Assembly (NCBI RefSeq): GCF_018977255.1
Contig: NW_024704753.1
Span: forward strand, 5,580,001-5,644,000
Reading direction: 5' to 3'
DNA length: 64,000 nucleotides
Source: Callorhinchus milii
Taxonomy: Eukaryota
The first letter of the stretch is position 1; every line of letters begins with the position of its first letter. The notes below the pieces were generated by a model. It did no database searches. It was not told the origin of the DNA and saw only the letters and a list, made by a program, of their open reading frames with translations. Shown piece by piece: positions 1 through 64,000 of the stretch. A program made the translations under genes and the position numbers.

Positions 1-123
1 AATAATACCTCAGGATACAGTATATAGTTTAGGACACAACATGTCAAGCAACTGCCAGGATGGTGGAAGGTGAACTAGATGGACTTTGGTCTTCTTTCGC
101 CTAGCAAGTTCTTATGTTCTTAT
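1..123 (+). mobile_element. CR1-type LINE 3' UTR fragment, runs off the window start
   Basis: Close match to 41175-41297 (ggatggtggaagg..gaactagatggac..ttggtcttctttcgcctagcaa) with a tatgttct tail. Confidence 0.7.
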
Positions 124-547
124 CTTATTTATACCAATATGTGTTAAGCCTGAAAAAAGTTAACAATTTTTTTTCTGTGTTTCTTTCCTAATCACTGAAA
201 TAACAGCAGATTAGTCCTTAGTTATTATAAGTGATTTAAAAATCAGCTAGCACAACCATGAACTGCAACATTTTGCTTTGATAGTCAGATCTGGATACCG
301 ATAACTAGAGTGTTTTAAAATTTATTCTGCATATTGGATAAAACACAATTCCTAAATAACATGGGGGGGATACTTTTATTTTGCTATAAATTTGCTGATA
401 ATCTCAATAAAAGGAGGCTAAATAGTGCTTAAAAAGTTTTAGACTAGTTAACCAGCCTCATGGTGTTTAGATGGATTTTGATGTAGAAAAATGAAATGGT
501 AAAGCTGTGAACGCAATGAAGGCATGCCTATTAGCAGAGGTGGAGAA

Positions 548-604
548 GAAATGGTTATTGATTATTGAAATGGTTATTGATTATAGAAATGGTTATGCTT
601 ATTG
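548..604. repeat. 19-bp tandem repeat, about 3 copies
   Basis: Unit gaaatggttattgattat(t/a) starts at 548, 567 and 586; the third copy is degenerate. Confidence 0.85.
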
Positions 605-1042
605 ATCATTCACTGAAAGTTTCCAGCCAATAACTAGATTGCGCTTTGAAGAAATTTGACTAAATCAACAAAACATGTGTACATCACTGGTGGAATGGGA
701 GTGGATTTGCAATCATATTTGTGGTTTTTAGACACCCTGCCTTTGGAATAACATCAAAGCATTAAAAAGAATTCGGAGAACGCAAGAATGATTCAGAATT
801 CAGTTTCATTCCCCAAATTATAAGATGTTCTCAGGGTAGACTTTTTAATTTATTGGAAAGAAAAATGGGTGATATGCGGATCTAAGATCTAAACCAGCAA
901 TTTGACTTAAACAGTTAGAGAGCATAGGTTTAACATGGGTTAATGTTAGATTTTTAACATTAAAAAAAGTTGGCACATACGTAGAAACAGATCCACATCA
1001 ATATCAGTAAATAGTGTAAGAATTTTAAAGGATTAACTCCTT

Positions 1043-1365
1043 TAATAATAATAATAATCCTTGCATTTGATATAGCGCTTTTCACATTGGGAGGACGTCC
1101 CAAAGCGCTTCACAGAACACACTGTAAAGTGAATTGACTGTATATTTGTGAGTGAACGCGGCAGCCAATTGCGCACAGCAATGTCCCACAAACAGTCGTA
1201 GATTGAAAATGACCAATTTATTATTGTTTTTTTGTTTTTTTGGAGGGATTATTATTAGGCGTGTGGAGTAAGGAAACTTGCCCAAGGTTTCGCTCTGCCT
1301 AGAATTGAACTCAGGTCTCTCGCTTTCAAAGCGAGTGCTCTAACCACTGAGCTACAGGACTCCAC
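1043..1365 (-). mobile_element. Full-length tRNA-derived SINE with Deu-domain body and L2-type tail
   Basis: On the minus strand: head GTGGAGTCCTGTAGCTCAGTGGTTAGAGC (A box) and GAGTTCAATTC (B-box-like); Deu-like TTTGTGGGACATTGCTGTGCGCAATTGGCTGCCGCG; (TTA)n tail. Near-identical to the 44117-44455 and 60445-60771 copies. Confidence 0.9.
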
Positions 1366-2291
1366 GAGGTAATTTAAGGTAATTAGATAGATATTTTCTC
1401 TGAAACTTTATTGAGGAATAGATGTAGATTGAGATGAACAAATACTCCATGGGAAACGATTGTTTTTTATCATCCTCTCTGCCTTAACTTCTGTCATCCT
1501 CTTTTGGGAAAATGAATTTCTGAAATTATGGTGTAAAGAAACTTCAATGCATATTTACTGCCTACTTATATTTAATTGCTTCTGTTCTCCCCATTCCCTT
1601 GAGATTTATTATTGTAGCGTCGAGCTGCGTAATCATGTGGGTCAAGCTGAGCATCCATCAACAGCTTTTATATTGGAGACTTGGTATGTTGCTTCCCATA
1701 CTGTTATCAGCAAGCACATTTTTCCACTTTACCTCTACATGCTCTCATATTATAGAAGATACTGCTACAAAATTGAAAATCAGGTTGCCGAAGACCTATG
1801 ATTTAGTAAATATACACTGAATGAGAATTGACTACTAAATGTGAAATTTAGTGTTAAATACCTGTCAACACTGGGGTTCTTCCACATTTTCGGTTTAATT
1901 CAGCCGTTATTTCATATCAGTCTAGTGGTCCATTGCCACATAAAGCATACAGCAAGATCTGTTCACTAAAGATTTTATACGAAAATGTTTTATGTTGTTA
2001 GATGTTATGGAAGAAAAGTGAAACAATCTTGTGGGACGTTGGATGGGTAATCTAAATGAATCATACTTGCATTACTAACGGGGATTACTCAGAAAAGCAT
2101 ATTTGTGAGATGAACTAAGATCATTAAAGGGTTGAAGAGATTGTTTAAATTTACTTTTACCTTCTTTTCATGTGGAATATTGCGATCCAGTTCAAATAAA
2201 GTTGATTCTAGGATTCTCTGTAAGGGTACTGTAGTTTTCTCAGTCTGGTAATTTAACAAGCAGATGTTGCATAGATGTGTGGTTTTGTTGG

Positions 2292-2776
2292 AACAACAAC
2301 AACAACAAGATTCCATTTATAAAGCGCCTTTCACGTCAGGAGGACGTCCCAAGGCGCTGCACAGTTGGGTCAGGACCCGAGCAGGGGGGAAATGGTCAGG
2401 GTGAGGGGAGGGGAGGGAGCGAGGAGGGGGGAAATGGTCAGGGTGAGGGGAGGGATGGGAGGAGCGAGGAGGGGGAAGAGAGTCGAGAGGGGAGCTGAAG
2501 GCTCGGTCAAAGAGAAAGGTTTTGAGACCGGCCTTGAAAGAGGAGAGGGAGGAAGCAAGGCGAAGGCACTGGGGGATGGAGTTCCAGAGCCTCGGGGGTG
2601 AGAGGCTGAAGGCCCGACCACCAATGGTAGGGCGATTGGGGCGGGGAACGTGGAGCAGACCGGAGCCGGAGGAACGGAGGGTACGGGCAGGTAGGTAGGG
2701 AGATAGTAGGTTGGAGAGGTAGGAGGGAGCAAGGCCGTGAATGGCCTTGTAGGTGAGGATGAGGATCTTGAAATCA
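2292..2776 (-). mobile_element. L2 LINE 3' end with an internal tandem duplication of about 40 bp
   Basis: Reverse complement of 46555-46980 (FKILILTYKA..GLAPSYL region) with a (TTG)n tail. The segment gggggaaatggtcagggtgagggg is duplicated. Confidence 0.9.
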
Positions 2777-3299
2777 AGTCAGCAATATAATTTCACAATT
2801 TATTATTCAACCTTTAACAGCATGCAAAAAGTGGTCTGATGAATGTTCCACATGTAAATGAGTCGGTGCCTACAGAAGCATCTACTAGTGAAATGGTCCC
2901 ATAGAAATCATCAATTGCATATTATTGTACTGTAACTAGGATGTGCAGTTTTCTAAGGGGCAATTACACGAACACCCAAACTAGTCTGAAGCATTAAAAT
3001 AACAAATCTGTAATTTATATTTTAATAAAAAATATCCAGATAGCATTTCAATCTTCATATAAACTAAGCAACTCTGGTGTATATAAACAGCATATAACAT
3101 GGCTCTAATTAAAAGATCTTCACAACATACTTTTCCACAGTCACTGCAGTTTTCTGCAGTTAGATCCATAGTTTTCAGGAGATTACAGTATTTAACAAAC
3201 TTTTCAGTATGTCATTAAATTTGCTAACACTTTTCAGTGTGTCAATAAAATAACTGAGACCTCAATCTAGAAACCACAAAACGAGTGTGTCATCTGGCA

Positions 3300-4030
3300 T
3301 ACATGTGGCATTCTGCGGATGACATTGCCAAGACCCCTGCGGTACATCACAGGTGACCGGTCGGGGGCGGGAGGAGAAACTGAAGAAATAAAATGAAGGC
3401 GGTTTATTAGGTAGGACTTGAACCAGGAGGTCCCACTGAGGTGGATAAAGGAGGAGAGGCAGGGGATGAGGATGGCGTTGTCGACTGTGTCGAACGCGGT
3501 GGAGCGGTCCAGGAGGACGAGGAGACAGAGGGAGCCCAGGTCACAGAGAGAGAGGCTGTTATTTGTGACCTTCACAAGCGCCGTCTCTATGCTGTGTGCA
3601 AGGCGAAAACCAGACTGGAGGGGCTCGAGAAGGGAGTGGAGGGAGAGGCAAGAGCAAAGCTGGTTTGCGACAATACGTTCCAGAGATTTGGCAAGGAAGG
3701 GCAGTTAGAAATAGGAGGGTAATTTGTGATGTTGAGTCAATGGTGATTTTTTTGAGAAAAGGAATGATGACAGCGGTTTTAAGGGGGAGAGGAACAATCT
3801 GAGGAGAGCGACAGGTTGACTGTCAGCCAGCAGGGGGGAGAGGATGGGGAGAGGGTCGAGGCAGCAGGTGGTGGGATTCATCTGGGAGAAAAGGGGGCGT
3901 AATCATCGCAAAGTGGTTTAGGGAGGGGGGAGTGGAAGGAGGGGGTGGTGTAGACGGTCTGGGGGTTGAAGAAAGGGACGTAAGGGAGGAGGATGCAGCC
4001 AAGCGGATATTTTCATCTTTGACACAAAGA
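3300..4030 (-). mobile_element. Degraded L2 ORF2 (reverse transcriptase) fragment
   Basis: ORF 3267-3575 reads KVTNNSL..LLVLLDRSTAFDTVDNAILI, matching the L2/CR1 RT motif LLDLSAAFDTVDH. Frameshifted and partly deleted. Confidence 0.85.
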
Positions 4031-7000
4031 CTTCTGGGACCTCTTTGCACTTGGAGTTTGAAATGTGGATGAAGGCAGCTTGGGGGTGTGCTTGGAGGAG
4101 GTGGTGGAGAACAGTGCCTTTGGGTTATTTTTGGTCTCCAAAATGGTTTGGGATTAAAAGGCAGTTTTGGCCTACGAAAGGGAGTGGCGGTAGTTGTGGA
4201 GATCCTCGAGCCATGTTCAGATTTTGCACCATGTTTTCCAACATGCTTCACATAGGTGGGTTGGAGAACATGGTGCAAAACCTGATATCTGTCCACAGTT
4301 TTCAACCTGATGAATGTAAATATAATATTTGTTTGTGTTACTACCCGTTATTCATGTGAGTAACTGTTAAAAACATAAAATGCATCAGAGCATGCTTCTG
4401 CAATTCCATTATTTGCAGTAGACTTTCCATAAATGTAAATGAAACACATTTCTTTTACAGTGATATAAAGATGTAAGCAATTGTATGATTATTGCAGCTT
4501 TATTAGAGTGTTAAATAATCCATTTCTTCATTACATGCCAGGTCTGACAAAGCACCCTGTTACTGCAAATGTTGTGTAGTTCCATTCCTTTGTCAGAGCC
4601 TCTTGAAATCAGTGTAATGGAGTAATTTAGAAAGAAGAACTCGGCTGTAGATCACTTATCAGTCTGGTCCAGTCCTTGCTCGGGAGAGGTTCCACGTGGC
4701 AGTGAATGATCTAATATGTTGAAATACAAGAAAAATCTTGCGCTATAAAGAGGAAAATACAATGCAATGTGGGTGTTATTTCATGTGATTGTTTACCTTT
4801 GTAGCCAACCAGTGTAAGATATCCTGGTTAGCCAGTTTACATCAGGCTTTTTGTAAACAGATGCGCACAACTGGCAAGTAATTGCCAGGGGTCTAACAAA
4901 TCAAAATCTCATTTTGGAAGCCTGACATTAATGTTCGGGTCACTTATTGTGTTGTATGTTAGATAAAATCCTAGCAGAATGACTAACTGTCCAACACTGT
5001 TCTGTTGATTTATTGAAAATAATTCAATTCAATTTTGGGATGCTTTATTTAGAAACCAGAGAAATGGCTTTGTTGTTAATTTGCTTTAAAAATGAACAAT
5101 GGATTAAATTAGATTTATGAGCACAATGCGTTAGTTGAAGATGCAATCAGGAGTTTTTACATTGAAGCTGTGCTGTCATTTTGAACATAAATTGTGGTGT
5201 GCATCAGAATATACCCTATATTTGACGGTGTCCATCTAAGGAACTCTGTCACCTGCGTTAAGAAATTCATTAAACGTCACTCAAATGGAGTAGGAGAGCT
5301 CTGGGAAATCTCTGATTTGCCCTCAGGCACAATAGTACAAATTCTGCACCTTTTTGAGTCCTCTCAGCAACCACAAGGGTCAAATTTGTGAGACAATAGC
5401 CTTGTTATAGCTGACTGTGGTTCCACCCAGTTACTCTGCCCAACATGACAAAAAAGTCAAATTGGGTATGGTTACTATATACTTATACATTGTTCAGTGA
5501 GCAAATCGTTGCATAAAGGTCATGTGAGCATTGTTCTGTTCGGCAGGGGAGAATGTTGGAACAGAAATTGTGATTATGCACGCTCTATATTTGAATGTAC
5601 TGTACCATAGTAAAGGAAAGAAAATCAGCCTGTTCTACAACTCTTAAGAGGGAGCATGTCAAGCTAAATATACACACCTACTCTGCAATGTCAGAACGTG
5701 CTTGGCATGCATATAATAGGGATTATACAGAGATTTTGACAGAACACAGAAGAGCCAGAAATTAGACTGTTCGCTCTCTCTGAACCGAGGGCTTGCTGTG
5801 CAGGCAAGATGAGCACAGGGGATTTGGCAGGAGGTTCAGGTTTCACCTTGTTGCTATTTCACAGCTGTGTTGTAGATAATGGCAGAAAGGCCATCCCATA
5901 GAGAGACCTGTCCTTGGCTGTCATACAGTATGACTGAAGGCTTGCTTATTACCATTCTTATGTGCCAGTTGTTAAGATGGGCCAGTGGCAAACCACAAAC
6001 TGAATATATTCCTTCATAACCATTTTAATTTGAACCAAGATATAAATAAAAGTATAGCTTATGGTATGGATGCTTACTTGCACTGATCACCTTCTTTGAT
6101 CCACAATAACAGCATATGGTTCTATAAAGAGGAAAACATTCTCATTTGGGAACAGTAACTTCATTCATTGAAAATAACCATTTGTTTATGTACTTTTTGT
6201 GTTTGCTGCAACTCATAGAATAGTTTTGAGATGTTGCAAATTGGCTGACCATTATAAACTGAAAGATTCATGTTTTTAAACATGACTATAAGGAGATGCT
6301 TTCAAAGTTATTAATGCCATGAAGCCTCACATTCAGTAGATGAATGGGAGAGATCGATAATGTCAATCAAAAATAAATTTAAGCAATACCAAATGCAGGC
6401 AACACTTCAGATAAATCTCTGAAAATAACGCAACAGCTACCACTATAAATATCAAACCATTCTCTTCCCCACTCCAAAAATTCTTCCAACAGCTCATAGT
6501 GCAACGAATGACTGTTTATAGTAATATAAATCTAAATAAATTAAAAATAATGTTACAGTTCTATATATGTTTATATAGTTTATGTGTCAGCCTGGTTCAG
6601 TTGGCACAATACACCAATCCCAAATTGCATTGAGCCATATGTTCCTGTTGCAGTTGGAGCTGGATGATTTTTTTTAGCTTAATAAACATAATAGTTTTTG
6701 TTTATTAGTCTTCACTTTGATTTGTAGTTTGTAAACCGGACATCTGTTCACTTATTTAAATGTAAGAAAATTAGCTGTACACACATAAAAAAATATGTAA
6801 TATATACGGCTAACATAATCTGGTTTTATTTATATATGTTAGATTGTGGAAGCTCAAAAAGAAATTGAGGCTAAAGAGCTGGGCAAATTCTGTTCCCATG
6901 CATTTCGGAGGGATAAGAGTTGTGTACTTTCATCTTTCGCAAGCTATTTGCAAACACTTAACATACTTTTCAAAACAAACAGAAGATTATGTACTCTGAC

Positions 7001-7221
7001 ATAAGGTAGTTTTGAACCAAGCTATGGTATTTGGATCTTTTGGAATGTTTGCATATTTATCCCACTCTGGTGTATCTAGACTCTACTTACACGCATGATG
7101 ACCAATTGAACTAAGTAGAGCTGTAGTTTTTTGAGCAAAATTGATCGTACCGCATCACTATTTATATTTCAGAGCTGCTTCAACAAGAGGATGACTTGGT
7201 TATCCTAGAATCTCCAATACA

Positions 7222-7553
7222 GGAGTCCTGTAGCACAGTGAGGAACCCTGTAACTCATTAGAGCACTAGCTTTGCAAGCGAGAGCACCTGGATTTGATTC
7301 CTGGGCAGGGCGAAAGGTTGGGGAAGTTTCCTTACTCCACACTCCTCTGTTTACCTAGCAGTAAGTAATTCCTTCAAAAACAAAAGTGAGTAATTGGTCA
7401 CTCAATCAATGACTGTTTGTGGGACACTGCTGTGCACAATTGGCTGCCGCGCGCCCGCAAAATATAATCAATTCACTTTACGGTATATTCTGTGAAGCGC
7501 TTTGAGACGTCTCAAAGATATGATAAGCTGCTATACAAGGATTATTATTATTA
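7222..7553 (+). mobile_element. tRNA/Deu SINE, older long subfamily
   Basis: Head ggagtcctgtagcacagtg (partly duplicated), extra segment ctctgtttacctagcagtaag, Deu body and ggattattatt tail. Confidence 0.85.
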
Positions 7554-8319
7554 CTACTGTGAAATTTCACTACTGCTGAATTCTGTAATGCATCATTTGT
7601 GGAGGTCTTGGTAGGGCTGTAATGTGAACTGAAGTTGTGATATGGTGTAGGTAAATGTAGCCAGAAAAAGATCCGCCTAAAGCCAGAAAAATAGCTCCAA
7701 GCAGGTCTATTTACTGGTGGTACTGCTCCCTCTGGAATGCTGGAGTGTAAAGAGGAGTATTAGTCAGCCAAAGATTGTGTTATAGGGAGATGCAATGAGA
7801 CCTCAGTCTGAAATTGCATAAATATAAAGTCCTGCAATGGAGAGTCTTACTTATACCATTAAGATTATTTGATTCACAAAATGCTGTGTTTTAGGAATAC
7901 GATTGTCAGTTAGGAAAATATGAGTACTAAATCTGTCACACTGATTCTTCTCTACAGGAATACTAACCGAGAAGCTAAGGAACTATAAACCTTCACCCAC
8001 CAGAATTCTATCAGAACATTACTGCTTTCATAATTGTAGCTCCCTTTTCAATGAAAGTGAAGTCAAATATGTATGTATTAATTTTGTCTAGGCTTGGAAG
8101 AGTGTGAGTTTTGTGAATGTGAGTATACTGGAGACTAGAGTGTTTTCACTAGAGTAAATACAAGCAAATCAGAATCTTGATGAGGAGGTTTTGAACAAAT
8201 TAAACAGAAAAAAAAGTATTTAACATTTGTGGCTACTGCTTCCATTTAGAGTACTAGGGAATATTTTGTTTTATGGAGAAATAGCAGTATTGTATTAGCA
8301 TTTCTGTGCTGCATATTTT

Positions 8320-8854
8320 ATAATAATTATAACCCTTGCATTTAATATAGTGCCGTATGTCATTGAGACACCTCAAAGCGCTTCACAGAATATACTTTAA
8401 AGTGAATTCACTTTATATTTTGTGGACAAAACGTGGCAGCCAATTGCGCACAGCAGTGTCCCACATACAGTCGTAGATTATTATTACTATTAAACAGTGA
8501 TCAAATTATTATTATTATTTTCTTCTCTACCCCCTCCTCGCTCCCTCCCTTCCCTCCCCTCACCCTGACTATTTCCCCCCTGCTCGGGTCCTGACCCAAC
8601 TGTCCAGCGCCTTGGGACGTCCTCCCGACGTGAAAGGCGCTCTATAAATTAAATCTTGTTGTTGTTGTTGTTTCTGGGGGGGAAGGGATTATTACTGCCG
8701 GAAAAGCGATCCACCAATCGAATAACTTACAGCTAGGTAAACAGAGGTGTGTGGAGTAAGGAAACATGCCCAACGTTTCGCCCTCCCCTCGCTTGTGCCC
8801 AGGTCCTCTCACTTTTGAGGCGAGTGCTCGAACCAATATACTACAGGACTCCAC
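8320..8854 (-). mobile_element. tRNA/Deu SINE (long subfamily) interrupted by an L2 3' end
   Basis: Tail and Deu part at about 8320-8520, head part at 8674-8854. Confidence 0.85.
8524..8672 (+). mobile_element. L2 3' end nested in the SINE
   Basis: Matches 46836-46980 and ends gcgccttgggacgtcctcccgacgtgaaaggcgctctataaa..(ttg)n. Confidence 0.88.
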
Positions 8855-9347
8855 ATATATTCACAATGTAATATAATTACATTGAGAATATTACCTTGCA
8901 ATTAGTACATTAAATATTTGCAATACTGTATATATAATTTAGGCTATACAGTGGATATTCCAGAAATGCATAGTTTAAGATTATATACATTACTTTAAGT
9001 GCCTCATTTATTCTATTCCTGTTTAGGACTCCTATGTCTGTGTGTGCCTGCAGCACAACTGAATTTATTTCCCAATGCATTTTGAAGAAAATTACTGAGC
9101 TCTCTGAACAGCCAGAATCAGGGTACATTTTTAAAAAAAACTCAGTTACTTAATGCTACCCTCCAATCTGTCCTTATCGCTGTAATTCCTGATTCCTGTT
9201 AGTTGTTTTGTAACTCACATTCTGAGAGAATTATAGTATACAAGCGGTAGCAATTTTTTTAAATTGAGAAACCTGCTTTTGTAACGGGCCAAGTGATCAT
9301 AGGGGATGATGCCAAGACCAAACATAGCAGGCAAGAGGGTGGGATAA

Positions 9348-9500
9348 ATAATAAACCTTGCATTTGATAGTGTTTTAATGTTAAAACATCTCAAAGCACT
9401 TCACAGGTGATTTCTCATTTACCTATCATTTACCAGAGCAGCTATTTTGCACCAGGGAGGTCCCACAACCAGCCATGCTATGAATAACTAATTTATCTGG
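9348..9500 (-). mobile_element. Old DeuSINE 3' fragment
   Basis: Degenerate ccttgcatttgatag..catctcaaagcacttcacag..gcagctattttgcac..gtcccacaaccagc. Confidence 0.55.
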
Positions 9501-12500
9501 AAGATTGGTGCCTTAGAAATCAAGAAGTATTAGTTGGGTTTATGCTGAGTTTGTCTTCCAGCACTGTAATATACAAATGTTGCCTACGAGGCAGTTATCA
9601 ACACGTCCAAAAGTGGGTCATCAACTTGCCTCTGGAGACAAGAGTACCCAGAACATTAAAGTAGACAGCTCCTTCTGCTGTTGGGTCCATTGGCTGTCTT
9701 TCTGAGGTTTATGCTCAGTTATTTCAATGTTGCTTATGGTGTCTTCACATTGAAAACAGGCAGAATCTACAGCAACAGCAGCCTCTTGGCAATTTCAAAA
9801 CCAGGTCTATTGAACATGTTCTGAAGCAGTGTGTAAAGTAAATCAAGGAATAAAAGATGGCAGATTATTGGAGGGAGAAAAAGCTTGGAGTTGAGTACTG
9901 ATAGTTTCATTGCCCTGAGGTTCTGGTTGATATTTATATAGTTGCTGGAATATTACTGAACAAAATTAATAGGTAAGCTTTACAATTTACACTATTTCAA
10001 AGGTGCAAGATAGTAAGTAATCATTTTGGAACTAATCTGTTACCTGATTTTCTGGGATTTGTGCTGTTCAGTGAAGCAGCACATGGAGGATTATTTTTTA
10101 ATGGCTCAATTTAATCACCGTAAAATACTGGATACACAGCATGTGCTATGATGATTCCTATTTATGAGGTTTAGCTTCCAGTGATAACGCTCTATTGTGT
10201 TCTTCAAAGTTATTACAGAAATACCAGTGGAAAAAACTAAGCTACTCTTCACAAGTGTTCTGCAAATAAATATACAAGTAATATATAATTGTGCAATATA
10301 TTGTGTAATATACAAGTATGTGAAGGCTCCGTAGATATAAAGACCAATGGAACATGCAAGTCTGAAGTTTCCAGTATAAATGGGATAGTCGGATTACGTG
10401 AGTTGTCATTTTAGATATACAGATATGTTTTCAATGAGTTTGAGTTCTGAGATGTGCTTTGAGTTTTTGGCTGTTTTTGCACTAATGTTTAGTTGTCATT
10501 CACTTAGGATAAAAATACTAAGTAAATGACAACTATACATTAGTGCAAAAGGTGACATATGTAAATGATAGACTCATGAATAATTTAATCAGGTGGATCC
10601 AATCTTAGTCATTGCAGGTAACACTGACACCTTCATCTACAGAGGACTCGTGTCACAAATTAATGATTATAAATTGTGATGTCTAAACTCTAGAAACGTT
10701 TTTCAAAGTAACTACAGTATACTTGATAGATAAGTTGCAGGGAGCACTAACTTGCTGGCCAGTAATATGCAGCGCGATAGCTAAAATTGCACTTTCCCAT
10801 ACTGGTTAAGTACAGATGATGTGCTTGTTAATTAGTTACAGCATTCAGAAAAGTGCACTCATAAGGGAAAGAGTGAAATATCGCACTTTGCTATAAAGGG
10901 ACAGATGTGCTCTCATTTTAGAAGCTCTTTCCAAAATGTTTAATAGAGGGTCCTTTAAATTAATGTATCATTGTAGCACATTATATCTGTGTAATAAACC
11001 CCACTCAAAACCGTAGTAGCATGGTCCTGTTATGTCAAGATCTGCATTAGTCAATTGCATTGTTGTAGAAACTTTATTCAGAAGGGAGAATTTATTTATT
11101 ACATATATGAATGCTATCAGCATCATATAATAGGATGATTCACACTGAGCTGTTACTGTTGCTATTCATGATTTCAGAAACAAGGATACTAAATATATGC
11201 TTGTTATGGAGTACAAATTCACCTTTTTGCCATAATACTGTAATGTACTCTTACACTATTTTTAAGATTAAAACTGTGGAATACTTTATTTGGTAGCCTC
11301 AGGCACCTCACCACAAAATCCATCTAAATGGCCAACATTAAAGATTAACTTGGATAAACATTCTTTTTCATGTATTTAAGCAACTACAATATCTACCAAC
11401 ATCATGACAAATAAGATATTAGAATAATTAAACATTCAATTTAGGCCTGACTTTCTCTAAATCTCTTATGTACCATTTGCTTAATTGCTCAAACTTTCTG
11501 ATAAAAATAAAATTTAATTTAGGACTAAAACATTGCTAGGTGTTTTTAAAGATAGTGCAACAAATGTAACTCCTTTCTCTTTATTTAATGGTTAGATTAT
11601 CATATAATCCTACAGACATCTGATAACTGACCATCTGGCAACACAGCCTTTAAGACAACATATGGCCTGTTGTTTCATAAGGGTAATTGATTTCTAGTTC
11701 AGCTCGTCAAATTGATGCCAGCAGCATTTTGAAAAGTGACTGAGAAAGCCTACCAGTGCCAGCTCAGTTTACTACCATTGGTTCATTTGTAGGTTTACTT
11801 GTGGAACCTGCACAGTACCAAGCCTGAAGCAAAATAAAGTAGTGCAGTGGAGACCAGCACAAAATTAAAGTAATTTGACAATTGGGTACCACTCTCGGCC
11901 TCTGTTACCCTTATTTTGCTTCAGACCTAATTCCATGGGGCAGGTACAGACTACAAGCCACATGAATGAGGAAATTAGTAATGTAAATATGATGTGGTAA
12001 TTAGAACAGCTCCTTACCCTTCTGTCAATCTTTATGCTGCTGCAAGGTACAAGTTAAACAGGGCATAATTGTCCTGCCATCTGTGAGGATGGCACAGGGG
12101 TAAATGTTTGGGTTTTGGTGGGCCACTAAATCAATTTCTGTATATTTGGAGTATTTGTTATTTTCATCCTGCATTCAATTAACACTACACGCAGAGAATC
12201 TCCAATAATAATATCAATTACTAACAACCTCCCTTGATCACCTGAGGACCTCAACATCTTCAGGTACAAATATGTGGTTAATCATAGCTCCTGGGATCAG
12301 TGACGAAGCTGACCTTTTCTTGAGGCCAGCGAATTGTCATATTACGATTTCCGTACATTATTAACCTCAGGTTGAATGAAAGCAGATTGACTCTGGATTT
12401 GTTTACACTAAAGGGAATTCATTGTATGTGTATCCCTGACTGAATCGGTTTGTGTTTACTGCTAATTCTAAGTCCCATTGATACTCAGACATCTTCTCAA

Positions 12501-13064
12501 TAAATGTATTTGATCCTAAGGGATCAAATACCATAAGAGTAGGAGATGCCTCTATCTCAGCAGTCTGCTCTGATACTGATTCACCCACTGGTTTTAAAGC
12601 AGCTACAATCAACAGCATTTGTTGTCCAAGGGTAATGGATTTTAACAAACATCAGGTCAATTTATATACTGCTTGTTTTAATGTGAGCCCTTTCCCCAAA
12701 AGCTAATGAACTAAGTTCAGCTAATTTACATTCCTGTTGTGATCATCAATTTGAAATTCTGCCTGATAATTGGGCAACTTTGAAATAAGCTGCAGCATTG
12801 TGCCCGAATGTAAAAGTTCCTGAGCAAATGAGTTCATTTAGGTATCTAATCCACAATTCTATAAAATATTTTTAAAATATTTTAGTGCACTAGGATAATA
12901 TTCCAACATTCTATGCAGAATATGAAAAGAAATCACAAATTATTGCTGAATATAGACTGCTGCCTGCTGTATAAAGGACAATGCTTAAGTGAAGGTGTTG
13001 ACACACGTGTGCTCTTTGTGCAACCTTTCATTAACAAGTAAAATTCCCATTTCATACCTCGGGG

Positions 13065-13310
13065 TAATAATAATAATAATAATAATAATAATCCTTGCAT
13101 TTGATATAGCGCTTTTCACATCGGGAGGACGTCCCAAAGCGCTTCACAGAACACACTGTAAAGTGAATTGACTGTATATTTGTGGGCGAACGCGGCAGCC
13201 AATTGTGCACAGCAATGTCCCACAAACAGTCGTAGATTGAAAATGATCAATTTAATTATTGTTTTTAGTTTTGGAGGGATTATTATTGGAGGGATTACTA
13301 TTATTGGAGG
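13065..13310 (-). mobile_element. 5'-truncated tRNA/Deu SINE
   Basis: Tail and Deu body near-identical to the 44117 copy. Ends in a duplicated ggagggattattatt motif and has no tRNA head. Confidence 0.9.
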
Positions 13311-15404
13311 CCTAGGTGAAGGCATGAAGATTCCCCTACATATTAAGTTACTTTTCTCTCGACTTTATTTTTATTGCTTATTATTGTTTAGGAAGTGATA
13401 TGTTTTGGTGAAGGATATTCCAAATTTCCAGCAAGGATGGAATAAGCCACAGATCTGGTTCAGTTACTGATAATCTCAAAGCAGTCAGCCTCTTTTTCAT
13501 TGAACTTCAGCTTCTGACAGCAGGAATATCTTTGGAACCAGATCCTAATCCCAGCATTGCAATTCTGCATACTGACAGAATCCTGACATCAGCAGGAGCA
13601 TTAATAAAATCCATAAGGTGGCCCTGGGTACTTCTGGCGGATGGTATACACATGCCTCTTGGTACTTGCCCTCCCAAGTTAGCTTAATTGCTAGCTGTAC
13701 CATAAAATGCTTCTTTTCTGGCTGCATTGAGTTAATTGGCCCAGTTTGGTCAAATTAGGAAAGAATACAATTTCTGATTCTTTGTTCTACATATCTATTG
13801 GAAAAAATCTAGTAACCCGCTGTAGTCTCACGTCACGTTTTCACAACACCTTTGTAGAATTTTTTTGTTATATTAAGATAGGCTTCAGGATCTTCTCACA
13901 TTATAAATGAGTGGATACCACACGACGAGGACACTCAACGCTATATTAGAGCACTCATTCGCCAAGAGGTTTTACAATACACATGTAGCACAAGTCCCAA
14001 AGCTTGTCGGCTTCCTCCACTGTTTGAATACATTTTGAAAGCCGAGCTCACCTGGGAAAATCCTTTTCGGTAAAGAATAGCAGTTGTACGTTCATCACAG
14101 ATACATAAAGAGTGGTACTGCTAGATGACTATAAAACAAGTATGGAACAAAAGGATCCATACTTGCACATAGTTAGGGACAACAATTTTAGACGGAGTGT
14201 ACTCGTTCATCCCCCATTCATTAGAAACGTTAGGACCAAATGTCATCTAAAAATTCCCTGCAACCAAGATAGAATTAAACATTTTAAAATTGGGTAGTTT
14301 TGTTCCGTGTATCCTTTCTTCACATTTGAGACATTTTCCTACATGTTCCCATTTTGATTATTTGTAATGATTTTTGCAACCTTTATAAATAGCTGTTGTA
14401 GCAGAGAATTTTTGCTCATGTTATCAGTTTGGTAAAAAAACTGATTTTGTCAAAATTTACGTAAGACAGAAACTGCTTCCACAGAGAGCACTTTAGTTGT
14501 AATTTTAGGTTGAAAAGAAAGATTAAAACTGTCAACCGTACATTTAAATACATTGCTCTGAATCTACAGAGTAATGAGTGCCGAACCCTGATTTCAAAGC
14601 TCTTCGTCATCCAAGTTTTAGTTTATTCTCTAGTCCTGCAGTAATTATGTCAATGTGCATCTGTTTGACAGTACAGTCACGTTAACCCCTGAGGCACTTA
14701 CTGGTACTTGCCTTCCCAAGTTAGCTTAGTTGCTAGCTGCACCATAAGCAGTGGTTGTTTACTGTATATGACAACTTTATTTCCTTCTTTTCTAGATAGA
14801 AGAATAATGCAGGCAAATGTGAATAGTGTATATTTGTAGTTTATTTACAGTTTTCTGCGTGTTATAGAATTGAGCACAAAACAAGTACATTCTTTTCAAA
14901 AATAATGATGTAAACTTTATCTTGCTTGCTTCTGAGTCTTATTTTTAACAATTTTTATCCAATATGGGTAACCCATTGTTTCTAATGAATGGGGATGAAC
15001 AAGTACAGTCTCTGCAGAATTTTAATCCAGGTCACACGTTTGCTTTCTGCTGCATTATTTGAATCTGAGATCTTTCAGGTGATAGATAATTGTATTGTTT
15101 GGTCTAGTTATTTTATGACACTTACATTTTTTTTGAAGCAGCAAACTGTTGTATTAGAGAAGTGATTCTGACAATTTTTAACTGTAGGTGTTTGAGGGCT
15201 GGTATCTTCATATGGTCCCTCGGTAGAATAGATTATTGCTTAATTAAATAACAGATCGCATAAGATCATCTGTTACCTCCAGCAAGATATCCATTCTGAA
15301 ATTCAAAGAGAATATCAAGCTTAAAAAAAAATCTGCTTACATAAAAGTTGTGTGACTTGCTAATCAAATCCCTTTCGCAGCTTTTACTGATGACAGTAAA
15401 TATA

Positions 15405-15857
15405 CTTACTCGTTCCAAACTCCGTACCCTCATCTCACTAGTTCTGGCCAGGCTCCACTGGCTCCCAATCACCAAACAGATCGATCTTAAGATTTTCAAA
15501 TCCCTTCACTCCCTGGTACCTCCCTACCACTCCACCTCCTCACTCCCCAATCCACCACCTGACACCTCCGCTCGACTGGCACCAGCCTCCTGCTTGTTCC
15601 TCGTGTCCTCTGCCCCACTGTTGGAGGTTGCGGTTTTAGCCACTGCGCCCCAAAACTCTGGAACACTTTCTCTCAAACCCTTTGCTTTGCCCCCGCTTTC
15701 CCCTTTTTCAAGTCCCGCCTGAAAGCCTTCCTTTTTGACCGTGCTTACGGTTACCTTCACACCCCCCCACCGGCTCGGAGTCAGCCTCTGCCACTGTTAA
15801 GCACTCCAAGACCCTTTCCTGCAGGGAAGGCGCTATATAAGTGCAAGTTGTTGTTGT
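15405..15857 (+). mobile_element. L2 3' end with second tail type
   Basis: Encodes LARLHWLPITKQIDLKI. Tail is gttaagcactcc..gaaggcgctatataagtgcaagttgttgttg. Confidence 0.85.
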
Positions 15858-16312
15858 CATTGACAGTTAATTAAGATACATTTGTAAAACTCTACACTTA
15901 TAGATGACTAAGACCAATGAGAAAACCTCATTTACAATAATTTGTGCTTATCTACCAGGTTTCACGTAGGATGAATGTTTCAAACCACTTAACAAACATT
16001 ATATAGGGACCATCAAGTAGTGGGAAAGAAGGTTGTTCTTTAAATAAGAATGTTGATCAAAATCACTGTCACAGAGAGATGTTTTTACAAGGGTTTATGA
16101 AGGCAGGGTGAGTGGAAACAAGAAAAATAAATTTGGTAACTAGTTCCAGAGGGCAAAAGTGGAATGACTGACTGCTCGACCACCAATACAATGAGACGGA
16201 AGAAGTGAGCAATGAATGAACGTCCAGATTCGAAAGAACCAAGGGAATAAACAGTAGAATGGGGTTAGAAAGATTACATCGGTAGGCAATGCGGCAAGAC
16301 TATAATGGAATT

Positions 16313-16650
16313 AACAACAACAAACAACATTTGTATAGCGTCTTTCATGCCAGGAGAACGTCCCAAGGCGCTGGACAGTCAGAGATTTAGATTCGAGCGG
16401 GGGATGTGATCAAGAGGGATAGAGGGCAGGGAGGATAGGAGGATGACCGAAGGCACGGTCGAAGAGGAGGGTCTTGAGACGTGCCTTGAAGGAGGCAGGA
16501 GAGGGAGCAAGGCAAAGGGACTGTAGGATGCAGTTCCAAAGGGTGAGGGCAGAGAGGCAGAAGGCCCGACTGCCGATGGTGACGTGGGGTGGGGGATGTG
16601 GAGCATTCTGTGATGTGGAGCTGGCTGAGTGGAGAGAGCAGACAGGTCGA
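16313..16650 (-). mobile_element. L2 3' end
   Basis: Encodes TIGSRAFCLSALTLWN..FKARLKTLLFDRAF. Has a (CAA)n tail on the + strand. An older L2-like remnant extends left to about 15935. Confidence 0.85.
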
Positions 16651-17519
16651 TATGGAGCTATTCCACTGTACAACACTGCTTTCAAAAATGCTATACATTC
16701 TATATTGATCAACAGATGTTACTGGTTATGCAACAAGATTGAAGCAGAGGCTGATTTTTCTCTTCTCCTGCCCCGACCTCCATATCCAGGACATATATAA
16801 CAGGTGTTCTGATTGCTGCTCTGGAATACGTAAACACAGCGTAGACTTAGGATCAAACTTGGGACCTTTCTGCTCTGTATGGTGTAGTACCCTAGCACAT
16901 TTGATGACATTTATTTGTAGAGCCATGTAAGGGGCTCGTCTGAAATTGTTTTTCTGCACCAAAATTTCTCTCACCTTCAGGGCCTGTCCTTGCTTTTGGT
17001 ACTACCATGGTATCAAAGTGCGGGGAAATTAACGGCAGGGAGTTGCAATACAAAATCACATTATTTATTGTGGTAAATGGGAGCTGAATACTACAATGAG
17101 TGAGTTGTAAGATTAATTTGAGTCCTGCTGAGTGAAAGGCAAAGAAGGACAATATCTGAGAAGTAAATTAAGATGTGGTGGGAGGTAACAGGACAGAGCT
17201 GTGCTTAACTTGGAAACCTCAATTCCCAAGAGCCGCAGAGTTATGAGTATAGATTTTTAGTGGGAGGAATTGAAATATATTTGTCACTATGGCGACTTTG
17301 AGAAGGGAGAGAGAGGTACTCCAACAGTGTTTTCTGTAGGAATGTCAAATACACTTACTAAGTGCACAGTGGTAATAATATCGGTCTTGTGATATCTCTC
17401 TCTGTGCACAATAAGAAGGAATTATTGATCCTGCTAGTGTTGCCATTTCGTCATCTGTTTCCTTCAGCCAAATTAAGTGTTGATTCTTCTGTAGTATGTG
17501 CTATTCATTGCAATATAAG

Positions 17520-17852
17520 AACAACAACAAAATTACACTTATGTAGCGCCTTTCACGTCGGGAGAACATTCCAAGGTGCTGGACAGACAGAGTTATGGAC
17601 TCGAGCTGGGGGTCGGGGGAGGATGGAGGGCAGGGGGGGAAGCAGGGAGATCGAAATCACGGTCGAAGAGGAGGGTCTTGAGGTGGGTCTTGAAGGTGGC
17701 AAGAGAGGGGGCGAGACGGAGGAATTGCAGGATGGAGTTCCAGAGGGTGGGGGCAGAGTGGCGTAAGGCCTACCCGCCAATAGTGGGGCAAGCGAGGCAG
17801 GGGACGTGAAGCAGGCCGGAGCCCGCTGAGTGGAGGGGGTGAACAGGATGGT
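17520..17852 (-). mobile_element. L2 3' end
   Basis: Reverse complement of 61560-61900. Confidence 0.85.
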
Positions 17853-18137
17853 AGCGTTCAGCATATCCTGTAATTATTTTGAAAACCTTTTTATTCATAT
17901 TGCACTTGTTTGCACCATTTCAGCATTGCTTCTGTCGGAACAATTTGTAATGAGCAATACGTTCTTGAATCCAAACTCTGAATGCTCCTTCGTGCCAAAA
18001 AAGGATGATGAACAACAAACCATTGTTTATGGAGTTTGATCTTTCACAAAAAATGAAGAAACCCACACAATAAGAACAATACTGCAACATTGTCTGGAAT
18101 ATAATTTGTGAAAGTGCTGCAAGGCTTCTCACCCCTA

Positions 18138-19200
18138 GTTGTATACCCGGGTTATGACAAAGCTCTCGGTGTACTAGACGGCCTCTATATCAGTCCTGTC
18201 TCTGTTTCGTGCAAGTTCCCTCTTTGAGTGAAACTCCACTAATGAGAATATGCACACGACAACAGGTAATCCCAATACCTTATTGCACAACAAAGGACTG
18301 CATTCATCAGCGTCCTTCGCTGCTGAATTCAGCAATAATCTGCTGTGTCTCTCCCTCTCTCCTTAATTTTTACACAGACTCACTATATAGAAAACTCAAC
18401 TGTTTTTTTGGTCCTTAACCCTATGCCTAACTTTCACTACCTGGAACATGATAACTGTTTCAACATTAAGAAATAGAAAATAACCTGATACAAAACTATG
18501 ACACTAGCAATTTTTCCCCAAATTAGTTAACAAAGAAAAAACAATCTTGACCTGGAAACAAGACTCTCAGGTCAGGCACATACCTCCTTGATGACACTAA
18601 AAGTGAAATGCGACCCCCAAGTTCAGGGACCCCCCACTTTTATATAATCCTAACTCCTCCTCTTTTCAATGTATCGCATTAATACTTGTTCCCTCCATTT
18701 TCAATCTCCTCCCTTTTCAATATATCAGTATATAATAATAATCCCTCCAAAAAACAAAAACAATAATTAAATTGGTCATTTTCAATCTATGACTGTTTGT
18801 GGGACATTGCTGTGCGCAATTGGCTGCCGCGTTCGCCCACAAAATATACAGTCAACTCACTTTACAGTATATTCTGTGAAGCGCTTTGGGACGTCCTCCC
18901 GACATGAAAAGCGCTATATCAAATGCAAGGATTATTATTATTATTATTATTATCAGTAGATTCCCCCTCCAAGACCCACGTGATCCTTTCCTGCCTTTTT
19001 GTTTCAGTAACTCACCCAGGTCACAGACTTTGTGTCGCTAAGACTGTCCTTACCACTCTAAAATATATTTCAGTCCCTAGACCACAAATGGGGATAAAGC
19101 ATTTTGCACCAAATCTCAACACAAACAGAATATCTACATTATAACCCCAACAAAAGAGGTAGAGCGTTAATCTAAACAAGGTGACCATGGGAATGCAATA
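18138..19200 (-). mobile_element. Possible degraded ERV 3' end (env tail, PPT and LTR)
   Basis: On the minus strand: a hydrophobic, Cys-containing short ORF (19021-19206), two purine tracts aaaagaggaggag / aaaaggggaggag, then a TATA-like ctatatag and aataag. Termini are imperfect. Confidence 0.3.
18733..18953 (+). mobile_element. 5'-truncated tRNA/Deu SINE with 8-bp TSD
   Basis: Starts at taataataatccctcc. tatcagta is repeated at 18723-18730 and 18951-18958. Confidence 0.9.
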
Positions 19201-20368
19201 TGTCAATTTTAAAACTTTTTTTCTTCATAATATGGTCTTAATGTTGTATGTCCTAGTGGTCACTGATGAGTAGTATTGCAAATAATGCATTTGTCAATTT
19301 TACCATGTTTCACTGCTGTAACTGCTGCAGTGGTTAAGTAATAAACAAGTGATTACGTAGAAAACAGCTGTTCATTTTGCTGTAGGCACTGCACAGTTTG
19401 AGTAATCGCAGATCCCAAGGTAGGCTTCAACTGTATTGACTCATATGACAGATGTCCATTATATTGTTCATTTCATTCTGTCTATAATATCACATTTCTC
19501 ACATATGATTTTAGAGGAAATAAAGCAAAATCTTTGTTGTCATATAGCAGCGCCTTAGAGTTGTCCAGTAGCTTCACTTAAGTAATAGTTTCATAAAACC
19601 AGTTCACACCGTAAATAAATCACTGAAGTAAGTGCACAGGATTGATTAAGATGATGTTTCAGCTTTTGGATTATTTTGGCTAACCTGGATAACCCAGGGG
19701 GTTTGAATATTCACAGAGTTAAAGGCCTGAAATGGATAATGAAGATTGGTGTAAAAGCAGCAGACCACAAGGGATGTTTTTTTTTAAAAAAAAGGACAAA
19801 AAGGAAAGTTTTTAGTGGCAGTAATTACAGACAACCTCTGCTATGATGATGAGATATAAAAAATTGTGATATGCATGTACACACACATATCACACACACA
19901 CTGCAACGTTGTTGAGAAATTAAATTCTATCCTATGCAAACAGCCCACTGTTTAGTTAAAACAAAACAAGAAGTAGATATTAATCATCTAAATTCGGGGG
20001 AAACAAATGGGTCCTAAATTCTTTCTCAAAACCAGCTAAATTTGAAGCATTTTTAGGTTGGCTTGTCATTCGTCACTGTTAGGGATTAACATTGGTTTTA
20101 AATATTAATGAACCTGCTGAGATAAGCAGCATTTAACATTCTTGTGTATTGCGTCCAAGATGGATCTGTACTTGGAATTACTTTGCCATGTAACATATTT
20201 CAAGCTCCTTCATTATTATGATCCTTCCTCTTCGTAATGTACTCTTACATACCCATATCACATACACAATGCAAGACACTTCAATATGCAGTTGGCACCA
20301 ATCTTGGAGGGGTTAGGACTGTGGAATCAGAAAAGCAGCCAAGATCTTAAGAGTTTGTCAGTATATAT

Positions 20369-20478
20369 CTGGGCTGATCTGGCAAATGGAGTTCAATACA
20401 GATAAATGTAATATGATGAATATACAAAGCAAAAATAGGAATTACATATACTCCATGAATGGGATAGAATTTGCCAAG
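20369..20478 (+). mobile_element. Old CR1 ORF2 fragment
   Basis: Reads WQMEFNTDKCNMMNI..KNRNYIYSMNG, matching the CR1 motif WQMxFNxxKC. Confidence 0.7.
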
Positions 20479-21099
20479 CGGGAGTTGACTTATTACTCAC
20501 CAAGCAATTGCTTTTTCTTTGTCTGGATTAAAGTAGAGCCATAAAAACAAATTATCTTCTATTTACTGTTGATTTTTTGGTATGCCATTGTTCCCTTATT
20601 CAGAGCCTTGAAGTGATGTACTCCTCCACAGATATGTTCAATGCTGCTACTTAGTTGATCCAAGAATAAGCAAACTTGAGTATTGCTAATTGAGCTGTAG
20701 AAGTGAGATCATAGTATGCAAAAGTGTATTAGCCCATTAAGTCTTGACTATCCATTGATAATACACAACATATCTGATTGTAGACTCTATGCCTTCTAAT
20801 CACTCTCCTGAGAAATCCTGCATAAATGGTGCAGAATTTTTCAGAGGGTGGGTTTGGAACCATGAGATTAGATAAACTGAAGGGCCTTCGTCTTCCAAAC
20901 CAATCTTGTGCTGTGCTCTGCCATCTTGGACACAATACACAATTATAGAATCATAGAATTATACAGCACAGAAGGAGGCCATTGTCAATGATGTTGAATT
21001 TTACCTTTAGAGATTGGATCTGGGCTTTCTGAAATTTTTGAAACCCCTTTAAATGTAATTATTTTTAGTGAGATAAACTGTATGGTTCTATTCTATGTT

Positions 21100-21250
21100 G
21101 ATAGAATCATAGAATTATACAGCACAGAAGGAGGCCATTCAGCCCATCGTGCCTGTGCCGGCTCTTTGAAAAGAGCTGTCCAAATCAATCCCACTGCCCC
21201 GCTCTCTCCCCATAGCCCTGCAAACCTGTCCTTCGCAAATAATTATTTAT
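21100..21250 (-). mobile_element. CR1 3' end; a second short tail copy lies at 20945-20983
   Basis: atagaatcatagaattatacagcacagaaggaggccattc. Same family as the 45488, 50477 and 57805 copies. Confidence 0.85.
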
Positions 21251-22481
21251 TCATGTGTCCTTCACATATCCACTATTGAACCCTGGCTCGTTGCCCCTAA
21301 CAGACCTTTCTAATCCCACCATTAAATTTAGGATTGGTTATTTTAACACGTCTTATCCCTATTACTTCCAGTTCCATTCTTAATGAGATATTTATCCAGT
21401 TCTTCTTTGAAGAAGATTGAGTTGATATTTATTAACAGATATATAAAGTATGAAATAACCATAAGACTGAAAGATTGAGGACAATATTTCACATTAAATG
21501 GCTTAGAATAGAATCTGTGTAAAAGTCAGAGTAAGATGTATTTTTGGGAGTATTGAACGAGGAGGACTGGTATTTGCTTGTTTGAAAGGAGGATTTTAAA
21601 ATATTAAAATTGCTAAGCAGCCAGTAGAAGAGACATGGAGAAAATGAAATGTCTATTAATTAAATAATTTACATGGGGTTTTGATTGGAAACAAGTAGTA
21701 GCTTTCATACACCATAAATTACACGGCTGCTGACATTTGTTTTATGGGATATTAATTTTTTTAACTGCTATTAACATTCTTGAATTATTTTGTGGTGAAA
21801 GGATTTAGATTTCAGTTGCCAGGGATGATGTAGGCCAATAGAGATTGAAGATTGATACTGTTGGTTTCTGAACCTTTAGTGGCACTTGAGCTTGTTTTTG
21901 CACACAGTACAATTTTTATTTTCACAGTCTTAAATGTCAATGGCTATATTGATGCAGCGACTGGAGACAGCTGACACGTTTTGTACTAGACTACAAACTG
22001 CTAGCCAGATTACGTGTTTAGTCTTAACCAAGGAATACTCAAACATGCAGTTTGTGGACAGCAGTTTAAACAGCGCCTTGGGACGTCCTCCCAACATGAA
22101 AGGCCTATACAAATGTAATTTTGTTGTTGTATTAAACGCAAAGCATTCACCTTTTTAAAGCCAATGATTTGAAATCTTTGTGGGTGATATACTAAATTAA
22201 TTTAAAAACATATTTGTAAATTATAATTAACCTGTACCTTTCAAATGGTCAAAGAATAATCAAGTAGATCTGTGTTTACTCAGCAGAGAAGTATTCAGTC
22301 TGTTCAGCTAGATGTTGATGTATAGGAGATTCTAAGGGTTGCTTGCTAACTTATTAAATAGTGCATTTTTTAAAAAGAAAATCTGAATTCCACAGCAGAA
22401 TTTTATTTGTGAAGAAATACCACAACCGCTGAATAATTTGCTGGACAATAAATAGTATGTTATTGTGTTTCTCTCCCACAG

Positions 22482-22581
22482 AAGCAAAGGAAATTGTTTT
22501 AAAAGCTCAGATCCTGGCTGGTGGCAGAGGAAAAGGCAACTTCACCAGTGGATTGAAAGGAGGAGTGCATTTAACCAAAAA
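22482..22581 (+). CDS. suclg2: SUCLG2 coding exon (human exon 3 equivalent), 100 nt
   Basis: Acceptor ctctcccacag and donor gtatgt. Encodes [32 protein letters not shown], the ATP-grasp GGRGKG motif. AQIL and GGVHLTK are SUCLG2-type rather than SUCLA2-type. Confidence 0.96.
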
Positions 22582-23910
22582 GTATGTTCAAAGTTTTCTT
22601 GAGAAAATTATTTTCTTCTCTCTAACTCTCTCTCTAGCCATGCTTGATTCTGTGGTGCAATGGTTAACTTAGGGCTTGTAGTTGTTGAGGCCACAAGTGC
22701 TATTACTATTCAGAACCACAACTCACAGCCATGTAGTCAAATATATTTATGAACTTGTTAAATATTTTATAAACTATTTTGCTGTTCCAAAAAGCTTAAG
22801 TACAGTATGTGATGCTCCTTTAAGAAAATTGTCTCTCCCAATGTTACACTGAGTGCAAATGTACTACTTTTCAGGAAATATTAGTAAACTGAATGTTTTG
22901 TGTGAAATAACAATAGTTAAAGCGTGTTTAATGCACTAGGTATGTGATGTAGGGATTCCTTACAGTAGTATTTGGCATGCAAATCTTAATGCAAGTTAAT
23001 ATGCTCTTTCAATATGGGATTAGCAATTAATACATCTAGTGGGCGTGTTAAAAAAGTGACAACCATTACTACCTTTACTGGATGGGGGTCTTTTAATACA
23101 GCTGGCTAATACATGTTTGTAAATATGGAGCTTTATATAGTTGTGTTCATCAATCTTATTAGTTGACAAATCGTATACATGTAACTGGGAAATTAAGAAT
23201 TAATACATTCAGAAATGTACTCATGGTCTTAATTTTATGTAGGATTGGGCCTATATAAATAGTAGAATTTAGATATGAAAATATTAGTTTATTGCCTGTT
23301 CAGAATGTTAAGCCAAATCTTTTTCATCTTGCAGGGAACACCAAAACTATTTCTGCATATTTGAAAATAACAAATTGAATTGAAAATGAGACATTGATTC
23401 GAATGGAAATTCAAGTAAACACAAAATGACAGTTGCTTTTAATAAAAACATTTGTTTCAGAAATTATCATATTCATGTGTTTCTAGGTTTTGAAAATCCT
23501 AATGGATCAAAGTATAGGACCTATTCCTGGTAGAAAGTGGCAAAGTAAGGTTTGTTGAACTTGTGGGATATGAGTACTGGAATAAATTAAGATACCCAGT
23601 ACCTATAGTTGCCCGTAGAGCGAGCTCTAATGGTTCTGTAGCTCAGATGTGACTTCTAGTGGTAGTAATATAGCATTACAATTATACAGTGCTGACTGGA
23701 GAATGGTTGGTCCTTTCATTTTGTGAAAATTTTGATGCTGTAAGGTTCTGGAGCAAGATGCCCACAAACAAATGTTTTCCATCTTAATCTCAAAGGATTA
23801 CAAATATGGCATTCAACATATTTCCAGATAATTTTCAAAGATACAGTATAGTAAAAGCGGAAAGGCTGTTCATATTTGTTCGTATTTCTACATTTTCTTT
23901 GTATTTTTAG

Positions 23911-24001
23911 TCCAGATGATGTTGCACAGCTGGCAAAGCAAATGCTTGGGTACAGCCTCATTACCAAGCAGACGGCAAAGGAAGGTGTTAAGGTCAACAA
24001 G
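23911..24001 (+). CDS. suclg2: SUCLG2 coding exon (exon 4 equivalent), 91 nt
   Basis: Acceptor gtatttttag and donor gtaatg. Encodes PDDVAQLAKQMLGYSLITKQTAKEGVKVNK. Phase is compatible with both neighbours. Confidence 0.96.
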
Positions 24002-24282
24002 GTAATGGGAAAAGATGTTTCAAAATAAACAAATAAAGGATTTTTCGATGGTTCTTTATCTCAAGTGTTAGATATTATAAGGCTCTTTTTGTTAAAAAAA
24101 ACTGAGTAAATGCTGATATTGAACTTCTGAAAATATATTCATGGATTAAACAATAATAAAACGTGAATGAAAATACAGTAATTGACGCACAGCCCCCAAA
24201 GTAAAACAACCTTTTAAGATAAATAGCTGAATTATACGGCTATTAAACTAAATGACTTGCTTCTAATTGATGTGTTATCAAG

Positions 24283-24435
24283 GTGATGGTGGCAGAGGCC
24301 TTGGATATTGCCAGAGAAACATATTTAGCCATTATGATGGACAGAACCAGTAATGGACCAGTAATAGTTGGGAGCCCCCAGGGAGGAATGGACATTGAAG
24401 AAGTGGCAGTCACTAATCCTGAACTAATCTTCAAG
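24283..24435 (+). CDS. suclg2: SUCLG2 coding exon (exon 5 equivalent), 153 nt
   Basis: Acceptor atcaag and donor gtatgc. Encodes VMVAEALDIARETYLAIMMDRTSNGPVIVGSPQGGMDIEEVAVTNPELIFK. Confidence 0.96.
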
Positions 24436-24834
24436 GTATGCTGAACCCTATAACTTTACTGAAGCTATTCAGCTATCATTTCTGCAATGGATTAAACTGA
24501 TGGTGGGCAGCAGGTGTTAGCCTAGCTTTTAAAACATAACAGCACAAGAATTTGCTCATACCATCTGTGTGGCAATTTAATGTGAATGTCGGTGTCATAT
24601 TGTCTTGTCACCGTGCCACACTAAAGACTGATGTTTAAGGATTTTTAGATAGATTGTGGAGTAATTATACTTATTTGTTAAAAAGGCAACTGGTACAGAC
24701 TTGATATACGGGAAGAACAGACTTGTCAGAATTGAACTGCCCGATTGCCATTCTTTTGAGGCGTTTAACTTGTTTTCTTTAATCTGACAGTGATGTGATT
24801 TGCTGTAAAATATTCTGTTACTTTCATTTCACAG

Positions 24835-24924
24835 GAGATTATTGACATCTTTGAAGGGGTGAAAAGTGACCAGGCCCTTCAAATGGCAGCCAACCTTGGA
24901 TTTAAAGGGCCACTACAGCAGCAG
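24835..24924 (+). CDS. suclg2: SUCLG2 coding exon (exon 6 equivalent), 90 nt
   Basis: Acceptor catttcacag and donor gtatga. Encodes EIIDIFEGVKSDQALQMAANLGFKGPLQQQ. Confidence 0.96.
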
Positions 24925-26249
24925 GTATGATATCAAAGAAAGTGAGCGTGAGAGAGGCATCCTCAAAAAAAAAATTCTGCTCAGCTGACATCAACAATGG
25001 CATAATAATAATTTGTGAATGTGTGACTACAAATAATTGAAATTCACATTATTTTTCTTTCTGGATTCGGAGGAGAGACAGTGTTTAAAACTGACTTTAT
25101 AATAATAATTTTAAAAGCTGTCTTTCACATACAGGGACTGCCGCTTACGGTTGCCATGACCTGCTGCTGCCATTCTCCTAGTAAAGCAGCCAGTCCACAG
25201 TTGCTATGGGAGGTGGTGGGGGTGAGGCCACACCCCAGTACCGTCTGACGCTCTTCCCAGGGGATTTACGGCAAGGTGTGGTGCCTGGCGTCTGTGGTGC
25301 GGCCGCCAACAATATTATTCTCAGACTCGCTGAGCACTGTGATCAGGCTCCAGACCTTCACACAATGTCTGCGTATCTCTCCGATTATATAATAGTTATG
25401 CAGCATATAATATCATACAGCATATAATAGATACCATTCTATGACTCGCACAGACGAGATCAATTCCTCGAAAAAACAGTACTCACTCAAAAAAAAACCT
25501 ACAACTCATTCAGAATAAGCTTGCCAAAAGAAACTTCAACGCCCAAGCAGGAAGCCTGATTGATGAGCATTAAAATCTTGGGGTTTCTGGGGAACGTTCA
25601 GTGATAGAAACTTAAAATGGTTCTAAGTCCTTATAAAATAGGCAATGTTCTCTAATTAATAAGTTTTAATAATATTAAAAATTTAAACTAGTATTGTTGA
25701 ATGTCAAAATGGATGTGTGGCTTAATTGAAATTATGTAATAGATATACTCACTCACGCTGAGCCTCAAATCATCTCTGAGCTGATTAATTTGATTGTTTT
25801 CATAAATTGTGATTAACAATCTAATGATGTTAACACTGCAATGCCATGCTACATGCTACCTTTGTAAAGTGGCTAATGTAGAGTTTATAAGGACATCTTC
25901 AGAACATTATTTAAAACTCAGGCACATGGTTAGAATTAGGAATAAATATACGTGTAACCTTTGATTTACAATGGCTGCTGTGTTTTGTGCAGAACAAAAT
26001 GATTTTGTTTTCTTCTGCATTAATCTGTTTTTATGCAATATATTGAATATAATAGTTTAATATATCAGTGTGATGGATATTTCTTCTGTTCAGTTGACAA
26101 GTGAAAAATGAATCTGATGGCAACCTTACAGAATGATCTGTAAGATACTGCAATTAAATCACATGTGAGAGATTATTTTGCGTAGAATTACAATTTTGCA
26201 TCTTTCTTATACAATATATCTTTCTGATTGTGTTTATTTTATTAAACAG

Positions 26250-26346
26250 GCTGCAGATCAGATTAAGAAACTGTACAATCTGTTTTTGAAAGTTGACGCC
26301 ACTCAAGTAGAAATCAATCCCTTTGGTGAAACTCCAGATGGACAAG
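26250..26346 (+). CDS. suclg2: SUCLG2 coding exon (exon 7 equivalent), 97 nt
   Basis: Acceptor attaaacag and donor gtaaga. Encodes AADQIKKLYNLFLKVDATQVEINPFGETPDGQ, including the EINP motif. Confidence 0.96.
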
Positions 26347-26742
26347 GTAAGAGGCTGGGAACAGATGCATGCCTTTTGTTTTTGGTTTACACATCAAAAG
26401 AAATAATTAGTGACCACAAATGTACTAATAGTTCACTTTGACTGAATATAATTCTAGCATTACATATTCAAGCTTGAATAGGCTGGAGACAGACACCCTG
26501 AGTAGTTAAATTAGCCACTCACTCTCTTTTAACTTTATAATCGTAAGACAAGACTGTATCACCGAGAGTCGGCATTTGTCAATGCCGTGTTTTTCATTGA
26601 AAACATTGGAATAATCCAGAATTAGGATTTTTTTTAAAAAAGATGGCTCTTCTCTCCTGTTACTGAGATTCTTTTTCTATAAACAATGGAAAAAACTCTA
26701 CAATTTGTCTTTTCTATTCTCCCTCATGTTTATTAAAATAAT

Positions 26743-26802
26743 ACAACAACTTGCACTTATATAGTGCCCTCCACACAGGGTAGTGTCTCAGAGCGCTTAA
26801 CA
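26743..26802 (-). mobile_element. L2 tail-only fragment (second tail type); similar fragments at 33128-33204 (+), 59899-60000 (-) and 62521-62571 (-)
   Basis: acaacaacttgcacttatatagtgccctccacacagggtagtgtctcagagcgcttaacag. Confidence 0.7.
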
Positions 26803-29800
26803 GTTGAAAGACAACCAGTGTTTTTTTACAAAACCAGTTGTGCCTTGTAGAATTGCTAAATCGGAAATTAGCTGTCGACAAAACATTTACAAAGCTCATG
26901 ATTACTGAAATTGTCAACCAAGGATCAAAACTAAGATTTCCAGGGAATTAGTATTGGAATAGGTAGTAGTTGACATGTTACATTAGGATAACATGAGTAC
27001 ACCAAATCAATACACAATGGAGGTTAAAATGGTGTTTCAATTAGTTGGAATCTCTTCTCTTTACAGGGTGCAATGAAGAAAGTAACCAATTCTCCAACCT
27101 TTGTGGGGGCACATTTCAGACAGGTGAAAGGAAGGAATTGTTGTGTTCTGTTTTAAGAGTTGTTTCCTTTCACCTCGTTTTGTATGGGGTGGAGATTTGC
27201 TCTGTTGAGAGAGAAATCCTTATGATTTTTCATGCTGACGAAGTCTAAATCCTGATCAGTCTTATTTCTGTGTGTTGCTGTCTAGGAATTCTCAGAAATA
27301 ATTAAATTATTGATTACGTTAGTGAAACCCTTGGAGCTAATCTTACATGTGTAATCCTGTTTGAAAGGTAATTCTTCACATCAGTAGATAAGTTACTGAA
27401 GGGTGTTGATAAATTTTGATGTAACCATGTATGTGGTATTTTACAGGTTAATTGGTCAATTTCTTTTAAAGGTTAAAACGCCTGCATTTGAACACCATAT
27501 TAGAGCAGGAAAAATATTTTCAAATACAAATAAGGTAAAATGAATTGAAAAGTATGGCAGTAATCCAATTATTTTAGCTATCTATTGGTCTACTCATTCT
27601 TAAACCATCTTTGTGATGTATTGTTAAAGTGAAATTTCAAAGAAGCACAATTAATATGTATAAGAAAAATGATGAACTTTCAGGAGAAGTTCATATAAAA
27701 TAAAATTGAGGATTCATTATTGAAACCCATGTTTTGTTTTTAAATTCAATATGTGAAGATCTGTGATGCTGTATTGAACCTGAGCAAGCTGACGTTGTCA
27801 GATAGGCAGCAAGTATGGAATACCTTCATGTTGTCTCAGTTTGTTTTTAGAATGAAAGATATGGACTTGAGGCAATACTTTTATTTTGAAAACTATCTGG
27901 TGGTGTCTATTGCTACCTTCTATAAACAGTTAACTTGTATTATTGTAAAGGTAATCTTGATTGAAGAACTGTGATTACTCGTGTTGATTAAAAAGTGTTC
28001 ACTAATGCGAGTAGGAACAATGATGAGATGATTTCAGCCGAATGACAAACAAATCTTCGTCAAGCTCTAAGATAGTATTTTCATAGGCTGCTGATTTCCA
28101 CTTCCCCCACCTTCCACTTTTCCTAACCATGGTCAGTTTCCAGAAAGCTCTTTGAACTTCTGAAGCACAACATTAAAGTGAATGATAAATGTGGGGTCAT
28201 AATGCATAAAAGATGGTGGCAAAAATAAGCAAGGTGATTTCCTGCAAATCTCTAGCTAACCCCAGCAAAATATTACAGAAACTGAAATGAAACTTCAAAA
28301 ATATTTGTGAGAATATAAAATAATTTCATTAATATGCAAAAATAATTACCTTGGTAATGTGCTTAAGTAGTTGGATTTGACAGTTTATTCATGAATAATA
28401 TAGAGCACGTGCATCTGCTTCTAGGTTTTTTGCTGTAATGAGGTGGATTCAAGTAGAACGTAAAATGGAGGAAAAATTGATATGATAACATTTAACAGAT
28501 TTTATCTGTGAAATTGTTTTACTGCAAGAAGGCAATTGCCTTCTGGGTCTCAGAACAGAGAAAACAATCTATAACAACTAATCCTAATAAACATGAAAAT
28601 AGCAACATGGAAAAATAAAAGCAGAGACTAATTAAAATGATAACCATGGATATGAATGATGCCATTCTGTACTAAATTTCATGATTTGCATGTCAATGCA
28701 CATTTTGATACTGGATATTTTCCTATGTTGCAACTCTCATCATAACTTACTTACGTTTGGACAAGCTTTTCTGCCAATTCTCTTCGCGCCAGGAGACATT
28801 CCCAAACTTTTTTCTTTATTAGAAATGACTTGATTATTAATTTTTAACGTCTAGCTGGCAGCAGTGTCAGCTGGTGTGTTTCATGCAGTTCTGATTGAGT
28901 GTGATCTCACCAGTGTTACTGCCCAAATTCATAAAAAGATGCATAATTTAGAAGTTTCATTTTGTTTCCGCAATATTTGGGATGAGTTGGTGAGAAATGA
29001 GCATAAAATGGTCATGTTTTTATTATCACCATCACCTTTTATGCAGTGTAACCTCCCATTTATCGTTTCCTTCAATGATCGATTGTCTACAAAATGCACA
29101 GTCACTACACTTTCCTGTAAAGGTGCTTTGAGTCGTCCCCCGATTCCAAAGGAGCTAGATTAAATGCCAGGATTATTATATAATTAGAACTCAATGTGAA
29201 ATTTGGTTTAGTGCTTTCATGTAATCATTTGAAATATAATTGACATATTCATTCAAATTATAATGCATGCTTTGAGGTTCTGTTGATGTCAAGCACACCT
29301 CCATACAGTGTAAAGTCCACTGCTTTCTAAAATAGTGTTTCAGTGCTATTATATAAAAAATCTGCTGCTAATGGGAAAATAATAATAATAATCCTTGCAT
29401 TTGATATAGCACCTTATCACGTCGGCTGACATCAACCTTTACTTTCTCTCAAGCTACCTTCTGTTAGCAAGAAATATAATTTCTGGAATATATTGCCATT
29501 CGTTTAACTAGAATCCAGAAAGTCTTCCATTTTAATATTTTCTTCCTGCCAAGAGTCAGTCAGTGTGGTAGTTACCTGGATAGACAGATGTGACATCTGT
29601 GGCATCTCTCTGTTGATCTTCCGTCAAACTCTTTTCTATTCCCTTCACTGATATAATACTTCTAAATTGAGGGGTGGACCCGGAAATGAGCTTTCAGTTG
29701 TAACTTGCAACCCATTAAATTTGAATGCATAGCTCCACACTTTGCTTGACCTGTGGACTTGTATCCATATAATGTGAGCTGTTATCATATTTGTGGTGCA

Positions 29801-30671
29801 AACCTATACATGTATACATTCACCTTTGCTGCATTTCCCCTCCTTACGCATCATGCTAAATAGTGCATGGTAATAATTTAGCAATAAATCTCACAATTTA
29901 AAGGTTTACTTATTTTGTTGTCAGACCCATCCATCTGCTACCCTGTGAAATTCTATCTATTCTGGAATATTTGCAATCTCTTTTAGACCATGGGTTAAAA
30001 TCCAGTTCCATTAGAGTGCATGTGTCAGCTGTATTAATATTTCACAAACCGTTTACCTTTGGATGCCATCACCTGATAGGCTGCTTTACATGGTGTGTGT
30101 AGAAATTTAACCCAGACTGCTTCCCTATGATTCCGACCTGGGGTATGAATTTAGTAATGTACTCACCATTTGAATTTACAACTTTTTTTGTGAACAAACA
30201 TTTTCTGTGGCTTTAGTAAGTTAATGAATTAAATACTGTATCTGTTGTTTCATTTTACTTGCTTTGCTTTCCTGACAGTGCAGTGCTCCATACTGTCCTA
30301 AAGTTTTTTTTTCTCAGTTATCGAAAGTTATCGAGACTCAGTAGAAAGTTAGAGAGTTCAGTTAGCTGAAGGGATTCTTAATTGTTACAATCCTAAAGGT
30401 AGAATCTTCTTCTCATCCGCCACCGTCCTCCCTCAAACCAGTTGCACTCAACTCATTCCAGAGCTGTACTTTGGGCAACTTTTTAAGAATTTTTCAACTG
30501 ATAGGATTTGCCAGAATGTGACCTGAAGCAATCATCACACATTAACCAAGCATTATGGATTTTCTCTTTGTCTTGTGCTGCTGACTATGGCAGGTCAGTT
30601 CTGACCGTCAGTGTTTCAGGTCACCCACTGGGTTCTTCCAGCTCCAACACTTAGAGCGTGGTGTTTGGAGG

Positions 30672-30809
30672 ATAATAATAATAATAATAATAATAATCGT
30701 TGCATTTGATATAGCACTTTTCACGTCGGGAGGACGTCCCAAAGCGCTTCACAGAACACACTGCAAAGTGAATTGACTGTATATTTGTGGGCGAACGCGG
30801 CAGCCAATG
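30672..30809 (-). mobile_element. 5'-truncated young tRNA/Deu SINE
   Basis: (AAT)n followed by ttgcatttgatatagc..ggaggacgtcccaaagcgcttcacagaac..gcggcagccaat. Confidence 0.88.
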
Positions 30810-31309
30810 TTGACAATTCTTCAAATCAATAACAACATTCACACAACAAGCTTCCTCCCTCCCGTCCCATGTGGAAACCGTAATAAAAAATTACATGGTC
30901 AAATTGCAGTAATCTTAAATGATTTCCATTCCCTAATCAAAGACATCACTGAAGCATTTCTAGAAAGAATTCTCCATCCTTCTTTCCCCCATGTCAGAAA
31001 AATGTTAGTGCCTGACTGGAAATGTAAGTGGGGATGGGGTGTTGGGGATTATTTGTAGTAGCTTGGTGCTGAACATAAGTAGCACGATGCACAGAATTCT
31101 GGTTCATCGAGCTACTTAGAACAATTATTCAAAATAGGTTTTGATTACATGGCCCAATTTGCCTTTATTATTAAATTTACATTCATAAATCTGCTACACT
31201 GTAGGATTTTTTAGTAATAAAAATGCACACAATTCTGCTACCTTTTCCCCTCTTAACAGCAATGTATAAGATCAGATTTTTTTTTGAAATTTGGTGTTGA
31301 AATTTTGCT

Positions 31310-31560
31310 TCATATTGGAATGTGTCCTATTTTGAGTCATTATCTCCCAACTAGTTCCAGCTGCTAATTTATTTTTAAAAATTTCTCCCATGTTATCATT
31401 CTTTTCCTTCCTACATCTAAACCATCTCTGTTTGTGTCTTGTTGTCGTCTTCATATTTTGTTCCTAAATTGCTCACAGTTCATTATTTCTTTGGTACCTT
31501 TCAATTCCCACCTTCTTCACTTTGGCCATTCTCTTCTCCATTTCCAAGCACTTTGTGGTG
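31310..31560 (-). mobile_element. Possible ancient RTE-clade LINE C-terminal fragment
   Basis: ORF 31272-31454 reads RHKQRW..GTSWEIMTQNRT, resembling the RTE C-terminal pattern GRPxxRW..W...AQDRxxW. Confidence 0.35.
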
Positions 31561-33269
31561 CCAGGAGTGTTAGTTGCAGTGTGGGCAGCTGGTATGCAGT
31601 GCTTCTGGTCTTTCACCACTGACAGGTTAAAGCTCTATTGTGTTTTACAGGCAAGGAGTTTTATACTGGTCAGTTTGCACTTATAATTTAATTGAATAAC
31701 ACATAAACATTTCAATAATCAATGTTGAAACAAAGACATAATAAAACATGTTTACAGGGGGCAAAAGGTAAAGTTGGTTATTATCTGCTAGATATTCTAA
31801 TTTCACTGCAGAAGTATTTCCGATTGATTTATTATACAATTATTATTGTTCTAAACAAATTAAGGCTTGCAATTTTGTTAACTTTGCCAGTTTAGCAAAA
31901 AAAAACTATTGATGTTTAATTTGTTTGTTATAAAAATGTAATGTTTGTGTTTCAGTTTGAAGAACCTGAATTACAATGTATAGTTTCAGAAACTGTACAC
32001 TGTAATTCAGATTCTTCAAACTGTAACAGTACATTTTTATTCGGGGACATTTATATTCTCTTAGTCTTTATAATCCATGTTTTTTGCGAGGACCTTAATC
32101 TTACATCTCTCTGGAGAACTCTCCCAATTGTTGCAATAGCCAATTACTGTTTCCATGCATGCAGATGCACAGAGAGCAAGACTTACCCAAAAGATTCTGT
32201 GTTTTTTTTATTGTCTGGCTTTTTAAAAAAAGCTTTCGAAAATATACACACAACCATTAATTTTACCTCCTCTCCACCATGCCCAATCACCTCCTGATTT
32301 TCTGCAGTGCGATTAATCTGCAATTCATGGTACCTTCTACCAAGGGTCAGTTTTTTCAGCCTGTAACCTTCCACTTGTTTTTCTATAATTGTAAGGTTAG
32401 ATAGCTATGAAAGGGATTTTTCTTTTATCTGTTATGGGATCATGACATTTCTTTCAAGCTGATAAAGGATCATACCTTTTTTCCTTCTTCTGATCAGTTT
32501 GGTGTAAATTGTACCTTTTGTCAATTTTCCAATATGTATTATCTTTTGTGAAATGTTACTGGAAAGTAATTCAGTCCTGTAAATGTCAACCCTATCCGTA
32601 CAATAATTAGCTATATATATATGTATATATAATTAGCCATGTATAAATATATATATAAAATTAGTGATGTATGATTAACAAATGTTTGAAAAAGTTAGTA
32701 ATTGCATCCAAGACCAGGCCCAAATTTCCCAAGTCTTAACATGCAAGACCATTTAGTCTTTAGATTTTAACATCCGGCAAAATTGTTTGAAATTCCTAAA
32801 TTCAGTCTTAATTTAGAAGCCTGATTTCAACAGTTCTTTGGCAAAATTGACTTCTAAATTACAACTGAATTCAGGATTTTTTTTTACAATCATGTACAAT
32901 CTTAGATTTGAAGATTAAAATGGGAGAAATTTCTAAAATCTAAAGTATGCTTTTTGTTTTCTCCTTGAAAATCTCAGCATTTTTGTGATATTAATTCATA
33001 ATTGAATGCTGAACTGAGCAACATGAGAATGATATGGAACTTCTGGCACATTACTCATTATTGCTTCATAGGAATGATTAATGGCAGCATCCTGTTTTTA
33101 AATTCCATTTTACTTCTGAATTGAGTCAGGCTCCGCTACTGTTAAGTGCTCTGAGATGCTACCCTGTGCTGAGGGCGCTATATAAGTGCAAGTTGTTGTT
33201 GTTGAATTGAAGGTAAGTTGAGCAAATAAATGCTATATTACTTGTACTGAGTTCTACATAGCCTATGAG

Positions 33270-33335
33270 CTACAACTTGGCATGCAGCTTGAACTTACAA
33301 CCTCTGACTCAGAGGCGAGAGGCTAACAACCAAGC
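33270..33335 (-). mobile_element. Ancient DeuSINE (SacSINE1/AmnSINE-like) head fragment
   Basis: cttgaacttacaacctctgactcagaggcgagag resembles the recalled head cttgaacccacaaccttctgactcagaggcgagag. Confidence 0.5.
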
Positions 33336-33581
33336 AGGTCTGACATTTACAAACATTTCATGTTTAATTTTCACAACTGTTATTTAAAATAGTTTTGTGT
33401 AGTTTTATTCATAATTTTTTGGTGAATCTGGTTTCCCTCTGAAAAAATTGAGTTATTTTTGGAGAGCTATTCCTGCTAAAATTGACTGATAACTGCATAT
33501 TAATTGACTCACTTGTGAGGTAGTCTCATTATATAATTTGTAAATGTTTTTGTTGACCTCATTTCTCTTTTTGTCTTTCAG

Positions 33582-33743
33582 TTGTTTGCTTTGATGCCAA
33601 AATCAACTTTGATGACAATGCACAATTCAGACAACGGGATGTTTTTTCTCAGGATGACACGTCGGAAAGTGACCTCATGGAAACTGAAGCAGCAAAGCAT
33701 GACCTCAAATATATTGGGATGGATGGAAACATTGCTTGCTTTG
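33582..33743 (+). CDS. suclg2: SUCLG2 coding exon (exon 8 equivalent), 162 nt
   Basis: Acceptor ttgtctttcag and donor gtaagt. Encodes (V)VCFDAKINFDDNAQFRQRDVFSQDDTSESDLMETEAAKHDLKYIGMDGNIACF. Confidence 0.96.
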
Positions 33744-34140
33744 GTAAGTGAAACGAGTCTGTGGAGTCAGTTCTTGTAAGTGATATGTAAAAAAAACCTG
33801 AAAGTTTCCATATATCTGGATATAAATTTGTTCTTTATTGTGCACATTTATTAATTTGTAAATTATGCACAAATAATATGCTATAAACTATACCACTATG
33901 AACAAACTGTTTTGTTACATTTTAGAGGCAGTGTGAAACATTTTTAAGCTGTTCAATCAATTTTCATTCAAGTAAATGTGTGTTCATGGTACTTCCATTC
34001 ATTTTTCCTATTTGCTTACAAATAGTCACCACACTTGACAGAAATTGGTTGTGAAGTGTTTTCACGAGGTGTTTTGACATTATAGCCACTTTAACAAATG
34101 CAAGGATGATTACCGAGTTCTGAATGTCTTTTGTAAACAG

Positions 34141-34283
34141 TTAATGGAGCTGGCCTTGCCATGGCAACATGTGATATTATTGATCTTCATGGGGGAAAAC
34201 CAGCAAACTTCCTGGACCTGGGTGGTGGTGTGCAGGAGAACCAGGTGTACCAGGCCTTTAAGCTGCTTTCAGCTGATACTCGG
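34141..34283 (+). CDS. suclg2: SUCLG2 coding exon (exon 9 equivalent), 143 nt
   Basis: Acceptor ttgtaaacag and donor gtaaga. Encodes (V)[47 protein letters not shown], including the NGAGLAM and PANFLD ligase-CoA motifs. Confidence 0.96.
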
Positions 34284-37200
34284 GTAAGATGACTTTTTTA
34301 ACAAGCACAAACATTCCTTAATATTTTGAAAGGGCCGATGTTCACTTCACCTTCCTGTTCTCCAACTTTCTACTTTGCAGAGTTGGATTTAGAGGCAATT
34401 GAAGCTATTATTACAGTTTCCATGTCCTGTGATTTTCAGTGCTTAACATTTCCCTAACTTGGAAACATTCAATCTGTACTTTCCGTTTTTCCATTAGAAT
34501 AAAGTTGAGTAAAGCTACCAATGATCAAACCCAAAGTCACTGTAGGAAGATGCACTTCAGCATAAATAAACAGTAAAAGAGGAAAAAGCTGTACAGATCC
34601 TAAATGATATTTTTCAGACTTCCAAATTCCAAATTCTAAGGTTAGACTCGATTTCAATGGTAAGCGTAACGTAAACGCTTGCCTTTCATAATACATGTCA
34701 TTGTATTTTTAGGACTTTTTTGATCACGCATTTTGATATCTTACCCCACGTCTTCCTTCCTCATCTCCTCGACCTCCAGCTCCGGCTCCCAGCTGGCTCC
34801 GTGAAGTTGTTTACAAATGTCCTCCCGACGTGAAATATGCTATATAAATGTAAAATTGTTGTACACAGCATTGTGTCAATAAAAAAAATCACTGAGAAAT
34901 GCTGGAGGACTTTAGTAGCAAAGGAAGTTATATACCAAATCTCAATTATATATCGGGGACAAATTGACCCAACGTTGTATAAATTAAGAAGTAGTTTGAA
35001 TTCAAATCAATTGTTAATGAAAGGCTAACATACAGGATATACAGCTGGAAACTTGCCCACCTTTGTCTTTCAAACAATACAGGTAATTTGAAATCATTAG
35101 ATAGAAATGTTGTCACATTTCAAGCAAGTAGGACCTTTCACATACTCCATTACATCTGGCCTTTTCTGTTCTGTTGGATGCAATGTAGACAGAATTGTTC
35201 ATGGTTTTTCATGCTCTCCTTTACCTCTCAAGAGGTGTTAGGTTAAGGATGAATCCGCGCTGGTTGAAGGGCTCCTGTCGTGCTTTGCTCAATTGAAACC
35301 TGCAGATAAATTTTATTAGCTTTGAAATTTTCCTTCAGACGTTGATCTAAAAGAAAATGTAAACTGGGCATGAAATTTCTTCTGTCATTCAGCTACAGAT
35401 GGTAGTTAAACTATTTATGTGTAAGGGAGACAAGATACCTTAATAATGGTGGTTTGCAGTAATTCGCTGTTTTACCTGAACTAATGGAATCCTGTTCTTT
35501 AGATGATTTTGATCCAGTTCATTTTATTGCATACTCTAGCACCGTACCCTTGAGAATTCACATGTCACATCTTTTGTTCTGAATGTCTGCTATCTTGCAG
35601 TTTGAAGCTCAGGAAGAAACATGGGTGAATTAAACTTATCTTTTTGCTATAAATAATTTACCAGACTGTTGAATTTTCTCTTAATTATCTTCCACAATAT
35701 GTTGCAGTCAGAAATTACCCTTTATGTAGTTTATGGGTCTTATAATGCTGTAAGAGAAATCCAAATCTGTAATGTCATTAACTTCCGGAGGAGCCTGTAC
35801 AGACCTTAATAGAATCTGTGAACAGGTTTTAACATCATAATTTGACACCGTCGCTTCTTGCCACAGTTAAAATGTTTCATTTGAAAGTCTGCAAAATGTA
35901 TTGGGCAATTTTGCAACATCTCATTTTGTTTTCATTTATGTGAAATCAAGGTGGGACTATAAGTCGGATTTTTGTCAGAACTGCTGTATTTCCCTGTGGC
36001 ATACGTGTTCCAACTACTAAAACCTGTTGATGGTTGCTGTTTTATTATATATTATTACCTTTCATTACAACTTTAAATGGAGCATTTGTCAGCTGCTTTC
36101 CAGAAATGGTGCCAGTCCCTATTGTTTCTCTATCCCCTTGTGAGAGCAACAGGCAGAGTGCTATACTTTGTTTTACTTTAGCATGCAATGTAATATACTC
36201 CGGTGCAAAATCCCATTTGATTTGTTTTAATGCAGCACTTATATTGCATGTTTGATGGTGAATCAGTAGGATTTTGCGCCAAACCTATAGTATAAATGGA
36301 GGTTGAGCCAGTGAATTGTATTTGAGATCCATTCTTGATACAACATGGTGGGTAATAATTCCATTGGGTTCACTTTCCTGGTGGTCCATTCAAAACGCTC
36401 AGAACTGATATTGATCAATTCAGCAATAAGAGTTCTTTAATAGTATATAAAAAACAAATACCCACATGCAAAACTCTGCAATCAAGTTTTATTTTACACT
36501 GATTCAGTGTTTTGTACAGTAAGTATATACCAGGCTTACTTGTACACATCACCACACTGCAGAATAAACACAGTGTAAGTCTTCTTATTTTTCCTCAAAA
36601 CATGATTTTTTTTTCAATGTTCTCTCTTCAATGTTTCATGGCCTTTTGCAAATTAGTAAATGGGCTTTGGATTTTTTTAAGGTTTCCTAACCAATGACAC
36701 TTTATGAATTGACCTAACAGAGGCATATATTCCAAAGGGAGTGATAGGCAGTGGCTAACTATTTTTCACATAAGCGTACCTATCCAAGAAAATGTATCGC
36801 ACATCCTGGTTTGATGGACAGCTGACAGTTGTAACTAGAATTCATTTTGACAGTGATGTAAAGCAAACTTCTAAACTGTTGTGATTCCAATGGTACCTAA
36901 TATGCTACTTACCTTTAAGCCTTAGATGGCTGGCAGGTATATGGAAATTTCTGTCTCTATGGGTTGACTGGTTCTGCACACTTTCAGCTCACGCACTGTG
37001 CAGATGAAAAAAAATTACAGTAATGAACCTACTCAAGCGTCTGGGATGTGGCTGTATATCAGTTGAAAGAGGACTGTAGAGAGATCTCCTGCTGATAAAG
37101 GAAGTGAAAGCAGCTCTGTTCAAAAAAGCTAAGGAGGCAGGGATTACTCTGTGAAGTAACTAGTGGCATTGAATTTGAATGAAATTGACATCTGATGAGG

Positions 37201-37528
37201 TCCAGAGTTACAAATAAAATATATGCTTTTCCATGAAATATCAGGTTGAAGTAATTTAATTATGAGGTATAGTTCAAATTATTTTCATGTTGCTGTGGAG
37301 ACAAACAAAATGTGCTAAAGATGCAGTTCCCATCAAAGCCTTTTTCAGAGTATATAGCATGTGATGAAAGATGAGAAAAAACACTGTGATGCTGCAAATA
37401 AGAAAAAAAACATAATAATTTATACCAAACGTTTTCTCGTTCTCTTTCCTCTGCTAATTGATTTCCTTTGGATTGCTAGCTTTTCTATTTTTGTGTTAAA
37501 AAGTGATTTTAATGTTATTCTATATTAT

Positions 37529-37655
37529 TTGGCTATCGCATTTTGCCCACAAAATATAGTCAATTCACTTTACAGTATATTTTGTGAAGCACTTTTGAGA
37601 TGTCTAAAAGACGTGAAAAGCACTATATCAAATGTAAGGATTATTATTATTACTA
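37529..37655 (+). mobile_element. Deu SINE 3' fragment; similar fragments at 40594-40708 (-), 42608-42670 (+), 45315-45395 (+) and 29380-29430 (-)
   Basis: gcccacaaaatatagtcaattcactttacagt..gtgaaaagcactatatcaaatgtaaggattattatt. Confidence 0.8.
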
Positions 37656-40600
37656 CTATGCTTCTAATTTCCTGCTTTCTATATATAGCAAATTCCTCAT
37701 ATGATTGGTTGGTATGTTTATTTTCACAAAGGGGTGAGATTATTATCAAAATTGTATTTTCAAATTGTTTTTATCTGAATCTCAACCCTGTTGTTTTGAC
37801 TTTCCCAATAAAACAAAAAGCAGCAAAATAAAGTGGTTGATTTGACCAGGACTGAGATAAAACCCAAATGTTGCAATGTTGGTAGAATCTAGCTTTGAAT
37901 AAATGCAGGAAGAATCAAAGCATAATGGAGAATGATTTAGGCTGAGGTGCAAGTAGATAGATGTCTGTGATAACAAGATAACAGGTGGATTTTCTTGTCA
38001 GTAAAAAAAAGGTTTGTGTGTACTGATTGGACTGAGGTGATGTAGAAATAGGGCACAGGGTTAGCTGGAGACTTATTTAACCGAGGAAGGAGGATAAGTG
38101 GATTAACACGTTTTTCAGTATCAATATTTGTGTGTTCCCTATGTAGGTTGATTGTAATATCAACCTCTTTTTGTCTGTTCCTCCCCCAGTTCCTTTCTGA
38201 TAGGTGACGATGTTGGGTGTTGGATCAAACTGAACACCTCACAATTGCTAAGATTCACTTTCAGTGAATTACACCCAAGCTCCCAGCAGAGTAAGAGTAA
38301 GGGGCACTAAAGACATTTTAAATGTTAGGCTGATGGAAAGGGTACAAGGCAAGCAGACATTAAAATAATTTGTTTTTAAAGCTCCAGTAGTCTTGGGCTA
38401 TAAATAAATGTTATATTTATAGCCCATTTTAAAAACTTCGTAGCTAGCTGCACCCTTGAGATCTGCAGTTAATAAAGCTGATAAAGTTAATTTTGTTAAT
38501 GACTTATTTAAGTACTTTATACATATGCAAAGCACTCGAATATTGAAGAGCAAGGTTTTGTGAGCAGGTAGAATTAGCTAAAAGTTCCCTTGAGCCAAGT
38601 GAAATTTTGTTCCAGTTTAAAATGGTCTGACTTTCATAATAAAATAGATAGTCGAGCCTGTACTTAGTGATGCCCAGGGCCTGCGTTGGCCTTATTGTAC
38701 CTAAAGTATACTCTTGGCTTTACAGAAAAAATTATCTTCAACTCCAAAATTTTGATACAAAGATAGATGCTACTTCAGTAAGACGTATTGCGAGCATGTG
38801 TTGCTGCGGAAATTCTTTATAAGAATAGAGTTTTAAAACAAGATTATAAATTGTTGTGCCATTTAGTTTACGATCCTGAAAAAGCAGATCTATGTACAAT
38901 TGCACCAAAGCTACCACCATGTAATGTAATTAAAATGTTATAATATTTTTCATGGACTGCAATAAATTTCTACACTAGGCAGTGCTTTTGCTAACCGAGC
39001 CATCGGGCATTGCCACCGATAATTAATTGACTAATAAAAGTGAATGAAACTCGTTATTTTTAATGCAGTATTAGCAGGCTGTCAGAGTTAACAGTCTACA
39101 ACGTAAAACAGTGCTTGACGTTAATTAATTTGAGACAAAAAAAATAAAATTGACTAAATAATCCTGCACTATTTCATTCCTCATACCTATCAAAAGACTT
39201 TGAATTGTGTCGTTTTATGAATTAAATATTAATGACCTTGGATCATTACTCCCACCAGGTTTTGTCATTTCTGCACCCAGCTCCTCTTTTTGGATGTCTC
39301 TTCAATTAGAATTTAAATGTGAGATAAGGAACTCTCTGTTACTCCAAGATTGATCAAGATTGCTTCAAAAAACAACATAGTGGCTATTTCTAGTTCATTA
39401 AATGATATTTTGATGGGTAGATACTTTGGTGCATTCTATCTATTTTTGTTTTCATTTTGTTAATGTTTTGAATTTCCAAACATTATTGTATACATACTGG
39501 AATGAATATAGACCCCTGAGCAGCTCTTGCCTCAGTAACAAATTTTCAAACTTTAAAGCAAATCCTTTTTATTAAAGTCTGGGGCTGCAAAGCATGACTT
39601 GCCATTGAAAGAATATAAAAGACCAAATTACCTTTTGCTTCAAAGTCAGAGAAATCTTATCAGAATTGTGTAGTTCCTGGTGTTTCCCTGGAGGTTTTGA
39701 CCCACAACTGCTGATTGAGAATGTGCTCTCTGGATCGTGAAGGATTTGCCTTTAATCAAAATTTAACATTGCAAGAAGGGGAACTTTTTCTGCTATTTAT
39801 AGTGGTGATGCAGATGCATGAATAGTTATTTGTTTGGGCCTGTAGGTTGCAGCTTTACTAAACAGATCGAGCTAAGCATTGGCAGGCAGCAAAAAAAAGG
39901 GTTTGTCTGAGTACCATAGCTGGAAATGGCTTAGAAACCTTTTAGTTCCTGTGCTACTGAATGAACAGCTCTGGACATTGGGGAGCCATTAACTGTTATG
40001 CCATCAAGCTTGTGTTTCTGGGACTCTGAAGGTGTTAAATTTGTAGCAGTGTTATACTGCCGTTTATACTGCTGAGAACAAAGCACCTACACTGCCAGCA
40101 GTCTAATATGGAAAGGGAAACCTGATTTATACTTTGCACTCCACATTATTTTGAATTAGGTTGAAAAATAGAAATGCTTTTCTGTTCTGCAGCTCTTTGT
40201 GTACAGAACACTAATATCTGGTGATTTTAAAGCTATTAAAGAGCCTGTCTTACCATTACTTCTTTAATTGTTTTTTTAAAAACATAATCCGTTTAGGAGC
40301 ACAGCAGTGTTAATCTTATATGATTCACACCACCATACTGCGCAGGTGTGAATGGCACCATTCCCACTACCTTTGCTGTTAGGATTGAGGCTCCATGTGT
40401 GGTATTTTGTGCTCCTGAATCCCCGCTTATTTTGCATGTTTGGTGAAACGCTGTCTAAGTCATTTTGATACACCACCAAACGTACAGTTTAAAACTGCGT
40501 TAGTCTCACTAAATGGTTCTAAATAAATAGCAATGTTATTGAAATAGAAAGGATTCATTTCTTTTAATGTTTGATTACCCATTACTGTTCCACAATAACA

Positions 40601-40989
40601 ATAATCCTTGCATTTGATATAGCGCCGTATCATGTCTTCTAGACGACTCAAAACGCTTCATAGAATAGACTGTAAAGTGAATTGAGTGTATGATTTGTGG
40701 GTGAAACAATCCTTGGATATCACAGTTACATCTCAAAGAATTCAACTAATTCACAATTAGTGGATGGTCTGATTGGCAAATTAAGGAGTATTATGAAATC
40801 ACCAGGAAACAAATCGATGGATTGTAGACTGAGTTCATACTACAGATTCTTTGGGACGTCTTCCCGACGTAAAATGCGTTATCCAAATGTAATATTGTAT
40901 TGTAAAATTAAGTGAACAATACAATATATGTTAAGTTCAGTAAACTCCTTATACCTCATCACTCTAAGGAAAACGAGTTACATGAATAA

Positions 40990-41297
40990 ATTCCAGCCAG
41001 GACATTGGCAGCATGACAAACACTGCGATTGAAGGGGGTAAATTCAGAACAAATCTGCGGAAACACTACTTCAGTGAGAGAGTAGTCAACTTATGAAACA
41101 GGCTCCTTCGGGAGACAGTGGAAGAAGAAAATGTGATTTATTTCAAGAACAAATTAGATAGATTTCTGCTAGAAAATAATATCTAGGGATACAATATATA
41201 GATTGGGGCATGCCATGTCAAGTGACTGCTAGGATGGTGGAAGGAGAACTAGATGGACCTTGGTCTTCTTTCGCCTAGCAAATTTTTATGTTCTTAT
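40990..41297 (+). mobile_element. CR1 3' end nested in an unclassified repeat
   Basis: Encodes KGGKFRTNLRKHYFSERVVNL..FKNKLDRFL and has a tatgttct tail. Confidence 0.8.
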
Positions 41298-42274
41298 GAC
41301 TAAGTGTTAGTGACAAGTTAATTCAGGTTTGAGTTACCAGGAATTTACTATATAGTATTGAACAACGTATTCAATTTCTAACTCAGATTATAAAATCTTA
41401 TCAGGATTTTGTTATTATTTGTTTTCTTCAAATTGTCCTTTTGACTTTTAGTATTGTTAAAGAGCTACTTCCATAACTAAAAATAATACAAACAGAACTA
41501 TGTTGCCAGCAAGCAAACCTCGACAAATCTGCTTAGTTGTGGTGTACGGTGTTCAAATCAGCCCTCAGCTAATTTAAATGCCAATTTCTTTTTCAAATCA
41601 CTATTATTAGATATAGCAGTAGTATATATTGGTATACTACTGCCATTATCCAATAGTATACACTGCAGCAGTATAATTGCGTTATTAGAATACAGTCCAC
41701 ACGTGTGCAGTGTTTGACCTTTGTCTAGGGCATCTCAGACTAATCCAAGAAGGTGCTGTCAGTCCCCTCTTCCAGTCCAAAATCCACTTGGCTTTATTTT
41801 GTGGCTTGATCATTAAAGCTTCAACAAATGTTCAACAGCTCTAATTGCAGATATTTTTGTTTCATTGAATGAGCAAAGTGTTTTACCAAGCATTCTTGTA
41901 AAGTGATCAGTGTGACATTTTCTCCCCATTTCAAGCATTTCTGACTGAGAGGCAGGCAGGGGAGCACATCAAGCAATTAGTGGTCTGAAGCAGATGCAAC
42001 AGTTTCTAATTGTTCTGTTAATTAGTAATGAGAGACTAAATTGACAGTTTTGAAATGTTCCAAACTTTACTGCAGTGGTTAACTAAAAGCTTTGTTTTCT
42101 ATTCACCTTTCGTAAGTTTTAGTAATACACCTTTTTAAAATACGTAGTCCATTGTAAAATGTTTAGATCTTTTACCAATGCTACACCAATCCTTGACTGC
42201 ATTCCCATAGATGATCACATTGCAGATTATATTACTTTATTATTATATTATGGCTATAGAAATGTGATCTGCTA

Positions 42275-42457
42275 AGAACTCGCTACCTCAAAGAGCTGTT
42301 GACGCTCAGTCCTTGAACATAATCAAGACTTAGATAGATATATTTCTTATTGCAAAAGGGATTAAGGGATATGGGGATAAGGCAAGGTTATGTTATTAGC
42401 TGGAGTTAGATTAGACTCCGAATGGCCTACTCCTGCTCCTACATGTTATGTTATGTT
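42275..42457 (+). mobile_element. CR1 3' end, third subfamily
   Basis: aactcgctacctcaaagagctgtt..gggattaagggatatgggga..gaatggcctactcctgctcct with a (tatgt)n tail. Confidence 0.75.
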
Positions 42458-43544
42458 AAATGAAAATAGAATAGTTTTGTAGCCTGAAAAGGACTTGTCA
42501 ATTGGCATCTAAACTATAGGGATAATAAAAGAAAGAGAACGATATTGCTTGACCTGAAAGAGGAATAAGAAATTATTGGTTAATTGCACATAATGACAAC
42601 TGTAGATTAAGCGCTTTGAGACGTCTCAACAATGTGATAAGGCGCTATATCAAATGCAAGGATTATTATAGATATATGACCATGGTTTTTCAGCTTCCAT
42701 TGGTTTGGTCTTCTCTCTTTAAATTCTTTGTACTCTGGAAGGACACAAAATTATCTCCAGATGTGTTTCATCCTCTTTTTACATAAGTTATGAATTGATC
42801 TCCATTTACTTACTCTTTGATGAGAATGAATGATCAACACTGACTTTTTCGCTTCCCGAACGCAGCTTTTGTATTGGCTTTATCCATATGGAGCCCAAGG
42901 CTGACAGAGCATGTCAGACTGGAGTGGATTATGAAGCTAAGATTTTCTACTCATTTTTTACCTTTTTATGCTGCTAGAATTTAAAGTGAACACTTTAGAA
43001 TTTGCTTCATTCATAAGTTTTAAAATAATTGGAACATATTGAATTTTACAGGAGTTTTATAGAAGAATCCTATCAGAAAGTAATTTAAGCAAGTGATTTA
43101 ATGTAACCAATTTTTTATCACATATTTTGATTGATTAGAAGACATTGAACGTTGTCTTAATTTAAATTTAAGTTTAAAAATTCAAGTCGGAAATAGTTTA
43201 TGGTTGTGATGGTCCTGAAACATTTATGGATTATTGATTTTCACGATGAAACAGCTGCCATTGTTTTTTGGTGATGTGAGTCAACTAAGAGTTGTATTCT
43301 TCTTTCTAATAATAATAATCCTTGAATTTGATATAGCACCTTATCACATCTTCGACACGTCTCAAAGTACTTCAATGTGATCAGTGTTTTTTTGGCTGGA
43401 GTAATACACATTACAACACATGGATTGCATTTAATGTTTGTGCAGAAATGCTCTATGCCAAACAGCAGAAATGTGGTTGCTTCTGTAAACAGATCAATTT
43501 CAAGATCTTCACACTTGTTTTCATATTCTTTCATGCCCTGGCAC

Positions 43545-44005
43545 CTCCCTAACTTTCCGACCTGCTTACTCCCCAACCCACTACCCTCCGTATCACCCCC
43601 TCCCTTGTCACCTTCACGACTGGCCTCGAGACCCTCCTCTTCGACCGTGCTTTCGATCTCCCTGCTTCCCCGTCTGCCCTCCCCCATCTCTTACCCTGAT
43701 CCTCAGCTCGGGTCCATAACTCTGTCTGTCCAGCGCCTTGGGACATCCTCCCAATGTGAAAGACGCTTTACAAATGTAATTTTGCTGTTGTTGTTGTTAC
43801 TGTTCTGCACGCCGGGCAGGGTCCTAGAGGTTTGAAAGTGGCAAAGTCTGATGCCGGGGGAGAGGAAGGGGTGGCGGTGACCGTAAGCAAGATCAAAAAG
43901 GAAGTTCTTTAGGGTATTTGAAGGTGGGGAGGGAGGCCGCAAGACGAAGGGCTTGAGGGAGAGAGTTCCAGAGTTTCGGGGCATTGTGGCTAAATGCACG
44001 GCTAC
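43545..44005. mobile_element. Two L2 3' ends tail-to-tail: + at 43545-43798 and - at about 43808-44005
   Basis: The + copy ends cagcgccttgggacatcctccc..ttgttgttg. The - copy matches the 15640-15830 type (LKNFLFDLAY). Confidence 0.8.
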
Positions 44006-44116
44006 CCTGCCTTCAGTATTAAACTCTATCCATCTTTAAATGCAAGTATACCAAAGGAAAATACCTTCTTCCGGGAAATCACTGAAGATTGGAAAATAAA
44101 TGTCAAACCAGTTCAG

Positions 44117-44455
44117 ATAATAATAATAATAATAATAATAATAATCCTTGCATTTGATATAGCGCTTTTCACGTCGGGAGGACGTCCCAAAGCGCTTCAC
44201 AGAACACACTGTAAAGTGAATTGACTGTATATTTGTGGGCGAACGCGGCAGCCAATTGCGCACAGCAATGTCCCACAAACAGTCGTAGATTGAAAATGAC
44301 CAATTTTTATTATTGTTTTTGGTTTTGGATGGATTATTATTAGGCTCTGTGTGGAGTAAGGAAACTTGCCCAAGGTTTCGCCCTCTGCCTGGAATTGAAC
44401 TCAGGTCTCTCACTTGCAAAGCGAGTGCTCTAACCACTGAGCTACAGGACTCCAC
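44117..44455 (-). mobile_element. Full-length young tRNA/Deu SINE
   Basis: Intact head with an Ala-like TGC loop (ctcgct ttgca agtgag), CpGs retained, long (TTA)n tail. Confidence 0.92.
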
Positions 44456-45487
44456 TAATTGCTAATTCCCTCCAAGAGAAATTCGTATATCTCACTGCTG
44501 TCTTTGACTTCAGTCATAGAGTTGCATCAAATTCCATTCACCAGATTGTGAGAAATTCAAACAAGTTAATTTATCTTGCAAACCTCACTTATGACAAATA
44601 TGAATTATAACAGCTATTAAAGGCAAAAGTAAATGCCTGGAATATTTATGACTATATGGCTGTATACTATGCTGGCAATTTAGCTTGTTAACGCCATACT
44701 GTGCATTGATGAATACTTAACCAGGAGATGCTATTACTTATGAACATTATGTTGAAGAAAGAATAAGGCTAGCTATAAAATTTTAGATAGGGTGTAATCT
44801 TTTGATGAACACAATTTATGTTAAAAAAGGACTTGCTGAACATTGCAAATTATTTGTTTCACACACCTCAACCATAAGGAGTATACCACAGTACAAGGTT
44901 ATTTGTCTTTTATGGGACACAGGTAGCCAGGCATACTTCTGCAGAGCAACTCTTTTATAAGTCAGTGGATCTCAGTCCGTCAACTCAGACCCCTAGAATA
45001 AAACAAAGCGAAAAAAAAAGGCTGAATTTTTAGTTGTCAGGTCACCTTACATCGCTTGCACGGTATGGGCAAGAAGCGCCAAACTCTTCACAAAGTGAGC
45101 ACATGTGCAACACCCCGGAAGTGATGGCTGGAGCAAACAACTGGGAAGGTTGCCATTTTATTTAGCAGGGGCTGCCAACTAGTCAGCATTGGAAGGTGGG
45201 TCCTTCAGGTATTGTATGGGTTCACAGTACATCCTCATTATGAGCATACATGGAAACATTCTAATGGGGTTGATTTGGATATAAAGCTCTACAATACACA
45301 GCCGCTACATTTCACAGTAAAATCTTGTGAAGCACTTTGAGACGTCTTCATGGTGTGGTAAGGTGCTATATCAAGTACAAGGATTGTTGTTGTTATGACT
45401 AAGTGCTGATGTCACCGAGATTGGTGAATTTATTTTGGTAAACAGTGAAGTGAATGGTGGGAGATTTTAAATCTATGTATGCCAATA

Positions 45488-46380
45488 AATCATCAAATCA
45501 TAGAATCATACAGCAGAGAAGGAGGCTATTCGGCCCATCGTGTTCATGCCGGCAATTTGAAAGAGTTGTTCAAATTAATCCCACTCCCTCGCTCTCTCCC
45601 CATAGCCCAGCGAATTTGTCCTCTCCAAATATCTATCTACTTCTCTCTTGAAAGTTGTTATTGAATAGGCTTCAACCACCGCTTCAGGCAACGCTTTCCA
45701 GATCCGAACAACTCGCTGTGTGAAAAAATTTCTCCTCACCTCCCCTCTGGTTCTTTTGGCGACTATTTTAAATCTGTGTCCTCTCGTTACTGACCCACCC
45801 ACTAATGGAAACAATTTCTCGCTGTTCACCCTATTGAATCCCCTTATAATTTTGAACACCTCCCCTTAACCTTCTCTGCTCCGAGAGTAATCCCAGCTTC
45901 TCTCGCCTCTCCTGATAACTGAAGTCCCTCATTCCTGGTACCATCCTGGTACATCTCCTTTATATCCTCTCCAATGCCTCGATATCCTTCCTAAAGTGTG
46001 GTGCCCAGAACTGAACACAGTCTCTCGCTGAGGCCTAACCAGTGTTTTATAAAGGTTCATCATAACCTCCTTTTGTATTCTATGCCTCCATTTATAAAGC
46101 AAAGGATCCCGTATGTTCTTTTAGCAGCTTTATCTTCCTGTACTGCCACCTTCAAAGATTTGTTTATGTGGACCCCCAGGTCCCTCTGTTCCTGCAATCC
46201 TTTATGATTGTACCATCTAGTTTATATCGCCTCTCCTCATTCTTCCTCCCAAAATGCATTACTTTGCATTTCTCCACATTAAATTTCATCTGCCATGTAT
46301 CTGCCATTTCACTAGTGTTCTCTTGCAGTCTGCTACTTTCCTCCTCACCAAATACTACTTTTCTTAGCTTTCTATCAAAT
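45488..46380 (-). mobile_element. CR1 LINE 3' portion
   Basis: ORF 45575-45859 reads FKIIRGF..TRGHRFKI..RRNFFTQRVVRIWKALP. Has an (attctatg)n-like tail. Confidence 0.92.
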
Positions 46381-46450
46381 CTTTATATTACTTCATCTGT
46401 CAATATGCCTTCTTAATCTATAGTGATGCAATTTGTCCATGTTAGCTTTA

Positions 46451-46980
46451 AGCATTCAGAACTCTGCAGCTCGTGTATTGTCCCGCACCAGGCTTCGCGG
46501 CCACATCACTCCCACCCTCGCTCGCCTCCACTGGCTCCCCATCCCCCAGAGGATCGAATTCAAGATCCTCATCCTCACCTACAAGGCCATTCACGGCCTC
46601 GCTCCCTCCTACCTCTCCGACCTACTATCCTCCCACGTACCTGCTCGTACCCTCCGTTCCTCTGGCTCCGGTCTGCTCCACATCCCCCGCCCCAACTGCC
46701 CTACCATCGGTGGCCGGGCCTTCAGCCTCTCAGCCCCGAGGCTCTGGAACTCCATCCCCCAGTGCCTTCGCCGCTTCCTCCCTTTCCTCCTTCAAGACCT
46801 TTCTCTTTGACCGTGCCTTCAGCTCCCCTCTTGACTCTCTACCCCCTCCTCGCTCCCTCCCTTCCCTCACCCTGACCATTTCCCCCCTGCACAGGTCCTG
46901 ACCCAACTGTCCAGCTCCTTGGGACGTCCTCCCGACGTGAAAGGCGCTCTATAAATGGAATCTTGTTGTTGTTGTTGTTT
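46451..46980 (+). mobile_element. L2 LINE 3' portion
   Basis: Encodes IQNSAARVL..HITPTLARLHWLPIPQRIEFKILILTYKA..GGRAFSLSAPRLWNSIP and has a (TTG)n tail. Confidence 0.93.
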
Positions 46981-47394
46981 CTGTTCAATTATTTTGCAGT
47001 AAAAACAATTTAAGTTCAAATGTTTTTTGAAAATTGTTTTAAATATTAAATGTGTAGCTATACTTTTTTTAAAAAAACATTTTAACCATGTCTGTAATAA
47101 TATAGATGTTTTTCCTTCAAATTACTGTGTAGTTTTTTTCATTTTAAATTTAATTATAGGATCTTATATTTTACTCACGTCCAACCAGAACAAGTTGAGA
47201 TGTTTTCTTAAAAAATCAATACTGTTGATGATTTCAATTAGCTCTTTGTTAGTTTTGCACAGGTCTAAAGTGTTGATTGACATACCCAGTGAGATTGCAG
47301 GAGATTAGAACAAGAGTCATGTTCCTGTCATTCTACGTACAACACACTGGACAGCTCTATGAACTACGGAGTCGTTTTGTAACTTTGAACAACC

Positions 47395-48132
47395 TGGAAA
47401 ATAAAAACCTAAATGGGGTAGAGGAGCAAAGGGATCTAGTTGTACACATACACAATTCACTAAAAGTAGCAATGCAGGTTTATTAGGCCATAAAAAGAAC
47501 AAACCAGGCATTGTTTTTTTTAGAGAGGGATAGAAATGAAAAGCAGGGAAGTTATGGTAAACTTCTATTGAACCTTGGTTAGACCACACTTAGAATAATG
47601 TGTGCAGTTCTGGTCCCCACATTATAGAAGGGATGTAGAGGCACTGGAGAGGGTGGAAAAGAGATTCACAAAGATGATCCCAGAACTGAGAGGTTATACC
47701 TATCAGGAAAGGCTGAACATGCTTGGACTCTTCTCTTGAAAAGAGGAGGGTAAGGGGTGACCTGATAGAGGTCTTTAAAATTATGAAAAGTTTTGATAGG
47801 GTAGACATAGGGAAGATGTTTCCACTTGTGGGGGAGACCAAAACCAGGGGCTAACAATGTAAAATAGTCACAAATAGATCAAATAGGGAAGTTAGAAGAA
47901 GTTTCTTCACACAGAGAGGAGTGGGAATGTTTACACTACCACAAGGAGTTGTTAAGGTAAATAGCATAGATGTAGTTAAGGGAAAGCTAGATAGATACAT
48001 CAGGAAGAAAGGAATAGAAGGTTTTGCTTGAAGGCTTAGTTGAGGAAGGGCAAGAGGAGGTTCATGTGGAACATAAACATAGGCATAGACCAGTTGGGCC
48101 GAATGGCCTGTTTCTGTGCTGTATATTCTAAT
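47395..48132 (+). mobile_element. CR1 LINE 3' portion, degraded
   Basis: Contains LNGVEEQRDL, then LVRPHLE..VQFWSPHYRRDVEALERV across frameshifts. Ends gaatggcctgtttctgtgctgta. Confidence 0.9.
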
Positions 48133-48284
48133 GTATTCTCATGTATACCTTGAACATACCTAACCGAAATAAGATGAGGGGTTTAATGACTCTGATAACC
48201 CTAATTTAAAACTTTTTCTTTAGATTAACGCCATCATTTCAAACAACTCTTTTGGAGGTATGAATATTGAAAGATTTAGAATTG

Positions 48285-48410
48285 CATAGACTGTACAGCA
48301 CCGAAACAGGCCATTCAACCAAAATGTCGGTGTTTATATTCCTTGTCAGCCTCCACCCATCCTAATTAACCACACATATTCATCCTTTTTCACTCATGTA
48401 TGATTTCTTT
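48285..48410 (-). mobile_element. CR1 3' tail of the same family as 47395-48132
   Basis: tacagcaccgaaacaggccattc is the reverse complement of 48101-48123 at 22/23 positions. Confidence 0.7.
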
Positions 48411-50476
48411 AAAGAGAGGGAGAGTAACGGACACACAGACAGTTATGTAGCATGGTATTGATGTGAAGAAGAGAATAAAGAATGTAGATTTTTCAGTTGC
48501 TCATATGTTTCATTACTTATGTTCACTGTAACTTAATGCACCACTAATACCAATAGCGGTCTAATTACGTAGAATATTGCTGCTGTCACTTTGAGCATGG
48601 AATTGCTTATGGGGTTAGAACATTTTTGATTGTTTGGCAACTTGACTTTCCTATTCAAAATGGAAAGGTTTAACATTCTGCTTTCTTGAGTAGTTTTCCT
48701 GATGTTTTTCCTGGGAAGGGTTTAAATAAAGTACATTGAAGTTATCAACATGTTTACTGTGAAAATTGCACATTCTCTGTATACTCAGCAATATAGCTCA
48801 GTGCAAAATCTTTCCAGTTACACATATCAGATGCTGTTGAATGGTGAGTAATTAACCCATCTAGAAACATTTGCATATTTTAATGAAGAACAGTTGCGAT
48901 TTTTTTTGAGAAAAAATTATGTAGATTTTTCAGTTGCTCAAATATTTCATTACTTTAATTCAGACTATAAGAATTTCCACGTGTTAATGTGTATCAAAAT
49001 AATTAAATCACATGCCATCTTTTCACCTTTAGATTTCAGAATCAAAAATGTGTTTCTGCACTCAATCTAAATAACAAGTTACCAGGTTATATTTTCCATA
49101 GATTACATTTCAAGCTACGAAGACATGGTTAAAAATCTATTATGTAGTGCTCTGTATCCTTGTACTCTGTGTTGCTTATCTGATAGTGACATTGCCTTAA
49201 TGTAGTTTTACTTTGAGTGAAGCTCTGGTTGCACTGCCAGTCATAGATCTTGAAACTTGAAAGCAGAAATGAATAATGAATTGAAGTACAAACTTAGGGG
49301 CAGAAAAAGCACTACCCTGGTCAGAAATACTGAAACAAGCAAAAAAAGGCAGAGGTTGGCTCCAAATGTTTTCATGCACAGAACATAGTGGAGTCAGCCA
49401 TTTCATAGTTTGTTCCCAGAGGTGTTAATTCACCAAAAGCGAACATATCTTAATGCTAAAGATGCTAAACATACCATCCATTCATATAAAAATCCTGCAC
49501 CAACATTTTGTTTGAAATTTTAAATTAATTAATTCAGTTTTAGAAAGTCATTTACATTGCTTTTTGAAGTAGAGAAGAGTACTTAGTTACATGCCAATTA
49601 ACAAGATGATGGTCTTCCATTTGTATGGTTTATAAAAAAATTCACCCCTTTTATCCTGTCAGCACTACCACCCTTTTAGCTACAGGGAACAGAAAAGGCA
49701 ATTGAATGCATATTCCAGAAGCAAATAGTTCTGTTTTTTCTATCCTTCATATATCATATCAACCATTGCTGGTATGCTGAACAGGTGACATGTGACTTCT
49801 TCCTCTTATAATGTATAAATGAACCTTCATAATGATGATTGTGTTGTTTTAACTCAGTTGAAGGAAATGCCTTCTTACATTTGGGTGAAGGAAAATATAC
49901 CGCACAGGATGTTGAGAACTGTCTTCAGTATTGTGTCCAATTTGGCCCATCATTCTGAATGTCAAGGTCTATTTTCCTGACTTAACATTTTGTTTTAAGT
50001 GCAGGAAAGACTTTGTTGTAACAGTCTTGCTTTGCACTTTAGAGTCTTCCATCAAAATATGAATGTGTCATGCAGATTTTCTCAATGTTTCAAAGGAAGC
50101 TCTGACGAAATTAAGAGCAGAATGGCCAAGATTGATATTTTCAAAATACCAAAATCCCAAGTGAGCGATGGGTAGTGAGTCTCGCCAAGTTCTCTGACTG
50201 GGAGATGGTGTGTCAGCACAACAGTGACTCTTCCCTTCACTGAAGGGCTGAAATCCCAATTGAAGTTTATGTCGCAACTGTGATAATGTAAGATTATAAT
50301 GGAGAAATCCCATTAGAGAGGTCAACATTGTAATTATACCCATGTGGAACATTGCATTTTTCAATATTGCATAAACAGAAATTTCAAACTAGTCTCAGTT
50401 TTTGTATTACTACTATTAACTAATAGTAATTAACATAATGGAGTTGGTTTTACTCTCATTGTATAAAACATTTCAC

Positions 50477-50642
50477 AGAATCATAGAATTATACAAACAC
50501 AGACGGAGGCCATTTGGCTCATCGTGTCTGTGCCAGCTCTTTGAAAAGAGCTATCCAATTCAATCCCATTCCTGCGCTCCCTCCCCATAGCCCTGCAAAT
50601 TTATCCTCCCCAAATATCTATCTAATTCTCTCTTAAAAGTGG
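50477..50642 (-). mobile_element. CR1 3' end; an older CR1-like RT remnant lies at about 50780-51030
   Basis: agaatcatagaattatac..ggaggccatt..ccccatagccctgcaaattt. Confidence 0.82.
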
Positions 50643-52169
50643 TTCATTTCATTTCTACAGCTACTGCATGATTCTCATCACAGTTGCTTGCTTCTAGTGC
50701 ATTTGGTAACAGATTGAATTGGGCCACAAGGCACTAATCCTAATAGTTTAGCAACAAACTGGAGGTAAGGGTAATGATAATCTTTGCATTTGATACATTT
50801 GTCTTTGTTGCTTAATATTCAACAATGCCATTTCACTTGTGGACCATTCTTGTTCTGTCACTTCATTCTTTCTGATTACTCCTATTATTTTGTTGCCAAT
50901 TCGCCCCAAATCTGATTGTGTTTCACAATATTTGATCTCTATCCCTGCAATTGTACTCCTCGCTGTTTTTTTTAAAGAAATAAGGTGTAACTTGGCAAGC
51001 ACTATAGAGTCGTCCAAACCTATATCAGGGCACAGAAAGGGCAATAGCCATGTATCCTATCATTTTGGTGCTTTTTAATAATAATTAAACCTATCATATT
51101 TTGATGGAATTGCTGATAGAGATCCATGTACATTTTCAGAATGTTTTTTGCTGGAGCATGGTATGAGTCATACATGGCTCATAAGTCAGTTGGGCCCTTA
51201 ACAGTGGGAGATTTCTTCTGTCTATTATGAACGCAAGATTGTTGAAGCATGATCCTGGTCTGTTCTTTCTCAGTTTTATTTTTCTGTTTAGGATATTAAC
51301 TCAGTAAAGCATTAACATGATTATTAAATATTTGAAGGATAATATTTTCTCCTTAGTGCTATTTTAGAAGATGGGATGCTCTGCAAATGTTATCCTAACT
51401 TCATCCATCAATTTAATTTAACTAAGTCCATTACCAATATGTGTTGCTATTTATTTATGCAGTTGCAGTTTAATTTATTGCTGCCAATGATGGATTGTTT
51501 TTAACTTAATTTCCATTCTACTTGAAATACTTAAAACCAAAATGTTCCCTCATGCACCAACAATAAGGCCAATTAAGATATTTTATTAGAGCCTAAGGAC
51601 AATATTAGTAGAAAATGGTTGCTAAGAAGCCTAGGAATTAAAATTATAGCAACTTATAGAATACTTCAGGAAGATGTATTGCTTGAATTGGTGATTATGG
51701 TCTGCAAATAAATACTTATTTTAAAAAACATTTGCAGCAATACATCTGCTTAATGCTCTAAATGGGAGTTATGCAGCACAATCGAAAAAAATTATCTTCT
51801 TTAGATCTGCATATTGCATACGGAAATTAAGTACGATGAATATTCCACCCCAAAAATACGTGCTTGTATGCATGGAGAAATAGTTCTATGTTGAATGATA
51901 TAAGTACATTTCAATAAGTAGTGGATTTTGTAAAATAAACATTGGTTCATGGGAGATTTGATTGGAGCTTATCACATGAAATATATTTATACTATAAAAG
52001 TTTTTTTTAAAACATTCTTGCCTGTTTTAAAGTTCTTGAGGGTTTTATCGCATTTTCCTTAAAATAATTGGCAACCTATTCTGTGTCCTTTGTTGAATAT
52101 TCAAATACCGCTGTCTATACAAAATTAGAGAAGCAACAGGAATATAATAATCATCAAAAATAAGATGAG

Positions 52170-52355
52170 GAAATAGACCTTAAGAAAATACAAGCAGGGA
52201 GGAAAGAAGCAGATAAGCCAGATAGGGGTGAGATAGAGACTGGCAGGGTGGAAAGAAATGAGATGGGGGTGAGACAGAAAGCAGTGACTGAAAAATAGAA
52301 GCTGCAGAGAGACTAGATTGAGAAGAAAAGATGTGAGGAGCAGAAATGGAATGAA
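52170..52355. repeat. Purine-rich low-complexity tract
   Basis: Strong A/G bias with repeated ggggtgaga(t/c)aga units. Confidence 0.5.
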
Positions 52356-53161
52356 TGATTTACACTGCCAGCAATGTTTGTGAATTTCTGCTCCCTTTCT
52401 TTCAGTTTGCGATCACATTTCAACTTTAACTCTGAGAGACTGGTGTTGATTTTTTTTCTATCTCCTTCCTTGTTTCCAACACACATGCTCTTGACATGCT
52501 ATGTGAAGCATGCAAACCATTAATTGGCACTACCAAATATGTCAAGGGAAACAAATGTTTTAAAGTAACTGAAATCTGATATATTTTGTTGAAGGTTTAC
52601 TGTATTCCAAGCATAATAAAATGTAGGTACATTTAACCCCTATTACAAGGCCTTCCTTTTGCAAGAAAACATCAACTGAATTTTCTGAATACTTTAATTT
52701 TTACCACTGTGCAAAAAGCTTGTCCATCATCAGGTAAGAGCAACATGGTTAACATTTCACTTCAAAAGTGATTTCATGTCTGAAAAAAGACTTGAGCTGT
52801 AAAAATCATTGTAACCTAATAATAGTATTCAGTCATACCTGTCAAAATACTCTTATTCTGATTGACTGTTGACTGTCTTCTCAAAACCAATTTGAGCATA
52901 ACCTGCTCAAAATTTCAGTTTGGATCAGTAAAAACCTGGTAAGTTATGGTATCTGAATTGCTTTGACCAGGATCCAGTTCCACACAATCAAATACTGTAT
53001 TTGTTTCTATGCTCAACTTTTCATGTGAACGGAATCTCATCATAAAAAAACATCCGATATCTTGAAGTTAAAGGCCTTTCTTTCATATTTTCCAACACGC
53101 TAACAAAAGTCCTTTTACCTGCAGAAATATACAGAATAAGATGGTGAACATAATTCCAATC

Positions 53162-53563
53162 AGCGGCTTATCACATTGTTGAGGCGTCTCAAAGCGCTTT
53201 AGTGTGATCAGTGTTGTTTTTTGGCTGGAGTAATACACGTAACAATACATGAATTGTACACAGTTTATATTGTAAAGTGTAATGGACTGTGTATTTTGTG
53301 CGCAAATACGGCAGCCAATTGGGCACAGCAGTCTCCCACAAACAGTCATGAATTGAGTGACCAAATTATTATTTATTTATATATATTTTTATGAAGGGAT
53401 TATTACCCTGGAAAGCAATCCGCCAATCGACTAACAACTGGGTTCCTATTTACTGCTAGTAAACAGAGGCATGTAGAATAAGGAAAGGTTTTGCCCCACA
53501 TGGGAATCGAACCCGAGTCCTCACTAGCGAGGCGAGCGCACTAACCACTACGCTACGGGACTC
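53162..53563 (-). mobile_element. tRNA/Deu SINE, long subfamily with an extra module
   Basis: Head with B box GGTTCGATTCCC, Deu body, and an insert of about 60 bp shared with 43377-43432. Confidence 0.85.
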
Positions 53564-54313
53564 TGCTAATAGTATAAAAAACTACTATTCTGGATCTACA
53601 CCATATAAAGTAGCCTTTATGTGAGGAGCAGTTATGGTAATATAAATGTCTTGGAGTAACATACAGTTATAATTGATGAAAGAAAAGGTTACGCTTTGGG
53701 AAGAGTCCTTTTACATTAAAATAGATTTTTTCTTTGCCTCAGCTCCAGAAAGATTTTTGATATGCCCAGTTAATATATATACTATATGCCATATTTGAAG
53801 TACTGTAATATTTAAATTTGTACAGGCCAAGAAATGGACAGAGGAGACCTTTGACGGTCCATCTCCATTTGTTTGCTATTCTTCTGAGGAATCCTCTGCT
53901 TGAATCTTACCATCATTAAGCCTCTAATATGAGTACTGAGAGGAGCAAGATAAAGAAGGATGCTGCCCTTTACCCAGAAGAATGGCAACCAGTCGGCAAT
54001 AAACCCACTGGATATATCACATCAGCAGATCCTTTCCATCATGAGAACCAACGTAGCAGTCTAACTGTGAACCAGCACAATACTGAAAGTTTCCTGACAA
54101 GTAGAGATGTTTTTTTAAGTCTTTTATTTTGCATTGTCTGCGATCCTTGCTGCATTGCACACAGACAAATATATTTCTAAATGTAGAAAAAGTAGTTTTA
54201 CTGAAATTTAGACTTAAACAATATCCAACTTTCAGAGTAAACAAATGCCAGTCAGTTACCATAAAACACTTCTAACTGCATGCATATTTCAGTTGTCCTT
54301 TTTGAACAACTGA

Positions 54314-54560
54314 GAGATTCCCGGCAGGTCGAAACCTTGGGCAAGTTTCCTTACCTCACATGCCTGATGATAATCCCTCAAGAAAAAAATTGGTCACTTC
54401 AACCCATGACTGTTTGTGGGACACTGCTGTGCACAATCAGCTGCTGCGTTTTGCCCACAAAAAATATACAGTCACTTCACAGTATATTGCGTGAAGCGCT
54501 TTGAGACATCTAGAAGACGCGAAAAACGCTATATTAAAAGCAAGGATTATTATTTATTAT
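54314..54560 (+). mobile_element. tRNA/Deu SINE, head truncated
   Basis: gaaaccttgggcaagtttccttac..gactgtttgtgggacactgctgtgcacaat..ggattattat. Confidence 0.85.
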
Positions 54561-55096
54561 TGTTAGAAAAAGAAACAGCCAGCAAATAGTAAAATCTCAC
54601 TACTGAGAGCTTCGGCAAGTAGCTTTTGAGCACCTGTCTTCTGCTGAGACCAAAGAAATGTTTGAATAAAATGCTATTAATAAGGGTTTTCATCACAAAC
54701 ACTTCTGATTAGATTATCAAATTTTTTTTAAAAAGTTTACAATTCGAGGCAAAAACTTAAGCTAGAAGGAAACAGCAGGGGCTTCACTATAACTGTATTT
54801 TGAAGTGATGAAAAATAACAGACAAATTGCTACCTTAATGTTCCTTTTTTGTCATCCTTATTGCATTGTCAGTTTTGGTGGGCAGTTTCATGCATTCTAC
54901 TGGTTATGACATGAAAGGCCAGATTTGCATTTAACACACTTCTCAATCAAATATTTATGCAGTTCTATAGCACTGGAACAAAGCGATATCAGAAAAATTA
55001 TATTGGAATAAATTGATTTGTGCTCACTATATAGGTAACAAACTTTCCTAATTACAGAATATTTCGTTGATGTGACGATTTGTAAATAGAGAGATT

Positions 55097-55400
55097 AATA
55101 ATAATAATAATCTTTGCATTTGATATAGCGCTTTTTCGCATCTTCTAGACGTCTCAAAGCGCTTCACAGAATATACTGTAAAGTGAATTGACCGTATATT
55201 TGTGGGCGAAACGCGGCAGCCAATTGCGCACAGCAGTGTCCCACAAACAGTCCTGGATTGAAATGACCAATTTATTTATCTTTTTTTCATGATTATTACC
55301 AAGCGAGTGGAGTAAGGAAACTTGCCCAAGGTTTCTCCCTGCCGGGAATCGAACCCAGGTCTCTTGCTTGCAAGGCAAGTGCTCTAACCACTGGACTCCT
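55097..55400 (-). mobile_element. tRNA/Deu SINE, near full length
   Basis: B box GGTTCGATTCCC, TGC loop, Deu body and (TTA)n tail. Confidence 0.88.
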
Positions 55401-57099
55401 TGATTAGCACTCATATTAGATAGTGAAGTGGTAAAGTAAATGCTCATTTTCTTTCCAAATAAATAGATCTCTTCCACTTCCAAATGTGATGTTAATCTGT
55501 ATTATCAAGGAAATTGGAATTCCCTGTAATTTTAATAGCAGTTTCATCTTACCTTAGAATTGTACTAGTTATAAGGCAGAAACCTATCTGCATTTACTTG
55601 TTGCTGAGGGTTTTCCTGATTATATATAATATATATTATTATTACAATAGGCCTTTGTTTGCCACTTTATATTCGAATTCTACCTTTAAAGTGGTTATCA
55701 TTGAAATGCTGGAAGCGATGGCATTCTGAACCTAGTGTTGTGTGTGTGTGTGTGTGTTGGTAGGAGCGGAATCAATGTGGAAAAGAGGAAAATTGTTTGG
55801 TTAGTTTCTTCTGAAATGCATTTCCGATTCCCCTCCTCGAATTTCTGTACACCATGCACCTAACCTGTCTGAGTCAGAGCAGCGTCTGCCAACGCTGCTT
55901 TAAAAGCAAATGTATGGGAGTGCAGGATGACCATTGCATTCCTTCTAGTGAGGTTGCATGGGTCTTTCACTGTAAGTCTCTTCACAATAGGACAGTTGAG
56001 ATAGGGAACTTGCATATGGAGGATATTGGGCACATACCCACACCCTGCCACTCCATTGTGTGTAACAGTGCTCCAGCCTACTGGATAAATCACATTGCAT
56101 TTTTAAAAGAAAACAAAAGTCTTGTTCTGAAAAACGATGCAGGGCATAAATTTAGATGAATTGTATGGCGCTTAATTTTACATAATGCAAGATGTTTGTG
56201 GACTAGTTATGCAAAATTAATATTAAAAATAACTTTGCATGCATAACAGCCCACGGTTTGAATATAGAAATTTGAAAGGCCCGTAATGTTTTCTCCCTAG
56301 TCTGACTTTACAAGCCAGTTGGGATAGGGAAAGGCGGGAAAGAAGGAAAGAAAAATTTATGTCTAGAAAATGTAACAGATGCTCTTCAAATGGCTCATTG
56401 GCTGCCAAGGCCACGTGCAATTTGAATTACAATCATTTGGATAATTGACCTTCTGTGTGAATAAATTACAATATATTAGCAGTTTGATTGACCATGCAGC
56501 TTTTTAGAAAAAAATGCTCTTATGTTTTTTATATTCTGCTGCAGTCTTGTTACAGAGGTGTTTTGTGCACCTAATGCAGCACTTCATTGTTTCTGTGAAT
56601 CATTCTTGAAAGGGTAGCATTTTTCTCTTATTTCATTGTTTTCCGACAATACAGAATATCTTTTACCACAAAGGTCGCTTTCCATTTCTTCACCGGTTTT
56701 TGGACATGAGTGAGAATCCGAGGTCTCGCTGACAAGAGATTTGTCTGTTTGGACTGATTTGTGACACAATTGTGTAGATTTTTTCTGTATCAGCAAGGAG
56801 AAGCTGTCATGCTTCACTAGGCTGGATAATTATTTCTCATTCATCCTTTATTCCAAGCCAACTTGTAAAATTTCTGCACATGCAACTCTTTTGTTGTTTT
56901 GAAGAATACTATTTTCCCCACCATCTGAGCATCAATCTATTTAGAAATTAATCTTTTAGTGCTCTGTTTGATTTTTTGCATTGGCAATATTTTCATATAC
57001 ACTCAATAGTTTAATGCCAGGTTTCACTGTGCACAATTACAACAGTCCACGTAACACTTATGTAGAAAGCAGGAGGTTATTATTTTGACTGTCCTTAGC

Positions 57100-57395
57100 T
57101 AAAAGGACACATTGAAAGCACAAACAATAATAAAATGCTAATAACATTTTATAATCTGAGTTAGAAATTGCTGTTCAATACTATATTGTAAACTCCAGAT
57201 AACTGGACCATGGCTTAACTTGTCACTAACATTTAAGTCATCATGCTGTTAATATCCCAAATGTATTTATGTATTCATATATATATATATATATTATTTA
57301 TATACTCATATATATGCTTAACTTGATATTCCAGATAATTCACTGAGTTTTTTTCCCTTGGAGTTATACGTTATGAGGAGTTTACTGTAGTTATA
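57100..57395. repeat. Unclassified AT-rich interspersed repeat; inverted copy at about 40930-41445
   Basis: attttataatctgagttagaaattg..gttcaatactata..taacttgtcactaaca..gtcat is the reverse complement of 41296-41398. A second block matches 40935-40975. Confidence 0.75.
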
Positions 57396-57804
57396 ATTTA
57401 TCTTTCTGTTTTCTGAGGTTAACTGCTGAAAAACTCGAGATAGCTGTAAGATCTTCTTCACTCGCTCTCTTTCTTTCTCTCCCTCCCTCTCTACCTGCTC
57501 CTATCTCTCTATCTGTACCACCCTGCAACCTCGACTTGAATGTTCTAAACAAAATTCACTGTAACCATCATTATTCAAGCTAAGATTTTTCCTTCTGCTC
57601 CCCTTTGCTTACATAAAGTAAATATTTTGTAACCCCCCCATCCTTTTGCAGTGGGTTAGTTGGTTTAGTATCTTCTTAACACATCTTTTAACATAATGTA
57701 GATTAATGTGGATTGACTAAAGTGGGCAGATTTTTCTTACATGCTTTTATATGCTCCTGCCATTGGACTAATGATGGGATACTTCACAAAGGAGAATTTT
57801 TTTC

Positions 57805-58582
57805 ATAGATGCACAGATTCATAGAATGTTATGGCACAGAAGGAGGCCATTCGGCCCATCAAGTCTGTGCGGCTCTTTGACAGAACAAGTCACTTTCACT
57901 AACCCCAATCACCAGCTTTCTCCCCATAACCCTGCAAACCCGTCTTCCCCAGATACCTATCCAGTTCTCTCTTAAAAGCTGTTATCGAATCGAACTTCAC
58001 TACCCTTTCAGGCAGATCATTCCAAATTCGAACAACTCGCTGAGTGAAAAAATTTCTTCTAACTTCCCCTCTGCTTCTTTTGGTAGATATCTTAAGACTG
58101 TGACCACGGGACACAGACACACCTACCAGCGGAAACAGCTTTTCCTTATCTCGCCTGTCGAAACCTTTCATGATCTTGAAGACCTCTATCAGGTCCCCGT
58201 GTAACCTTCTCTGCTCGAATGGTAAAAGTCCTAACTTCTCCAGCCTGTCCTCATAGCTAAGGTTCCCCATTCCTGGTATCATTCTCGTGAATCTCCTCTG
58301 CACCCTTTCCAGTGCCTTAATGTCCTTCCTGAAGTAAGGTGCCCAGAACTGGATGCAGTACTCCAGCTGAGGCCTGACCAGTGTTTTGTATAGATTAACC
58401 ATAACCTCCCTGCTCTTATACTCTATGCCCCTACTAATAAATCTCAGTACACCAAATGCCTTTTTTACTGCCTTATCTACCTGCCCCGCTACCTTTAATG
58501 ATTCGCTTACTTGAAACACACAGATCTCTCTGTACGTTCTCCCCCCTTAAGATTGAGCTACCAAGTCTATATTGCCTCCTAC
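57805..58582 (-). mobile_element. Young CR1 LINE 3' portion with an uninterrupted 206-codon ORF2 C-terminus
   Basis: Encodes LYKTLVRPQLEYCIQFWAPYFRKDIKALERVQRRFTRMI..RRNFFTQRVVRIWNDLP. It is 5'-truncated and lacks the RT core. Confidence 0.95.
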
Positions 58583-60444
58583 TTAATTGATTTACATAAA
58601 ATTGTATGTTAAATTTGGGTTGGATTAACACAATTTTGTGTGTTAATTGAGATTCCGCAATTTGCTTTAAAGGTTTGAATCTTAAAAATAGTCTTGTTCC
58701 AAAATTGCAGGATGATCAGATTATAACTGCAAAAGCGTATGATACAGTATAAACTAGATTTCACTGTATCAAATTTTGTTAACATAATTTAAATTTGATT
58801 ATAAGGCAGTTGCATAAAATCCTATTCCCATAACTTGTCAGCCCTTTATCTCAAATTCTCGTAAATCTTTGTAAAGCATTATAAAAGAAATGGCATTCCT
58901 TGGGCCTACTTTTTTTTTCTAAAGCATTGAATTTAATCCCTGACCTCAAATTCTCATTGCATAACAAGCTTTTTATTGTAAATATTCAATTGGCAGTGTA
59001 GGTGGAGAATGTAATTAGAACAGCCTGCATTTAATAGATAATCTTTAATAATGATTTTTATAGGCCACTGTGGAGAATGTTTTATGTGTTGTGAGATTTT
59101 ATTAGTTTTAACAATGAAGAGGCATAAAATGAATTTTGACTGATATATTCCAGACATGCATCAGCGGTTCAGTATTGTTTTGACTGAATAGGGAAGGACA
59201 TGTGTTTCAACTGATAATTTAGATAGTTGCACAAATGCATGTAAAGGACTACTTCAGAGTAATAATCTTACAAGTTCTGGGTTTTATCCCACTGATTTGG
59301 ATTAAATAGTGTGCTGATTAATTATTGCAATTTTTTTGTCAGGATGTGAATCAACATATTTAGCATCAGTATAGTTGTTTACAGATGCAGAATTCATAAA
59401 TGTTGCTGAGTGTTGATGACCAATTAATGAATTAATTGATTATAATGGAAATAAGATCATTTTTAGTTCAGGATTGTGTTTGATTATTTGTATTTAATGT
59501 CGTGAAAGTGCTTTTTAACCCTGCACCCTTAAGGAAAAACTACTCTTTTCTTCTACAGAGATTATTTTATCATTGATATGCTAGAAAGTGGCATTATCCT
59601 ATGAACAATGTGTATGAGGTGTCAGTTTGCTTTGCAGCATTTCTGTATCATTTTAAAATTTCTTCCTTCAAAGTGTTCTTATTTAAAAAAAATGTTTTGA
59701 TCTGTATCACTTCCTAATAATGTGATGCTTTTTAAGGAAATATGTGTACTATCAGTTTGCTCATGTGTTTAAAAGTTCTGGACCTTGAATTGCATTTCAC
59801 AGGAGCTTTGGAAAGCTTGGCTCTGAGAGTTTAATAAAACAACTGCAGGAACTGGGAGTACGGCTAGGATTACACATTGGTCTGGATTTAATAAATAAGA
59901 ACAACAACTTGAATTTATATAGCTCCCTTCACAGAGGGTAGCATGTCGGAGCGCTTAACAGTGGCAGAGCCTGACCCAAGCGTGAGGTGACCGTAGGTAT
60001 GATCTTGTGGATAATGAAGATGAGGTATTGTGCCTTCTGTCTAAGACAAGGCAAGGTCAACCAGGGTCCTGCTTCTGCTCACTATCCAGTGCACCCCATC
60101 TCCCTCTCCACACCCCCACCCCTCCCCCCATCAAATAAACAGCTGATTCACACAGTCTACGTTCGCACATGAAGAGCAAGCACTCGGCAAGGTACTGTAT
60201 GCTCCCTCTTGGTGACATCATCCGCAGACATGGGGTCAACTTCCACATGTATGCAGATGACGCCCAACTGTTCCTCTCTGCCTCCACCCTTGACTCCAGA
60301 ACCACTGCTGCCATGACTGAATGCCTGTCGGACATCTATTCCTGGATGAGAGCTAACTTTCTGCAGTTGAACAAGACCGAGGCCCTCCTGATTGGCTCCC
60401 ATCAGTGCCTCCTCACCTCAGGAGCTGACAGTATCACCATCCAT

Positions 60445-60771
60445 AATAATAATAATAATAATAATCCTTGCATTTGATATAGCGCTTTTCACGTCGGGAG
60501 GACGCCCCAAAGCGCTTCACAGAACACACTGTAAAGTGAATTGACTGTATATTTGTGGGTGAACGCGGCAGCCAATTGCGCACAGCAATGTCCCACAAAC
60601 AGTTGTAGATTGAAAATGACCAATTTATTATTGTTTGGTTTTGGAGGGATTATTATTAGGCTCTGTGTGGAGTGAGGAAACTTGCCCAAGGTTTCGCCCT
60701 CTGCCTGGAATTGAACTCAGGTCTCTCGCTCGCAAAGCGAGTGCTCTAACCACTGAGCTGCAGGACTCCAC
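60445..60771 (-). mobile_element. Full-length young tRNA/Deu SINE
   Basis: Near-identical to 44117-44455. Confidence 0.92.
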
Positions 60772-60774
60772 AAT

Positions 60775-60966
60775 GAGAGCGAGTGGGTGAGAAAGAGAGG
60801 ACGAGAGCGTGAGAGATGGTGTGCGTGTGTGTGTGTGTGTACGTGACAGGCTGCGTGTGAGAAATAGAGTGTGTGTGAGAGTGTGAGCGTGTGTGTGAGA
60901 GTATGAGCGTGTGAGAGAGAGTGTGAGCGTGTGAGAGAGAGAGAGAGAGAGAGAGGGAGGGAGGGA
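60775..60966. repeat. Compound (GT)n/(GA)n microsatellite
   Basis: gtgtgt, gagcgtgtgaga and gagaga units are directly visible. Confidence 0.9.
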
Positions 60967-63544
60967 TAGGAATTGGGGTGTAATGCCTCTCAAACTCCAA
61001 CGCTGTCACACAGCTTCAGTGCAGTAAATCCGCGCCCACACGTACACACGTCCGCGCCCGTAGTGTCAGATCCAGGCTGTGCTGGGGGGGGGTTTGTGGG
61101 GGGTGGTGGTGGGGGGGGAAGAATCCATGGTTGCACACTTCACCTTGCTAAGCCAGTCTGGAACCTTGGGGTCTTGTTTGACCCTCAACTATCCTTTCTA
61201 CCCCACATCAGCGCAATGACCCGCTTTGCCTTCCTCCACCTCCGCAACGTTGCCCTGCTGCAACACTGTCTCACACCGCAGGCCGCCAAAACCCTCATAC
61301 ACACCTTCATTACATCAAGGCTTGACTGTACAAACTCACTGCTTGTCGACCTCTCCAACTCCTCCCTCCACAGTCTGCAGATCATCCAGAATTCTGCAGC
61401 CCTTGTCCTCTCCCGCACTAAGCTCCGCGACCCTATCACCCCCATCCTTGCCCAACTCCATTGGCTTCCCATCACACAAAGGATACAGTTCAAGATCCTG
61501 GTCCTCACCTACAAAGCCCTCCATGGTCTTGCTCCCCCCTACCTCTGTGACTTCCGAACCACCTAACATCCTGCTTGCTCCCTCTGCTTAGCAGGCTCCG
61601 ACCTGCTTCACGTCCCCCGCCTCGCTTGCCCCACTATTGGCGGGCGGGCCTTCTGCCACTCTGCAGCCCCTCTCTGGAATTCCATCCCGCAGTGCCTCCA
61701 CCTCGCCCACTTCCTTGCCACCTTCAAGACCCATCTCAAGACCCTCCTCTTTGACCAGCTTTTGATCTCCCTGCTTTCCCCACTACCCTCCAACGACCCC
61801 GACCCCCAGGTCGGGTCCGTAACTCTGTCTGTCCAGGCCTTGAAATGTTCTCCCGACGTGAAAGGCGTTATACAAATGTAATTTTGTTCTTGTTGTTGTT
61901 GGAGACTGCTGGAGCCTGTGAGACTACCTCGGCAGAGTCAGCGCCTGCAGGGGACTCAGGAGAGGATTTCAAAAAAAGAAAATTGCTTCCCATTATTCTT
62001 ATCTCAATGAATAGCTTAAAAAATTAGAAAACAACGTTTGATCTTTCTGTTGGTTTAAAGAAAGCAAGTTTCAATCAAAGGGGAAGCAAATATATTAATT
62101 AGCTGAACATGTTGTCATCATCTAAAGGAGGGGGAGAAGGACACAAGCTTTTGGATTGGCTTAATTTGACCGTTGTTATCCTTTTCCCAAATTTCTGGTT
62201 CTTTCATGATGATATATAGCAATTGCTGTTTGATGGTTTGACATCTGCTAGCTAGTGGATGACTAGCAGTATCTAGGTTGATATATTCATTCAAAAAAGC
62301 TTCATCCAAGAAGGTACTTTTAATTCTTTTGAAGATCTTAGGAAAGCAGAGTATTGGGTCAGTATATGTAGTTGTTTGGCTGTGCTATTCAAAAACAGAT
62401 GACAATCTATATCTGCTTTAATGTAATTTGGGTGCGATTGATTCAGACTGGACTGGATTGCACTGTGCAGCTGGTCTCACCAGTCTTATTTCTGTCTAGA
62501 TGAGATAGAATCATCCAAGTACAACAACTTGCATTCATATAGCGCCTTCACCCAGGGTAGTGTCCCGGAGCTTGGTATCTAATACACCAAATCACAAAGG
62601 AGACTTAGCTACCTTTGTCATCTGGAACTTCAGAAAGTTCTGAGGGGATCCTACTCTAAAATTACTTCCTTGAAGCTCTTGAAATTATAACCGATCTAAG
62701 TTTGCAAACAGAGAATAAGACTATTTTCAGCACCAGTAGTTCCAGATAGTTTTAAGTTCTCAGGCCAGAATTGACTTTCTTGTGCTAGAATTTAAAGCAA
62801 CCTCATGCATAGTGTGGTTTCTGGGCCCAATATCTTAGCGGATTTGATTTAAGACAGTTTATTGGTATACCCCTTGCTGGGACAGACAACAAACAAAACA
62901 TGATTGGAGAGTTTGGTATCTTTGGTAGCTTTGCAGACAGTATCCAAATTTTTCTGCACAACTCTTGCTGAAATAAAAGTCCACGATTGTCACAATTAGT
63001 TGAAGAATTCAACCTTATGATGAACCTAATAGCATGAATGTGACAGAGATATCATCTTTGCAAATAAAGTCACATCCGCCACAATAATGATTTTCAGTTG
63101 CCTTGAAGCACTTCAACCTTCTTTCTCAAAATAAACTGGTTACGGGGTGGGGAGGGGTGTTAGCCCTCAATTACTTGTTCACGGTGGAGTGGCAGGTTTC
63201 ATTCCCAAATCAGAATAATGCAGACACTTGTCTTGTTTCAATGAGCAGCAAAACACAGCTCTGTTTTTGCTCCTCCACTATCTCCCCCTATGTAATGTAA
63301 ATGACACTGACAAGAGCTATATTTTCTAGAGCAAGGCAGACAGAAATATTTTGATAAATCAATGAATAGGTTCACAATTAGACTGCAACATTGGTTTTCC
63401 TTGCATTGCGTTTTCTTGAAATATTTGTTTTCAAAATTGTATTTTTTTAAATCATGTTCCAAACATGATTGCATATCAATTATAGAATTCAATGAATATT
63501 TTTTCAGTGGATTCACATTAAATACATTCATGCACATTGGAAAG

Positions 63545-63885
63545 AAATAGCTTGCATTTTTATAGTGCCTAAAATGTTGCAATGTTTCAAAACCATTACA
63601 GTAATTATTCTGAAATATAGAAGCTTTTTTTAATAGGCAAACTTGGCAGCCATTTTCACACAGATAAGTCCCACAAACATCCATGGGGCGAATTGATGTG
63701 GAGGATTGATGGCCAGGACACCAGGAGAAACTCCTTATGCTTTTCGAATACTGTCATGGGATCTTTGACAGATTCTTGCTTTACAGTCTCCCATGAAGGA
63801 AGGGACCTCTGACAGAGATTCCCCAATACTGTACTGTTGTGTCACATCATACTATGAGCTCAGGTCCCAATGGGGCCTCTACATC
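63545..63885 (-). mobile_element. Ancient full-domain DeuSINE (AmnSINE1/SacSINE1-like)
   Basis: The minus strand reads aaagatcccatgacagtattcgaa..tcctggtgtcctggcca..tgtttgtgggact..aaatggctgcc..ctataaaaatgcaag, matching recalled Deu-domain landmarks. Confidence 0.7.
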
Positions 63886-64000
63886 ATACTGAGAGGTGGA
63901 ATTCTGTGTTCCTTATATTTAAAAAAAAACAGTAAAAGCAACATTTTTTTTGGTCAGTTGGTTGTCAGACACATGTGGACACCCATTACCATGCTTAAGA

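What the first reader, a model, noticed from the sequence alone, without database searches (positions are those of the whole stretch)
60439..61128. Composite retro-insertion: SINE plus a 351-bp microsatellite/CpG-rich 5' extension inside a single TSD
Seen: an L2 ORF2 is cut at ..ACC ATC CAT and resumes at ATC CAT GGT TGC. ATCCAT is duplicated at 60439-60444 and 61123-61128, and removing the insert restores DSITIHGCTL in frame. The 678 bp between are not only the SINE (60445-60771). Upstream of its tRNA head lie 351 bp that read, on the element strand, a C-rich start (ccccccccaccaccacc), two GGGCGCGG boxes with intact CpGs, then (CT)n/(CA)n arrays. Other full-length copies here (1365, 44455) lack this extension. 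Inference: the whole unit was retrotransposed as one RNA that began upstream of the Pol III start. That would be either a 5' transduction from a source locus or a composite repeat+SINE family, loosely analogous in layout to SVA, mobilised by L2.
Basis: partly seen in the sequence, partly recalled or inferred. Interest (0 to 1): 0.72.

Follow-up and report, generated by a model that had tools for sequence, protein, structure and literature searches.

The report
SINE-tailed PSMB6 mRNA retrocopy family
This insert is one of at least 45 separate, front-shortened copies of the sequence that follows the stop codon of the proteasome gene PSMB6, all ending in the same short mobile element (SINE), whose tail likely let L2 retrotransposon enzymes, thought to ignore ordinary messenger RNAs, paste this one back into the genome many times.

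Summary
In detail: a 678-bp insert with a 6-bp target-site duplication splits an L2 ORF2. The 351-bp 'extension' is neither a promoter nor an SVA-like module; it is sequence downstream of the PSMB6 (proteasome beta-6) stop codon. The genome holds 51 copies (45 independent), all joined to the same tRNA-SINE, all ending in its (TTA)n tail, none in poly(A), with staggered 5' ends. Three reach into the PSMB6 coding sequence. The longest crosses a point where contigs of three public DNA-sized runs branch into a GT..AG intron, so the template was spliced mRNA. No parent gene was found in the assembly. The window's C-rich 'start' is a truncation hotspot (11 of 45 ends). Likely mechanism: a sense SINE in the 3' UTR gave the mRNA an L2-type tail and L2 reverse transcriptase copied it in trans. 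Unexplained: the SINE halves are mosaic while the UTR is nearly invariant, hinting at template exchange or gene conversion. No contig bridges the parent UTR to the SINE. The scan noted the same layout for other genes of this genome (RBM8A, WEE2, RPAP2, MFSD2A; not checked here). My paper searches found no report. Verdict: real; new variant of a known kind.

The parts
60166..60444 (+). Host L2-type LINE ORF2, part before the insertion (RT region)
   Evidence: Open frame with YADD; weak RVT_1 match; L2 clade inferred from its tail and a recalled C-terminal HWLP motif
60439..60444 (.). Target-site duplication, left copy (ATCCAT)
   Evidence: recovered by the TSD scan as ATGGAT on the element strand
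60445..60523 (-). SINE 3' tail like the L2 3' end, ending in (TTA)n; likely recognition site for L2 ORF2p
   Evidence: 57 of 79 columns identical to the host L2 tail, my count of the alignment; both fold into a hairpin (no shuffle control)
60445..60771 (-). tRNA-headed SINE, 327 bp, likely CmiSINE (SINE2-1_CM group)
   Evidence: all 7 extension-free copies picked by a head pattern have unrelated sequence upstream of 60771; family name inferred from PMC5499810
60624..60629 (-). AATAAA inside the SINE, the only canonical poly(A) hexamer in the insert
   Evidence: use not tested
60700..60763 (-). tRNA-like head
   Evidence: Rfam RF00005, 37.4 bits
60772..60822 (-). Non-repetitive UTR stretch directly before the SINE; family-specific junction
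   Evidence: 48 matches, control 0
60823..60960 (-). (CT)n/(CA)n microsatellite part of the PSMB6 3' region
   Evidence: length varies between copies
60961..61082 (-). Unique PSMB6 3' UTR stretch with the two GGGCGCGG boxes
   Evidence: identical to the majority of 17 copies; most of it covered by contigs of two runs guessed to be RNA
61083..61122 (-). C-rich tract; the insert's 5' truncation point lies 25 bases after the PSMB6 stop codon
   Evidence: 11 of 45 copies end in the first 30 bases after the stop
61123..61128 (.). Target-site duplication, right copy (ATCCAT)
61129..61899 (+). Host L2 ORF2 C-terminus, 3' UTR and (TTG)n tail

Best explanation
The insert is a 5'-truncated copy of the 3' end of a spliced PSMB6 transcript that ends at the tail of a sense-strand tRNA-SINE, and it was likely made by L2 reverse transcriptase recognising that tail. 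Shown: one junction in 45 independent insertions; staggered 5' ends; three copies continue into PSMB6 coding sequence; one crosses a spliced exon junction; all end in (TTA)n; short target-site duplications above background; SINE tail like the L2 tail. Inferred: the SINE sits in the parent gene about 373 bases after the stop codon; germline transcripts run through the whole SINE; L2 ORF2p binds the tail hairpin in trans, primes at a nick and copies towards the 5' end; synthesis usually fails early and stalls at the C-rich tract, so 42 of 45 copies hold no coding sequence and look like a SINE with a strange head. The copies are most likely dead on arrival.
For: 22 of 22 hits to the unique extension are joined to the full SINE. 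51 loci, 45 after merging 6 that share flanks; 5' ends from -214 to +354 relative to the stop. L006:1262-1474 translates to the PSMB6 C-terminus: best solved-structure match PSMB6, E 3e-26; 68 of 70 residues identical to P0003. Contigs of 3 of 3 DNA-sized runs laid leave L006 at base 1346 into a GTGAGT donor, and in 1 of the 3 a contig enters there from a pyrimidine tract and AG; the PSMB9-like paralogue in G000 has an intron at the same codon. Contigs of two runs guessed to be RNA carry the intronless coding part, sequence upstream of L006's 5' end and 27 bases past the stop. 45 of 45 end in TTA repeats (44 by pattern, L091 by eye), none has A8 behind it. TSD of 5 or more bases in 13 of 45 against 4.7% of mismatched flank pairs, P 1e-7. 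PMC5499810 reports that CmiSINEs share the L2-2_CM tail and lie in the 3' UTRs of 104 mRNAs.
Against: The parent locus is not found in G000 and no contig bridges stop codon, extension and SINE: contigs break at the C tract and microsatellite. The SINE in the parent UTR is therefore inferred from the copies. The SINE parts are more varied than one source predicts: 10 shared variant sites in 281 bases against 1 in 198 of UTR in the same 16-17 copies (P 0.03; 0.09 after dropping CpG decays), and 112 of 210 site pairs show all four gametes. 25 of 45 copies show no TSD of 4 or more. An AATAAA in mid-SINE could end most mRNAs before the tail. The RNA status of the runs is the tool's guess. No mobilisation assay exists.
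Confidence: 0.82

Rival explanations
1. Recurrent homology-guided template switching: reverse transcription starts on a free Pol III SINE RNA and jumps, inside the SINE, onto the SINE copy carried by the PSMB6 mRNA. The product looks the same, but the tail comes from many SINE masters. This could supply some or most copies.
For: Mosaic SINE halves on a near-invariant UTR. A 3-base insertion that marks 1,214 exact matches genome-wide is in 2 of 45 family members; L013 combines it with a head variant found in 10 of 45 family members and 0 of 8 readable loci of that subfamily. U6-Mon-1 and U6-AnolisSINE2 chimeras are ascribed to template switching by L2 (PMC4476161, passages).
Against: The predicted excess of private changes 3' of the AATAAA is absent: 21 in 7,038 sites against 19 in 6,311 without the outlier L010, P 1.0; with it P 0.14. 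No decay of linkage with distance. One head haplotype is nearly private to the family (4 of 5 genomic matches) and goes with a variant just outside the SINE in 7 copies, which fits parent alleles. Gene conversion gives the same mosaics.
Confidence: 0.2
2. A single old chimera (SINE joined to PSMB6 mRNA by one template switch, or a SINE inserted behind a retrocopy) landed under a host promoter and became the master of the family; the real gene has no SINE.
For: The parent UTR-SINE join was not seen directly. A secondary master would also be spliced.
Against: No such master was found: the three coding-reaching copies have different 5' ends and unrelated flanks, and no copy carries another copy's flank except the 6 DNA-level duplicates. 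L006, the longest, has a UTR variant that most copies lack. The extension has no poly(A) hexamer or A tract before the SINE, so it does not look like a finished mRNA end.
Confidence: 0.07
3. One reading: an autonomous composite repeat+SINE family, SVA-like, transcribed from its own C-rich and GC-box head.
For: 11 of 45 5' ends cluster in 30 bases at the C tract, a 13-fold higher stop rate than downstream, P 9e-9; intact CpGs.
Against: The clustered ends are spread from +4 to +29 and all match PSMB6 post-stop sequence; three copies run past them into spliced coding sequence. The UTR part shows a star-like pattern with no sub-lineages.
Confidence: 0.04
4. Ordinary poly(A)-primed processed pseudogenes made by an L1-type element, the SINE being a passenger in the UTR.
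For: Spliced, 5'-truncated, housekeeping parent: the usual profile. Alu in 3' UTRs is over-represented in pseudogene parents (PMC5199112, abstract).
Against: 0 of 45 end in poly(A); all stop at the SINE's TTA repeats; TSDs, where found, are mostly 4-8 bases, shorter than those recalled for L1.
Confidence: 0.02

Closest known systems
CmiSINEs (SINE2-1_CM, SINE2B-1_CM) mobilised by L2-2_CM in Callorhinchus milii (Luchetti et al. 2017, PMC5499810; abstract, introduction, methods and first results sections read, plus passages; supplements not available)
   Same: tRNA head, L2-like tail, same lineage; the paper reports 104 mRNAs with a CmiSINE in the 3' UTR.
   Different: The paper treats UTR copies as miRNA targets; its main text has no hit for retrocop, pseudogene or transduction. 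Its supplementary tables, which I could not see, may list PSMB6.
SVA 5' transduction and SVA_F1/MAST2 (PMC12593883, passages read)
   Same: A host promoter drives an RNA that ends in a non-autonomous element; copies carry host sequence at the 5' end inside one TSD; many copies trace to one source.
   Different: SVA_F1 arose by splicing of MAST2 exon 1 into an SVA, and SVA uses L1 and poly(A). Here the whole spliced mRNA runs through its last exon into a small Pol III SINE and ends at an L2-type tail.
U6-L2, U6-Mon-1 and U6-AnolisSINE2 chimeras (Doucet et al. 2015, PMC4476161, passages read)
   Same: A cellular RNA is retroposed in an L2 genome only together with an L2-type 3' segment.
   Different: Those are snRNA chimeras ascribed to template switching; here a protein-coding mRNA shares one fixed junction in 45 insertions.
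Platypus snoRNA-RTE chimera family (Schmitz et al. 2008; seen only as cited in PMC5499810)
   Same: A housekeeping RNA gains a LINE tail and is amplified like a SINE.
   Different: Non-coding RNA, RTE tail, up to 40,000 copies; here mRNA, tail supplied by an embedded SINE, tens of copies.
3' UTR Alu/B1 as facilitators of processed pseudogenes (Farre et al. 2016, PMC5199112, abstract read)
   Same: A SINE in the 3' UTR is linked to retrocopying of its host mRNA.
   Different: A statistical bias under relaxed, poly(A)-dependent L1; here the copies end at the SINE tail itself.

Membership tests
Processed pseudogene (mRNA retrocopy) | Intron of the parent removed | tested here: met
   L006 is continuous across base 1346, where contigs of 3 of 3 DNA-sized runs branch into a donor site. 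Testable only in L006; the window copy is too short.
Processed pseudogene (mRNA retrocopy) | 5' truncation, dispersed independent insertions | tested here: met
   45 independent loci, 5' ends from -214 to +354
Processed pseudogene (mRNA retrocopy) | Target-site duplication | tested here: met
   6 bases in the window; 5 or more in 13 of 45 against 4.7% background; under 4 in 25 of 45
Processed pseudogene, classical L1 type | 3' poly(A) tail | tested here: not met
   0 of 45; all end in TTA repeats
CmiSINE (SINE part) | tRNA-derived head | tested here: met
   Rfam tRNA E 3.7e-6; ARAGORN calls the 96%-identical copy at 44380-44450 tRNA-Ala
CmiSINE (SINE part) | Tail homologous to an L2 3' end | tested here: met
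   57 of 79 columns against the host L2 tail; the L2-2_CM consensus itself was not available
CmiSINE (SINE part) | CORE domain in the body; match to the Repbase consensus | not testable with these tools
SINE-mediated 5' transduction | Upstream host sequence and element inside one TSD | tested here: met
SINE-mediated 5' transduction | Source locus with the element downstream of the transduced sequence | tested here: inconclusive
   Parent not found in G000; contigs do not bridge the repeats
SVA-like composite retrotransposon | Self-contained unit of repeat modules with its own 5' end, propagating through successive masters | tested here: not met
   5' part is host mRNA, ends are staggered, UTR variation is star-like
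Stringent-LINE (L2) substrate | Mobilisation depends on the tail hairpin | not testable with these tools
   Needs a cell assay; stringency of L2 is taken from PMC3747384 and PMC4476161 (passages)

The most novel reading that the evidence does not exclude
A SINE that lands in a 3' UTR turns a housekeeping mRNA into a SINE-like mobile family under a tail-specific L2, and the copies are completed by homology-guided template exchange between free SINE RNAs and the mRNA. This would be a general, overlooked route to retrocopies that needs no poly(A) recognition, invisible to protein-based pseudogene searches because 42 of 45 copies hold only UTR.
Probability: 0.3. Interest if true: 0.8.

Novelty: new variant of a known kind. 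Interest (0 to 1): 0.62.

Why it matters
Tail-specific LINEs such as L2 are held to make few processed pseudogenes because mRNAs lack their 3' signal (PMC4476161, passages). This family shows a simple way round: with some 300,000 CmiSINE insertions in the genome and 104 mRNAs carrying one in the 3' UTR (PMC5499810), any gene with an intact sense copy could become a substrate. That makes a clear test possible: retrocopy parents in chimaeras should be the genes with sense, tail-intact UTR SINEs. The 45 copies of one template also map where L2 reverse transcription stops (a 13-fold hotspot at a C-rich tract), preserve the 3' end of a gene that was not found in the assembly, and show that protein-based retrocopy counts would miss most such events (3 of 45 carry coding sequence).

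Tried and rejected
Rfam found no structured RNA in the extension (only snoZ178 at 19 bits against a threshold of 100, a match to the microsatellite). Searches for the parent gene in G000 by protein, coding DNA and an intron motif found only the retrocopies and paralogues; absence from an incomplete assembly says nothing about the animal, whose runs hold the intron. No RNA holder on record was listed; the runs used as RNA are guesses. The first read-laying was swamped by SINE contigs and could not bridge the C tract or microsatellite; depth was not used. The idea that mRNAs are cut at the SINE's AATAAA and always borrow a tail from free SINE RNA predicted more private changes 3' of it; not seen. 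Linkage decay along the SINE: none. One pattern search was mistyped and found nothing (redone). Supplementary tables of PMC5499810 could not be read, so whether PSMB6 is among its 104 mRNAs is open. Paper searches that gave no report of this family or route: (open-access library only). I did not test for an empty allele at the window site, nor whether the genome has active L1.
Full report
1. Observation. The hexamer ATCCAT lies at 60439-60444 and 61123-61128, and the flanks read in one frame through DSITIHGCTL. The left flank has a YADD motif and a weak RVT_1 match (E 0.0013, under the cut-off); the element ends near 61899 in (TTG)n. L2 clade is inferred from that tail and from a recalled HWLP motif. 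The 678-bp insert is on the minus strand: 351 bp, then a 327-bp SINE from 60771 with a tRNA-like head and TTA repeats. The SINE copies ending at 1365 and 44455 have unrelated upstream sequence.

2. The extension is a family. The unique 158 bases (60965-61122) hit 22 places in the genome at 92-100% identity, and all 22 continue through the microsatellite into a full SINE. A 26-base pattern across the extension-SINE junction matches 48 places with at most one mismatch, its reversed control none. Pooling searches gave 51 loci. Six share flanks with another locus and are DNA-level duplicates, leaving 45 independent insertions. These are lower bounds. All 45 end in TTA repeats (44 by pattern, L091 by eye) and none has an A8 run behind. 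TSDs of at least 5 bases occur in 13 of 45 (4.7% in mismatched flank pairs, P 1e-7) and of at least 4 in 20 of 45 (13%); 25 of 45 show less (I set the 5' end of three loci by hand). Copies differ from their majority by 1.4% on average (33 copies).

3. What the extension is. Several copies run further 5' than the window copy. The longest, L006, carries 213 bases that translate to 70 residues and a stop. The best solved-structure match is proteasome subunit beta type-6 (E 3e-26; PSMB9 from 2.7e-22), and the peptide is 68 of 70 identical to the C-terminus of P0003, labelled Callorhinchus milii by UniRef. The organism is therefore inferred to be the elephant shark or a close chimaera. L012 and L010 begin 83 and 40 bases before the end of the stop codon; the window copy begins 25 bases after it, and the SINE 373 bases after it. 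A DNA search with the coding part found only these three.

4. The template was spliced. No intron-bearing PSMB6 was found in G000: the full-length protein finds L006, L012 and paralogues at 61% identity or less, and an intron motif finds nothing. Public runs supply the missing piece. Laid on L006:1225-1484, contigs of all three DNA-sized runs (X2, X3, X4; one study) leave at base 1346 into GTGAGT, a splice donor; in X2 a contig enters at the same base from a pyrimidine tract ending in AG; other contigs of the same runs cross the point without a break. The PSMB9-like paralogue on C646 has an intron at the same codon. Upstream of L006's 5' end a contig of X3 and one of X8 continue with letters encoding the preceding residues of P0003. 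Contigs of X5 and X8, guessed to be RNA, cover 1261-1501 without intron and, separately, about 1530-1647 of the extension. No contig bridges the C tract or the microsatellite, so the parent UTR-SINE join is inferred from the copies.

5. Mechanism. The last 79 bases of the SINE align with the host L2's 3' end at 57 of 79 columns, and both fold into a hairpin (no control). PMC5499810 reports that CmiSINEs share the L2-2_CM tail, number 302,861 insertions, and lie in the 3' UTRs of 104 mRNAs. L2 elements are described as needing their own 3' segment, so that processed pseudogenes are rare where they dominate (PMC3747384, PMC4476161). The simplest model: a SINE inserted in sense behind the PSMB6 stop codon; transcripts that run to its tail are bound by L2 ORF2p and copied by target-primed reverse transcription. 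The steps from binding on are inferred. Going 5' from the SINE, 31 copies stop in 8,618 bases of exposure, 11 in 234 bases at the C tract (13-fold, P 9e-9) and 3 beyond. The ends in the tract are spread from +4 to +29, so it is read as a stall site, not a start; the growing cDNA there is G-rich and matches a quadruplex pattern, which is only a suggestion.

6. What does not fit. In the 16-17 longest copies the UTR has 1 shared variant site in 198 bases and the SINE 10 in 281 (P 0.03; 0.09 after dropping CpG decays); 112 of 210 site pairs in all 45 show four gametes, with no decay over distance. A 3-base insertion with 1,214 exact matches in the genome is in 2 of 45 family members; L013 pairs it with a head variant seen in 10 of 45 family members and in 0 of 8 readable loci of that subfamily. 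So the SINE part probably exchanges sequence with the free SINE pool, by template switching or gene conversion. Against an obligatory switch: private changes are no denser 3' of the mid-SINE AATAAA, and one head haplotype is almost private to the family (4 of 5 matches) and linked to a variant just outside the SINE. The window copy's own head haplotype has 9 matches, 3 with the extension and 6 with unrelated sequence upstream of the SINE's first base, which would fit the parent SINE also working as a Pol III master.

7. Comparison. It works like SVA 5' transduction (PMC12593883, passages) and like L2-SINE chimeras of U6. It is a processed pseudogene by intron loss, truncation and TSD, but fails the poly(A) criterion of the L1 type and is not an SVA-like composite. 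3' UTR Alus have been linked statistically to pseudogene parents under L1 (PMC5199112, abstract). A 2026 preprint counts 14,081 retrocopies in cartilaginous fishes; the passages I saw do not discuss this route (10.64898/2026.06.26.734816). My searches found no paper on SINE-tailed mRNA retrocopies in chimaeras; subscription journals are not covered, and the supplements of PMC5499810 could not be read.

8. Earlier notes. After I had formed this reading, the scan's index showed unchecked notes on the same layout for RBM8A, WEE2, RPAP2, MFSD2A and histone H2B in this genome, none for PSMB6. I did not test them; they led me to three of the papers (PMC5499810, PMC4476161, PMC12593883).

9. Verdict. 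Real, and better explained than first proposed: a SINE-tailed PSMB6 mRNA retrocopy, one of at least 45. New variant of a known kind; interest 0.62. Confidence that the template was spliced PSMB6 RNA ending in the SINE is high (about 0.95); that it was copied directly from the tail by L2, 0.82.

Noticed in passing
G000 (whole); runs X2-X4: The intron-bearing PSMB6 gene is not found in this assembly although the public runs hold its intron; an annotator would find only the L006 retrocopy.
   Followed up: partly
L050, L051, L052, L063, L076 (small contigs C1209, C457, C116, C984, C110): One insertion of this family was later amplified at DNA level within a GT-rich, internally repetitive unit, flanks 94-100% alike. 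The unit was not identified.
   Followed up: no
L053, L060, L088 (C81): Three copies with the same 5' end and upstream flank on one contig: a local duplication.
   Followed up: no
L008, extension-SINE junction: This copy lacks 11 bases right at the junction, as a slightly displaced template switch or a small deletion would give.
   Followed up: no
L099, L101-L104, L106: Six extension-free SINEs share the window copy's rare head haplotype and begin at the SINE's first base; the parent SINE may also be a Pol III master.
   Followed up: partly
L026, L028, L033, L035 (C133); L036, L046, L047 (C390); L039-L041, L045: Several proteasome beta paralogues match over long stretches without introns on small contigs, some with stops; possibly retrogenes or an intronless subfamily.
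   Followed up: no
L025, L027, L034, L037, L042-L044 (C646): An intron-bearing PSMB9-like gene, with what looks like a second copy nearby.
   Followed up: partly
L006:1332: A/G difference in PSMB6 between runs (Asn or Ser); L006 also has Phe where P0003 has Tyr.
   Followed up: partly
window 1290-1361, 44380-44450, 53492-53561: ARAGORN's three tRNA calls in the window coincide with matches to the SINE head and are probably not tRNA genes.
   Followed up: partly
L007, L012, L019 and the window: Several family members sit inside older LINE copies (L2-like or CR1-like by eye), as the window copy does.
   Followed up: no
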